DNA of 51,542 nt. It comes from a virus. Its lineage: Duplodnaviria > Caudoviricetes. The translations under genes were made by a program, and so were the position numbers. The notes beneath the pieces are model-generated. The model saw nothing but the letters and a program-made list of their open reading frames with translations. It made no database searches and was not told where the DNA came from. Of the stretch, positions 1-51,542 are shown piece by piece. How positions within the stretch are numbered: the first letter of the stretch is position 1; the number at the start of each line of letters is the position of its first letter. Where the stretch lies: positions 1 through 51,542 of IMG/VR virus record IMGVR_UViG_3300036773_000035. One strand, written 5' to 3'.

Positions 1-10
1 GCCAGACGGG

Positions 11-34
11 ACGGCGGGCCTGCGGGTCCGCCGT
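11..34 (+). terminator. GC-rich hairpin after the 51033-51308 ORF (across the circular join)
   Basis: ACGGCGGGCC-TGCG-GGTCCGCCGT; weak U tract. Confidence 0.45.
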
Positions 35-50
35 TCGGCATGTTCCCCAC

Positions 51-79
51 TTGAGGTTTGCTGCGTCGTACACTATAAT
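51..79 (+). promoter_or_regulatory. Sigma-A-type promoter, probably leaderless transcript
   Basis: TTGAGG-17 bp-TATAAT; ATG 7 nt downstream at 87. Confidence 0.75.
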
Positions 80-86
80 ATCTAGC

Positions 87-290
87 ATGGCCAATGAACA
101 GCACGACCGAGCGACCTTTGCCCCTGACGGGGCTGAGCTGGTCGCACTCCGCACACTGGTGGCTGGCATGTACGACGCCATGCTGCAGGAGGCACAGGCT
201 GCACACCACGTGGCACTGTACCACCGCCTCGCCACGTTCCACGACCTCCGCACCTCCTTGCGAACCGGAGGTGCCGCCGGTGGCGCGTAG
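87..290 (+). CDS. Hypothetical protein (MANEQHDRATF...)
   Basis: ATG at the predicted transcription start; overlaps the next gene start. Confidence 0.65.
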   Translation: MANEQHDRATFAPDGAELVALRTLVAGMYDAMLQEAQAAHHVALYHRLATFHDLRTSLRTGGAAGGA

Positions 291-1953
291 TAGCCCGGTC
301 CGCGTTGTCGACAAGTGGTCTCTGGGTGGTGGCGGGACGTGGAAGGACCTTGTGACTCTCCCGCCGATCGTGATCATCCTGGGTCGGTTTGTCATGTGGT
401 GGTTCAGGCACTGGAAGCTGACGGGGACACTCCTCCTGTGCGGCGCGGTGTACGTCTGGACCGGCAATAGTGTGCTGGCCATCTTGGCTGGAGTCCTGTT
501 GTGGGTTACTGTTGCGACAATCTGGTATGTAAGGGCGGGGAGGGGGGTACCCCCTCCCGAGCTTTTGCGTATCGGGAGGCAGCTACGGCACCTACTGAGG
601 ATTCGAGCGAAGTGGTCTGTCGCCTGTCGCCATGCAGGGCTTACGTCGAGACTGTCGGGTGCGGTTCCACGCATGCGTCACGTTCGCTTGATCCCCAGCG
701 GGATCGAGACTGACATCGCGTGTGGTCAGATTGGACGGACTTCGTCTGAGGTTACTGCTGGGGCGAACACTCTCGCTGCGACCCTAGGGGCGAACCACGT
801 CTCGGTAGTCGAAGTGAGCCCGGGGTCTGCTCGTTTGGTCTTAAATTGGGGAGATCCGACCAGTCGTGAACTCACCCTCAAAGACATCCCCATGCCCGCT
901 GATGGCCGCATTTGCTTCGCTCTCGACCCTGACGGTCGTCCTGCCAGCATCGACTACAACCGCTCCATGCTTCTCGTGGGTGAGACCGGTTCAGGCAAGT
1001 CCAACGTGATCTGGGCACTCATCGCTGGTCTGAACGAGGCTGGGATCCCTTATCGCCTTCGTATTATTGACCCCGCAGGCGGTGTCGAGCTGTCGTTGCT
1101 GCAGAACAGCCCGCACACCAAGGTGTACTGCGACAAGGGCAGCAAGGCGGAGGAGCAGATCAATGCCACGCGTGAGGCTATGGAGGGTCGCCTGTCGTGG
1201 ATGAAGGCTCACGGGATCATCGACCTCACTGAGGAACCGATCGACGAGCAGAACCCGCTCGACATCACGATCATCGACGAGCTCCTGCTGCTTGGGGACA
1301 CCATCAAGAAGGGTGTACTCTCCCCGTTCGGTGAGATCCTGTCCGTGGGGCGAAAGGCCCGCTACGTGATCTGGGCCTGCAGCCAGCTCGCACAGGTGGA
1401 CACGCTCGGTCGAATCCGGGATCTGTTCTCCCAGCGGATCTGTCTCGCAACGAAGTCCCGCGAGATGACCGAAGCGGCTCTCGGCCCGTCTGCGGAGGCG
1501 ATGGGTGCGAAGTGCAGCAAGATCACCACGCCCGGTGTCGGGTACCAGTACACTGATGGTGCTCGCGGCTTCACCAGGATCCGCTCTGTGCACATCCCGA
1601 AGCGGGGTAGCGAACGTGCTCAGATCGCACAGGGCAAGGCTCCAGGCGTTATCCGGACAGAGGCTCGCGCGTCTGTCCTGCAGCAGAAGGAGTTGTTCAA
1701 CCGCCGCACGGCCCTGTACCGCCTGTACACGCCGAGTGGGAAGCTCCTGTACGTTGGCATCACTGCGAACCCGAACACTCGGTTCACAGAACACGCTGCG
1801 GAGAAGCCTTGGTGGCATGAGGTGGATCTCACCTCTCCGGTCATCGAGTGGTACGGCAACCGGCGCAAGGCGCTGGAGGCAGAGGAGCGGGCGATCAAGT
1901 CGGAGCGTCCGGTATACAACGTAGTTCACGCATTGCTGAAGGAGCACTCATGA
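280..1953 (+). CDS. Membrane-anchored FtsK/SpoIIIE (TraB-like) DNA translocase with C-terminal GIY-YIG nuclease domain
   Basis: GGAGG RBS before GTG 280; N-terminal hydrophobic helices; Walker A GETGSGKS, Walker B ITIIDE, SQ motif; C-terminus ALYRLY...LLYVGIT...RFTEH...AEERAIK...YN. Confidence 0.85.
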   Translation: MARSSPVRVVDKWSLGGGGTWKDLVTLPPIVIILGRFVMWWFRHWKLTGTLLLCGAVYVWTGNSVLAILAGVLLWVTVATIWYVRAGRGVPPPELLRIGRQLRHLLRIRAKWSVACRHAGLTSRLSGAVPRMRHVRLIPSGIETDIACGQIGRTSSEVTAGANTLAATLGANHVSVVEVSPGSARLVLNWGDPTSRELTLKDIPMPADGRICFALDPDGRPASIDYNRSMLLVGETGSGKSNVIWALIAGLNEAGIPYRLRIIDPAGGVELSLLQNSPHTKVYCDKGSKAEEQINATREAMEGRLSWMKAHGIIDLTEEPIDEQNPLDITIIDELLLLGDTIKKGVLSPFGEILSVGRKARYVIWACSQLAQVDTLGRIRDLFSQRICLATKSREMTEAALGPSAEAMGAKCSKITTPGVGYQYTDGARGFTRIRSVHIPKRGSERAQIAQGKAPGVIRTEARASVLQQKELFNRRTALYRLYTPSGKLLYVGITANPNTRFTEHAAEKPWWHEVDLTSPVIEWYGNRRKALEAEERAIKSERPVYNVVHALLKEHS

Positions 1954-2057
1954 GCCTCTTCGAGACACCAGAGAAGCGTCTGGTCGAGATCCTACTCGGC
2001 TGGGTGCCATTTTGGGCCCTCGTGGTCCTGCTTGCCATCGCACTAGTTTGGGGGTAG
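1950..2057 (+). CDS. Small membrane protein
   Basis: ATGA overlap with upstream stop; one hydrophobic helix. Confidence 0.6.
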   Translation: MSLFETPEKRLVEILLGWVPFWALVVLLAIALVWG

Positions 2058-2058
2058 C

Positions 2059-3636
2059 ATGGACGAGTTCCAGCTCGCTGCGGAGATGTTCTTCGGACCG
2101 GTCTACGACAGGGACCCGGTTTCGTGGCTCGAGGACAAGCTGGGCTACTTCGTGTGGTCCAAGCAGAAGGAGATCCTGGAGTCGATCCAGCGGAACCGGT
2201 ACACTGCAGTACGGTCCTGCCACGACGCGGGGAAGTCGTTCATCGCGAGTGGCGCAGCGTGTTGGTGGAACTCCGTCCATCCGGTAGGGGAGTCGTTCGT
2301 GGTTAGCACGGCTCCCTCCGGACCGCAGGTGAGTGCGATCCTGTGGCGAGAGATCGAGCGGATGCACCGCAAGGGTAAGCTCCAGGGTCGCATCACCATG
2401 GGTGGCCAGCCTGAGTGGAAGATGGAGAAGGAGCTGATCGGGTACGGCCGCAAGCCGAGTGACTACGACGAAGAGGGGTTCCAGGGCATTCACGCGCTGT
2501 TCCCACTCATCGTGGTTGACGAGGCTTGCGGCATCCCGCAGCAGCTCTGGAACGCGATCGATGCACTAGCGACGAACGACAACGCGCGTGTGCTGGCGAT
2601 CGGCAACCCGGATGACGCAACGTCGCACTTCGAGACGATCTGTCGGCCGGGTAGTGGCTGGAACGTGATCCACCTGGACGGGCTGCGGACGCCGAACTTC
2701 ACGGAATCGGAGGTTGCGAAGCGTCCGCGTCTGTACCAGTACTTCGTCGACAACGAGATCCCGTTCAGCGAAGAGGAGATCCCAGATGATCTCCGCCCAC
2801 GCCTGCTCGGTGTGCAGTGGGTCTCGGAGCGGATGGACCGCTGGGGTGTCAACCGGACCGTTGACGAGGAGACCGGCAAAGCGCGCTGGGACGCCTCTCC
2901 GCTGTGGGACGCCAAGGTCCGCGGACAGTTCCCGTCGGATGGCACAGTAGGCGTGATCCCACCACTCTGGGTCGAGATGGCGAATCAGCGCTGGATCACG
3001 CAGCAGGGTACCGATCCTCTCGGGCCACGCAGCTTCCACGTCGACGTTGCGCGGTTCGGTGACGATGAGACAGCCGTGGCGACGAAGCAGGGACACGTCA
3101 TCCTGTCCGTGGAGACATGGGGGCAGCAGGACACCATGACCACGACGAACAGAGTCGCAGCTCGCATGCTTCCGCACCCACGTTCGTTCTGCAGCGTTGA
3201 CGTGATCGGCGTTGGAGCTGGCGTGGTGGACCGGTTGCGGGAGCTGCGTCTCAACGTCCAGGCGTTCAACGCGAGCAAACGTACAACCCGGAAGGACATC
3301 AGCGGTGAGTGGTCCTTCCCGAACACCCGCTCCGCTGCCTGGTGGAAGCTCCGAGAGCTGCTGGACCCTTCGAACAACCCGGTGATCGCGATTCCGCCCG
3401 ATGAGGACCTGATGGCGGAACTTTGCGCACCACGTTGGCGAGTTGCACCCGGTGCCAAGATCATCGTTGAGCAGAAGGACGAAATCCGGAAGCGACTTGG
3501 TCGTTCAACGGATAAAGCGGACACCATCGTGCAAGCGTACTGGTCCAACATCGACACGACCGAGACACTGATCGACCCGGACGACTTGTCGGTCGAATGG
3601 GGCGGAAAGTCGGACTTTGCCGTCAAATGGGACTGA
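2059..3636 (+). CDS. terL: Terminase large subunit
   Basis: Walker A SCHDAGKS, Walker B IVVDEA, coupling motif IGNP, nuclease motifs VDVARFGDD and STDKAD. Confidence 0.93.
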   Translation: MDEFQLAAEMFFGPVYDRDPVSWLEDKLGYFVWSKQKEILESIQRNRYTAVRSCHDAGKSFIASGAACWWNSVHPVGESFVVSTAPSGPQVSAILWREIERMHRKGKLQGRITMGGQPEWKMEKELIGYGRKPSDYDEEGFQGIHALFPLIVVDEACGIPQQLWNAIDALATNDNARVLAIGNPDDATSHFETICRPGSGWNVIHLDGLRTPNFTESEVAKRPRLYQYFVDNEIPFSEEEIPDDLRPRLLGVQWVSERMDRWGVNRTVDEETGKARWDASPLWDAKVRGQFPSDGTVGVIPPLWVEMANQRWITQQGTDPLGPRSFHVDVARFGDDETAVATKQGHVILSVETWGQQDTMTTTNRVAARMLPHPRSFCSVDVIGVGAGVVDRLRELRLNVQAFNASKRTTRKDISGEWSFPNTRSAAWWKLRELLDPSNNPVIAIPPDEDLMAELCAPRWRVAPGAKIIVEQKDEIRKRLGRSTDKADTIVQAYWSNIDTTETLIDPDDLSVEWGGKSDFAVKWD

Positions 3637-3671
3637 CGCATCAACCACCCGTTTATTTCCTTTCTACCATT

Positions 3672-3699
3672 TTGTTTTCTCGATCAACACAATTATACT
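3672..3699 (+). promoter_or_regulatory. Possible promoter in the AT-rich gap before the portal gene
   Basis: TTGTTT-16 bp-TATACT. Confidence 0.45.
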
Positions 3700-3771
3700 T
3701 AACACATGCGGTACTAAACGCTTACTGGTGGCTAGCCGGGTGTAACTAGGTGTATACGGGAGAGTGATACT

Positions 3772-5178
3772 GTGACTGAACCCAGTAACGGGCTCCCCCT
3801 GGGCGCGACACCCAAGACTGATGTCGAACGCGGCACACAGTTCAACATGTGGGACGGCTCGCTCGTCTTCTCGAACTTCGGTTCTGGCGAGATCTGGGAC
3901 TACATCGAACCGTCGGTCACTGCACTGCGGGACATGCTCGACCAGGACGGTGCTGCGTCCAAACTGGAGATGGCGCTTACACTCCCTGTGCGACGCGCGG
4001 GATGGTCGATCAAGGGCTACCCAGGTGACGAGGCAATCGCTGAGGACGTCACGGACAAGCTAACCCGACCAGGTATCGACGGTGGGATGCTGACACCGAT
4101 GCAGGAAGTCGTTTCACAGATGACGTCCGCGTTCACGTACCGTCGGTCGTACCACGAGAAGGTCTTCACGCGCGTGGGGAACGACATCACCTACGAGAAG
4201 ATCGCGTACCGTCCGCCGGAGAGCTGCATCATGCTCCGCGATCCGGACAACGGGGATCTGCGCGGGTTCAAGCAGTGGAAGTACAACGAACCGGACATGG
4301 TGGAGATCACCCGTCCGTACGCGATGGTGTACGTCCACGGAACGCATAGAGAGCCGATCCGTGGTTACAGCGACCTGCGGGTCGTGTGGAAGAACTACGA
4401 GCTGAAGCAGAAGGTCAAGTTCCTGTGGTTCACCTTCCTCGAGTCGCTCTCGCTGCCGAGGATCATTGTCAAGGGCACCAGCCCCGAGAGTGCGAAGCAG
4501 GCAGCGCAGGCCATCGCAGCTCTGCGGAACGCTGGCGTGGCTGGTGTTCCTTCAAGTTGGATGGACGGTGACCCGACGGTCCTGGATGTCGGTGGCCAGG
4601 GTGCCGCGGAGTACCAGAACGCGATCACGTACCTCGATGCGGACAGCGCTAACTCCATCCTGGCGAGCTTCACGGACCTGTCGAAGAACGCGTCCATGGC
4701 GGGTGCTGGGTCTTACGCACTCGCGAAGAACGACACCGACTTCTTCACCGACATGCTCAGTGCGTACGCCACTGAGATGGGACTCTGCCTCACCAACGAG
4801 GTCGTCGCGGACCTGGTTCGTTATAACTATGGGACCGGACAGAAGGTACCTCGTTTCGAGATCGGTGCGCTCTCCGGTGATGACGTGGCAACGTCGATGG
4901 ACCTGTTGAAGACGGTCGCGGTTGCTACGCAGGTGAACCTCCCAGACGAGTTCGTGAACGACCTCGTGATGGAGGTCGCGAAGTTCCTCAACATGGACCT
5001 CGACAAGGTGCAGGCGTCGATTGCAGACCGTGCGGCGAAGTTGGAGCAGGCAGCGCAGGATGCGAGGCAGGCTGCAATGGCGAAGGTGCAAGCCGCTGCA
5101 GACGTTGGTACGAAGGTCGTGCAGCAGGCAGCACAGCAGAATGGCACCTCCCCGTCTGCACAGGGAGGTGCCAAGTGA
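3772..5178 (+). CDS. Portal protein (Mu gp29/DUF935-like)
   Basis: Follows terL; 468 aa; EKVF, G-SDLR, GSYAL and LVRYNYG motifs typical of this family. Confidence 0.85.
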   Translation: MTEPSNGLPLGATPKTDVERGTQFNMWDGSLVFSNFGSGEIWDYIEPSVTALRDMLDQDGAASKLEMALTLPVRRAGWSIKGYPGDEAIAEDVTDKLTRPGIDGGMLTPMQEVVSQMTSAFTYRRSYHEKVFTRVGNDITYEKIAYRPPESCIMLRDPDNGDLRGFKQWKYNEPDMVEITRPYAMVYVHGTHREPIRGYSDLRVVWKNYELKQKVKFLWFTFLESLSLPRIIVKGTSPESAKQAAQAIAALRNAGVAGVPSSWMDGDPTVLDVGGQGAAEYQNAITYLDADSANSILASFTDLSKNASMAGAGSYALAKNDTDFFTDMLSAYATEMGLCLTNEVVADLVRYNYGTGQKVPRFEIGALSGDDVATSMDLLKTVAVATQVNLPDEFVNDLVMEVAKFLNMDLDKVQASIADRAAKLEQAAQDARQAAMAKVQAAADVGTKVVQQAAQQNGTSPSAQGGAK

Positions 5179-5180
5179 CT

Positions 5181-5513
5181 TCAGAACCAACCGAGTTCCG
5201 ACATCTGCAACTCGCACTCCTGCCACCACAGCGCTGCCTTGCGAGCGCGGAGCTCCCTCTCGTACTGGACAGCGGTCCAGAAGGTTCCGTCCTCCAGCAG
5301 TTCCTTCCAACGCAGCGCCAGCGCATGTGCGGCATCGACGTTGTGCTGAAGGACCTTCCTGCCCTTCGTGACGAAGGCGTAGCGGTCCTTGGTCTCCTGC
5401 ATGGCCCAGAACATCTGGGTCCCAAGTCCAACTCCGACCTCCGCACACCACCCTGAGAGCTCCGACCGGACCTCCTCGGTCCAGAAGCCGTCCTGCGTCT
5501 GCTGTTCGCTCAT
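5181..5513 (-). CDS. Hypothetical protein, antisense moron-like gene
   Basis: 110 aa from MSEQQTQDGFW; fills the gap exactly; has its own promoter. Confidence 0.7.
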   Translation of the reverse strand: MSEQQTQDGFWTEEVRSELSGWCAEVGVGLGTQMFWAMQETKDRYAFVTKGRKVLQHNVDAAHALALRWKELLEDGTFWTAVQYERELRARKAALWWQECELQMSELGWF

Positions 5514-5519
5514 AGTTAA

Positions 5520-5548
5520 AGTATATGAGGTTCCCGTGTGCCTTTCAA
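5520..5548 (-). promoter_or_regulatory. Sigma-A-type promoter, leaderless
   Basis: TTGAAA-17 bp-TATACT; ATG 6 nt downstream. Confidence 0.8.
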
Positions 5549-5577
5549 GAGGGTTCCCGAAATTGAGGTGGTGAATT

Positions 5578-5922
5578 ATGCCGGCAACAGCAATCCCCGT
5601 GACGACCATCGATCGCACTGGGACCGCTCCGCCGTCCGAGGTCGCGATGGACCTCACCAACGGTAACGTGCTCAACGGCAACAACGGCGTGGGGCAGTGG
5701 ATCGAGGTCACCAACACCGGTGGGTCGACCGCAACACTGACGATCGCGCAGCTCGGTGTCCAAGACGGTGTAGCGAGTCCGGGCAAGGTGTTCAGCCTTG
5801 CGACCACGGTCAAGCGCCGCATCGGACCGTTCCCCATCGGGATCTACGGTGCGTCGGTTTCCCTGACGCCGCAGTCCGGATCGACGATCACGATCATGGG
5901 CTACCAGCTCGCAGCGGGGTGA
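5578..5922 (+). CDS. Hypothetical, probably virion-associated beta-rich protein
   Basis: GAGGTGG RBS; Thr/Gly-rich; lies in the head module. Confidence 0.7.
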   Translation: MPATAIPVTTIDRTGTAPPSEVAMDLTNGNVLNGNNGVGQWIEVTNTGGSTATLTIAQLGVQDGVASPGKVFSLATTVKRRIGPFPIGIYGASVSLTPQSGSTITIMGYQLAAG

Positions 5923-5925
5923 CGG

Positions 5926-7215
5926 ATGAGCAAAGACACGGCGCGGTTGTCGTCAACGCCGCACCCATTGGGCTCGAAGCCCTTGTACAACACGCCGGGT
6001 CTGTCGTTGCCGCCGTACATCCAGAACATCGCGAACGCCTTGATGAAGCAGGAGGGGTTCGAGAAGGCACGAGCGATCGCGACTGCCATCTCGCGCTGCC
6101 GTGTGTGGGCATCGGGCGGCGGTGGTGTGAGTCCGGCAGTCAAAGCCGCGGCTGCTAAGGCAATCGCACAGCTGGACCTGGCACGAGCGAAGGCGAAGGC
6201 TACTCCCAACAAGGGCGAGGGTAACGCTTCTAAGGCGGGGATGCCCTCTTTTAGCTTGGCGTACGAGTATGCGCAGTCGCTGGACTTGCTCCTTGCGATC
6301 CGCCACGTTCGTACGCCTGCTGGAGAGCGGTTTTACAAGAAGCCGATCGGTTCTCTGATCGTGACGGACAAGCTGGGTCAGGCGAAGAAGGTGTTGGCCA
6401 AGGACAGCACGTTCACGATCGGTGGCAAGCAGCACAGGCTGGTCGGTGTCACACCCGATGGTGAGAAGGTGAAACTCCAGAATCAGGAGTCCGGCAAGAC
6501 GATCACGATGGATCCGGACCAGCTTCCAGGGTCGAAGGTGTCCAACTACCGAGCAGCTTCGGACCTGAAGGTCGGTACGAAGATGCGTCGTGAGCGTGCT
6601 GCGGCGATGCGGAACGCGGGAGTCAAGCCGACACCGAAGGCTCCGACGGAGCCGACAGTGCAGCAGCCGAAGTCGTACCAGAAGGGAACTGGTCGCAACC
6701 GGGACAAGATCGACACGGACCTGTACTCCGCACTCGAGTCAAAGGGGATGTTCACGGACGCTGAGCGAGAGTACATCTCGCTGTACGGAGCTTCCGGGTA
6801 CAAGCCTCTGAACAAGACACTGCGGAGTAAGTCGCCGGACGGAATGCAAGCACAGGCTAGCATGGACTTCACGTACCAGGAGTTCGCTGACGGGTTGCTG
6901 TCCGCGATGGAGAAGCGTGCGACAACGCGGGACATGGTGACGTTCCGCGGGGTCGGCTACAAAGCTGCAGACCTCAACAACGTCAAGTTGGGAGACACGA
7001 TCCACGACGCGGGGTTCATGTCAACGTCGCTGGATGCGGAAGTCTCCTCTCACAGCTTCGGCAAGGTCGGGAAGCTGCTCCAGATCACCATTCCGAAGGG
7101 TACCCCAGCACTACGCCCTTCGGATTGGGAGGCAGAGATCCTTTTGGGTCCGGGAACGAACCTGAAGGTCGTGAAGGTTGGACAGAGGTACATCGAGGTG
7201 GTGGTAGTTGAATGA
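5926..7215 (+). CDS. Head-module protein with C-terminal ADP-ribosyltransferase (VIP2/C3-like, R-S-E clade)
   Basis: GYKPLNKTLR, TFRG, FMSTS and WEAEILL (ExE) motifs. Confidence 0.85.
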   Translation: MSKDTARLSSTPHPLGSKPLYNTPGLSLPPYIQNIANALMKQEGFEKARAIATAISRCRVWASGGGGVSPAVKAAAAKAIAQLDLARAKAKATPNKGEGNASKAGMPSFSLAYEYAQSLDLLLAIRHVRTPAGERFYKKPIGSLIVTDKLGQAKKVLAKDSTFTIGGKQHRLVGVTPDGEKVKLQNQESGKTITMDPDQLPGSKVSNYRAASDLKVGTKMRRERAAAMRNAGVKPTPKAPTEPTVQQPKSYQKGTGRNRDKIDTDLYSALESKGMFTDAEREYISLYGASGYKPLNKTLRSKSPDGMQAQASMDFTYQEFADGLLSAMEKRATTRDMVTFRGVGYKAADLNNVKLGDTIHDAGFMSTSLDAEVSSHSFGKVGKLLQITIPKGTPALRPSDWEAEILLGPGTNLKVVKVGQRYIEVVVVE

Positions 7216-7343
7216 CGGATCCCACGGATCATAGCGACAAGTTCGCGTACGAGGACGACGAAGAGGTCGAGATCGTACCTGAGGGTGGTGTGAACCCGCT
7301 CGACGCGAGCGACGAACCCGACGAAGCAGCCAAGTCCAACTAA
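7212..7343 (+). CDS. 43-aa highly acidic peptide coupled to the ART gene (not in ORF track)
   Basis: ATGA overlap; MTDPTDHSDKFAYEDDEEVEIVPEGGVNPLDASDEPDEAAKSN. Confidence 0.65.
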   Translation: MTDPTDHSDKFAYEDDEEVEIVPEGGVNPLDASDEPDEAAKSN

Positions 7344-7344
7344 C

Positions 7345-7437
7345 GCATTACGCCCTTAGCCCGTGTTTCTCTAGTGCTAGCACATAAGGGAAGAGCTAAA
7401 AGGATATAGCGACCCGGGTTAAACGCGTAATGCCATG
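7345..7437. repeat. 93-bp structured dispersed repeat, copy 1
   Basis: 79/93 ungapped identity to 43892-43984; terminal inverted repeat. Confidence 0.9.
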
Positions 7438-7457
7438 TAACCCAGATGGAGGTGAAC

Positions 7458-8477
7458 ATGACCGACACCACTGTGATGATCAGCCCGAGGTTCGAAGAGG
7501 ACGTAATCGAGCTGGGGAACAACACCTTCAAGCGCAAGGTGCTCCCGAAGGGTACGATCACGTACAAGGGTCAGAAGGTGACCTTCAACGACAAGTTCCT
7601 CGACAACGTGGTGACGTCGTTCAAGGCCAACCCGTTCGACCAGACGTCGTTCATGCTGGCGGACAGTGACAACAAGCACACGCTCGACCCCAAGCAGTGG
7701 GGTGGAGAGGTGACCGGGCTGGAGAAGCAGGCTGACGGCCTGTGGGCGTACTTCAACCTGGCGAACGACGCCGCGGAGCTCATCCGCAAGAACAAGAAGA
7801 TGGGCGTCAGCTGCGGCATCAAGGTGAACTACGCCGATGCCAAGTCCGGCAAGGTGTACCCTGCGGCACTGCACCACGTGCTGGGTACGCTGGACGCCAA
7901 GGTGACCGGCATGGGTGAGTGGCAGGAGGTGACCCTCTCCAACGAAGGCGAGATCCTCCAGGACCTCTCCGACACGAAGTGGGTGACGACCACTCCTCCT
8001 GTGCGGAAGCCGGGAACGAAGGTGCAGCCGACCCAGCAGCAGCTGGACGACGCTGCGTACGCGATCGCGCTGTCGCTCGCGAACGACGATGAGGGAGGTG
8101 ACAACGTGGACGACGCGAAGGACAAGGGTGTGACGCAAGCTGGTCCGGATCTGACCCTCGCGAACGAGCGGATCGGTGCTCTCGAGATCGAGCTGGCGAA
8201 CGCTCGCTTCGACCGTGAGGCGAAGGACCTGATCGACGCGGGTGTGCCACCGGCGCTCATCAAGCTGGCGGAGCCGGTTCTCCGGCTGCCGCAGCCGCCA
8301 GTAATCGAGCTGGCCAACAACGAGGACAACGTCGAGGTGGCGGAAGTCATCCGGGCGATCCTCAACGAGTCCAAGGGCCTTCTCAAGCTCGCGAACGAAC
8401 AGGGTAACTCCGGTGACGGTGGGGACCCCGACGAGCAGTACGAGGCCAAGATCCTCAAGCAGTGGAAGGTGGGCTGA
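7458..8477 (+). CDS. Capsid maturation protease/scaffold (Mu I-like)
   Basis: GGAGGTG RBS; lies before decoration and capsid genes; N-terminal protease-like region and helical C-terminus. Confidence 0.75.
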   Translation: MTDTTVMISPRFEEDVIELGNNTFKRKVLPKGTITYKGQKVTFNDKFLDNVVTSFKANPFDQTSFMLADSDNKHTLDPKQWGGEVTGLEKQADGLWAYFNLANDAAELIRKNKKMGVSCGIKVNYADAKSGKVYPAALHHVLGTLDAKVTGMGEWQEVTLSNEGEILQDLSDTKWVTTTPPVRKPGTKVQPTQQQLDDAAYAIALSLANDDEGGDNVDDAKDKGVTQAGPDLTLANERIGALEIELANARFDREAKDLIDAGVPPALIKLAEPVLRLPQPPVIELANNEDNVEVAEVIRAILNESKGLLKLANEQGNSGDGGDPDEQYEAKILKQWKVG

Positions 8478-8480
8478 CGC

Positions 8481-8903
8481 ATGGCTGGTGCAGTTCCTCT
8501 CTACACGACTGACTCGCAGACCTTCGAGGTCAGCGCGGCGGTCACTGGTGGGCAGTTGGTTGTACCCACCACGGGTGGCAAGATCGGCCCAGCCGGTCTG
8601 ACCGCCAACACCGTGATCGGTGTCGCGCGTAAGGATGCTATCCCGACGGCGACGAACCAGAACCCGACGGGTTCGATCATGCTCTCGCCGGTGTCGCAGT
8701 ACACGGCGGTGGCTGCTCACGGTACCTGGAGTTTGAAGGCCGCAGCCGCGATCACCTTCGGGCAGACGGTCAAGGCCGGTGCCACTGGTCAGGTAGCGGT
8801 GTGGGTGTCCGGGACGGATGCGGCTGACACGATCGTCGGTCGTTGCGTCGAACCGCTCGGGATCGCGAGTGGCGCTTTCGGCGCCATCCGCCTGAACCTC
8901 TAG
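8481..8903 (+). CDS. Capsid decoration/cement protein
   Basis: 140 aa Gly/Ala/Val-rich, VIGVA motif, immediately before the major capsid gene. Confidence 0.65.
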   Translation: MAGAVPLYTTDSQTFEVSAAVTGGQLVVPTTGGKIGPAGLTANTVIGVARKDAIPTATNQNPTGSIMLSPVSQYTAVAAHGTWSLKAAAAITFGQTVKAGATGQVAVWVSGTDAADTIVGRCVEPLGIASGAFGAIRLNL

Positions 8904-8919
8904 GAAGGAGGGGTAGCAC

Positions 8920-9876
8920 ATGGCACTCGTGCCGATCATCGCTGCGGGCGATGGACAGCGGATCACGGTCAACTCGCTCGTCAAGTCGCCGCTGATCATC
9001 CCCCGCAAGATCCTCTCCCTGATGGAGAACCAGTTCATCGTGGACTCGGTGCTTCGTCCGGGCGGGAACACGCCTTCGGGTGTGGTCCAGTACAACGAGA
9101 GCACGCCGCTCTTCCTCGACAGCGGGTCCGGTATCCGCGAGGAGTACGGCGAGTACCGCATTGGTACGGGGTCGGACGGTCAGCTGTCCGTCGTCGTGAC
9201 GACCGACCGCGGTCTCTCGATCGTGGTGTCCGACACGGAACGGCGTCGGAACAGCCTGGACATCATCAACCTGCGGATGACGCAGGCGCGGAACACGCTC
9301 CTTCGGGACTGGGACCTCGCGTTCCAGGCGTCGTTGCTGGGCAACGCCAGCATCCCGACGTACGCTGCGGGTAGCGCTGACGGTGTGACGTCGACCTCCG
9401 CGTACTGGGACCTGCCCACGACGGGTCTGCCGCGACACGACATCATCCGTGCGAAGTACACGGTCAAGCAGGCGATCTACAGTGCGCAGGCGAACAACTG
9501 GTTCGCGTTCCAGCCGGACACGATGGTGATCTCGTCCGACACTGCGGAAGCGATGCTGTTCTCGAACGACCTCAATGCGCAGCTGGCGCCGCAGGGTCCG
9601 TTGGCAACCGAGAACCTGCTGTACACCGGCAAGCTGCCGAACAAGATCCTTGACCTCGACGTTCTGGTGTCGCGTACGTGGCCCAACGACAAGGTCCTGA
9701 TCTGCGAGCGGAACACTCTCGGCTTCATCGCCGACGAGATGCCTCTCCAGGCGACGCCGATGTACCGCAAGGAGGAGAACAAGTACTGGCGGACGGACAT
9801 CAACCGTCAGTCCGCTCTCGGGATCGACCAGCCGCTCGCCGGGTGCATCATCACCGGCGTGAACGACGCGCCCTGA
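8920..9876 (+). CDS. Major capsid protein
   Basis: Strong RBS; 318 aa; PDTMVI and C-terminal DQPLA typical of HK97-fold capsids; synteny. Confidence 0.85.
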   Translation: MALVPIIAAGDGQRITVNSLVKSPLIIPRKILSLMENQFIVDSVLRPGGNTPSGVVQYNESTPLFLDSGSGIREEYGEYRIGTGSDGQLSVVVTTDRGLSIVVSDTERRRNSLDIINLRMTQARNTLLRDWDLAFQASLLGNASIPTYAAGSADGVTSTSAYWDLPTTGLPRHDIIRAKYTVKQAIYSAQANNWFAFQPDTMVISSDTAEAMLFSNDLNAQLAPQGPLATENLLYTGKLPNKILDLDVLVSRTWPNDKVLICERNTLGFIADEMPLQATPMYRKEENKYWRTDINRQSALGIDQPLAGCIITGVNDAP

Positions 9877-10106
9877 TGGCTAGCGGCGACGTGATCTACG
9901 AGCGGAACAACGTTCCAATCTCGTCGATCAGTACGGATAACGGCATGCAGATCGTGTCGCTGAGTGGTGGCACGCTGGTGGTACCAACCGAAGGTTGGAC
10001 GGCAATCGACGTGTTGCTCCAGCTCAACCGCGCAAGTGGTCAGGGTCAGCTGCCGTTGGTCTTCGACAACACGAAGCAGTACAAGATCACAGTGACGGAG
10101 GTGTGA
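9876..10106 (+). CDS. Hypothetical protein
   Basis: TGATG overlap with capsid stop. Confidence 0.7.
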   Translation: MASGDVIYERNNVPISSISTDNGMQIVSLSGGTLVVPTEGWTAIDVLLQLNRASGQGQLPLVFDNTKQYKITVTEV

Positions 10107-10108
10107 AC

Positions 10109-10402
10109 ATGGCGGACACGAAGAAGTACCAGGTGCTGCACCGAGCGATCTACGTTCAGCGCTCCGACGGTAAGATGGGTGCGGAAGAGTACCTGTTCGG
10201 TTCCGAGGTCGAACTCGGCGAGGCCCAGGCGAAGCACTACCTGGACATCGGTGCGATCGGTGAGCCGGGTTCCGCGGTGCAGGGCAGTGCTTCGGACGAG
10301 CAGGACGCGAAGGTTGCGGAGCTGGAACAGCCGCTGGCAGACGCGCAGAAGCAGCTGGCCGATGCGCAGAAGACTCCGCCGACGCCGCCAGCGAAGAAGT
10401 AG
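10109..10402 (+). CDS. Hypothetical head-associated protein
   Basis: GGAGG RBS; MADTKKYQV. Confidence 0.7.
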   Translation: MADTKKYQVLHRAIYVQRSDGKMGAEEYLFGSEVELGEAQAKHYLDIGAIGEPGSAVQGSASDEQDAKVAELEQPLADAQKQLADAQKTPPTPPAKK

Positions 10403-10406
10403 TCCC

Positions 10407-10904
10407 ATGGCGGAGTACACGACACCGAATAGCTTGCGGAACCTCCTTGCGAGGGACCAGACGCAGGTGTCTCGTACTGCCGCAATCATGGACGACCCGC
10501 AACTGGTCAAGGCAATCTCTCAAGCGTCTGACGTGATTGACGGGTACCTCGTATCCCGTTACACGGTGCCGTTCACTGACCCCTACCCGACACTCATCGT
10601 CACGCTGACGGAGGCTATCGCCGCGTACTTTGCGGACCTCACCTTCCGCCAGGGTGTAGACTACGACAGCAACCTCGACCCCGTGTACCTTCGGTGCCAG
10701 TGGGCGAAAGAAACGCTGACGGACATCCACGATGGGAAGGTCGACATCCCGGGGTTGCCGGACGGTGGCGGAGGCGGTGTCGTTGTTGGTGGTGCGACCA
10801 TCATCAACGGGTACCAGGGTAGGTTGTTCTGGCCGACAGACTTCGACCTGATTCCGGACTGGCAGTCCCCAGGTCGTTGGAACCCAGCGATTGGGTGGTT
10901 CTGA
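10407..10904 (+). CDS. Head-to-tail adaptor (Mu gp36/DUF1320-like)
   Basis: MAEYTT...ASDVIDGYL..RYTVP...IAAY. Confidence 0.8.
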   Translation: MAEYTTPNSLRNLLARDQTQVSRTAAIMDDPQLVKAISQASDVIDGYLVSRYTVPFTDPYPTLIVTLTEAIAAYFADLTFRQGVDYDSNLDPVYLRCQWAKETLTDIHDGKVDIPGLPDGGGGGVVVGGATIINGYQGRLFWPTDFDLIPDWQSPGRWNPAIGWF

Positions 10905-11299
10905 TGGCGGGCCGTTTCGTGACAGAAGGTGTCGCGAGAGTGCGTGCACTTGTAGGGCGCGGGATCCTGCGTGGTCGGGTGGTCGTCGATCAGCCGTACG
11001 CGCAGGACCAGCACGAATCCGTGTGGTACCGGCATCCGCGGGGTGGACAGGCGAAGTACCTGGAGACCCCGCTGCTCGCTCAAGCCACTGGGTACACGCA
11101 GCACCTTGCAGAGCACGTCTTGAGTGGTGGACTGGTGAACGCGATGCAGGACAACGTTGAGGACCTGGCTGGGAACCAGCTGAGTCGTCATGCGCCTGTG
11201 GACACCGGAAAGTTGCGAGAGTCGGGGCATCCGATAGTTGAGGATGGCGGACAGACGGTCTTCGATCGACCACCTGTGCAAGCGCGGGAACGAGGCTGA
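10904..11299 (+). CDS. Neck/tail completion protein (HK97 gp10-like)
   Basis: YAQDQHE, GQAKYLE and APVDTGKLRES motifs. Confidence 0.75.
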   Translation: MAGRFVTEGVARVRALVGRGILRGRVVVDQPYAQDQHESVWYRHPRGGQAKYLETPLLAQATGYTQHLAEHVLSGGLVNAMQDNVEDLAGNQLSRHAPVDTGKLRESGHPIVEDGGQTVFDRPPVQARERG

Positions 11300-11300
11300 C

Positions 11301-11693
11301 GTGACGTTCGACGTGGAGACGTTCAAGGACTGGCTCAAGGACCAGACCGGGATCGATGGTGAACTGGGTCCCAACCCGATGCCGGACATGCCAGACAGGT
11401 TCTTCCTCGTAACACTACTTCCCGGAGCAGGACTGGCACTCGACGATCAGTTCGATCGTCCGTCGTTCCAAGTTGCGGTACGCGGGGATCAGTTCGCGGA
11501 GTTCACGCCGAACCGTGACGCACAGGCAATCGACCGGTTGCTGGTGAAGGAGCTCGATTACCCGCACACGTTGTGGGGGACCTACGTGGCTACTTGCACT
11601 CGCACAGGAGGAGGACCGTCGCCGCTGCAGAGCTACGACAAAGGTCGCCGGGTTACCTACACGTGTACGTATTGGGTCCTGTGTGACCTGTGA
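11301..11693 (+). CDS. Tail terminator
   Basis: PDMPDR and RPSFQVAVRG motifs; synteny. Confidence 0.7.
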   Translation: MTFDVETFKDWLKDQTGIDGELGPNPMPDMPDRFFLVTLLPGAGLALDDQFDRPSFQVAVRGDQFAEFTPNRDAQAIDRLLVKELDYPHTLWGTYVATCTRTGGGPSPLQSYDKGRRVTYTCTYWVLCDL

Positions 11694-11749
11694 CTACTGT
11701 GTCGCCCGAGTGACGATCCAGCCGTAAAACCGGAATGAGAGAGGTAAAG

Positions 11750-11977
11750 ATGGCAACATCGAAGCCTACTTCGCCGGCTGCCGAAGAGAAGGCCGAAGCA
11801 CCGGCGGAGCCTGCGAAGGCAACCGTCCAGCTGCGCACCTTCGGGATGGTGGACCGGTTCGAGGACGGCGACATCGTGGTCGACCGCGAGCAGGGGGAAC
11901 TCCCCGCGAGCGACGTCGATGCGTTCATCCGCAAGGCGGGCATGCTGGGCGTGCACGTCATGGTGAAGGAGGACTGA
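11750..11977 (+). CDS. Hypothetical protein
   Basis: GAGGT RBS; fills the gap before the major tail gene. Confidence 0.65.
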   Translation: MATSKPTSPAAEEKAEAPAEPAKATVQLRTFGMVDRFEDGDIVVDREQGELPASDVDAFIRKAGMLGVHVMVKED

Positions 11978-11978
11978 C

Positions 11979-12575
11979 ATGGCGGCTGTTGCCCCCACGT
12001 ACGACCGCACGAACGTGCTCGTCGGACAGGCACGCGTCTTCGTGGCTCCGTACAACCCGGTGGTGCCTGTCACCTTGCCGGCGGAAACGGTGGCTCTCGG
12101 TGGCACGTGGCCTGCGCCGTGGGTTCCGATCGGTGCGACTGAAGCCGGTGTCTCGCTGCTGTTCAAGCGGGAGACCGAAGACGTCATGATCGAGGAGCAG
12201 TTGACTCCGATCGTGACCAACACGAAGAGCGTGGACCTTCGGGTCAACACCACGCTGTCCGAGGACACGCTGCAGACGATGAAGTTGGCCTTCGGCGGTG
12301 GCACGATCACCGTCACTGCTGCCAGCTCTGGCGTGATCGGCAAGGAGACGCTGGTCATCTCTTCGGACCTGGACCAGTTGGTTGTCGGCATGGAGGGTGT
12401 GAACAAGTACGGCTTCTACCGACGCGTGCTGATCCCGCTGATCACGTCCGCTGCGGATGTCGAAGCGGTCTACCGTCGCTCTGCGGACGCCCGTCGCTAC
12501 AAGACCTCACTGGTGGCGCTGTGCGCTCCCGAAGAGGTCGTCATCGTCAACAAGACCGCGAACGCACTGCCGTAA
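11979..12575 (+). CDS. Major tail protein
   Basis: NVLVGQA and WVPIGATEAGV motifs; precedes the chaperone and tape measure genes. Confidence 0.85.
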   Translation: MAAVAPTYDRTNVLVGQARVFVAPYNPVVPVTLPAETVALGGTWPAPWVPIGATEAGVSLLFKRETEDVMIEEQLTPIVTNTKSVDLRVNTTLSEDTLQTMKLAFGGGTITVTAASSGVIGKETLVISSDLDQLVVGMEGVNKYGFYRRVLIPLITSAADVEAVYRRSADARRYKTSLVALCAPEEVVIVNKTANALP

Positions 12576-12586
12576 GGAGGTAACCC

Positions 12587-13039
12587 ATGACCGGATTCGA
12601 CGCGGGTGAAGTCGTTGCTCCACTGGACTACGACTTCACCACGATCAAGCAGCTCCGCTCGGAAACGCGGGAGAAGCTGCAGAACGCGAAGGGCACCATC
12701 CCGGAGCCGTCGGACAAGCAGATCCAGAGTCTGATCAGGGCGCAACGCAAGGCCCTGACGGACGCAGGGATCAACCTGGACGAGTTGGACCCCGAGGATG
12801 CCACCACGCTGATCAAGGTGGCCTCCAAGCTGACGGAGGAGCAGCAGTCGGAGGTCTCGCAGCGTGTGCTGCAGGCCGTGGTGTCCGTCTGTGACGGTTC
12901 ACCGACCGAAGAGGAGATCACCGCACTGCCGCAGCGGGTCCAGAACGCGTTCATCGCCTGGCTGATGAAGTCGTTGACTGACCCGGAATCCGCGGCCGGC
13001 GCTACGAAGCCCTCACTGGCGGTCGTGCGCGCCGGCTAA
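12587..13039 (+). CDS. Tail assembly chaperone (G-like)
   Basis: Between major tail and tape measure genes; AAGGAGG RBS. Confidence 0.8.
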   Translation: MTGFDAGEVVAPLDYDFTTIKQLRSETREKLQNAKGTIPEPSDKQIQSLIRAQRKALTDAGINLDELDPEDATTLIKVASKLTEEQQSEVSQRVLQAVVSVCDGSPTEEEITALPQRVQNAFIAWLMKSLTDPESAAGATKPSLAVVRAG

Positions 13040-13281
13040 CGTACTACATGGCGCGTAGGCACTTAGGGATGTCCGTGATGCAGTGGGACTCCTTGGTGTG
13101 GTACGAGCAGCTTCTCTTGATGGATGGACTCCTGACGGAGTTCAGCAAGGGAGAGGAACAGTACGATTCCGGGCCTGCACCTGTGCGAAGCACCGGTGAG
13201 CTCTGGGATGACCCAGACGACGATCCGGAGGATGCGGATATGCTCGGAGAGTTCGGGATCCAGGTGAGAGAGGCGGGGTGA
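12982..13281 (+). CDS. Tail assembly chaperone extension (T-like), probably reached by a -1 frameshift
   Basis: -1 frame open from 12982 (CCCGGAA) to 13281; ATG 13048 has no RBS. Confidence 0.6.
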   Translation, partial: PGIRGRRYEALTGGRARRLTYYMARRHLGMSVMQWDSLVWYEQLLLMDGLLTEFSKGEEQYDSGPAPVRSTGELWDDPDDDPEDADMLGEFGIQVREAG

Positions 13282-13282
13282 C

Positions 13283-16200
13283 GTGGCGTTTGATGCCGGA
13301 GCGATTGAATCACAGCTGACGCTGGATCGCACAGCCTTCAACGTCGGCCTGGATGCCGCACTTGCGGATGCAGCTGCATTCGAGTCACTTCGCCCGAAGA
13401 TGACGATCGACCTCGACGTGGACGAGGGCAACCTCGCTGCTGCGGAGGCGTTGATCTCGGAGTTGGACGGTCGCAAGGCTACCGTCAACATCGACGCGGA
13501 CATGAACACCGGCGGTGCGGAAGCGCACATGGACGAGTTCATCGCCCGCGAGAGTGCTCGCAAGATCGACGTTGACGTGGATGTCAATTCCGCGGGTGCT
13601 GCGTTGGGTCTCGGCGCACTCGATAGTGCTGCGGGTAGTGCCGGTGGTGGCATGGGTCGGTTGCTGCCCATCATCGGTGCTGTCGCAGTTGCGGTAACTG
13701 CGCTGCCTGCTGCAGTGTTTGCCGGTGCGGGTGCACTAGGCGCACTCGGTGGCGCAGCGTATGGAGTGGTGGGTGCGCTGCAGGCGTATTCTGCACAGCA
13801 GAAGTCTGCAGCGTCTTCCTCAACGCAAGGTGCCGCAACTGCGCTCTCGAACGCAGTTGCACTCCGGAACGCACAGAACGCGATCTCAGACGCGCAGACT
13901 TCGGCTGCACGATCCGCAGCTGACAGCGCTCAGAAGATCCAGGACGCGGAACAGGCTCTCAACAATGCGCTTGCGCAGGAACAGACAGCCCAACAGAACG
14001 TTGCGACTGCTCGACGAGCTGCTCAGGCAGAGCTCTCCTCTCTCGCAGACCAGACGCGAGACGCAGCCCTCACGATGGAGGGTGCTCAGCTCTCGGTTGA
14101 GAAGGCGCAGAACGCGCTAACCGCTGCGATGATCAATGCGAACCCGGCGTCGTTGCAGGTTCGTGATGCGCAGTACCAGTTGGCGCTCGCTCAGCAGCGT
14201 GCGAAGGAAGCAACGCAGGCCAACGCACAGACGCAGGAGGATGCGAACGCGAAGCTCGCAGCCGGGGTTGAGGGTTCTTCTCAGGTTGTCGCTGCGAAGA
14301 ACCAGGAGGCTGCAGCCAGCCAGCGGGTGCAAGACGCACAGGAGAGCTTAGCGAAGGCTCAGGAGCAGTCTCTCCGATCGCAGGAGGACTCCAGTCTGAG
14401 GTTGCAGCGTGCGATCCAAGCTCTCGCTGACACGCAGGCACAGCAGGCAGCCAGTGCGACATCCGCAGCTGCGAAGAACAACCAGTTCGCGGACGCGATG
14501 GCGAAGCTGTCACCGACTGCGCAGGAGTTCGTCCGACAGCTGATCGCGATGAAACCGCTGTTCACGGACTTCACGCACTCGGTGCAGGAAGCGACACTGC
14601 CCGGGTTCATCGACATGCTCCACGGGATCGGTTCCGCTGCGCCGGCGATCACAGCTGGCATGATCCCTGCCGGACAGGCCATCTCGAGCATCGCGACGAG
14701 CTTCGGGACGCTGATGGCGAACCCGGCATTCCAGGGTCAGCTGACCGCCGCGTTGCAGAACTCCGTGCCGATCATCACGTCTCTGGGGAACGGGTTCGTA
14801 GGACTGTTCCAGAGCATGACGCAGTTCGCTGCAGCTACACCTGCACTGACTGCGGGCTTGGGTGGCGGACTCACCGCAGTGTTCCAAGGGCTACAGCAGT
14901 TCTTCACGGTGCTGATCCCCTACGGTCCAGCACTCGGTGCACTGTTCCAAGGCATCGGTGGTGTGGTGCAGGCAATCCTGCCGATCATCGGACAGCTAGT
15001 GGGGTTGTTCGCTACCGCACTTGGACCGGCACTCAACGCGCTTGCTCCGGTGATTGCACAGGTGGGTCAGGTCCTGGCTAGTTCGCTGTCGCCGATCATC
15101 GCAGCGTTGGCTCCGATCCTGGTGCAGCTCGCACCGATCTTGGGTCAGATCGCTACGCTGTTCATCCAACTGGCTGCACCCATCATCAGCGCGGTCATGC
15201 CAGTGATCCAGGCGCTGCTACCGGTGCTAGGAACGGTCACGACAGCACTGCAACCGTTGATCCCGATTGTGACACAGCTCGCGAACATGATCAGCGCTGC
15301 ACTGGTGCAGTCGATCAACGCACTGGCTCCAGTCCTGCCACCGTTGATCGCTCTCGGTGTGCAGCTGCTGCAAGCACTCATGCCGCTGGTGCCACCGATC
15401 CTGCAGCTAGCGACGAACCTGTTCCCGATCCTCGCACAGATCCTCACGGGTGCGTTGATCCCGGTGCTCTCGTCGCTCATCGGTGCACTCGCTCCGATCC
15501 TGCCTGTCATCGGGCAACTGATCAACGCGTTGTCCGCAGTGTTGATGCCAGTCATCCAGGCACTCGCACCGTTGATCAGTTCCGTGTTCGGTGCGCTGAT
15601 GCCGATCATCCAGCCGGTCATCAACATCATCGTGAGCCTGCTGAACATCGTGATCGGCATCATCACTGGTGACTGGACGAAGGCGTGGAACGGTATCAAG
15701 GGTGTCGTCGGTGGGATCATTGACTTCATCAAGGGCGTGCCGAAGGCGATCTACGACACGGTTATGGCCGGGCTACAGTTCATCCTCAACATCGGCCGGG
15801 ACATCATCGGCGGGATCGTGCGCGGGTTGGAGAATGCCGTCGGTGCGATCTGGGACTGGTTGAGCGGGATGCTAGACCGGTTCTGGAAGGGCATTAAGAA
15901 CTTCTTCGGGTTCGGCTCTCCCTCGAGGCTGATGGCACAAGCTGGCCAGTGGATCGGTCAGGGGTTGGTGCGCGGGTTGGTCGATGCCACTCCCGCGATC
16001 ATGGCAGCAGCAGACAACGCATCGCAGGCTGCGGTGATCACGCCAACGTACGGAGCGCTGACTGGGTCGCCACAGATCCCGAACGCCTTCCAGACACCTG
16101 GCGGATCACAGGTTGGGATCGGACCGAACGGCCTCCCTGTGCAACCAGGTACACCGACGATCGGCGGAGTGCCGGTACCGGACTTCGTGGACGCACTCGC

Positions 16201-16306
16201 GACTGCGACAGCCAAGGCAATCGACGGGTCGAACCTCAACTTCGACTCGCAGGGTAACGCTCAGCTCGTCTCCACGACGCTGACGCAGAACGCAGTGGGG
16301 AGGTGA
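13283..16306 (+). CDS. Tape measure protein
   Basis: 1007 aa; Ala/Gln coiled-coil followed by amphipathic Pro-punctuated repeats, GDWTKAW and SPSRLM. Confidence 0.92.
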   Translation: MAFDAGAIESQLTLDRTAFNVGLDAALADAAAFESLRPKMTIDLDVDEGNLAAAEALISELDGRKATVNIDADMNTGGAEAHMDEFIARESARKIDVDVDVNSAGAALGLGALDSAAGSAGGGMGRLLPIIGAVAVAVTALPAAVFAGAGALGALGGAAYGVVGALQAYSAQQKSAASSSTQGAATALSNAVALRNAQNAISDAQTSAARSAADSAQKIQDAEQALNNALAQEQTAQQNVATARRAAQAELSSLADQTRDAALTMEGAQLSVEKAQNALTAAMINANPASLQVRDAQYQLALAQQRAKEATQANAQTQEDANAKLAAGVEGSSQVVAAKNQEAAASQRVQDAQESLAKAQEQSLRSQEDSSLRLQRAIQALADTQAQQAASATSAAAKNNQFADAMAKLSPTAQEFVRQLIAMKPLFTDFTHSVQEATLPGFIDMLHGIGSAAPAITAGMIPAGQAISSIATSFGTLMANPAFQGQLTAALQNSVPIITSLGNGFVGLFQSMTQFAAATPALTAGLGGGLTAVFQGLQQFFTVLIPYGPALGALFQGIGGVVQAILPIIGQLVGLFATALGPALNALAPVIAQVGQVLASSLSPIIAALAPILVQLAPILGQIATLFIQLAAPIISAVMPVIQALLPVLGTVTTALQPLIPIVTQLANMISAALVQSINALAPVLPPLIALGVQLLQALMPLVPPILQLATNLFPILAQILTGALIPVLSSLIGALAPILPVIGQLINALSAVLMPVIQALAPLISSVFGALMPIIQPVINIIVSLLNIVIGIITGDWTKAWNGIKGVVGGIIDFIKGVPKAIYDTVMAGLQFILNIGRDIIGGIVRGLENAVGAIWDWLSGMLDRFWKGIKNFFGFGSPSRLMAQAGQWIGQGLVRGLVDATPAIMAAADNASQAAVITPTYGALTGSPQIPNAFQTPGGSQVGIGPNGLPVQPGTPTIGGVPVPDFVDALATATAKAIDGSNLNFDSQGNAQLVSTTLTQNAVGR

Positions 16307-16309
16307 CAC

Positions 16310-17173
16310 GTGACCGTTAACCGCTACCGGTACTACCTCGGACCGGCTGGGTACCTGACTGCGCTACCTCCACACGAACGGAGCTCGCAGAAGACGTTGG
16401 ACGTCATGCCCATCGGAGCGCTTCAGCAGAGTCTGTCGGGACGCACGACCTACGACATCCGCAACTACAAGAAGACGTGGGCACTCGAGTGGACGTTCCG
16501 TAAGAGCGATGAGTACGTGATGCTGGAGAGCATGTTCCATGGTCTCTCCGGTCAGCCAGTGCGGTTCATGGACGGACGCCGCCGCAACCTGTTCCCGATG
16601 AACATCGCAGCCGGTGGGTCCGCAGTGCTCGACACCGACGGTTGGAGCTTGACGTCCGGCATCGGTACGATGGCGTTCTCCACAACGCTAGCTCTCCCGA
16701 CGGAGCTCGCTGGGAAGATCGCTGGTGGGATCGCGTGTGCAACGTTAGCCCAGAACAACACGCTGCAGGCCGTGTACGAGACCATCCCACTGCTGCAGGG
16801 GAGCTCGTACCGGTTCAGTGGGTACATCGCTGGTACCGGGACCGTACAGGCGTTCGCACAGCGGCTGAGTGCTACCGGTGCAGTGCTCGGGACGACGGAC
16901 TTCGGATCCGCGATCACGCTCACGGGGAGTTACGTGCCCTTCGAGAAGGTGTTCGCTCCGGTATCAGGAGACGCTGCTGCGTGGCTGGGGTTCCGTGTGA
17001 CCTCAACCGGCACGTCCGCGATCACCACAACCGGCTGGATGACGCAGCTCGATGAGGCGAAGAAGGGTTGGCTGCCTGGCGCAGGCTGCCCGGAGGTGCT
17101 GGTGACGAAGTTCCAGCGCAAGTACTACGACCTTCCGTACATCCATGCGACCGCAACTATCCAGGAGGCCTAG
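16310..17173 (+). CDS. Distal tail protein with probable carbohydrate-binding insertion
   Basis: Follows the tape measure gene; internal NLF...GW...YRFSGY segment resembles a CBM. Confidence 0.65.
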   Translation: MTVNRYRYYLGPAGYLTALPPHERSSQKTLDVMPIGALQQSLSGRTTYDIRNYKKTWALEWTFRKSDEYVMLESMFHGLSGQPVRFMDGRRRNLFPMNIAAGGSAVLDTDGWSLTSGIGTMAFSTTLALPTELAGKIAGGIACATLAQNNTLQAVYETIPLLQGSSYRFSGYIAGTGTVQAFAQRLSATGAVLGTTDFGSAITLTGSYVPFEKVFAPVSGDAAAWLGFRVTSTGTSAITTTGWMTQLDEAKKGWLPGAGCPEVLVTKFQRKYYDLPYIHATATIQEA

Positions 17174-19650
17174 TGCAGTTCCCAACCGACACAGACCTTG
17201 CTGCGGCGCAGCAGGCAACCGTACGGCGCATCAACGGCAAGCTGGAGTTCGACTGGAACCGCAACGGTCTGTACGACCATGCCTACAGCGACCTGTCGTT
17301 GCTGGCTGTGAGTGTGACGCTCGATGACTCCAAGCTGAACAGTCAGCTGCCAGCGGAGATCCAGTCCATCACCGGGTACAGCTCTGCGGAGTTGCGTGTT
17401 ACGCTCTTCGGGAAGAGGCAGTTTCCGGAGCTAGGTGCCTCCGCGCTGTTCATGCCGATCAAAACGACGGACCCACTCTACGCGCTGACGCTGGATGGCA
17501 CACCTGTGCGATACAGCAGGTACGTGCGCACTACCGGCGGACGGAAGACGCTGCGGCAGTTCACTGGGTTCCTTCGGAGCTGGAACATCAACCGCAAGAC
17601 TAGCAACGTCCAGCTGGTGTGCTCGGACATCTCGGACGTGCAGGCAAACATCGTGACGTTGCCGCACATCGCGGTCACGCAGAACGTGTACTCGTCCGTG
17701 ACGGATCCATCTCCGTTTGCACGCCCGTGGGAGTCCACTTGGGTGTACGAGGAGATCCTCCGGCAGGCAGGACGTCCGACAGGACCTCCGACGAGGTCCG
17801 ATGCAGCGTGGTACATGAGCTGCAACGGGTCCATGATCCCGTCGGTAGGCTCGTACTGGTCGTTGTCCCCAACGAACGGTCTGCACGGGATCTGGCTTGG
17901 TGCAGCTGATCCCTGGCAGGATGGCAAGTATGGCATCTGTCCGGTGCCGGTACCAGACCCGATTGCCACATCGCAGAGTGCGTTCTTCGCTGGTGGAACG
18001 ACCTCGAAGCGAGTTGTCATGTCATCGCCGGACAACGACTCACTTCCGGACTCGTTCGCGTTTGGGATGTGGCACTTGTCGGATGGAACCGCGACGATCC
18101 CACCGTTCAGTGGGCTACCTGTACGCGTGGTGTTCCTCCAGATGCTGATGGAGGCACAGTCCGGGCAGATGTCGTTCAAGGTCTTGAAGAACGGGCAGCT
18201 GCAGTGGACGATGAACGATGCGGCATATGGCAACTCTGGTGGTGCGTCAGGAGAGTACTGGCAGCAGGACTTCGTTGCTCAGACCGCAGGGTGGCACTAC
18301 CACTGGTTCGAGATCCGCTTCGGTCCTGTAGGGCCACTCACGACGGTGTACCGAGTCGATGGTGTAGTCCAGTCTGTGCAGAGCCAGTCCTTTGCTGCAG
18401 GTCCGTACCGGTACATTGTACCAGATGCGCAGCTCGAGAACAACATCAACCTCGTGCAGGTGCTGATCGCCAATCCCTGCCAGCACATTCAGCTGGTCTA
18501 CAACTCAGCCGCGACGGGTTCTGCATATGTGGCGGGACAGCAGGATCCGCCATTGCGTGATGGCCGACCGCTGGCGTACGTGTCGCGGTCGAGGAACTAC
18601 CTCAACTGGATGCCGGACGTGTATCAGCAGAAGGCGTGGGACGCACTCACTGCGGTGTCTGCTGGAGAGCTTGGAGCGGTGTACACGGACGTGTGGGGCG
18701 GGATCCACTGCGTGCCACACACGGAACTGCAGCAGGACGTGAACACCGGGTTCGCTGGTGCGATCACGATCACGGAAGACCAACTGCAGGACTATACGAT
18801 GTCCCCGTCACTCGACGCACGACGGAACAGCATCACGATCTCTGCGAAGCAGCGGAACGTGGTCAGCGACATTGTCTACGCACCGAGTGACTCGAAGCAG
18901 TTCCATACGCTTACCAACACCACGACGGAGAACTTCATCTCCCTCGATGAGGTCATCTCCGTCGACACGAACAGGATCGGCCTGGCGCAGATCATCAGCG
19001 CGACGAAGCCACTGACGCCGTACGACAAGTTCACGACGGTCTCTTCCGCGATCCTGGACCAGGACTTCACGACGGATGCGACTGTAGCACATACCGGATG
19101 GTACTGGGAGTGTGCGTTGTCGAAGGACCAGCGAACGCTATCGATCTACCGCGACGGTGGGAACTTCGCACCTGGTGGTAACACCGGTGTGTACATCGGG
19201 TCGTACCTTGGTGGCAACGACGTATCGATGCAGATCGCGGGCACGAAGTACTCAGACCCGATCGTCACGCAGTCGACCCTCATCAACCAGTCGTCCATCA
19301 ACCGGAACGGCCGGCGGGTGTTGATCCTTGACGACAACGACTGGCGTCAGGACGTTAACTCCACGCTGGTGATTGCCGGTGCACTGCTGTCGGACACTGC
19401 CACACCGAAGCCGATCATTGACGGTATCGTGATGCGTGCAAACCCGCAGATGGAGAAGCGGGACATCTACAAGGTGCAGATCGAAGGTATCGCGAACTTT
19501 CAGCTGTACGTTCAAGTGCTCGGTGTGACTCGGTCGGATACGTTGACGGAATCGACGGACAAACCGGTCTTCGGAGTCGTCGTGATCCCCGGTGGTGCTG
19601 TCTGGGACGATCCAGCCTCTGGCTGGGACGTCGGAAGTTGGAGTGACTGA
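17173..19650 (+). CDS. Large minor tail/baseplate hub protein
   Basis: GGAGG RBS, TAGTG overlap; about 825 aa; C-terminal WDD..GWD. Confidence 0.7.
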   Translation: MQFPTDTDLAAAQQATVRRINGKLEFDWNRNGLYDHAYSDLSLLAVSVTLDDSKLNSQLPAEIQSITGYSSAELRVTLFGKRQFPELGASALFMPIKTTDPLYALTLDGTPVRYSRYVRTTGGRKTLRQFTGFLRSWNINRKTSNVQLVCSDISDVQANIVTLPHIAVTQNVYSSVTDPSPFARPWESTWVYEEILRQAGRPTGPPTRSDAAWYMSCNGSMIPSVGSYWSLSPTNGLHGIWLGAADPWQDGKYGICPVPVPDPIATSQSAFFAGGTTSKRVVMSSPDNDSLPDSFAFGMWHLSDGTATIPPFSGLPVRVVFLQMLMEAQSGQMSFKVLKNGQLQWTMNDAAYGNSGGASGEYWQQDFVAQTAGWHYHWFEIRFGPVGPLTTVYRVDGVVQSVQSQSFAAGPYRYIVPDAQLENNINLVQVLIANPCQHIQLVYNSAATGSAYVAGQQDPPLRDGRPLAYVSRSRNYLNWMPDVYQQKAWDALTAVSAGELGAVYTDVWGGIHCVPHTELQQDVNTGFAGAITITEDQLQDYTMSPSLDARRNSITISAKQRNVVSDIVYAPSDSKQFHTLTNTTTENFISLDEVISVDTNRIGLAQIISATKPLTPYDKFTTVSSAILDQDFTTDATVAHTGWYWECALSKDQRTLSIYRDGGNFAPGGNTGVYIGSYLGGNDVSMQIAGTKYSDPIVTQSTLINQSSINRNGRRVLILDDNDWRQDVNSTLVIAGALLSDTATPKPIIDGIVMRANPQMEKRDIYKVQIEGIANFQLYVQVLGVTRSDTLTESTDKPVFGVVVIPGGAVWDDPASGWDVGSWSD

Positions 19651-20252
19651 TGGCGTACTCAACGATCCCGCAGTCGTACATCGATGGTGTTCCCATCCCA
19701 CGAGACTTCGGGCAGAAGACCAAGGACAACTTCGACAACTTGTCCTCGCGCATTGTGACGTTGGAAGCGCAGATGGTTACGGCCAACGCTGCGTTGAACA
19801 AGGTCACTGAGGTCCGGTATGAGCACAACACGGGAACTGCCGCACAGACCGCGGCTGCAACGAGCAACACGACGGTGCAGTTCCCGCAGGTGATCCGGTC
19901 CAACGGAAACGTTGTTGCAAGTGGCAGTGGTAACAACGCGTTCCTGCTTGGTGCCGGATACTGGACCGTGTCTGTCTCACTGCGGTGCTCGACCAACGTT
20001 AGCGGTGTAGGTGAGCTCTCGATTGCGGTCAATGGCAGTGGCGCGTGGGGTACCGCGGATGTCGTAGGTTGCGCTGGATCCGGAAGTGGTTGCTTCGGGC
20101 TTACGGTGCCGGTCTTCATCACTACTGGTGGAGCAGCGTACGTGTCGGTCAACCTCTGGAACGGGTCCGCATCGTCTACAACTATCCAGGGTATTGGCTC
20201 TGCACTGCCGCACGCGACGTCCATCGACATCATGCGACAGGGGAGCTTCTAA
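19650..20252 (+). CDS. Minor tail protein
   Basis: TGATG overlap; short coiled coil then beta-rich domain. Confidence 0.65.
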   Translation: MAYSTIPQSYIDGVPIPRDFGQKTKDNFDNLSSRIVTLEAQMVTANAALNKVTEVRYEHNTGTAAQTAAATSNTTVQFPQVIRSNGNVVASGSGNNAFLLGAGYWTVSVSLRCSTNVSGVGELSIAVNGSGAWGTADVVGCAGSGSGCFGLTVPVFITTGGAAYVSVNLWNGSASSTTIQGIGSALPHATSIDIMRQGSF

Positions 20253-20336
20253 ATGCACAACACACGACGAAGACGCGGTCCGCCCAGGACTGACGCGGGA
20301 TTGACTAACCACGGAGGTTCTCGAACTGGAGGGCAA

Positions 20337-20591
20337 ATGAGTACATCGGATTGGACTGCGATCCTCAGCGTTGCGGTTGCGTTGCTGGCGATCGTGATCC
20401 CCCTCCTGTTGCGGCGCAGCGACCAGCAGCGCGTACAGATCGAGAAGCTGACGACCGAGAACCAACGTCTCCGGGACGCGAACGTCGATCTCAAAATCGC
20501 CAACGCGAGCCTTGCGAGGGTCGGAAACGTGTTGGACAGAACATTCGCAGCGCTGCCAGCACCCGACACCCATGAAGGGAGTACCACATGA
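20337..20591 (+). CDS. Membrane protein with coiled coil (lysis cassette)
   Basis: GGAGG RBS; one N-terminal TM helix. Confidence 0.65.
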   Translation: MSTSDWTAILSVAVALLAIVIPLLLRRSDQQRVQIEKLTTENQRLRDANVDLKIANASLARVGNVLDRTFAALPAPDTHEGSTT

Positions 20592-20809
20592 ATCTGCTGG
20601 ACAGGATTCGTGAGTGGTGGCACCTAGACACGACCGAGCTGGATTCCCGGATCCAGAGTGCGGAAGAGCAACGGTCGGATGCTGCGGACATCCGGTCTCG
20701 CGCAGAGGAGCTGCAACGCTCGCTCAACTCGCACGAACGGGAAAACCACCTTGCGCAGCGGTTCGCTGCTGCGATGGCGGAATCGGAAAGAAGAAGGAGG
20801 CACGCGTGA
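20588..20809 (+). CDS. Hypothetical protein (lysis cassette)
   Basis: ATGA overlap; ends in RENHLA.RF. Confidence 0.65.
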   Translation: MNLLDRIREWWHLDTTELDSRIQSAEEQRSDAADIRSRAEELQRSLNSHERENHLAQRFAAAMAESERRRRHA

Positions 20810-21183
20810 ACTGGTTCGTGGTCGTCAACCTGATCCTGCTCGTCATCGGTGCGGTCGCGGGCTGGGGATTCATCATCGCCTACACTCTCCGGTACAACTG
20901 GTGGACGACTGATCTGGGTGCACACCTGATCTCGTTCAGTGGTGTGGCAACGCTGTTCTACACGCTGTACCTAGTGCGCACGCTGCAGGACGCTGACAGT
21001 GCACCTGGCACAACCCAGTCGGCATTCAACTTGATCCGCCTGCTGCTGTTCGCCCTTCTCACAGTCGTGATGGTGTGGCGCTTCGTTCTCATGGTCCGGC
21101 TACCCAGACGACCGACTGGCCCACCTGTGCAACCGGTCAAGGGTCCAACCGGTCTAAACGAGGGGAATGACCCGCCTGCATAA
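20806..21183 (+). CDS. Putative holin-like membrane protein (3 TM)
   Basis: GTGA overlap; three hydrophobic helices; directly before the endolysin. Confidence 0.6.
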   Translation: MNWFVVVNLILLVIGAVAGWGFIIAYTLRYNWWTTDLGAHLISFSGVATLFYTLYLVRTLQDADSAPGTTQSAFNLIRLLLFALLTVVMVWRFVLMVRLPRRPTGPPVQPVKGPTGLNEGNDPPA

Positions 21184-21239
21184 ATCTGCCAGTAGCTAGC
21201 AATCCCTTGCTTAGCTAAGGGCTAGCGTGTGGTAACCCG
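21171..21239. repeat. 69-bp dispersed repeat, copy 1
   Basis: Ungapped match to 35226-35294 with shared blocks CCCGCCTGCA, TGCC, ATCCCT and AAGGGCTAGCGTGTG. Confidence 0.75.
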
Positions 21240-21273
21240 TGTGCAAACCGAGTATCAGTTAGGAGGTAAACCG

Positions 21274-22332
21274 GTGCCGTTCGGAATCGATGTGTACTAC
21301 AAGAACCAGACTGTCACTGACCCGCTGCGTGCGAAAGAGCAAGGCAACGTCCAGTTCGCCATCGTCAAGACGATGGACGGAAACGACGGTGTGGTGGACG
21401 TCAAGCAAGCGCTCGCACAGGCGGAGAAGCTACAGAACGCGGGCATCCAGGTTGGTCCGTACCACTTCGCACAACCGGACATGAGCGCAACTGAGCAGGC
21501 TACGCGGTGGTACAACCAGGTCATCAAGCCGTTTGACTGGGACCTGTGCCCGTGGTTGGACCTGGAGCAAAGCGCTTCCGGCGTCAACTACAACACGTGG
21601 GGTCGGTCGTTCATCGCACAGATGCGACAGCTGTCTCAGCGGACCCGACAGGGTCTGTACAGCAGTAAGTCGTGGTTCACTGGCGGACAGCTCAATGAAG
21701 CGATGTTCGATGAGAACGTCCCGTTGTGGGTTGCGAGGTACTACCGCAACGTGGCGGACTTCTCAACGCTGAGTTGGACGGACGCACAACTGTCCATCTA
21801 CCAGTACTGGGACAAGGGCAGCGTCCCAGGTATCATCGCACAGGGTGTGGACCTGAACACGATGCTGTTGCCGCTCTCCGCGGTCTCGGCTGAGATGGCT
21901 GGTGGAGGTGGGTCTGGACCTGCGGAAGTCAAGTCGAGCTCGATGCTGATGGAGGAACACGACATGAACCTGGAACCGTGCAGTCTCGTCGATGACGGCA
22001 CCGGCAAGCTGGTCCCGCGGGACCGCTGCGTCACGATGGTGGTACCGAAGGACGCAACGGACCTGATCCTCTCACTCGGGTGGGTGGGTATGACCGTGAA
22101 GAAGATCGCGTTCTACGGACCCACGCCAGGTACGGGGCTGAACACGCTGTGGATGACCGGTGGTGCACAGGGCATCGCAGCAGGTCGGTCCTGGCGAGTG
22201 ATGGACGGTGCGCAGTCCGCGTTGGCTGTCGCGCGCAGCAAAGGTGAAGTGCTGACCTGCGAGATCACGTACAACCTGGCGCCCGCGGATGTGTCCAAGC
22301 CGGACACTGACGCGGTTGCGGGCTTCCGGTAA
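21274..22332 (+). CDS. Endolysin, GH25 muramidase
   Basis: GIDV, GPYHFA, WLDLE (DxE), LWVARY and VDLN motifs; GGAGG RBS before GTG 21274. Confidence 0.88.
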   Translation: MPFGIDVYYKNQTVTDPLRAKEQGNVQFAIVKTMDGNDGVVDVKQALAQAEKLQNAGIQVGPYHFAQPDMSATEQATRWYNQVIKPFDWDLCPWLDLEQSASGVNYNTWGRSFIAQMRQLSQRTRQGLYSSKSWFTGGQLNEAMFDENVPLWVARYYRNVADFSTLSWTDAQLSIYQYWDKGSVPGIIAQGVDLNTMLLPLSAVSAEMAGGGGSGPAEVKSSSMLMEEHDMNLEPCSLVDDGTGKLVPRDRCVTMVVPKDATDLILSLGWVGMTVKKIAFYGPTPGTGLNTLWMTGGAQGIAAGRSWRVMDGAQSALAVARSKGEVLTCEITYNLAPADVSKPDTDAVAGFR

Positions 22333-22341
22333 GGAGGAGAC

Positions 22342-22812
22342 ATGGGTAACGGCATCTTCAATGTCGCTAAGGGTCGTATTGCGACCTACGCGGCTGCACC
22401 CGGTCCTGCGACGCTGGTCGTGGTCCTGTTCAAGGGCACGATTGTCGCGGACACGGTCATGCGGGATTACACCACGCTGGCGCTAGCCATCGCTGGTAAC
22501 GCTGAAGCGGACTTCACGAACTACGCACGGAAGACGCTCGCGGGTAGTGCTGCGAACGTCGACCAGGCGAACGACTGGGTCGACATCACGGGAACCAACT
22601 TCACGTACACGGCAGCGGGTAACTCCGGAACCACCGCAGGTACCGGAACAGGCAACAACGTGATCGGCAAGTTGCTCGTGTGCTACAACAGTACCGGCTC
22701 TGCAGCAGACTCCGCAATCGTCCCGATGTCGTTCCACGACTGCGTGTTCTCGACGGACGGAACGGACCAGGCTATCACGATTCCGTCGCCAGGCTACGCC
22801 AGGGCTGCGTGA
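22342..22812 (+). CDS. Minor tail/fibre-associated structural protein
   Basis: AAGGAGG RBS; FNVAKG and NYARKTL motifs. Confidence 0.65.
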   Translation: MGNGIFNVAKGRIATYAAAPGPATLVVVLFKGTIVADTVMRDYTTLALAIAGNAEADFTNYARKTLAGSAANVDQANDWVDITGTNFTYTAAGNSGTTAGTGTGNNVIGKLLVCYNSTGSAADSAIVPMSFHDCVFSTDGTDQAITIPSPGYARAA

Positions 22813-22815
22813 CGC

Positions 22816-24300
22816 GTGTCCGGGAAGGCTACCGCGGCGACAGACCGCGTTAGCATCGCGAGCGCTCCCGCCGCTGGACCCGTAACTGTGTGCGCGTGGA
22901 TTCGGTTGACTAGCACGACTAACGCAACCAACACGATCATGCGGTTCGATGCCAGCGGTGGGACAGCGCTGATCGCAGCGTTGCGGTCGCTCGTACCCGG
23001 CTTCTACTCCGCGGCATCAACCACTGGTGTTGTAGGTACCGCAACGACGACAGGTACGTGGTTGTTCGTCTGTGGCACGCGTGATGCCGCAAACGCTGGT
23101 CAGCTACTCCAGGGTGCGACTCCGGGAACGCAGTCCAAGACAACCGCGACGGTCAGCAGTAGCGGCACACCAGGTAGCGTCAACGTGTTCGGTCGGTCGA
23201 CGAGTGACGCAACGGACTGGTTCGTCGGATCGATTGCGTACATGCGGGTCTGGACAGCGATCCTCTCCGATGCGGAGATCGCGGCTGAGAGCCTGATGGT
23301 CCCCAGCGTCTCGACACCTGCAGCACGCACCACGAACCTGTGGGCTAGCTGGCCGTTCGCTGCAGCAGCACTGACTGACGTGTCCGGCAACAGCCGCAAC
23401 CTCACTGCGGGTACTACACCGCTGACTGCGGACACGGATCCACCACTCGGACACTCGACGGCGCTGGGTCGTGCGAGTGAGACCGATACAGCGAGTGCGC
23501 TGACACGCGCGAAGAGCAAGGCGATTGTACGTGCGAGTGAGACGGATACTGCGTCCGCACTGACGCGGACGAAGAACGTCACGCTCGGGAGAGCGATCGA
23601 GACGGATACCGCAGCAGCCGTCACTCGGTCGAAGTCTCGAGCACTGGTGCGCGCGAGTGAGACCGACACAGCCGCAGCTCTCACGCGCGCGAAGGTGGTT
23701 GGTCTCGGACGAGCTGCGGAGACGGACACGGGTACCATCCTCACCCGGTCGAAGTCCGTTGCGTTGGGTCGTCCAACCGAGACCGATACCGCACAGGGCG
23801 TGACCCGGACCAAGTCAACTGCGTTGGTGCGTGCGACCGAGACTGACACCTCGGGTACACTCACGCGCAGCAAGCAGGCGCAGCTGGGTCGTAGTGCGGA
23901 GACTGACACCGCAGGTCAGTTGGGTCTCGGTACCGCGATCGTGCTCGGAAGGGCCGTGGAAACCGATACGGCTACCACGCTCAGTCGAAGCAAGCGAGTA
24001 GCGCTGAATCGGGCCAGTACTCTTAGTACGGCCGGGACGCTTTCTCGCGGTAAATCGGTAACTATCGGGAGGTCTTCGGAGACAGATACCGGGAGACCGG
24101 TGTCGCTCACGAAGAGCGAGATCGTGTTGGGTCGTGCACTGGAGACGGACACGGCGCTCCCTGTGCAGACGGGGCAACACGTTGACATGGACCTTCAGAC
24201 GGGTCCAGTAGAGGAGTCTTGGTTGTCTGGGGAGATCCACACGGGCTGGCATACCGGTGCTGGCACCACGCAGTGGGCGAGCGGAGGTGTATGGGTGTGA
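22816..24300 (+). CDS. Tail fibre-like protein: LamG/concanavalin-like domain followed by 20-aa repeats
   Basis: TVCAWIR...WLFVCG...FVGSIAYMRVW...LSDAEI; about 12 LGRASETDTA repeats. Confidence 0.7.
   Translation: MSGKATAATDRVSIASAPAAGPVTVCAWIRLTSTTNATNTIMRFDASGGTALIAALRSLVPGFYSAASTTGVVGTATTTGTWLFVCGTRDAANAGQLLQGATPGTQSKTTATVSSSGTPGSVNVFGRSTSDATDWFVGSIAYMRVWTAILSDAEIAAESLMVPSVSTPAARTTNLWASWPFAAAALTDVSGNSRNLTAGTTPLTADTDPPLGHSTALGRASETDTASALTRAKSKAIVRASETDTASALTRTKNVTLGRAIETDTAAAVTRSKSRALVRASETDTAAALTRAKVVGLGRAAETDTGTILTRSKSVALGRPTETDTAQGVTRTKSTALVRATETDTSGTLTRSKQAQLGRSAETDTAGQLGLGTAIVLGRAVETDTATTLSRSKRVALNRASTLSTAGTLSRGKSVTIGRSSETDTGRPVSLTKSEIVLGRALETDTALPVQTGQHVDMDLQTGPVEESWLSGEIHTGWHTGAGTTQWASGGVWV
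23455..24165 (+). repeat. Coding tandem repeat with a unit of about 60 bp
   Basis: GAGACxGAyAC (ETDT) recurs about every 60 bp. Confidence 0.85.
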
Positions 24301-24605
24301 GGGACATACTGGCGAACACGTACCTGGACCGTACCTCGAAGGAGTACGTCCACGTGCCGGTGTTCGGGACTGACGACCCCTCGACGTACCCTGTCGAGAT
24401 GTCGTTCCCGTTAGAGACCGATCGGCCGAGTGACTGGCTTGCGGCGGAGTGGATCGAGATCGCGGGGGTATTGAACGTTCGGGTGCTGGTTGGCCCGGGC
24501 TCTCCAAACGTCCTCCCAGCAGGGAGGTACTCGGTGTACTGGCGGTTCACTGGACCGACCGAGACACCGGTCAAGCAAGCAACGAACCGCTTGGTCATCA
24601 CCTAG
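24291..24605 (+). CDS. Ig-like/BppU-like structural protein
   Basis: RVLVGPG...GRYSVYW...PTETPV motif. Confidence 0.6.
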   Translation: MGVRDILANTYLDRTSKEYVHVPVFGTDDPSTYPVEMSFPLETDRPSDWLAAEWIEIAGVLNVRVLVGPGSPNVLPAGRYSVYWRFTGPTETPVKQATNRLVIT

Positions 24606-24613
24606 GAGGCAAC

Positions 24614-24985
24614 ATGAAGGTATTCGGGAGAGAGCCCGCTACGTGGATCGCACTGTTCGCGAGTCTGCTCGAGCTGCTGTCGGGCTACTTCATCCACTGG
24701 AGTGCCGGCACGCAGGGCATCGTCATCGCGGTCATCACTGCGGCGTTCGGTCTGTGGACGGCGTTCCACCTGCCGGACTGGCGCGACAAGGTCCTGCCGG
24801 CGATCCTCGGTTTCGCGCAGGCCATCTTCGCGCTGTTCCTGGCATTCGGCGCTGACGTGCCTGCGAGCGTACAGGGTCAGTGGATGGCCGTCATCACGGT
24901 CGTGGTCGGTCTGTTCGTGCGTACGCAGGTGACGGCACCGGTACAGGACCCGAAGGCGGTTGCACCGGTACCGCCTGCTGCCTAA
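24614..24985 (+). CDS. Holin (about 4 TM)
   Basis: AGGAGG RBS; MKVFGREPA...RTQVTAP is typical of actinophage holins. Confidence 0.75.
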   Translation: MKVFGREPATWIALFASLLELLSGYFIHWSAGTQGIVIAVITAAFGLWTAFHLPDWRDKVLPAILGFAQAIFALFLAFGADVPASVQGQWMAVITVVVGLFVRTQVTAPVQDPKAVAPVPPAA

Positions 24986-27567
24986 GCTGCAACTGGCTCG
25001 ACGTACGGTTGCACGTCCCCGAGCGTGGGACCGTACTCCACATCGACGAACAGCTTGATGTGAGTCTCGTACGGCGGTGTGGTCATCTCCTCCTTGATGA
25101 CCGCAATCGCCTCATGCAGTCGGTCCTCCGGCACCTCGAAGACCAACGAGTCGTGCACCGTGAACAGCACGTCTCCGAGGCCCGCAGCAGGGAGACGCTT
25201 GTTCAAGCGGATCAGTGCGCTGAGACAGGTGTCGGAGGCAAGGCTCTGAATCGGGAAGTTGACTGCCTGGTTCTTGATGTGGTTGACCTTGTCCGGCGTG
25301 ATCAACCGCCATCGACGCACACGACCGAGCGGTGTCCGTAGCTCACCGACCGTGAGTGCATCTCGCTGCCACTGGTTGTACACCTCTTGGTACTTCGGGT
25401 ATAGTGCCCAGAAGCGGTCGATGTACTGCTGCGCTAACTGCTCACTGCCACCGGTCAGAGCCTTCAGCTCTCCCTGTGCGAGTGAGTACGCCTGTCGGCC
25501 GTAGGCGATCCCGAAGGTCACGAACTTGCTGTTGAAGCGCAGGTCGCCTGCTTCCTGCTTGTTCGCAGGGTCGGTCATCCACGCGTACGACTTGTTAAAC
25601 ACCGCCGCAGCTGTCGCTGTGTGGAAGTCCTGCTCCGTCAGTGCACGTCCGAGGTTCTCGTCCCCGCTGTAGTGCCAGGCGATGAACAGCTCGAGGTTCT
25701 TGTAGTCGACGTCGACGATAACGTGCCCGGGTCGCGCCTTGAACATCCGGCGAACCATCTTCGCCATCTTCGGGTTGACGCCCCACTTAGGTAGCGTCTG
25801 CAGTGGTGGGTTCCGGATCGACAGTCGTCCGGTGATCGTTCCGAACAGCAGGAAGTCCGGATGCACGCGACCGTCGGGACCTACATCGTCACCGATCCCG
25901 CGGATGTAGTTGCGCAGCAGGTGATCCCGCTCGCGGATGTTCCGCAGCAGCTTCGTGAAGTCTGACGTCTCGTTGTATGCGAGGAACACCTCTTCCGTTG
26001 ACCGCTTCCGCTCCGGGTGCTTCATCTTCAGGATGTCGAACGCGAGATGCTGCAGCTGCTTCGAACTACGGACGTTCAACCGCTCGTCTGGTACCAGCTT
26101 GAACCGACGCTTCATGCAGCCGGTGCAACTCGGGTCGTGACTGAAGCGAGTCTCGAACTCCTTCCGCCACAGCTTACGGTCCTTCTCGACGAAGTCGACG
26201 TCGTTAGAGCACACTGGGCAAGGGATCTCCTTGACCTGCGCACCGACGAACGACTGCTCCAGTGGGAACCCCTTCGACGCAGCCCAGTCCTGCATCGTGC
26301 GTTCGGCTTCCTCGATGATCGGAAGCCACTCGTCCTCGAGCTTGGCCGCGTACTCCATGTCGATGCCAGAGCCACGGAACTCGAGGTCCGCGAACGCGTC
26401 CGTCGCATCCGTCAACAGGCCTTTGCACAGGGGCATCGTGCCTTCCGCTTCGACCAGGGGCGGTAGGAGGTCGCAGAGGTGGAAGGTGTAGTACACGTCC
26501 TGGCAGCCGTACTTGGCAAGGTCCCGCCAGTGACCTTCATGCTGTGGACCCTTCGTCCAGCTGTAGTCACCGAGGTCCTCGTAGTACCCAGCGTTTAGGT
26601 ACGTGCGCGAGAGGACCTTCAGGCCAACCTGCTCACCGCGTTCCGTGAGACCGAGACCGAGCACCATCGAGTCTCGTACGATCTTCGGACTGCGGAACCG
26701 ACCCGCTCGGATCACCTGTCGGTCGTACGCACTATTGTGCATCCGCCAGATGACGCCGTTCTTGTCGAACAGCTTCTGGAGCGCTTCGCGGAACGGGCGG
26801 AGGTGCAGCATCGCTGGCATGTTGAAGGCCCACGCCTGGTCTCCACCAGCGTAGAACTGCGACATGATCCACTCGTCGTCCAGTGGTCGCGGTCCGGTGC
26901 TGTACTTGGTCTTCGACTCCGTGTCGAACGCGATCTTCGTCGCACTCGCGTACAGGTGGTTGAGGACCTTGATCGCTTCCGCCGGGTCGTCAACGTAGTG
27001 CCAGTCCAGCTTGAAGTTTCGGTCCGGGAACGGGATCTCACCGCGCGTGAGCTGCAGTGCACGCTTCGTGGTGTCGTAGATGTCGTCGAAGTAGCCCGTG
27101 TTGCCGTGGAGCACCGCAGCGGGGTGGTAGGTCGCGATGACCCACGTTCCCAGCTCCTCGTTCCACCGCATGGCACCCTGCGTCTTCGTGATTCCGTCTG
27201 TGGTGTTCAGCAGGACCTGTGACGCGGTACCACCGACTGCGAGGACCACCTTCGGCTTGCGTGCCTTGACCTCGTCAACCAGACGGTCGTGACAGGCTGC
27301 GAGTGCCGCTTTCGATGGTGGTGTGTCCTTGCCGTCCTTGTCGACGGGCGGTCGACACATCGTGGCGTTGGTGACGTAGGTCCAAGCTCGACTGCCACCC
27401 AGATCAGCCAGAGTCGCGTCCAGCAACTTGCCCGACGGCCCAGTGAACGGAGTACCCGCCTGGATCTCCTGTCTGCCCGGTGCTTCCCCCACGATAACGA
27501 GGTCTGCCTGATCTGGACCAACGCCCTTGCAGGCTGGCCCGGAGAGTGGACACCCATCACAGCTCAC
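24982..27567 (-). CDS. Family A DNA polymerase with N-terminal family-4 uracil-DNA glycosylase-like domain (SPO1-type architecture)
   Basis: UDG motifs CxxC, GEAPG, CRPP, YHPAA; exonuclease FDTE, HNSAYD, YGCQD; polymerase TGRLS, DYKNLE, K...FGIAYG, HDS. Confidence 0.93.
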   Translation of the reverse strand: MSCDGCPLSGPACKGVGPDQADLVIVGEAPGRQEIQAGTPFTGPSGKLLDATLADLGGSRAWTYVTNATMCRPPVDKDGKDTPPSKAALAACHDRLVDEVKARKPKVVLAVGGTASQVLLNTTDGITKTQGAMRWNEELGTWVIATYHPAAVLHGNTGYFDDIYDTTKRALQLTRGEIPFPDRNFKLDWHYVDDPAEAIKVLNHLYASATKIAFDTESKTKYSTGPRPLDDEWIMSQFYAGGDQAWAFNMPAMLHLRPFREALQKLFDKNGVIWRMHNSAYDRQVIRAGRFRSPKIVRDSMVLGLGLTERGEQVGLKVLSRTYLNAGYYEDLGDYSWTKGPQHEGHWRDLAKYGCQDVYYTFHLCDLLPPLVEAEGTMPLCKGLLTDATDAFADLEFRGSGIDMEYAAKLEDEWLPIIEEAERTMQDWAASKGFPLEQSFVGAQVKEIPCPVCSNDVDFVEKDRKLWRKEFETRFSHDPSCTGCMKRRFKLVPDERLNVRSSKQLQHLAFDILKMKHPERKRSTEEVFLAYNETSDFTKLLRNIRERDHLLRNYIRGIGDDVGPDGRVHPDFLLFGTITGRLSIRNPPLQTLPKWGVNPKMAKMVRRMFKARPGHVIVDVDYKNLELFIAWHYSGDENLGRALTEQDFHTATAAAVFNKSYAWMTDPANKQEAGDLRFNSKFVTFGIAYGRQAYSLAQGELKALTGGSEQLAQQYIDRFWALYPKYQEVYNQWQRDALTVGELRTPLGRVRRWRLITPDKVNHIKNQAVNFPIQSLASDTCLSALIRLNKRLPAAGLGDVLFTVHDSLVFEVPEDRLHEAIAVIKEEMTTPPYETHIKLFVDVEYGPTLGDVQPYVEPVAA

Positions 27568-28259
27568 TTGCTCTCCTTCTTGAACAGCGGGTTGACGGCG
27601 AACGGCATCTCCGGTCGTGACGCAGGACCTGCCATCGTCTGCGGTGCCGGGTCGGGGTTCACCACAACGACGTTCGGGTACACCTTCTCGAAGCCTTGCA
27701 GAAGCCTCTCCGCAGCATTCCTCCGCATGACCTTCTCCTTCCCGAAGTACTCCGCGACGAGCTTGTGGAGCAGATCATCTCCCGGGCATTCGCACCAGGT
27801 GTAACACCAGGCCCGAACTGGTTCGCCGTTGTCCGCAGTTTCGTACGCGTGCTCGGACACCATGTGGATGCAGTCACCGCACTGAAGGTCTACCGGTTTC
27901 TGGTCTGCATTATCATGCTGACCCGGTACCGATCCTGACGTAGACGACGAATTAGCCGGTGTTTCTCGGGCTGTTTCTGCCAGATACATCGCGTAAGTCA
28001 AGACCGCATAGACTGCGAGGTCTTTGTACGTGTCCTCCACCGTTTCGTTCTGCGGTGCACGACCATTGTACCGCAACGCCTTCAGTCGCTCCAGCTTCTG
28101 GACCATGTTGAACTCCGCAGCCTCGTACGTGGCGAGGTTGAACTGCTCACCGGTACGCCGGAAGTTCGAGAACGGGTCGTGGTCGAGCTGGTAGTCGTCA
28201 CCCTTCTGCTGCTGCGTCGTAGCGATACGGTTCATCGCCTCATGGAACCAGTCGGTCAT
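27564..28259 (-). CDS. Nucleotide-modification-associated all-alpha pyrophosphatase-like protein (DUF1599/Nmad1-like) with C-terminal extension
   Basis: KGDDY...DPFSNF...KLERL...ETVEDTYKDLAVYA; GGAG RBS before ATG 28259. Confidence 0.7.
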   Translation of the reverse strand: MTDWFHEAMNRIATTQQQKGDDYQLDHDPFSNFRRTGEQFNLATYEAAEFNMVQKLERLKALRYNGRAPQNETVEDTYKDLAVYAVLTYAMYLAETARETPANSSSTSGSVPGQHDNADQKPVDLQCGDCIHMVSEHAYETADNGEPVRAWCYTWCECPGDDLLHKLVAEYFGKEKVMRRNAAERLLQGFEKVYPNVVVVNPDPAPQTMAGPASRPEMPFAVNPLFKKESK

Positions 28260-28294
28260 GCCTGCTCCTGTGCGGTAGGGGTGTTGACGCCAAA

Positions 28295-28316
28295 CGGCCA
28301 CTCCGGAGAGTGGCCG
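28295..28316 (-). terminator. Perfect 9-bp hairpin in the leader of the Nmad1-like/polymerase transcript
   Basis: CGGCCACTC-TCCG-GAGTGGCCG followed by TTT. Confidence 0.5.
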
Positions 28317-28334
28317 CTCAGCTCGCTCTATTCA

Positions 28335-28364
28335 ATTATAGGTGAAACCCACGTGGTCCATCAA
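28335..28364 (-). promoter_or_regulatory. Sigma-A-type promoter
   Basis: TTGATG-18 bp-TATAAT. Confidence 0.75.
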
Positions 28365-29800
28365 GCGGATTCGATCGCGTATTTCGTCGGGTCCTCGACT
28401 CCGGCCATCTTGAACGCGCGCTGACGCATGACGCAGGGTCCGCAGTCTCCGCAGTGGATCCCTTCCGTGTTCGCCTTGTAGCACGACCACGTAAAGTCGA
28501 AGGGCATGAAGCCCGGAAGCTGCGATCCGAAGGTGACGATCTCGTGCTTCATCATCCCACCGAGCGGATCACTGATCTCTAACTGGTGATACGGCTTGAC
28601 CGCGTACGGAGCGAGGTCTCGCAGCTTGTTGATGAACTCCTGCTCGTTGTCCGGGTACCCGCCGCAACTCTCCTCCTGGTTGGAGCCGAGTGCGATGCAG
28701 TCGTAGCCGTGTGCCTCCGCGTACGCGAACGCTAGTGCCATCATTACCGTGTTGCGTGCGGGAACCCACTCGTGAGCGTACTCCGCACCTGCGACACCCT
28801 TCGCAACCTCTCGGGTGTCGTCCGTCAGCGAACTCGTCGCGTGCAGCGAGAAGAAGTTGGTCTCGAGCATCGCGACTGGCACATCGTCGAGTGGGACGTT
28901 CAACTCTGCAGCGATGCGGTACTGCAGATTCTGGATCGCCCGCACCTCGTTCGGCTCCGCTTTGGCGTTGTACCGCAGGTGTAGCAGTGTGACATCGTCA
29001 CCCTTGCGGATTGCGTGGTACCACGCGACTACGCCACTGTCGAGACCGCCACTGCACACCACCAGCGTCTTCTTCCTGCCCGTTCGCACAGGGTAGAGTG
29101 TGCCCAACCGCTGGTGGTAGCCACCGTTGATGGACCCGTACGTGTACGGCTCGATCTGGTGGGGCTGCACCGTGCTCAGGAAGTCGTCGCTGGATACCGG
29201 TTCCAGGTACTTCCGCTGTGACGCGAAGAGTACCGTCTGCGAACCTGCGTCGCCGAGGACCCATAGCGGCTTGTAGTTGCACGCGTAGTAGACCTTGCTG
29301 GGCTCCTCGCTGCGGTACGCGAGGATCGCGAACGACCCCTTCAGCTTCCGGAGACCCACCTCGAACCCGAAGCGATCGAACACCATCGCGATGACCCACG
29401 TGTCGACGTGTGTGGGTGAGACCTGTGAGCTGGTTGCTTCCATCTCCCGAATGAGGTCCTTGTCGTTCGCGATCGTCCCGTTGTGGACTACCGTCCACTG
29501 ACCAACGGTGAACGGCTGGATGTCCTTGTCCGCGGTCTCGCCGTTCCACTCCGTAGTCGGTTCACCGCGTAGGCACCCGAGCAGGATCCCTTGAGAGAAC
29601 GCTCCGAGTTCGTCCCACTCGATCTCGTTCGGCGGATCGTTGTAGCCGCTGTCCGCAACCTGGTACGGGTCCTCCAGGTCCTCCGGTGCGAAGAACAACC
29701 CGAACGCGTCGTGACCGCGCTCCTGACTGAGCGTGAAGAGCGTCTTGATCTCCTGCTGGTCCGTCTGTGGACCGACGTACCCTCCGATGATGCTACACAC
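28361..29800 (-). CDS. gat-queC: Glutamine amidotransferase (Ntn type)-QueC fusion
   Basis: GTG start gives MCSIIG with N-terminal Cys; RGHD and HNG; QueC motifs SGGLDS, VPARN, YPD, TWSCY...HCGDCGPC..R. Confidence 0.92.
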   Translation of the reverse strand: MCSIIGGYVGPQTDQQEIKTLFTLSQERGHDAFGLFFAPEDLEDPYQVADSGYNDPPNEIEWDELGAFSQGILLGCLRGEPTTEWNGETADKDIQPFTVGQWTVVHNGTIANDKDLIREMEATSSQVSPTHVDTWVIAMVFDRFGFEVGLRKLKGSFAILAYRSEEPSKVYYACNYKPLWVLGDAGSQTVLFASQRKYLEPVSSDDFLSTVQPHQIEPYTYGSINGGYHQRLGTLYPVRTGRKKTLVVCSGGLDSGVVAWYHAIRKGDDVTLLHLRYNAKAEPNEVRAIQNLQYRIAAELNVPLDDVPVAMLETNFFSLHATSSLTDDTREVAKGVAGAEYAHEWVPARNTVMMALAFAYAEAHGYDCIALGSNQEESCGGYPDNEQEFINKLRDLAPYAVKPYHQLEISDPLGGMMKHEIVTFGSQLPGFMPFDFTWSCYKANTEGIHCGDCGPCVMRQRAFKMAGVEDPTKYAIESA

Positions 29801-30116
29801 GCTTCTGCTCCTCCTCCGATCCGGACGTGCGGTTCTGCACCGTCGCCCACTTGGTCTGCACCAGCGTCTCGAGGTCGTACCCGAACACCGCGCAGACGTG
29901 GCACAGCTTGATGAACACGTCGGGCAGCTCGTCCAGGATCGCGTTCTCCCACATCGTGTAGTTTCCGCGCACACCCTGGTTCTGCTTGAGCACCGCGCGT
30001 GCGAGCTCGCCGACCTCCTCCACGAGACCGAGCACCAGGTCTGCACGCGTGTCTCCGGGGAAGTTCTTCACTGCCCACGCACCGATCTCGCACTGCAGTT
30101 CGTTGATCTCAGCCAT
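29793..30116 (-). CDS. mazG: MazG-like nucleotide pyrophosphohydrolase
   Basis: LVEEVGELA...DELPDV. Confidence 0.85.
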   Translation of the reverse strand: MAEINELQCEIGAWAVKNFPGDTRADLVLGLVEEVGELARAVLKQNQGVRGNYTMWENAILDELPDVFIKLCHVCAVFGYDLETLVQTKWATVQNRTSGSEEEQKRV

Positions 30117-30891
30117 GGAGATACTCCCTCCAACGTCGGATGTTCGTACGGGTGATCGATACAGCCTCTTCGCTGCAGTTGGCGTAGTCGAAGTACTCGT
30201 TGCGACCACCGAGCGACTTGCGACCGGGGTACAGCGGCACAGGCACACCCGGCATGATCGACTTCGGGTTCACGGTGATGCCGTTGAGACCCCAGACGAC
30301 GAACTTCGCGGTGTCGCAGGAGCGTACCCGGGCTCGTGTCGCTTCGTCCTGCAGTTCCGCCAGGTCCTCCGTGACGCCGAGGAAGTGGATGTCGTTGCCG
30401 TAGAACTCCGTGATGGCCTCGACCACGATCGGTCGCGGCAGGTTGTACAGCTGCTCGACCTCCTCGATGATCCCGATGGTCGCGTACGGGAGAGCGAGCA
30501 CTAACTCCTCGAGGCAGTACAGGTACTCGTGCCAGGTCTTGCCGTGGGGCACGACCATGAACGCTCCGTCGTACCCGTGTTCGCGGAGCTCCCGAGCGGC
30601 GTTGGTGGATCGCGCAACCGTCTCCTTGGAGTCCTGGAACCGGTCCGGAAGCACGATCTCCGACGGCTTGACGACGTGGAGGGCTTCGACCAGCGTCTCG
30701 ATGGTCGTATCCTGCCCCTCGAATGCTGCGGTGTCCATCGTCAGCCAGTGACCCATGTCCACGCGGCTCTGGTAGAACCGAGCGTACTCCCTGTGCGACA
30801 CGATCACGTCCGCAACGCACAGGTGGTGAGTCTCCTCAACGGGGATGACGCGCTTCGCGAGCTTGGACGGCGGGATGTGGAACAGTCTCAA
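30109..30891 (-). CDS. TGT-fold guanine transglycosylase-like protein (DpdA-like)
   Basis: MDTAAFE (resembles DSGAF), VLPD, VPHG, IHFLG, RSCDT; inside the que cluster; TTG start after GAGAGGTG. Confidence 0.7.
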   Translation of the reverse strand: MRLFHIPPSKLAKRVIPVEETHHLCVADVIVSHREYARFYQSRVDMGHWLTMDTAAFEGQDTTIETLVEALHVVKPSEIVLPDRFQDSKETVARSTNAARELREHGYDGAFMVVPHGKTWHEYLYCLEELVLALPYATIGIIEEVEQLYNLPRPIVVEAITEFYGNDIHFLGVTEDLAELQDEATRARVRSCDTAKFVVWGLNGITVNPKSIMPGVPVPLYPGRKSLGGRNEYFDYANCSEEAVSITRTNIRRWREYLHG

Positions 30892-30901
30892 TGTGCACCT
30901 C

Positions 30902-31252
30902 TCAGAACGAGTGGACGATGTAGATGAGCGCATAGATGCTGGCCACGACGCCAACGATGAACACGCACGTTAGGGTGCCCGCAACAGACCACCACGTGAT
31001 GCGCTGAGCGAGCTGGATGTGCCGGATGTGTTGCCGCGCGCGCTTGTACAGTTCCACGCGCAGGTGCGTGCGCTCGTCGCCCTCGGTCTCGAACGTGTGA
31101 CGGAGCATCTCTTCGATCTCCTCGTTCGAAGGCTGCCCCTCCGGTTCGAGGTCTCCGTGCGCGTCTCCGACCGTGAGGTCCTCCGGCTGGTATAGCGGGA
31201 TCTGTTGGGTATCCTCGTCCTCGTTCTCCGGGTCGAGTCTGTGGCTAGACAC
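30902..31252 (-). CDS. Membrane protein with acidic N-terminus
   Basis: GGAGG RBS; C-terminal TM helix. Confidence 0.65.
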   Translation of the reverse strand: MSSHRLDPENEDEDTQQIPLYQPEDLTVGDAHGDLEPEGQPSNEEIEEMLRHTFETEGDERTHLRVELYKRARQHIRHIQLAQRITWWSVAGTLTCVFIVGVVASIYALIYIVHSF

Positions 31253-31253
31253 A

Positions 31254-31364
31254 CTAACCTCCGATGCCGAACACAGCGGCCACCGTACCGATGAAGGTAC
31301 TGATGACCGCTGCGTACGTCAGTAGCTGGGTGTGGAACGGGAGTGTCACGAAGTACTTGAGCAT
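31254..31364 (-). CDS. 36-aa membrane peptide, leaderless (not in ORF track)
   Basis: MLKYFVTLPFHTQLLTYAAVISTFIGTVAAVFGIGG; ATG 6 nt after TATACT. Confidence 0.55.
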   Translation of the reverse strand: MLKYFVTLPFHTQLLTYAAVISTFIGTVAAVFGIGG

Positions 31365-31370
31365 ACGTCA

Positions 31371-31400
31371 AGTATATGTGAACTTCCCGAGAGAAACTAG
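31371..31400 (-). promoter_or_regulatory. Promoter with good -10 and weak -35
   Basis: CACATATACT context shared with other promoters in this genome. Confidence 0.55.
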
Positions 31401-32035
31401 GGGCGGCGCATGAGGGCCAGAAACTCGTGTCGAGCGTCGGCCTCCTCCCGGAACACGCCCCGGACCGAAGACGTCATCGTGCCAGCGTTCGGTTCCTCGA
31501 CTCCACGATGGCTCATGCAGCCGTGTACTGCGTCGATGACGACCATCGCACCCTTCGGCTGCAGGTGAGTCTCCAGCGCGTCAGCGATCTGGTCCGTCAC
31601 CCGCTCCTGCAGCGTGTACTGCTTCGCGAAGTGGTGCGTGATGCGTGCGAGCTTCGAGAGGCCGCACACGCGCTCGTTCGGCAGGTACCCGACCCACGCG
31701 TTGCCGTACACAGGCAGCATGTGGTGGGCGCACATCGACTTGACCGTGATGGGTCCGACCTGGACGAGGCTGTCGTACGCGTCATCAAACGACACCTCGA
31801 GCAAGCCGGCGACCTTCTCCGGACTCGCGTTCTTCGCGAACTCCATCAACACCTTCGCAGCACGTTCCGGAGTGCGCTTGAAGTGCTGGTCCTGGAGGTC
31901 GTAGCCCAGCTGCCGGATGATGGTCGATAGGCAATCCCGGATTACGCCCTGGACGTACTCCCGGTCGTCTCCGTTCGGCATCAAGCGGTGCTCGTCCTGA
32001 CCCGGCAGGTCGATCATGTTGTTCGTGTGGTGCAT
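31397..32035 (-). CDS. folE: GTP cyclohydrolase I
   Basis: TPER, SMCAHHMLP, GLSKLAR, LQER, HGCMSHRG. Confidence 0.95.
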   Translation of the reverse strand: MHHTNNMIDLPGQDEHRLMPNGDDREYVQGVIRDCLSTIIRQLGYDLQDQHFKRTPERAAKVLMEFAKNASPEKVAGLLEVSFDDAYDSLVQVGPITVKSMCAHHMLPVYGNAWVGYLPNERVCGLSKLARITHHFAKQYTLQERVTDQIADALETHLQPKGAMVVIDAVHGCMSHRGVEEPNAGTMTSSVRGVFREEADARHEFLALMRRP

Positions 32036-32196
32036 CAAAGTTTCCCCTCGAGTGCCGTGATCAGTTCCTCGTGCGCGTGTCCGTCGACTCCATACTCGTC
32101 CGCTTCCGCACACAACACTTCGGCTTCCTCCTGCGTGAGAACGATGACGATCCCCTCACTGCTGAGGTCAGCGTTCAGCTGCTTTCGGACCTCCAT
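32035..32196 (-). CDS. Hypothetical protein
   Basis: Translationally coupled on both sides. Confidence 0.55.
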   Translation of the reverse strand: MEVRKQLNADLSSEGIVIVLTQEEAEVLCAEADEYGVDGHAHEELITALEGKL

Positions 32197-32927
32197 CAGC
32201 GTGCCCTCTCGTTCCCGTACAGCAGGATGTGCTGGCGGAGGGTGAAGTTCCACCCGTGTGCCAGCGCGTGCTTCGCGACGATCTGACCTCGGTCGAGCAC
32301 CGTTACCATGTCGATCCCCTCCGGCATAAGCCAGGTTCGGTTAGGTGGGATCTGGATCAGGTCCACGATGTGCTCGATCTCCGCAACGTCCTCATCGGAC
32401 GTCACCACGAACTTGAAGTCCGCACCCAGCATGTTGAACTCGTCGAGGACCTCCGGCTTGAACCGACGGTCGATCGGGTTCCCGCTGTTCGACAGCTTCG
32501 GACTTACTGTCCACTGTACGCTCGGGGCGTTGCACAAGCCTGGTCGGAGCGTCCCGGCAGTCTCGAACGCAACCTCGAACCCGTCACGCAGGAGGTTGGC
32601 GACCAGCGGTCCCAGTGTGGCCTGCTGCATCAGAGGCTCGCCGCCGCTCACGACGACCAAACCACCACGTGGCAAGAAGCCACGCAACTTCTCCTGCACC
32701 TCTTCGACCGACATCCGGGACAGCTCCACCTTCGGGTCGTACGCTGTCTGCTCGATGTGGAGCTTCGCCTTGCGGGTGTCGAAGAACACCGCGTGTGGTG
32801 TGTCGCAGAAGCCGCATGCTAGGTTGCACCCTCCGAGTCGGACGAACGCTGCGAGCTGTCCGGTCTGTCTGCCCTCGCCCTGCCAGACAGGTCCGAACAC
32901 CTCGTTCACCAGTAACCCAGCTGTCAT
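32196..32927 (-). CDS. queE: 7-carboxy-7-deazaguanine synthase (radical SAM)
   Basis: QGEG, FVRLGGCNLACGFCDT, SGGEP, ETAG, SPK. Confidence 0.95.
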   Translation of the reverse strand: MTAGLLVNEVFGPVWQGEGRQTGQLAAFVRLGGCNLACGFCDTPHAVFFDTRKAKLHIEQTAYDPKVELSRMSVEEVQEKLRGFLPRGGLVVVSGGEPLMQQATLGPLVANLLRDGFEVAFETAGTLRPGLCNAPSVQWTVSPKLSNSGNPIDRRFKPEVLDEFNMLGADFKFVVTSDEDVAEIEHIVDLIQIPPNRTWLMPEGIDMVTVLDRGQIVAKHALAHGWNFTLRQHILLYGNERAR

Positions 32928-33376
32928 CGCACCCACGTCCAGGTCGCTCCGTTGGTACCGGTCTCGTCGACACGCACACTCGCGTACTCGACGCTGAACG
33001 CGCTGATCGTCCACTCACCGATCCACTGCGAGATGTGCTCGATGGTTGGGTCACCCGCGGTCCGCACCAATCCTGGGTAGTACGCTTCCGGGTTCATCAC
33101 CGAGTCGATCAACGAGTCCGCTGCGTTCATCAGCAACCGGTGGTCGAACTCCGTGTCGATGTAGCCACGTACCTTCTGCTTCACCAGTCCGAAGTCCAGT
33201 GGACCGTACTTGTCCTCCGCGATCCCGTTCCCGTTGACCCGCACACCGAGCTCGACTTCGATGTGCAGCGAGTGACCATGGATCTGCTGGCACTTGCCAG
33301 GCAGTAACGACAGCCGGTGGGCGATCTCCGCGTTGTGCTTCACGAAGATCGCCCGCTCGGAGTTGCCTGCACTCAC
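32924..33376 (-). CDS. queD: 6-carboxytetrahydropterin synthase
   Basis: AHRL, KCQQIHGH, LDFG, FDH, PTIE. Confidence 0.93.
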   Translation of the reverse strand: MSAGNSERAIFVKHNAEIAHRLSLLPGKCQQIHGHSLHIEVELGVRVNGNGIAEDKYGPLDFGLVKQKVRGYIDTEFDHRLLMNAADSLIDSVMNPEAYYPGLVRTAGDPTIEHISQWIGEWTISAFSVEYASVRVDETGTNGATWTWVR

Positions 33377-33576
33377 TCTGCCCCCTGACTGACCGGCTCG
33401 AGGTCGTCACCGACCAAACCACGGCTGCGCAGGTCCTGGATGATCAGCCACCGGATGTGACCGGCAACCGACCGACCGTCTGCCTTCGCCGCGATCTTGA
33501 GCGGGTCGTTGTACTTCGGGTAGATCGGAATGGACAGCAAGGTATCCATCGTCTCCGCTTCCTGCTTCTCCGCCAT
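33373..33576 (-). CDS. Ribbon-helix-helix-like DNA-binding protein
   Basis: LSIPI...LKIAAKADGRSVAGHIRWLI. Confidence 0.6.
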   Translation of the reverse strand: MAEKQEAETMDTLLSIPIYPKYNDPLKIAAKADGRSVAGHIRWLIIQDLRSRGLVGDDLEPVSQGAE

Positions 33577-33578
33577 GA

Positions 33579-33962
33579 CTACAGGTGCTCCCTTCGAATG
33601 TGCGCGTAGCAGTGTGCTAGCGCGTCTGTAGCGTGCACGGGGTAGCCGTGGGCCTTCGCTTGCATCAGGCCCGCCAGTCGCTTCTGCGGTACCCGGTATT
33701 GCACAGGGAGAGCATGCAACTCCCCTGCCCAGTACAGGAACCCTGCCAGCTTGGCGGTGTACAACCCGTCGCTACTCTGTACACCGCCTCCGACGTAGTC
33801 CTCGATGAGGATGATCTGCGCGAGTCGTTCCCACTCCCGCATCCACTCGAAGGCTTTGATGGGGCTGGTCTGCTGACCGGCCCACACATGTCTCTCCGGT
33901 GAGGAGAGGTCGACCCAGGCCAGACCGATGGTCCGACCTGGGTCCACACCGACAACGATCAC
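33579..33962 (-). CDS. ruvC: RuvC-like Holliday junction resolvase
   Basis: VGVDPG, ILIED and HATDA; GTG start overlaps the upstream stop. Confidence 0.8.
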   Translation of the reverse strand: MIVVGVDPGRTIGLAWVDLSSPERHVWAGQQTSPIKAFEWMREWERLAQIILIEDYVGGGVQSSDGLYTAKLAGFLYWAGELHALPVQYRVPQKRLAGLMQAKAHGYPVHATDALAHCYAHIRREHL

Positions 33963-34354
33963 CAGTTGAACGAGCCGTCGTCCTTGACGACCTTCGCGAT
34001 CTCGTTGTCCATCCGGTCGGCGTCCTTCCAGTGCGGCTTCTGCTTCAGCTCGAGCAGCACCGGCATGCCGATCAGCTCCTCGGGCTCGAACTCGAACTCG
34101 CCTTCCGGCACGTCGATCCCGAGGTTGACGAGGTCGCCCTTCAGCGCCCACAAAGCCTTCGGCGTGAGGGCGTAGTTCCGCCACTGCTTCCGACCGTTGT
34201 GCTCCGTGAGGTTGAAGGTGAACTCCAGCTTGGGGTTCCCCGCTTGGCTGACGCCCTGCTCGATCTTCTCGATGGTCGCCTTGTAGGTACCGGCGTCCAG
34301 CGGGTCGAAGTTGCCGCCGGCGTCCGATCCGGTGAAGTCGATCTGGATGGGCAT
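33959..34354 (-). CDS. Single-stranded DNA-binding protein (DUF669-like)
   Basis: FDPLDAGTY...SQAGNP...KALWAL...NEI; next to the Sak4-like gene. Confidence 0.75.
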   Translation of the reverse strand: MPIQIDFTGSDAGGNFDPLDAGTYKATIEKIEQGVSQAGNPKLEFTFNLTEHNGRKQWRNYALTPKALWALKGDLVNLGIDVPEGEFEFEPEELIGMPVLLELKQKPHWKDADRMDNEIAKVVKDDGSFNW

Positions 34355-34359
34355 ATCTC

Positions 34360-35115
34360 CTACTTCCCGAGGGTCTTGCGGTTCTTGAGCTGGCCGATGA
34401 TGCTGGTGAGGTCCGGGTTGTCGATCTCCAGATCGATCCGACCCGCACCCGTACGCGGCTGGTGGTGCTTCGCAGTCACCTTGGCCGTGTTGTGGAGCAG
34501 CAGCTTGCGTTCACCCTTGAGGCTCTGCCCCAGGTAACCGATGCTGTCGACTGCCTTCGAGACACCCTTGAGGCAGCCGGGCGTGAGGTCCATCCGGATC
34601 GTGATCGTTCCGGTGGATTCGTCCTTAATCTCCGCAGCGTGGACCGGGAACACGACGTTCGTTCCGGTCTTGCGTGCGTGGAGGCACCACTTCTCGACGA
34701 AGTCGATGACCATCTGGTTCGCCTGCCCGTACTCCGGCTGGCTGGGCTGCTGCGGTGTGGCGCTCTGCTTCATGACCTTCTTGAGCGCCATGGTCTGCAG
34801 CGATGACACCGTGTCCCAACAGATCGTCTCGAACCCGTGGTCCTTCGAGTGCAGCAGGAAGTTGCTGATCCCGTCGATGTCGTCCCAGCCAGCTTTGACC
34901 GGAGCGATCTGGACATCGTCACGATCGGACAGCGATCGAGCAGCCGTCCCATCCGCATCGATGACCAGCGGCTTCGGTCCGCTTGCAGCGAACGTGGTCT
35001 TCCCTGCGCCAGGGAACCCGAAGACGCACATGTTGACTCCCTGTGCATCCGCGACCTGTGACGCTGGCATCCACGGCACCGCCCGAGTAGCAGTAGCCTG
35101 GATAGCACCCGCCAT
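34360..35115 (-). CDS. AAA_24/Sak4-like ATPase (single-strand annealing recombinase)
   Basis: GFPGAGKT, IDADG, ICWDT, VDSIGY. Confidence 0.8.
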   Translation of the reverse strand: MAGAIQATATRAVPWMPASQVADAQGVNMCVFGFPGAGKTTFAASGPKPLVIDADGTAARSLSDRDDVQIAPVKAGWDDIDGISNFLLHSKDHGFETICWDTVSSLQTMALKKVMKQSATPQQPSQPEYGQANQMVIDFVEKWCLHARKTGTNVVFPVHAAEIKDESTGTITIRMDLTPGCLKGVSKAVDSIGYLGQSLKGERKLLLHNTAKVTAKHHQPRTGAGRIDLEIDNPDLTSIIGQLKNRKTLGK

Positions 35116-35144
35116 TGTAACCTCCTCTGTAGGTGGACAAGTTA

Positions 35145-35173
35145 ATTATATGATGATCTCCCGGGCCAATCAA
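35145..35173 (-). promoter_or_regulatory. Sigma-A-type promoter
   Basis: TTGATT-17 bp-TATAAT. Confidence 0.8.
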
Positions 35174-35225
35174 GGGCTAACCGAGAGGAATTATCGTTGT
35201 ACCATGCAAAACCGAGGGTACCGAT

Positions 35226-35294
35226 CCCGCCTGCAGATTTATGCCGGCCCGAATCGATCCCTCGGCTATGCAAGGGCTAGCGTGTGCTAACCGG
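35226..35294. repeat. 69-bp dispersed repeat, copy 2
   Basis: Matches 21171-21239. Confidence 0.75.
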
Positions 35295-36468
35295 TGGCAT
35301 TCTCGAACTGTTCACGCGAGAACGCGATCAGGTCGTCGAGCGAGTCGACCGTCGACGGCGATGCGGTGCTCTGCAGCGTCTGCTGCGTCCCGTACGTCCC
35401 GATGGTGTACGACTCGTTGGTCAGCCACGTGAGGTCCTGACCCTTGAGCTTCGCGTCGCAGAGCTCTCGGACGCTGCAGTCCCAGCAGCCCGTCCACGCG
35501 CGGTTGTACGTGATCGGCGGGTTGTGTGCCATCTGCCACAGCAGCTTGTGCGTGTTCTCGATCCACGCCTGAACCGCTGCAGGCCAGATGTCGAGGTAGT
35601 GCCGGACGAAGAAGACGTTGTTGTACTGATCCCGCTCCAGCAGCTGAGCGAGGTGTCCGGAGTAGTACGCGTCTGCCGGGTCCTCTCCGTTGTCCCTGAT
35701 CGCCTGCAGGTACGTGGCATGCGTCGTGTCGATCTTGGCCTTCGACAGGCGACCCTGTGTCGGACCCGCGCCCTTCAGGACCGCAGGGATGCCCGGCACC
35801 TTCTTGTTCACGCCGTTGTACAGGAAGTGGTCGACGGACTGTCCGGTCAGCATCTGCAGGCACGCGGAGTACCCCGTGAACTGGTGATCCAGCTGCAGGT
35901 CCCGCACGTCCGCCTTCTGGCTGAACGTCTTGTGGTCCGCAGCAACCAACGCACCGTGGTCTGTGAGGAACAGCGCATCGATGGTACCGACGAGCCACAC
36001 CTCGTCGTACTCGGTACCCTCCGCAATGTCCGGCCACGGAACGATGAACGTGATCTCGGACGCGATCGGCTTCAGCGCCGGGTGCTTGGTGTTCTTGCCG
36101 TACGTGTCCGTCGTCCCGTAGAAGGCGAAGTAGTTCCCGATCACACGTTCGCACAGAATGGCCGATTCCTCGAACGCTTCCCACTCCTGCGTCGACATCG
36201 GAGCACCCACACGACGCAGGTACTCCTCCGCGATCTCCTTCCGCATTCGCGCGATGTACTGCGCCAGTGCCACCTGTGCGTCCTGCCCCATGATCTGGGC
36301 TCCCAGGGCTGCGTGCATGGCAGAACCCATCCACAGCTCCTTCCGCGGTGCACCACGCTGGACGAGAGACTGCCGGTTCGCTGACTGGAAGTCCCACATC
36401 GTCTGGCAGCGCATGAACTCCTGGAGTTCCGTCACGCTCACCTTGAGGATCCGCTTGTCCGCGGTCAT
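35287..36468 (-). CDS. PD-(D/E)XK (Cas4/RecB-like) exonuclease
   Basis: SVTEL...C, GSAMH, GTID, DHKT, QFTGY and C-terminal CWDC...C. Confidence 0.85.
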   Translation of the reverse strand: MTADKRILKVSVTELQEFMRCQTMWDFQSANRQSLVQRGAPRKELWMGSAMHAALGAQIMGQDAQVALAQYIARMRKEIAEEYLRRVGAPMSTQEWEAFEESAILCERVIGNYFAFYGTTDTYGKNTKHPALKPIASEITFIVPWPDIAEGTEYDEVWLVGTIDALFLTDHGALVAADHKTFSQKADVRDLQLDHQFTGYSACLQMLTGQSVDHFLYNGVNKKVPGIPAVLKGAGPTQGRLSKAKIDTTHATYLQAIRDNGEDPADAYYSGHLAQLLERDQYNNVFFVRHYLDIWPAAVQAWIENTHKLLWQMAHNPPITYNRAWTGCWDCSVRELCDAKLKGQDLTWLTNESYTIGTYGTQQTLQSTASPSTVDSLDDLIAFSREQFENATG

Positions 36469-36617
36469 ACCGGACCTCCGTTCTTCTTGACGCACTTCGG
36501 ACACAGCGGTGCACTCAGTGGTGCACCACAACCCGGAAGCAGCAACTTGCCACACTTCGTCCACACGAACCCTTGCGAGGTCGTGTTCCGGTTGTTGATG
36601 TGCATCACCTTGCTCAC
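36465..36617 (-). CDS. Small Cys-rich protein
   Basis: H...C...CPKC; coupled overlaps. Confidence 0.5.
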   Translation of the reverse strand: MSKVMHINNRNTTSQGFVWTKCGKLLLPGCGAPLSAPLCPKCVKKNGGPV

Positions 36618-36835
36618 CGCTGCGCCCGCCGCTCTGCTCGGTTCAGTGCTGGCTCGATGAAGAAGTACGCGAGCCAGCTGCCCTTGGTGATGTCGAAGTC
36701 CTTGAGTGAACCACCGACACGGATGCGGGCCTTGCCACCGAACGACGCTCTCGCGTCCTCCAGTGCTTCGATCGCTTCCTCGATCGTCGGTTCGCCCTCG
36801 AACTCCAGCTTCTGGTTCTTCCCGACCCGCGGCAT
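36614..36835 (-). CDS. Hypothetical protein
   Basis: Coupled overlaps; plausible composition. Confidence 0.6.
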   Translation of the reverse strand: MPRVGKNQKLEFEGEPTIEEAIEALEDARASFGGKARIRVGGSLKDFDITKGSWLAYFFIEPALNRAERRAQR

Positions 36836-37221
36836 CAGAACCCACCCTTCACTGCCGCCGCAATGATCGCGCGCCTTTCCTCACACGCGCGGTGGTCGCG
36901 CCACATCGTCTGCGCGACGAACATGATCGGGACAGCCTGGAAGTGGTACGGCTCCAGGCAGACCCAGTTCCACTCCTTGAAGCGCTCGCGAGCGTGGACC
37001 TGCACGTCCGGCATCCCGTTGTCGATGCGACGTTGGATCTCCCGAAGGATCGCGGTCTGAACGGCGAGCCACACGGGCGGCAACGTCTCACCGGTCACTT
37101 CGGACTTGCCTGCATCCATGCGGTAGTACTCGCGCATGTCGACGGCCCAGGTGTCGTACCACTTCCCACCGGGCTTGAACCTCTCGACGCGGACGATCGC
37201 GTCATCCGTGCTGAACCCCAT
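36835..37221 (-). CDS. Hypothetical protein
   Basis: MGFSTDD...FKPGGKWYDT; start uncertain. Confidence 0.6.
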   Translation of the reverse strand: MGFSTDDAIVRVERFKPGGKWYDTWAVDMREYYRMDAGKSEVTGETLPPVWLAVQTAILREIQRRIDNGMPDVQVHARERFKEWNWVCLEPYHFQAVPIMFVAQTMWRDHRACEERRAIIAAAVKGGF

Positions 37222-37426
37222 CACTTGCCTCCGTCGTCGGCCCATCGAGCATGCACATCGTGCAGCTCTTCACCACTCCGGTGACCGGATCGGCCATCGG
37301 CTGCTTCGTCCACTTGCTGCACCTCGGGCAGAGGCTCCACCCGTTCGGCGGAACTGTCACTTCCCGAACGACCGCTGCCTTCAGCTTCGTCCGCAGGTAC
37401 TCCCGCAGAGGGATCAAACCGGCCAT
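37202..37426 (-). CDS. Zinc-ribbon protein
   Basis: CPRC...CTMC; GGGGAG RBS. Confidence 0.55.
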   Translation of the reverse strand: MAGLIPLREYLRTKLKAAVVREVTVPPNGWSLCPRCSKWTKQPMADPVTGVVKSCTMCMLDGPTTEASDGVQHG

Positions 37427-37764
37427 CAGCGATCTCCCCTACGAGTTCGACCCACAGCGGCTCGTCCGTGGCACCTTCGCGCTCGACTGTGGCAGCGAAC
37501 GACGTGCCGGTCCATCGACTTGGCACTACGCTTGCCTTTGCCGCAACCGGTGCAGTGCCAGCCTTGCTGGAGTGAGAACGGTTCTGTGGTGCTCCACGCT
37601 TCCTGGGCATCACTGACCCTGCTTCTTCGCACGGTCCGCCTCCCGGCGCTGACGGTCTGCCTGAGCCTTCTGCAGCTTCTTGACAACGTCGGCAAACACG
37701 CTACCGACTGGAACTGGCTCCGCCATACTGCACCTCCGTGTGGTCTGTTATCACCTACTAGTTA

Positions 37765-37793
37765 ATTATAGGTGACCTCACGTGAGGTTACAA
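37765..37793 (-). promoter_or_regulatory. Sigma-A-type promoter
   Basis: TTGTAA-17 bp-TATAAT; spacer contains the palindrome ACCTCACGTGAGGT. Confidence 0.75.
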
Positions 37794-39131
37794 GGGGGTA
37801 CCGTCGTAGAATTCTTCCAGGAGTGCACGTGCGTTCGAGCGACCGCGGTTCATGACCTGCGTGTGCTTCGACTTCTCTGGCCAGCCTTCAGTGATGAACC
37901 GACGCACCTGGACTTGCTCCGTCTGCCCACGGCGTACACAGCGCCCGATGACCTGCAGGTTGTCCTGGTGCAGGTCACCCTCCTCGAGGAACATGACCTG
38001 CTTACCCGCCTGGAGGTTGAGACCCTCCTTGCACGCTGCAACCGTGCCGACCAACACCGTTCGTGGGTTGCTATTGTACAGGTCCACCGCAGCTTGCTTC
38101 TGGTTGACGGTCTGGTCCCCGGTGATCATCGCTACTGGGCGCTTCGTACGCTCCGCGGTCTCCGCAACAGCCTTCGCTGTGGCTCGGTACCAGGCAACGG
38201 CAAACACACGCTCGTTGGGCACCTCCTCCCGCAGGCACTCGCTGAACGCTGCGAGCTTCGGCTTCTCCGCGGTAGGTGGCACGCTCGCTAGCTGAAGTGC
38301 CTTCTGGACCAACACGCCACCACTCTCGACGTCGATGGTCTCCATGTCTGGGTGCTCCAGCATGTACGTCTTGCGCGCATCGAGCATCATCCTGCGAACG
38401 GACTTCGGCACCTCGACCCAGATGTCCTTCGATGCGTAGTCGAGCGATGCAAGCTCCGGGATGTCCTTCTGCAGTCGACGAACGCTGTACCTGCTCAGCA
38501 GGTTCGAGAACTCCTCCGGGTCACGGACACCCATGACCTCCCGGTCCCACGGTGTCACGTTGATGTGGCACACCTGCTCGACGAAGTTCCAGTACGAGCG
38601 GAACGAGTCGCGATTGCACAGGTAGAGGAAGGGCCAGACGTCTCCCGCATCACGGACGATCGGTGTACCCGTCAGGAACCAGTAGCGGCTGTGCTTGTTC
38701 TTGCTGTCCGCGTTCTGGGTCGTGAACACCTTCTTGGTCCACTGCGAGTTCCGACCACGCAGACGGTGTGCCTCGTCGAACACGAGAGCTTGCCACCGTC
38801 GCTTCACGAGCTGTGGGTGTGTGTGCCATGCGTGGTAGCTGCACAGGATGATGTCCGCGTTCGAGTCGAGTGCTACGTTGCGGTCAACCTTCTCTCCCTG
38901 TGCGACCGCGACCTTGGCACCAGGAACCCACTTCTCCAACTCACGCTTCCAGTTCCCCATCAGGTACGCTGGTACCGTAACGAGGAACGGTGCTGTGCCG
39001 TTGTTCACCTTCTGCATCGCCTTGATGGCGGTAGGGGTCTTGCCGACACCCATCTCGTCAAAGCAGCCGAAGTGCTGGTTGTCCACCAGCTTGTCAACGG
39101 CTTCCTGTTGGTAGCTGCTCAGCTGGGGCAT
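37788..39131 (-). CDS. SNF2-family helicase
   Basis: YQQE, DEMGVGKT, DEAH, LTGTP, EGLNLQ, QVIGRCVRRGQ; GGAG RBS before ATG 39131. Confidence 0.9.
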   Translation of the reverse strand: MPQLSSYQQEAVDKLVDNQHFGCFDEMGVGKTPTAIKAMQKVNNGTAPFLVTVPAYLMGNWKRELEKWVPGAKVAVAQGEKVDRNVALDSNADIILCSYHAWHTHPQLVKRRWQALVFDEAHRLRGRNSQWTKKVFTTQNADSKNKHSRYWFLTGTPIVRDAGDVWPFLYLCNRDSFRSYWNFVEQVCHINVTPWDREVMGVRDPEEFSNLLSRYSVRRLQKDIPELASLDYASKDIWVEVPKSVRRMMLDARKTYMLEHPDMETIDVESGGVLVQKALQLASVPPTAEKPKLAAFSECLREEVPNERVFAVAWYRATAKAVAETAERTKRPVAMITGDQTVNQKQAAVDLYNSNPRTVLVGTVAACKEGLNLQAGKQVMFLEEGDLHQDNLQVIGRCVRRGQTEQVQVRRFITEGWPEKSKHTQVMNRGRSNARALLEEFYDGTPL

Positions 39132-39154
39132 TCGCTTCTCCGGGTTGACGGTTA

Positions 39155-39487
39155 GGAGGGTGGCCGGACTTGAACCGGAGGGCCTAGGACCCGACTCTGC
39201 AGCACGTCTCGACCACCGACCGGCCAGCGTTACCGGTGTACGGTCCCGAGCTATACCACTGGCACCCACTGTTGGGAGGCGGTACCCAGCTGCAGCATTG
39301 GAGTCGGGGTCCACTGCACTCGGGGGGAGACTGGGTACCGCTTCGGGTGGTAGGAGGACTCGAACCTCGGCCATGTGACGTTCCTCAACGCCACCGACCA
39401 CCTACCACTGCACGCTGATCAAGCAACGTACAGAGGCCTACCACCAGTTGGAAGAGCTGCTACACCGGGTAGAGCAGCTCACTCCAG
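39155..39487 (-). ncRNA. Structured non-coding RNA region with two tRNA-like elbows (not canonical tRNA)
   Basis: Two T-loops (GGTTCGAGTCC, GGTTCAAGTCC), two AGTGGTA D-loop-like motifs and several 8-11 bp stems. Confidence 0.65.
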
Positions 39488-39488
39488 G

Positions 39489-40055
39489 TCACGCCTCGGC
39501 GGGCGCGGCCTCCTTCTTGGCCGGCTCCACGTACACGGGGAGCGCGTCCTCGCTGACCACCTTCAGCGAAGTGTGGCGCACGTCGACCGGCTTCTGCTTG
39601 TCGGCGGGCAGTTCCTTGCCGTTCGCGTAGTGCGTACGCAGAACGGAGATGTACTGCACGTTCCGCTTGTCCTCGAAGCCGTCGACGCGACCGAACTGGC
39701 CCTTCCAGTCGGTCTTCTCGAACTGGACCAGCGCACCCTGCGGGAACTGCTCGTCCAGACGGACCTCGGGCTCCTTGGGAGCCTCCGGCGCCTGCTCGGT
39801 CACGGCGCCCTCGACGGCTTCCGTACCCTCCGCGGCCTTGACGTCCTCGACCGGCTGGTCGTTCCACTCCTGCGACATGTCGTTCTCCTCCTGGGCCGGA
39901 GTTTCCGGCTCGATCGTGACCCCGCCACTGACGAACTTGTCGTCGTGCGAGGGTTCCGGTGCGCTCGTGACAGGGAACGGCACGCCCGCTCCGCTGACCT
40001 CCACGTCTGCCTGCGTGTCCGCCTTCGCGGTCTTGCGCTTGCTGCGCAGTGCCAC
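39489..40055 (-). CDS. Hypothetical protein: acidic disordered N-terminus and SH3-like C-terminus
   Basis: FPQGALVQF...WKGQFGRV; second RBS and ATG at 39878. Confidence 0.65.
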   Translation of the reverse strand: MALRSKRKTAKADTQADVEVSGAGVPFPVTSAPEPSHDDKFVSGGVTIEPETPAQEENDMSQEWNDQPVEDVKAAEGTEAVEGAVTEQAPEAPKEPEVRLDEQFPQGALVQFEKTDWKGQFGRVDGFEDKRNVQYISVLRTHYANGKELPADKQKPVDVRHTSLKVVSEDALPVYVEPAKKEAAPAEA

Positions 40056-40092
40056 AACTGCTCCTCTGTCCGCTTGTGTGCCTGGTACTTAT

Positions 40093-40121
40093 AGTATATG
40101 ATGCCTGCCGGTAGGTTTCAA
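40093..40121 (-). promoter_or_regulatory. Sigma-A-type promoter
   Basis: TTGAAA-17 bp-TATACT. Confidence 0.8.
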
Positions 40122-40216
40122 GGGGTAAGCCACTGGAAATACGATGAAATACGCCGAGTTCGTTCCCGGGCGTGACACTAATGCTGTCCGGAGAAGAACT
40201 CGGCGTATACCGGGAA

Positions 40217-40393
40217 CTAGCGGGTGACAAGCGGGCGTTCCCGTGATCCCGTACACTTGACCGTCGTACGTGGATCGACGTGTGCCAGCAACCGGCCGTT
40301 CGCCTTCAGTGCGACACCCTGTCCGCACACGATGCAGGTGTACTGCTTGTTGGGATCCTCAGGATCGAACTCGACTCGGACCCTCCCGTTCAC
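40217..40393 (-). CDS. Small zinc-finger protein
   Basis: CIVC...H...CTGS; GTGA overlap. Confidence 0.55.
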   Translation of the reverse strand: MNGRVRVEFDPEDPNKQYTCIVCGQGVALKANGRLLAHVDPRTTVKCTGSRERPLVTR

Positions 40394-40626
40394 GAACGGT
40401 ACCCCAACGCTTCCCGGACCATCCCGATCACATCTCGCTGGGTCAACGCTTCGTGCAGGTGTTCCAGCCGTCCGACCCGGCAAGCCCACTCGACCTGCTT
40501 CAGCGCTTCCCGCGCGGTCTCCTCCGGCGTCTGGAGTCGGTGAGAACCCTTCCGAGCGGAGAGGATCGCGATGCACTCCTCCTTCATCGTCGGTGCCGGG
40601 GTCTTCCACGTTCCGGTCTCAGCCAT
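40390..40626 (-). CDS. Hypothetical protein
   Basis: 78-aa ORF in a coupled operon. Confidence 0.6.
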   Translation of the reverse strand: MAETGTWKTPAPTMKEECIAILSARKGSHRLQTPEETAREALKQVEWACRVGRLEHLHEALTQRDVIGMVREALGYRS

Positions 40627-40628
40627 CG

Positions 40629-40754
40629 CTACTTCCCTTCCAGCTTCCCGCGCAGCGGCGAACCCTTTGCGAGAAGGCCACCACTGGACGAACGGCTCGA
40701 CTTCGCCAGTGTGGCCTTCTTCTCCTTCTTCGCCTTACGGCCCTTACCGAACAT
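40629..40754 (-). CDS. Small Lys-rich basic peptide
   Basis: MFGKGRKAKKEKKATLAK... Confidence 0.5.
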   Translation of the reverse strand: MFGKGRKAKKEKKATLAKSSRSSSGGLLAKGSPLRGKLEGK

Positions 40755-40765
40755 CTTGGTTCCCT

Positions 40766-41032
40766 TCACCACTCGTCGCAACCGCACTTGCCGTTCGAGG
40801 ATCGCACCTGGTAGCACGTTCCGCACTGTCCGTTCTTGATCCACAGCCGCGTCCGGGCGGACTCGACATCCAACTCCGTCTCCGTCTGCTCGACGTTGAA
40901 CGCTCCTTTGCGGAAGTCCATCTCGTACCGTTCGTACGTCATCGACCCCTGGCCGCTGTCCTGGAACACCTGGTTCCACTGCTCCTTGGACATCGGCTGT
41001 GATCCACTGAAGTCGATCGTGATGGCTCCCAT
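40766..41032 (-). CDS. Hypothetical protein with C-terminal Cys cluster
   Basis: CGTC...CGC; first gene after the promoter. Confidence 0.6.
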   Translation of the reverse strand: MGAITIDFSGSQPMSKEQWNQVFQDSGQGSMTYERYEMDFRKGAFNVEQTETELDVESARTRLWIKNGQCGTCYQVRSSNGKCGCDEW

Positions 41033-41074
41033 TGCTAACCCCTTTGGCTGCGCTGCTTGTGCACCTACATATTT

Positions 41075-41103
41075 AGTATATGTGAGAACCCCTCAGTAAT
41101 CAA
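41075..41103 (-). promoter_or_regulatory. Sigma-A-type promoter
   Basis: TTGATT-17 bp-TATACT. Confidence 0.8.
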
Positions 41104-41206
41104 GTGGGCAACCACAGAACTTTTCGTGAATCTGCCTCGACTGGCGGCGTGAGCTTTATGTTGCCCACGTGTCGATCTCGACGTATTCCCGGAATTAACG
41201 AGTGGG

Positions 41207-43483
41207 TTAGGTTCCCGAGATCCCCGTCAGCGTTGAGTACACAACCTTCCGACCCTTGGCCATCACCTGTGCGCCAGCCTTCAACTCGAGGTTCGGGATC
41301 AGGTTGTCCGCGATCAGCTCCTTGGTTCGCGATGCGAAACGGTGGGCTGTTGCGGTCCATTCCTCCCCATCCTTCGTCCACTGCTGGTACGAACGGTAGA
41401 ACTGCGTGAGCGTCACCTTCCGCGGTGTCTCGTCTTCATCCACCGTTGTGCAGTTCTCCCAGAACGCAACGATGTTGTCGGACTCGGAACGGAACTCGCT
41501 CTTCGCCTTCTTCGTGCTACCACTCTCCGGGAACCCACCAACCTCGATCAGTCGTTGCAACCCTTCGACACTACGCTTCAGCCATGCGTCACGGTTGTCA
41601 CCGATCCCCAACAGCCGCAGGTGTGCGTTCAGCACCGTGGCACTGTTGTCGTACGTGAACATCTTCTCCCGTGGCTTGACGCTCAACACCACCCAGCGGT
41701 CGTAGAACGCTTCGTCGGTGTTCGCGACCTTCGGGTAGCCGTTCATGGCGAATGCCAGCTTCACCGGAAGTGACTTGCTGGACGCGTGCTCGTTCTTCCG
41801 CTCCACCTGCACGGTCTCGCCACTGGCCAGTGCCTTCAGCATCGTGGTGTTCTTCATGCGGGTCTCGTAGTTCGCGTCGCTGTCCACGTTCAGCAGCTTG
41901 CCGATCAGTGCACTCGTCGTGAACTGGTTCCCCTGATCCGTGAGCTGGGTCAGTGGGATTGCGGAGCAGTTGTCCTCTCCGAGGAACACCCGCAACGCAT
42001 CCAGCAACGTCGACTTACCGGTTCGTCTCGGACCCACCAGTGCCATGAGGATACGGTACGGTAGTGGGACATCCGTGTACAGGCAGTACCCGCTGAACAT
42101 CCACCAAATGCTGACTGCGTCAGCTGGCAGGATCGCTCCTACGAACCGGTCAACCTCTGTGCAATCGGCGTTCGGATCCCAGTTCGCGTTCACCTGGGAC
42201 ATCGACATGTACGCGGACTTGTGTTCCCGTAGGTCACCGGTCTCGGGGTGCAGCATGCCGTTCTGGCAGTTGATCAGTCCCGTGTTCGGTAGCTCGTCAA
42301 CCTCGAGGTTCGGTGCCATGTACTTCAGCACGTCGTTCTCGAGTTCCGTTCGCCACTTCTCACCGGACATTGCTTGCACTGCAGTACGCAGGAACCGTTC
42401 ACCAACGCTGTACGTTCCGGTGTCGGGATCGTACACGTACCAGATGCCGAGGTACTTCAGGATGTTGTGGTTCTCCATCAGCTGCTTGGCAGCCTCGACC
42501 GGCTTGTTGATCGGTTCCTCGGTGACCACCTGCTGAGCGTTGAAGATGGTCTGCTGCACGTACGAGTCGTTGTACCCGCTGTCTCGGAACTTCGCACCGG
42601 AGAACCACGAAGGGTGCGTTAGCACAGAGTAGACCTGGCCAGCGGTGAACCCAGCACGTAGCAGTTGGCAGGTGACGTAGTAGTCGTTCTCGCTTCGATC
42701 GATCCTGCCGCTTCGGTCCTTACGAATCGGTGCACGTGCTTCGAGTGCACTCTCTTCGCTCGAGATCCTGTCCCACAACTTGCTCGAGCTGTTCCGTGCA
42801 CGCACCTCGAAGTCGAGCGGTAACGGTTCCGGCTGGATCGACTCGTCCGTCAACCTTCGCTCAGTAGCGTCGAGGTCCGCTTCTCGAAAGTCCTCCAGCG
42901 TCCAGTTCCGTTGGTTCGTCTGTACCACCCGCGACCAGCCTGCGTCTGGCTTGGGGTTCAGCGTACCCGGCAGCCGCAGAACCCTACTGACGTCGTAGCA
43001 CTTGTCGCCACCCAGCTGGAGAGCCAGCCACTTGTTGATGCGCTTGACCCTACGCCAGTCCTCTGTGAACTCGATGGCCCAGAGAGCGTAGTAGCCACGT
43101 CCACTGAACTCGATCCGCGTAGGTGGTGGCCAGAAGCCTTCGAGTTCCTCCAGCTTCTTCGCTTGCCACTGTTCCAGGTTGGTCGCTTCGTCGAGCTCCG
43201 GATCGATGTCCACGTGGAGCACAGAGGTACCGTACGTCTCGGCTTCAGTACCTCTACTGCCGTTCTGTAGGATGTACCCGCCAGGCAGCACACTCACACG
43301 CGACCAGCAGTCAATCTCACTGCCACCGTACTTCGCTGCAATCGTCTCGTACGTTCCTGCAATGTTGGGGAACGTCTCCGTTGTGAAGCCGCTTCGTTCC
43401 TGGTACGTGTGCACTGAGATCGTCGCTCCCGCAGGGCAACGCTCGTACCGCCAAGCTAGTGCATCACGTGTCTCGTTGCTCAA
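41207..43483 (-). CDS. Primase (RepB-like AEP) fused to a D5-type SF3 helicase
   Basis: HVDID, SGRGYYALW, DVSRVLRLPGT; INCQNG, GPRRTGKS, FAMN, FYDRW. Confidence 0.88.
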   Translation of the reverse strand: MSNETRDALAWRYERCPAGATISVHTYQERSGFTTETFPNIAGTYETIAAKYGGSEIDCWSRVSVLPGGYILQNGSRGTEAETYGTSVLHVDIDPELDEATNLEQWQAKKLEELEGFWPPPTRIEFSGRGYYALWAIEFTEDWRRVKRINKWLALQLGGDKCYDVSRVLRLPGTLNPKPDAGWSRVVQTNQRNWTLEDFREADLDATERRLTDESIQPEPLPLDFEVRARNSSSKLWDRISSEESALEARAPIRKDRSGRIDRSENDYYVTCQLLRAGFTAGQVYSVLTHPSWFSGAKFRDSGYNDSYVQQTIFNAQQVVTEEPINKPVEAAKQLMENHNILKYLGIWYVYDPDTGTYSVGERFLRTAVQAMSGEKWRTELENDVLKYMAPNLEVDELPNTGLINCQNGMLHPETGDLREHKSAYMSMSQVNANWDPNADCTEVDRFVGAILPADAVSIWWMFSGYCLYTDVPLPYRILMALVGPRRTGKSTLLDALRVFLGEDNCSAIPLTQLTDQGNQFTTSALIGKLLNVDSDANYETRMKNTTMLKALASGETVQVERKNEHASSKSLPVKLAFAMNGYPKVANTDEAFYDRWVVLSVKPREKMFTYDNSATVLNAHLRLLGIGDNRDAWLKRSVEGLQRLIEVGGFPESGSTKKAKSEFRSESDNIVAFWENCTTVDEDETPRKVTLTQFYRSYQQWTKDGEEWTATAHRFASRTKELIADNLIPNLELKAGAQVMAKGRKVVYSTLTGISGT

Positions 43484-43764
43484 CGCGTACCCTCCATCCA
43501 GTTGTCTGGTGCGATCGTGACCTTGATCGTACCGTCGTCTAGCGTTGTGGCATGGGTCTTCACGCTCAGGAAGCGCTGCTTTGCTGCTTCGTGGAAGCGC
43601 ACGCGCACTCGGTTCACCTGTGCAGGGTTCTCGCAGATCAGTGTGTATGCGTCACCTGCAATGCCCATCTCCTTGAGCTTGTCGTACGCAGCTTTCCGTT
43701 CGAGGTCGTTCGTCAGGTGGTCAGGGAATGGCACTTCCACCCTGGTCTCTGTGGAGTCACTCAT
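43480..43764 (-). CDS. Hypothetical protein, leaderless
   Basis: ATG 6 nt after the -10 box. Confidence 0.7.
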   Translation of the reverse strand: MSDSTETRVEVPFPDHLTNDLERKAAYDKLKEMGIAGDAYTLICENPAQVNRVRVRFHEAAKQRFLSVKTHATTLDDGTIKVTIAPDNWMEGTR

Positions 43765-43770
43765 GTATCA

Positions 43771-43799
43771 AGTATATGTGACCTGACGGTAGAAATCAA
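43771..43799 (-). promoter_or_regulatory. Sigma-A-type promoter
   Basis: TTGATT-17 bp-TATACT. Confidence 0.8.
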
Positions 43800-43883
43800 G
43801 CCGTCATACGTGCAGCCAGTTAGCTTCCTCTCCGTTCGCTCTCTGTGAGCAGGGTTGAAGGGAGGTTTCAGCTAACGTGGCCT

Positions 43884-43988
43884 GCCCCATGGCATTACGT
43901 CCTTAGCCTGTGATTTTCTATTGCTAGCGCAGACAGAGAGAGCTAAAAGGATATAGAAACCCGGGTTAAACACGTAATGCCATGGGGC
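43884..43988. repeat. 93-bp structured dispersed repeat, copy 2, with 17-bp perfect terminal inverted repeat
   Basis: GCCCCATGGCATTACGT ... ACGTAATGCCATGGGGC; 79/93 identity to 7345-7437. Confidence 0.9.
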
Positions 43989-44027
43989 CCCGGGTGTTAT
44001 ACAAGCGAGTTCCGAGGCTACCACCCC

Positions 44028-44056
44028 TTGATTTCCTCTCTGAAGTCACATATACT
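44028..44056 (+). promoter_or_regulatory. Sigma-A-type promoter, leaderless
   Basis: TTGATT-17 bp-TATACT; ATG 6 nt downstream. Confidence 0.8.
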
Positions 44057-44062
44057 TAACCT

Positions 44063-44809
44063 ATGCCGGATTTAGACCCCAGAAGGTGCAGGAGAACAGT
44101 GCGTTCATCCGGGGAGCAGTGCAGGAATGCACCTATCCGTGGGCACTGGTTGTGCCGGTCGCATGGTGGTGCCATGCGCCAGGTCAAGGAGAAGGCAGTC
44201 AAGAACGTCGTCACTGCAGCTGTGCAGCACCACATGCGGGTGACGTTCCCGAGGTACCACGACACGCAACAGGAGGTGGCTGCCATGGGCGCCGAAGCCA
44301 AGTGGACGATCGAGCAGTCCCGCAAGGAAGTGGACGACCTCGACTGGGGTCCGGTCCAGTACCTGAAGGACGAACTGCACCGCACGGCAGCCATCGTCCA
44401 CTGGCTGGGTAAGCTCCTGTACACCATGTTGCCGGAGGAACTGGCCGAGACGTTCTGGATGTACCGACGGAGTACCGAGGTCCAGATCTCCCCACGGGAG
44501 ATCACCTCCGGTGAGGGTAAGGCTGCCTGGCAGGGTGTGTACTACGACATCTACGTCAAGGAGCGAACGCACCTACTGAACGTGATCCGTACAGCACACC
44601 AGTGTGGCATCGAGGAACGTCTCACCCGGCTGGAGGAGCAGAAAGCTGAGCTGGTGGGACAGGCACTGTTCGCCTTCGCTGAGCGACTGGGACTGGATGT
44701 CACGGACCCTGCTGTGCGGAAGGCAGCAGCGGATGCACTCATGGGTGCGAGTAGCCAGCTGGCTGCCCTGGAGGGTCCTGGTACACAGGCAAGCAGGGTA
44801 CCCAGGTAG
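44063..44809 (+). CDS. Probable terminase small subunit (HGG zinc-finger type)
   Basis: RC...SGEQC...CRSHGG; C-terminal YVKERTHL...GIEER...E. Confidence 0.6.
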   Translation: MPDLDPRRCRRTVRSSGEQCRNAPIRGHWLCRSHGGAMRQVKEKAVKNVVTAAVQHHMRVTFPRYHDTQQEVAAMGAEAKWTIEQSRKEVDDLDWGPVQYLKDELHRTAAIVHWLGKLLYTMLPEELAETFWMYRRSTEVQISPREITSGEGKAAWQGVYYDIYVKERTHLLNVIRTAHQCGIEERLTRLEEQKAELVGQALFAFAERLGLDVTDPAVRKAAADALMGASSQLAALEGPGTQASRVPR

Positions 44810-44824
44810 TCAGGGTACCCTGCT
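44792..44824. terminator. Inverted repeat between convergent genes
   Basis: AGCAGGGTACCC-9 nt-GGGTACCCTGCT. Confidence 0.55.
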
Positions 44825-44830
44825 GGTCCG

Positions 44831-44995
44831 CTAGTTGAACGGCGGCTGTGCCTCTGCCAGTTCCCACACCAGCGTGCACCCGTCTGCAACTGCTACCTGG
44901 TTGATTCCCTCCTTGTGGGATTCCGGAACCTCGGAGTACCGCTTCTCGTCCGACCGGATTCCGTTCCAGTTGGACTCGTCCCAGATGCTGTCCAC
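44831..44995 (-). CDS. 54-aa hypothetical protein (not in ORF track)
   Basis: GGAGG RBS and GTG after a promoter; MDSIWDESNWNGIRSDEKRY... Confidence 0.6.
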   Translation of the reverse strand: MDSIWDESNWNGIRSDEKRYSEVPESHKEGINQVAVADGCTLVWELAEAQPPFN

Positions 44996-45029
44996 AGGTA
45001 CCTCCGTCTGTTTGTTCTCCTGTACTTAT

Positions 45030-45059
45030 AGTATAAGGGACAACCCCTGGACGTTTCAA
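45030..45059 (-). promoter_or_regulatory. Sigma-A-type promoter with conserved leader
   Basis: TTGAAA-18 bp-TATACT then AGGAGAACAA. Confidence 0.75.
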
Positions 45060-45082
45060 GAGGGTACCGGAAATTCCCCTGG

Positions 45083-45186
45083 TGGATTTTCCCACGGGGA
45101 TTTCCACCCGGTACTTTCCCCGGGTATTTCCCACGGCTATTACACGCGGGGTATATACCCGGGGTATTTCCATGGGGTATATACAC
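45083..45186. repeat. Degenerate 13-bp tandem array (8 units)
   Basis: Units such as GGGGATTTCCACC, GGGTATTTCCCAC, GGGGTATATACCC, GGGGTATTTCCAT. Confidence 0.8.
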
Positions 45187-45550
45187 TACCCATATACTAC
45201 TACCATCTCTACTACGATCTACGTAGGGATCTGTTACGTTCTACAGAAGTGTAACAGCAACGTAACTACGATCCGTATACCGTGTACCCCTACCCCTACA
45301 GGGTACGGTAGTGTGTGAAGGGATATATGCTTCGGTACCCATGCAGGGTAGGTACGATATCGTACAACGAACCATCGTTGTATGTATATCATCGTACGTA
45401 CGACATCTTGATCGAAAGAAATCGTTGTACCTACCCTGCCGCAGGCCTCCACTGGGTGAAGATTCTCCCTCACCTCGTTCCCAGCGCGTGAGACCGGCTG
45501 CATCCAGACACCGGGACGGAAAAATCTAGTGCAGGGAAACCACTAGCCCC

Positions 45551-45739
45551 TCAACGTCCCCGCCACACTAGACGGAACGCGAGAACGCGCGGATCAGCCG
45601 TAGCACGCACCTGCTTGAGGACGACAAGTGCCTGCTCAGGTGTACCGTCGAACATCCGAACGGATACCCAACTGAGGCGCTTACCCTTGCCTGGGGAGCC
45701 AACCTGGCTGTACATCTCCACTTCCCATTCGGAACCCAT
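45551..45739 (-). CDS. Hypothetical protein
   Basis: Coupled to the upstream ORF. Confidence 0.55.
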   Translation of the reverse strand: MGSEWEVEMYSQVGSPGKGKRLSWVSVRMFDGTPEQALVVLKQVRATADPRVLAFRLVWRGR

Positions 45740-45936
45740 CAGAGCTGCTGCCTCCCGTACTTCCGTGGGCAGAGTTTCAGGTCCGGATGCGTAGCGAACT
45801 TGACTGGTGACCTGTACGACACCCAGCCAGCACGTCGATACGTGGCGTACTGCCAGTAATGGTCACCGATGCAGTCCGGGTCTGGACATTCCTGCTCTGG
45901 CGTACCGTCTACCGGGACCTGGTGCTCTCCAGTCAC
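45739..45936 (-). CDS. Hypothetical Cys/His protein
   Basis: GTGA overlap; CPDPDC...H. Confidence 0.5.
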   Translation of the reverse strand: MTGEHQVPVDGTPEQECPDPDCIGDHYWQYATYRRAGWVSYRSPVKFATHPDLKLCPRKYGRQQL

Positions 45937-46604
45937 TGGTCGTCTTCCTCCTCGTCGAGCTCCATGCAGGTGGAGCACGCACAGCTTGCCCTGTGCACTG
46001 CGTCCTCCACATAGCCGAGCTCCTGCCAACCGGTGGTAGGCGGCTCAACCTGCTTGGGCTGCTGTTGCACAGGTGCGGTTGGCTGCGCGAAGGTGAAGCG
46101 CCCTTGCTGCACTGGCTGACCGTCGACCTCCACGAAGAGTCCAACACCGGGTTGCGACTGAGACTTGCGGGTAGCAGTCGGCAGGTCCAGCGCGAGGATG
46201 AACTGCCCTTGTGTACCCGTGGCGTCCTGTGTGAGGTCACCATGCGCGAGGTGGATGTCCTCCAGTGAGCCATCCGCATGCCGCACGTGCCAGACACCGC
46301 GGAAGTCAAAGAGCGGATCTGCTGTACCCGTAGCGTCGAGCACTTCCGAGATGCGTTCGACCTTGGCCTCGGGGTACAGGTCGCGGTTGCGAAGGACCTC
46401 TCGCACCTGTGCGACCTTGGCCACGAGCTGCACCAGTGCGTTGTTCTGCTCGTTCTCGTACGCCTGACAGTCGCGGAGCGCCTGCTGGAGAGCGTTGAGC
46501 GTCTCCCGCAGCTTAGCGTCACTGCGGACTCCGGTTTGGACCTGCGCTCGCAGACGGGCGATCTCCGCGTACAGGCGACTGCCGCTGTCGTCACTGATGG
46601 CCAT
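45933..46604 (-). CDS. Hypothetical coiled-coil protein
   Basis: GGAGG RBS; 223 aa; C-terminal H...CACSTC. Confidence 0.7.
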   Translation of the reverse strand: MAISDDSGSRLYAEIARLRAQVQTGVRSDAKLRETLNALQQALRDCQAYENEQNNALVQLVAKVAQVREVLRNRDLYPEAKVERISEVLDATGTADPLFDFRGVWHVRHADGSLEDIHLAHGDLTQDATGTQGQFILALDLPTATRKSQSQPGVGLFVEVDGQPVQQGRFTFAQPTAPVQQQPKQVEPPTTGWQELGYVEDAVHRASCACSTCMELDEEEDDQ

Positions 46605-46701
46605 GGCGGTGAAACCTCCGTGCGCGTTTGACGATGGGGCAGTTCGAGTAGTGGTTGGGTTTGGTCTTGCCGCAGAAGCGGCACTTCCAGGGAACGGCCA
46701 T
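46591..46701 (-). CDS. 36-aa zinc-finger peptide (not in ORF track)
   Basis: MAVPWKCRFCGKTKPNHYSNCP...; TGATG overlap. Confidence 0.5.
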   Translation of the reverse strand: MAVPWKCRFCGKTKPNHYSNCPIVKRARRFHRHGHQ

Positions 46702-46985
46702 CAGTCGGTCAACTCCTTCGGGACTGCTTGGATGTCGGTGTGCTCGTACACCATGCTGTTGGGGTCCGCAGCGTACGTGTGCGGACGGTCTGGGTAGTGG
46801 ATGGTGACCGTGGCCTCGTGGCGGAGTCGCTCCGTCTTCTGCGTGAGGTGCAGCTGCTCCGGGTTGGCCAACTGCTCCTCATACAGGACACCGTCCGCTT
46901 GCCCGTCGTACGCGATGACCTTGCCGTCAGGGCGTTGGACGAGCACCAGTACACGGCCTCGCGGGAACTCGTGCCGTTCAGGCAT
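46701..46985 (-). CDS. Hypothetical protein
   Basis: GGAGG RBS. Confidence 0.6.
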   Translation of the reverse strand: MPERHEFPRGRVLVLVQRPDGKVIAYDGQADGVLYEEQLANPEQLHLTQKTERLRHEATVTIHYPDRPHTYAADPNSMVYEHTDIQAVPKELTD

Positions 46986-47286
46986 CGTTGTTGCCTCCGT
47001 TCTGTTGCTCCTGCTGGTCTTCGTACTCTGCGATCTCCTTGCGGAGCTTGCGAACCTCCGCTCGGTGTCTCCGGAGACGATCAGCGTGCGCGTCCTCCTG
47101 TGCGAGCCCCGTAGCGACGAACGTCGCGATCCACCACAGGACGGAGAACAGTGACCACACCAGCGTCCAGGTGTTGGCGTTCTCGGACTGCAGTGCAGCG
47201 GGAACGATCACGAGAAGGTTGACGCTGCAGATGCCGAGTGCCACGAGCCAGATGCGGTAGCTGGTGACCTGTGAGAACCTACGCAA
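46978..47286 (-). CDS. Membrane protein (2 TM plus coiled coil)
   Basis: Two hydrophobic helices; start approximate. Confidence 0.55.
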   Translation of the reverse strand: MRRFSQVTSYRIWLVALGICSVNLLVIVPAALQSENANTWTLVWSLFSVLWWIATFVATGLAQEDAHADRLRRHRAEVRKLRKEIAEYEDQQEQQNGGNNDA

Positions 47287-47548
47287 CGGACTGACCTTCC
47301 TGCTCGATGGTTGGACGGATAACCTTGCGGACTCGGTCGGAGCGCATGAAGTACTTGACGGTCCAGTAGCTCTCTCCGAACGCGCGTTTGCTACGGACGT
47401 GCGTCTCACCGGTGTCGTAGCCATCCTCCGTCATCACCGGTGAGGCTTCGATGACCTCGAAGGTCTTGGCGAAGCGTGGGTTGCGCTTGTCCTGCCACCA
47501 GTCACCGGGTTGGAGCTGTCTCGCGGGTACATCCTCGTACTGGTACAT
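47279..47548 (-). CDS. Hypothetical protein
   Basis: GGAGG RBS; VPARQLQPGD. Confidence 0.6.
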   Translation of the reverse strand: MYQYEDVPARQLQPGDWWQDKRNPRFAKTFEVIEASPVMTEDGYDTGETHVRSKRAFGESYWTVKYFMRSDRVRKVIRPTIEQEGQSVA

Positions 47549-47618
47549 CGCGCCTCCCGTGGTAGTGATGCCGCCAATAGGCCCTCTGTCAGGAGGGCCC
47601 GGCGGTAGCACCGGAGTG

Positions 47619-47954
47619 CTAGCACAGCGTGCTGATCACCACGTCGTCCAGCAGCCCGAGACCCTTGCCGTACACCTGGTCCCGTTCGCACATGAGCACC
47701 AAGCGCTTCTTGAGCATCTTCTTGCTGAAGCGCTCCTCTCCGAGCTGGACTCGCACCTTCGACCCGTCCTGCATCTCGCCCCAGCAGTACGACAGCTCCC
47801 ACTCCGGGTAGCCTGGGTCCGAGATGAGCCGCAAGCGCGTGATCCGGCGGAGCTGCTTGTCCCCGTACCACACCGTCTGAGCACCCACCGGCGGTCGGAG
47901 TGCGGCATCGAAGTCTGCGATGTTGTTCGTCTCGTTAACGCTGGGGTACGACAT
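47619..47954 (-). CDS. Hypothetical protein
   Basis: GAGGAG RBS; ITRLRLISDPGYPEWELSYCWG. Confidence 0.65.
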   Translation of the reverse strand: MSYPSVNETNNIADFDAALRPPVGAQTVWYGDKQLRRITRLRLISDPGYPEWELSYCWGEMQDGSKVRVQLGEERFSKKMLKKRLVLMCERDQVYGKGLGLLDDVVISTLC

Positions 47955-47970
47955 TGCCTGCTCCTCGCGG

Positions 47971-48096
47971 CTAGTGGGAAAGGACAGCGACCAGTGCGTA
48001 GATGACTGCGACGGCAACTGCGACACCAAGCACCGGACCCCAGAAGTCCAACTCGTTCCGGATCCAGCGTGCGACTGCCTTCGCCTGCTCCTGCAT
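47971..48096 (-). CDS. 41-aa membrane peptide (not in ORF track)
   Basis: First ORF after a promoter; one TM helix. Confidence 0.55.
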   Translation of the reverse strand: MQEQAKAVARWIRNELDFWGPVLGVAVAVAVIYALVAVLSH

Positions 48097-48135
48097 TGTC
48101 CTGCTCCCTCTGCTCTGTTGTTCTCCTATAGATAT

Positions 48136-48164
48136 AGTATATGTGGGAACCCCACGTAAATCAA
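48136..48164 (-). promoter_or_regulatory. Sigma-A-type promoter with conserved leader
   Basis: TTGATT-17 bp-TATACT then TATAGGAGAACAACAG. Confidence 0.85.
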
Positions 48165-48352
48165 GAGGGTCCGTCAGAATTCCAGGCGGGAGTTTTTGAG
48201 AGCAGGCGGAGGGGCATGCCGATCCCGGCGGGCTGCCACACGCACAGGACGCAGACGTGGCAGAGTACGTCGTTCACGATCACGGCATGCACGAGGACCG
48301 TCCAGGCGCCGTGCTGCATCCAGATCTCGCGCTCGTACGTCACTTCTTCCAC
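48161..48352 (-). CDS. Hypothetical protein
   Basis: GGAGG RBS upstream of GTG. Confidence 0.45.
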   Translation of the reverse strand: MEEVTYEREIWMQHGAWTVLVHAVIVNDVLCHVCVLCVWQPAGIGMPLRLLSKTPAWNSDGPS

Positions 48353-48714
48353 AGCTTGAACCTCCGCAGCCCCTTGCGCTTCTTGGCGAGCTGCTCGAGC
48401 TCCTTGCGCTGGGCTGCGGTGAGCCGCATCGGCTGGCGGAACAGGAACCCGCTCTGACCGTGCTTCTTCCGGAGGGCCTCCAGGTTCTTCGCGAACACCT
48501 CGTCGGACACAGCTCCGCTGGTGCGGATGAGGGTGTTGAACGACCTCTGGAACGTCTTGGACCCCTGCGGGTTCGCTGCGACGACCTCCATTGCCTCCCG
48601 CTGCGCAGCTGCGTTCAGTGCGTTCTCCTTGCGGTCCGACCTCCGTTGCGCAGCGATGTTCGCCAGGTCTCTCCGGTTCCGGTCTCTTTCCGCCTTCGTG
48701 AACTCGCTTGCCAT
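48340..48714 (-). CDS. Basic helical hypothetical protein
   Basis: GAGGAGG RBS. Confidence 0.7.
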   Translation of the reverse strand: MASEFTKAERDRNRRDLANIAAQRRSDRKENALNAAAQREAMEVVAANPQGSKTFQRSFNTLIRTSGAVSDEVFAKNLEALRKKHGQSGFLFRQPMRLTAAQRKELEQLAKKRKGLRRFKLWKK

Positions 48715-48780
48715 CGTTTCCTCCTCGCTAGATCGACGTATACGGTCGGATCGTTTTCGGGCTGCATAAATCTGCAGCTG

Positions 48781-49014
48781 CTAGAACCCGGGTGGGAGCA
48801 CCAACCCACTGCGGAACACGGACTCCTCCACGGTGAGGTAGAAGGTCCGACCGTCCCACAACCGGAACTGGATGCGGTTGTCCGCGACGAGCAGGATGCT
48901 CTCGCACACCTGGTGGAGCGTGTCCGGGTGACCCTTGCCGGTGAGCACCAACCCGGCCGCGACGGTAAGGTCGTTCGCCGTCACGGACCGGGTCAGTTCC
49001 AGGTTCGGCTCCAC
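48781..49014 (-). CDS. Hypothetical protein
   Basis: TAGTG overlap with the upstream ORF. Confidence 0.55.
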   Translation of the reverse strand: MEPNLELTRSVTANDLTVAAGLVLTGKGHPDTLHQVCESILLVADNRIQFRLWDGRTFYLTVEESVFRSGLVLPPGF

Positions 49015-49361
49015 TACGACTTCTCGCCGTAGTGGATCTCCGTCCCCAGCGTGCGGGATACCACGGCACCCAGGTCCGCGGCACACGCACGGAGCTGGGT
49101 CTTCTCGTCCTGCGACACGAGCGGGTTCTCCGCGAGCTTCCGCCAGGTCCGCCACTGGACCCGCAACGCCTCGAGGATCACGTCCTTCTCGACCATCACC
49201 GGCTGGTCGGACGTCTCGACCGCTTCTCCCGCGCGGTAGCTCTCCGTCCACTCGATGAGCTCGTCCGACAGCGCGTGCCGGAAGCTCTCGCTCGCGGGGT
49301 CACCCATCAGCTGCGTGACCGGGAACTCCACTGCACCCTTGAGTACCACTGAGACGTCCAT
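49014..49361 (-). CDS. Hypothetical protein
   Basis: 115-aa ORF with GC3-rich codon usage. Confidence 0.6.
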   Translation of the reverse strand: MDVSVVLKGAVEFPVTQLMGDPASESFRHALSDELIEWTESYRAGEAVETSDQPVMVEKDVILEALRVQWRTWRKLAENPLVSQDEKTQLRACAADLGAVVSRTLGTEIHYGEKS

Positions 49362-49475
49362 CGTCGCTCACTTTCTTTGCCTCGGAAAGGAAGTGGGTCA
49401 GGCCCACCCTGTGCGAACCGCGCGCGCACAGGGCAACGGGCACACCCGTGTTGGCGTGTGCCCATCACCCTCTGG

Positions 49476-50030
49476 TCACTGCTTCGCTTCGGTGAACGTG
49501 ATCGCGTTGTCCGTGTTGCGGCCGTACTCCTCGAGCTGTTCGAGGACTGCCCGGCGCACGATCGTGTGCAACGCGTAGTTCTTGAGTTCCTCGTCCGTGT
49601 ACCCGAAGCGCTCCTTGAAGTGCGAGAGGTCCACCTCCGCGGTCATCGTCAGTCGGACTTTGGTGCGCTTGCTGTCCCCGGCCGGAAGCGGCTCCTGCAC
49701 CGCGACGGTCTCGACCTCTTCGATCTCGTTCCCGTCTTCGTCCTCCTCCGGCAGCTCCGAACCTTCGACGTCGTCCTCCCCGTAGGTCCCGACCTGCTCC
49801 GGCTCGAGACCGTCCTCGTCTGCCTCCGGCGTGAAGCCGTAGTCCGTCTTGATCTCGTCCTGCAACTTCTGCTCCGCCTGGTCCATCTCGTCCTCCTCGA
49901 ACGGTTCGTACTTCACCATCGGGTCCTTCTTCGACTGCGCCTTGATCCACTTGGTGCGGTCCGTCTTCCGACCGAACTCCTTCACCTGCTCCTGCGCGTC
50001 TGCGTCCTTGTACCGCACCAGGTATCGCAT
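49476..50030 (-). CDS. Highly acidic hypothetical protein
   Basis: GGAGGAGG RBS; long Asp/Glu tract. Confidence 0.75.
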   Translation of the reverse strand: MRYLVRYKDADAQEQVKEFGRKTDRTKWIKAQSKKDPMVKYEPFEEDEMDQAEQKLQDEIKTDYGFTPEADEDGLEPEQVGTYGEDDVEGSELPEEDEDGNEIEEVETVAVQEPLPAGDSKRTKVRLTMTAEVDLSHFKERFGYTDEELKNYALHTIVRRAVLEQLEEYGRNTDNAITFTEAKQ

Positions 50031-50065
50031 CGTCTGACCTCCTCCTGTTGTTCTCCTATAAATAT

Positions 50066-50094
50066 AGTATATGGGACTCCCCGGGGCAAATCAA
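50066..50094 (-). promoter_or_regulatory. Sigma-A-type promoter with conserved leader
   Basis: TTGATT-17 bp-TATACT then TATAGGAGAACAACAG. Confidence 0.85.
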
Positions 50095-50204
50095 GGGGGT
50101 ACGACAAATTCCACCCATCAATTTTACGTCGGGATCGGTCGTGGGGCAACATGATAAGCACGACCCTGGCCCGATCCACCCGTAAATTGGTTCATGGGAA
50201 CCCC

Positions 50205-50234
50205 TTGATTGTCCCAGTGGGATCATCCTATAAT
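50205..50234 (+). promoter_or_regulatory. Sigma-A-type promoter, divergent from the previous one
   Basis: TTGATT-18 bp-TATAAT. Confidence 0.8.
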
Positions 50235-50279
50235 TAAACTGACGGCCAAACAGTCGCAGCAGTCGCACAGGAGGCAGCA

Positions 50280-50423
50280 ATGCGGAACCCGTTCAGCAAG
50301 GACAAGGCGCGCAAGCAGAAGGCGAAGCGCGACTTCGTGGATCGGCTCCTGCAGCAGGAGACGGGCATGCCGGGCAAGGACCGCATGCGCAACGAGGCGA
50401 AGCGCATCAAGAAGGGGAAGTGA
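50280..50423 (+). CDS. 47-aa basic peptide (not in ORF track)
   Basis: AGGAGG RBS; MRNPFSKDKARKQKAKRDF... Confidence 0.6.
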   Translation: MRNPFSKDKARKQKAKRDFVDRLLQQETGMPGKDRMRNEAKRIKKGK

Positions 50424-50425
50424 CG

Positions 50426-50545
50426 ATGCCACGTCGGAACAAGCAGTGCCAGTGCGGTCACAGTGCTGTGTGGCACTACCTGGACGGATGCCGGCGGTGC
50501 ACGTGTCGGACGTTCGTCAGTCGAGTGCTGGGGAGCCTGCGGTGA
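50426..50545 (+). CDS. 39-aa Cys/His-rich peptide (not in ORF track)
   Basis: CQCGH...H...C..C.C. Confidence 0.55.
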   Translation: MPRRNKQCQCGHSAVWHYLDGCRRCTCRTFVSRVLGSLR

Positions 50546-50679
50546 TCAGCTCTCTGGTGCATGCCATCGGATGGACCGTTGGACGACACATCGGGAACGT
50601 CGTCTGGGTGCTGCTGGTGGGTGCCGTGGTGTACGGGACCGGCCACAGTGCCGTGCGGTTCCTGCGGAGGCGCAAGTGA
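50542..50679 (+). CDS. Small membrane protein
   Basis: GTGA overlap; one TM helix. Confidence 0.5.
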   Translation: MISSLVHAIGWTVGRHIGNVVWVLLVGAVVYGTGHSAVRFLRRRK

Positions 50680-50813
50680 AGCGGCGGTGCTGCGTGTGCG
50701 GCCGGTTCAAGCGCGCGAAGGACCTGCTGCCCTGGCCGGGTGGCTCGGAGGTCGGGTCGAAGGAGATCTGCACCAAGTGTGCCCGCAAGGCTCCGCCCAG
50801 GAACTGGCGGTGA
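50676..50813 (+). CDS. Small zinc-ribbon protein
   Basis: CCVC...CTKC; GTGA overlap. Confidence 0.55.
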   Translation: MKRRCCVCGRFKRAKDLLPWPGGSEVGSKEICTKCARKAPPRNWR

Positions 50814-50932
50814 ACCCCGGGTTGTACAACGCCGGGTACGCCCTGGGGAACGTGCTCGGCTTCGTGTTCGTCATCTCGCTGGCCGTCGCGATCCCCGCGT
50901 GCCTGTGGGCCTGGTGGAACCACCGCCGGTAA
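50810..50932 (+). CDS. Small membrane protein
   Basis: GTGA overlap; one TM helix. Confidence 0.5.
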   Translation: MNPGLYNAGYALGNVLGFVFVISLAVAIPACLWAWWNHRR

Positions 50933-50961
50933 AACTGCCGTGGGGAATTCTTCGGAACCCC

Positions 50962-50990
50962 TTGATTCCGTCCGGTGAGTCCCTTATACT
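50962..50990 (+). promoter_or_regulatory. Sigma-A-type promoter with conserved leader
   Basis: TTGATT-17 bp-TATACT then TATAGGAGAACAACAG. Confidence 0.85.
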
Positions 50991-51032
50991 ATAAATATAG
51001 GAGAACAACAGGAGCGGAACGGAGCCGGGCAG

Positions 51033-51308
51033 ATGATGGAACGGTACGCACTCACAGCCGCAGACCGGGACCTACTGGAGGCGCAGGAGGACATCGAGAG
51101 CGTTAAGGCGGAGCAGGAGGACCTGCGGGAGCTGTACCAGGAGACTCACACGGTGGCGGGCATCAAGCGGGAGCTGTACGACGTACTGGAGCGGATCGAC
51201 CTCTCTCTGTCGGACACGGGCCGGGCGTTGCTGGAGGCGGATCAGTACCGTGCGTACCTCCGACTCAAGGTGGAGGTGCTGGACCAGCTGGTGGTCGCCA
51301 GCTTCTGA
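51033..51308 (+). CDS. Hypothetical helical protein
   Basis: 91-aa ORF after a promoter. Confidence 0.7.
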   Translation: MMERYALTAADRDLLEAQEDIESVKAEQEDLRELYQETHTVAGIKRELYDVLERIDLSLSDTGRALLEADQYRAYLRLKVEVLDQLVVASF

Positions 51309-51309
51309 C

Positions 51310-51542
51310 GCCAGACGGGACGGCGGGCCTGCGGGTCCGCCGTTCGGCATGTTCCCCACTTGAGGTTTGCTGCGTCGTACACTATAATATCTAGCATGGC
51401 CAATGAACAGCACGCCCGAGCGACCTTTGCCCCTGACGGGGCTGAGCTGGTCGCACTCCGCACACTGGTGGCTGGCATGTACGACGCCATGCTGCAGGAG
51501 GCACAGGCTGCACACCACGTGGCACTGTACCACCGCCTCGCC
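51310..51542 (+). repeat. Terminal direct repeat or circular overlap, copy 2
   Basis: Matches 1-233 with one mismatch. Confidence 0.95.

Follow-up and report, generated by a model that had tools for sequence, protein, structure and literature searches.

Does this phage replace its guanines with archaeosine (dG+), and is the base swapped on free nucleotides before replication or on the DNA itself? The question is raised by a block of 7-deazaguanine genes in a 51,542 nt stretch of Caudoviricetes DNA (IMG/VR record IMGVR_UViG_3300036773_000035; hereafter the window), an 83% complete phage genome of a lineage whose host is probably actinobacterial. Our leading reading, held with reserve and short of what we would call probable, is that a DpdA3-family enzyme beside an intact Gat-QueC replaces most guanines with dG+ by base swap on free nucleotides before replication. 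The pre-replicative idea itself is already in the literature: a modified-dGTP route for Campylobacter phages is mentioned as proposed (PMC6884629).

Layout of the gene block

The genes, called from open reading frames and Pfam, PHROG and NCBIfam matches, all lie on the minus strand:

24982..27567, minus: family-4 UDG, 3'-5' exonuclease and family A DNA polymerase in one protein of 861 aa (Pfam UDG, exo1 and pol_A)
27564..28259, minus: Nmad1/DUF1599-like protein, candidate dGTP pyrophosphohydrolase (residues 1–100 all-helical, Cys-rich tail)
28335..28364, minus: weak promoter-like TTGATG-18-TATAAT, ahead of Nmad1-pol
28361..29800, minus: Gat-QueC, predicted archaeosine synthase, 479 aa (N-terminal Cys2, HNG, SGGLDS, Zn cysteines)
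29793..30116, minus: MazG-like pyrophosphohydrolase, accessory, 107 aa (Pfam 24.2 bits, cut-off 22)
30109..30891, minus: DpdA3-family guanine transglycosylase, 260 aa (catalytic D53, D83 and D193; homology, fold, tree)
30902..31252, minus: 116-aa ORF with a C-terminal hydrophobic stretch
31397..32035, minus: folE, GTP cyclohydrolase I, 212 aa (TIGR00063 187.5 bits, cut-off 181.6)
32035..32196, minus: 53-aa ORF between queE and folE, with a 1-nt overlap with each neighbour
32196..32927, minus: queE, radical SAM CDG synthase, 243 aa (PHROG QueE-like, E 5e-49), start overlapping queD
32924..33376, minus: queD, 6-carboxytetrahydropterin synthase, 150 aa (Pfam PTPS E 1e-18; PHROG QueD-like)

A sequence-only reading of this DNA had described queD, queE, folE, a TGT-fold gene, mazG, gat-queC, an Nmad1-like gene and the polymerase as one co-oriented block. 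Each gene was found in its place, as were the overlaps claimed for TGT/mazG (8 nt), mazG/gat-queC (8 nt) and Nmad1/pol (4 nt). Co-orientation thus held, but the block is not uninterrupted, with the 53-aa and 116-aa ORFs intervening. The order queD-queE-folE-DpdA3-(gat)queC-pol is seen again in related loci, and the block is therefore not a product of chance. The relatives gathered here under-sample the reach of the DpdA3 family.

The queE product scored below the cut-off of the NCBIfam QueE models. The 53-aa ORF had no NCBIfam match, and its frame extended to 72 aa had none in Pfam or PHROG. The 116-aa ORF is an insert that the relatives do not have: tblastn against loci L001–L016 gave no match, and the folE-DpdA3 spacing in L004 is ~30 bp. 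The promoter-like site could set Nmad1-pol apart from the que genes. It is a weak pointer, as four such sites were found versus 1.9 ± 1.6 expected in shuffles.

The transglycosylase and the expected base

On homology, fold match and tree, the 260-aa TGT-fold protein is a member of the DpdA3 family, not of DpdA1. No model in Pfam or NCBIfam names it, and a sequence search of the PDB gave no match. Among isolates, phiST CGPG_00065 (tblastn 23%, E 4e-8, over 77%) and the 2-6A enzyme (gp206) belong to its nearest relatives, and its identity to isolate DpdA3s is only 23–29%. With hhalign, the 2-6A DpdA3 was matched at 97% (E 4e-11, 243 columns), whereas the 9g DpdA1 was barely alignable (5.5%, 43 columns).

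The predicted structure is a TGT-type (beta/alpha)8 barrel (pLDDT 94). The PDB lists of the fold search were headed by TGT and DpdA entries, and the best viral match was a 259-aa phiST protein (TM 0.77). By motif order, D53, D83 and D193 match Asp95, Asp130 and Asp256 of bacterial DpdA; D53 and D193 were conserved in 44 of 44 rows and D83 in 43. The comparison with described DpdA subfamilies that the sequence-only reading had called for grouped the window enzyme with DpdA3, apart from DpdA1 (SH-aLRT 99). The tree was a quick IQ-TREE of 44 DpdA3 versus 5 DpdA1 rows; DpdA2, DpdA4 and bacterial DpdA were left out.

The genes present (FolE, QueD, QueE and the QueC domain) bear out the idea of a 7-deazaguanine-making cluster. 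The Gat-QueC is a class II amidotransferase with an N-terminal Cys, fused to QueC, and resembles the phage 9g Gat-QueC over its full length (37% in tblastn, 40% aligned identity). Together with DpdA, the 9g protein yields dG+ in E. coli (PMC6884629). Because the window Gat-QueC is intact, archaeosine is upheld as the likely product. Of 26 distinct clade loci, 19 have a Gat with Cys2 adjoining DpdA3; by our own count, none of the 31 rows listed for DpdA3 in Supplementary Data S1 of PMC10516641 has Gat-QueC.

In the three DpdA3 phages tested, guanine was replaced completely (3/3), as against 0.1–30% with DpdA1 (PMC10516641). High-level replacement, as suggested earlier before the family was recognised, is likely, since the TGT-like gene is a DpdA3. 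With DpdA3 beside an intact Gat-QueC, near-complete dG+ is predicted, and the phage genome is expected to carry archaeosine at most guanine positions. Palindrome counts are only suggestive of full substitution. The median O/E of G-containing 6-mer palindromes was 0.89 in DpdA3-positive DNA (n=30) versus 0.83 in DpdA3-negative relatives (n=16; p 0.005), which points to less avoidance; for 4-mer palindromes there was no difference (p 0.59).

The bases of the DpdA3 phages are dDG in Cellulophaga phage phiST, fdPreQ1 in Flavobacterium phage immuto_2-6A and dADG in Campylobacter phage CP220 (PMC10516641). All three share with the window the short (~260 aa) transglycosylase family and FolE/QueD/QueE; phiST also has MazG within the cluster, and a polymerase lies nearby in phiST and 2-6A. 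The window differs from them in its Gat-QueC partner, the lack of a phage NMP kinase, the Nmad1 gene beside the polymerase and the probable actinobacterial host. Bacillus phage BSP7/BSTP5, Weizmannia phage Youna2 and Brevundimonas phage StAshley resemble the window in having a UDG-type PolA immediately downstream of DpdA3, together with queC/D/E and folE, but carry a plain QueC without Gat and a kinase-like gene. Enterobacteria phage 9g shares FolE, QueD, QueE and the full-length Gat-QueC; in contrast, its enzyme is a DpdA1 (317 aa, long C-terminal part) that is active on E. coli plasmid DNA and modifies up to 27% of G (PMC6884629).

Hydrolases, kinases and polymerase

The MazG product carries the EExxE...ExxD metal-binding motif as EEVGE and ELPD; its likeness to MazZ (7ODY) is weak (E 0.09). 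MazG had been thought a core component, which did not hold: the gene turned up in 6 of the 26 clade loci and in none of 13 near-complete records, and it is also present in a DpdA3-negative relative (L069). We rejected it as a core of the system because of this patchiness. The purZ-mazZ-datZ cluster of S-2L is alike in logic only, with a hydrolase turning dGTP into dGMP for a nucleotide-level enzyme and host kinases finishing; these three genes, without a phage kinase, are functional in E. coli (PMC8342488). Unlike the window, the Z cluster has another base and other enzymes, and its mazZ is always co-conserved.

The Nmad1-like gene tracks DpdA3. Within one polymerase lineage, it was found in 12 of 26 DpdA3-positive versus 1 of 19 DpdA3-negative records (Fisher p 0.003, the records not being independent). 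Its Pfam match lies under the cut-off (19.5 bits, E 0.0013, cut-off 25), and the model has four helices (pLDDT 88). Conserved residues are K19, D22, Y23, K55, R58, E72, D76 and D80. The fold search (E ≤ 0.001) and a PDB profile search (E below 1) both came up empty; the protein was not alignable to PF18909, and a homolog search restricted to shorter proteins found none. DUF1599 is labelled a hydrolase, and the Nmad1-like protein may have the fold and active site of the MazG-like all-alpha NTP pyrophosphohydrolases.

A dNTPase candidate lies beside the polymerase in 16 of 19 long-enough clade loci (Nmad1 in 14, PF18909 in 2), and none was found in the other three (L057, L059 and L060). The complete DpdA3 records G018, G027 and G028 had none of the three dNTPase families searched. 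Relatives that lack que genes also have hydrolases of this sort next to the polymerase. PF18909 (dATP/dGTP diphosphohydrolase) occurs in 8 of 19 DpdA3-negative records, adjoining ThyX in the four examined; hence such hydrolases may serve dUTP clean-up.

A kinase-like gene lies near DpdA3 in all eight isolated phage types, adjacent in six. No NMP-kinase-like gene was found in the window, and only 1 of 36 DpdA3 loci of its lineage had such an ORF (DNMK: 0/27 lineage records; AAA_18: 0/7 near-complete records). A phosphoribosyltransferase was rejected as a DpdA3 marker, with none in the lineage loci and one adjoining a DpdA1 in L117.

The polymerase, earlier described as divergent, is indeed a polymerase gene; its nature is corrected to the UDG–exonuclease–PolA fusion listed above, with intact catalytic motifs. 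A dedicated, modification-specific polymerase was not borne out. No residue strictly tracks DpdA3, and rows with and without DpdA3 are intermingled in the tree; the best position, S695 (33/41 DpdA3-positive versus 3/18 negative), is no clean separator. The motif A variant E-L-F was rejected as modification-specific, being common to a que-less sister clade (L062/L066/L069/L075/L078). The NCBIfam DpoZ score was far under the cut-off, so that no DpoZ-type polymerase of the S-2L kind is recognised. Scanning the single polymerase sequence gave nothing, and the alignment-based scan succeeded. UDG-fused family A polymerases of Bacillus phages CP-51 and SPO1 share the UDG, exonuclease and PolA parts, but identity is only 24–26%, and those that PMC13697223 describes in its abstract come from T-modified genomes.

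Nucleotide or DNA as the substrate

In the favoured route, FolE, QueD, QueE and the QueC domain turn GTP into preQ0 by the established pathway. DpdA3 would then swap the guanine of dGMP or dGTP for the 7-deaza base. By homology to 9g, the Gat domain would introduce ammonia and so form G+, whether on the free base, on the nucleotide or in the DNA. Nmad1, with MazG as an accessory, may convert dGTP to dGMP, both draining the normal nucleotide and supplying DpdA3. The step to the triphosphate would be left to host kinases, because the lineage encodes no NMP kinase. The phage UDG-PolA could incorporate this triphosphate with no need for special selectivity, and the likely purpose is to evade restriction enzymes. 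The fullest form of this proposal is doubtful: essentially every guanine swapped for archaeosine in the lineage, DpdA3 acting on free dGMP/dGTP, and Nmad1/DUF1599 as the draining dGTP pyrophosphohydrolase.

If dG+ replaced all G, ~31% of the bases would be positively charged (G makes up 31% of all bases in the window); the 9g figure of up to 27% refers to the Gs alone. This would have consequences for DNA packaging, nuclease resistance and polymerase tolerance. Reached through a nucleotide-level DpdA3, this state would make the genome the first with fully cationic guanine, and such a DpdA3 would overturn the claim that 7-deazaguanine DNA modification is always post-replicative. The compact, kinase-free cluster is a clean test case for DpdA3 on nucleotides versus DNA, and it gives DUF1599/Nmad1 a testable function.

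The published view has a substantial, if smaller, chance of being right. On this view, DpdA3 would work on the DNA as it is replicated or shortly afterwards and swap almost all Gs, possibly at the fork; dG+ would come from Gat-QueC, and MazG and Nmad1 would be dUTP house-cleaning enzymes in the replication module. The authors who defined DpdA3 argue for such post-replicative insertion (PMC10516641). The Asp triad is the same as in DNA- and tRNA-acting transglycosylases, and in 18 of 35 loci no more than 200 bp lie between the end of DpdA3 and the start of the polymerase. The near absence of kinases from the lineage also favours DNA as the substrate, as do the UDG domain of the polymerase and the ThyX and PF18909 modules adjoining sister polymerases. 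The stretch after the nucleophile argues otherwise. In bacterial DpdA it is the 128-residue Ins8 (PMC10164549), whereas 67 residues follow the nucleophile Asp in the window enzyme, with 50–72 in the 11 DpdA3 rows listed versus 102–133 in 5 DpdA1 rows. The short DNA-binding insertion is an indirect pointer to a swap on nucleotides. Net charge and a missing Zn site were rejected as further markers, both being common to DpdA1. Against action on DNA also speak the kinase-like genes near DpdA3 in isolated phages and an Nmad1 that follows DpdA3, not the polymerase. Moreover, DpdA3 by itself produced no modification in E. coli, where the plasmid assay was positive for DpdA1 and DpdA2 members, and free ADG nucleoside was detected in CP220-infected cells (PMC10516641). 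Complete substitution base by base would be demanding. The nucleotide-level swap is plausible on family-level evidence (short Ins8, kinases, Nmad1 tracking); a MazG core and a dedicated polymerase were not borne out. A predicted complex of DpdA3 with polymerase residues 1–735 scored 0.00 and counts neither way.

The final base might also be dPreQ0, dADG or a mixture, at high substitution and by either route, which we consider improbable. The lineage can do without G+, since Gat is degenerate (Ser2, no HNG) in L063, L065, L067 and L076 and absent in L059, L064 and L068 (7/26 clade loci), and predictions from gene content have missed the actual base in earlier cases (STSV-2, dCDG; 2-6A, fdPreQ1). 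The window Gat, however, retains Cys2 and HNG and the identity to its dG+-yielding 9g counterpart, and the block contains no recognisable QueF, DpdL, DpdM or DpdN. Least probable, at a very small chance, is partial, motif-specific dG+ in the manner of 9g. The dG+ DNA measured in the cited papers is partial, the window enzyme is distant from the isolate DpdA3s, and some G-containing sites are still rare (GCGC z -4.9, AAGCTT z -3.4). Yet the enzyme is clearly DpdA3, not DpdA1, and the 6-mer palindrome O/E of the window (0.93) is near that of fully substituted phages (0.85–0.97) and not of 9g (0.63).

The TGT-like gene and its block

All genes named in the sequence-only reading were found, with the overlaps it described:

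24982..33376, minus strand: queD-queE-folE-DpdA3-mazG-gat-queC-Nmad1-pol, Nmad1 being the DUF1599-like gene adjoining the polymerase

The block was broken by two small ORFs, and a weak promoter-like site preceded Nmad1-pol. The order queD-queE-folE-TGT-(gat)queC-pol was seen again in related viral and metagenome contigs.

The TGT-like gene is DpdA3. It nests within DpdA3 and apart from DpdA1, the phage 9g type. A quick tree covering 49 DpdA3 and DpdA1 rows (DpdA2, DpdA4 and bacterial rows absent) placed the window protein among 44 DpdA3 rows, with the 5 DpdA1 rows separate (SH-aLRT 99). A tblastn search of 50,697 phage records gave six matches: one, at 29% (E 4e-13), in Weizmannia phage Youna2, and five, at 23% (E 4e-8), in Cellulophaga records of the phiST group. 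The phiST match was CGPG_00065, named DpdA3 in the accessible text of PMC10516641. The predicted structure was a TGT barrel (pLDDT 94). Its top viral structure match was a 259-aa phiST protein (TM 0.77, E 1e-14), with DpdA1- and DpdA2-type entries ranking below (TM 0.53–0.58). A profile of 21 homologs aligned full-length with the DpdA3 of phage 2-6A (97%) and scarcely with 9g DpdA1 (5.5%). D53 and D193 were invariant in 44/44 DpdA3 rows, and D83 was present in 43/44.

Some related loci carried additional genes. A 388-aa gene without assignment was placed between folE and DpdA3 (L009:8023-9189). Three relatives had look-alike genes in the interval from gat-queC to Nmad1 (L006:11495-12109, L007:10952-11509, L044:13720-14232); the Pfam match of the L007 gene was pyrimidine-dimer DNA glycosylase. 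In a relative with DpdA3 and Gat-QueC and without Nmad1, a glycosyltransferase and an FkbM methyltransferase followed the polymerase (L060:12749-14874).

Gat-QueC, the predicted base and its extent

The window Gat-QueC, a predicted archaeosine synthase, keeps Cys2, HNG, SGGLDS and the Zn cysteines, with 40% identity to the 9g enzyme. Among 26 distinct loci of the window's DpdA3 subclade, 19 had Gat with Cys2 (17 flagged by pattern, plus L045 and L057, both reading MCGL), four had a degenerate Gat and three had none. The intact Gat-QueC and the 19 Cys2-bearing loci point to archaeosine (dG+) as the likely base made by the window cluster. Sister branches probably end at preQ0 or rely on other enzymes.

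The 9g DpdA and Gat-QueC insert dG+ into plasmid DNA (PMC6884629, accessible text). In Supplementary Data S1 of PMC10516641, within the accessible part of that source, Gat-QueC was given for phage 9g only and in none of 31 DpdA3 rows (our count). A Gat-QueC search of isolates returned 182 records (66 spanning most of the query), and none among the 60 matches listed was a DpdA3-bearing phage found here. A literature search, with most subscription papers outside its reach, found neither a report of DpdA3 paired with Gat-QueC nor a substrate assay of DpdA3. The cluster combining the two is real and conserved in an uncultured lineage, and that search found no printed description of it.

G is completely replaced in phiST (dDG), 2-6A (fdPreQ1) and CP220 (dADG), and a test of DpdA3 in E. 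coli failed (PMC10516641). Near-complete dG+ substitution in the window phage is an evenly balanced prospect. The median observed/expected ratio (O/E) of G-containing 6-mer palindromes was 0.89 in 30 DpdA3-positive versus 0.83 in 16 negative sequences (p 0.005, the sequences not being independent). The 6-mer palindrome O/E was 0.93 in the window, 0.63 in 9g and 0.85–0.97 in fully substituted phages (15–19 kb stretches). For 4-mer palindromes, DpdA3-positive and negative sequences did not differ. The 6-mer signal modestly backs broad protection and is silent on the route. A/T-only 4-mer palindromes were 2.5-fold over-represented in the window, as they were in several of its close relatives.

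Two further gene sets were seen. In seven DpdA3 loci (L082, L085, L089, L097, L116, L119, L121), a 250-aa protein with CxxGCxxCC was encoded upstream of DpdA3. It had no Pfam match, and its motif resembles that of the DpdM methyltransferase. Some of these loci carry a T-fold gene, which may be QueF; the gene content suggests genomes fully substituted with mdPreQ1. In L059:3265-7546, the genes after DpdA3 encode a class III aminotransferase, SurE, DUF5591 (ArcS core) and QueC, and a TylF-type methyltransferase gene lies beyond the polymerase; this may be a further deazaguanine variant.

Route of substitution

A base swap at nucleotide level before replication is tentatively favoured, at slightly below even probability. 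The rival, somewhat less probable, is exchange after replication, as proposed for all such modification in the accessible text of PMC10516641; a modified-dGTP route is mentioned as proposed for Campylobacter phages (PMC6884629). The nucleotide-level route draws on enzyme shape: 50–72 residues follow the nucleophile in the 11 DpdA3 rows listed versus 102–133 in 5 DpdA1 rows. The corresponding part of bacterial DpdA is the large insertion Ins8, and the matching TGT insertion touches tRNA (PMC10164549). It also draws on kinases. A kinase-like gene lay near DpdA3 in 8/8 isolated phage types examined. In phiST, BSP7, Youna2, MA9V-3, CP220 and Ahp1 it adjoins DpdA3; the distance is three genes in 2-6A and five in StAshley. 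The BSP7 and Youna2 calls are based on a P-loop, a weak Pfam match and depositors' labels. No kinase was recognised beside DpdA1 in three clusters, a small control. The link breaks down in the window lineage. No kinase was found in the window or in three related records (G002, G007, G008), a P-loop scan for NMP-kinase-like ORFs hit 1/36 lineage loci, and DNMK and AAA_18 were found in 0/27 lineage records and 0/7 near-complete ones, respectively. The nucleotide-level route is also backed by the S-2L three-gene cluster, which functions in E. coli with no kinase of phage origin (PMC8342488).

The polymerase-anchored comparison retained 79 loci out of 567 relatives. In favour of the nucleotide-level route, Pfam DUF1599 was found in 12/26 DpdA3-positive versus 1/19 negative records, many being fragments and some near-identical. 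DpdA3 was confirmed in 0/19 of the negative records, one of which (G046) carries DpdA1. Our wider, partly circular Nmad1 profile gave 16/35 versus 0/22 loci. Nmad1 adjoined the polymerase in 14 of 19 subclade loci (the other 7/26 were too short and dropped), and PF18909, annotated as dATP/dGTP diphosphohydrolase, lay directly upstream in two (L055, L048). Against this route, Nmad1 scored under the Pfam DUF1599 cut-off and its structure search gave no significant match. MazG was present in 6/26 subclade loci and 0/13 near-complete records. No candidate dNTPase was seen near the polymerase in L057, L059 and L060, and none of three dNTPase families searched was found in the complete records G018, G027 and G028. 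PF18909 exceeded its cut-off in 8/19 DpdA3-negative records, adjoining ThyX in all four cases examined (MazG too in one). Hence, a pyrophosphatase adjoining the polymerase is by itself no mark of G replacement. DUF3310 genes lay within DpdA3 clusters without Nmad1 (L097, L125, L121, L127) and possibly hold its role.

Polymerase and host

The window polymerase is a UDG-exonuclease-PolA, a previously described architecture (PMC13697223). The end of DpdA3 lay <200 bp from its start in 18/35 loci, which fits either route. The proposal of a dedicated modification-specific polymerase gained no clear support: DpdA3-positive and negative rows were intermixed in a 63-row FastTree, and no position was exclusive to positive rows. 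S695 (33/41 positive versus 3/18 negative rows), R691 (41/41 versus 8/18) and intact UDG motifs were the traits best associated with DpdA3, none being exclusive. An unusual motif A was rejected as DpdA3-specific, being common to a que-less sister clade. In that sister polymerase clade (L062, L066, L069, L075, L078), UDG motifs were lost and ThyX with PF18909 stood at the place of the window's que cluster, so different modules can occupy the position upstream of the polymerase. A Cys-rich insertion (CPxC...CxxC; residues about 445–495 of the window polymerase) occurred in 9/12 aligned polymerases and was missing from L010, L015 and L016. In L117, a DpdA1 cluster and a phosphoribosyltransferase adjoined a related UDG-PolA.

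The window, an entire IMG/VR virus record of 51,542 bp, has an estimated completeness of 83% and a G+C content of about 61%. We infer an actinobacterial host because the terminase is nearest to Streptomyces phages (47%) and a GH25 lysin is encoded. Two further genes were noted:

94-1953, plus strand: GIY-YIG nuclease fused to an FtsK/SpoIIIE-type ATPase, with the terminase directly downstream
5926-7215, plus strand: 429-aa head-region ORF ending in an ADP-ribosyltransferase domain (Pfam ADPrib_exo_Tox, E 5e-18); the product may be an enzyme that the virion delivers to act on the bacterial host
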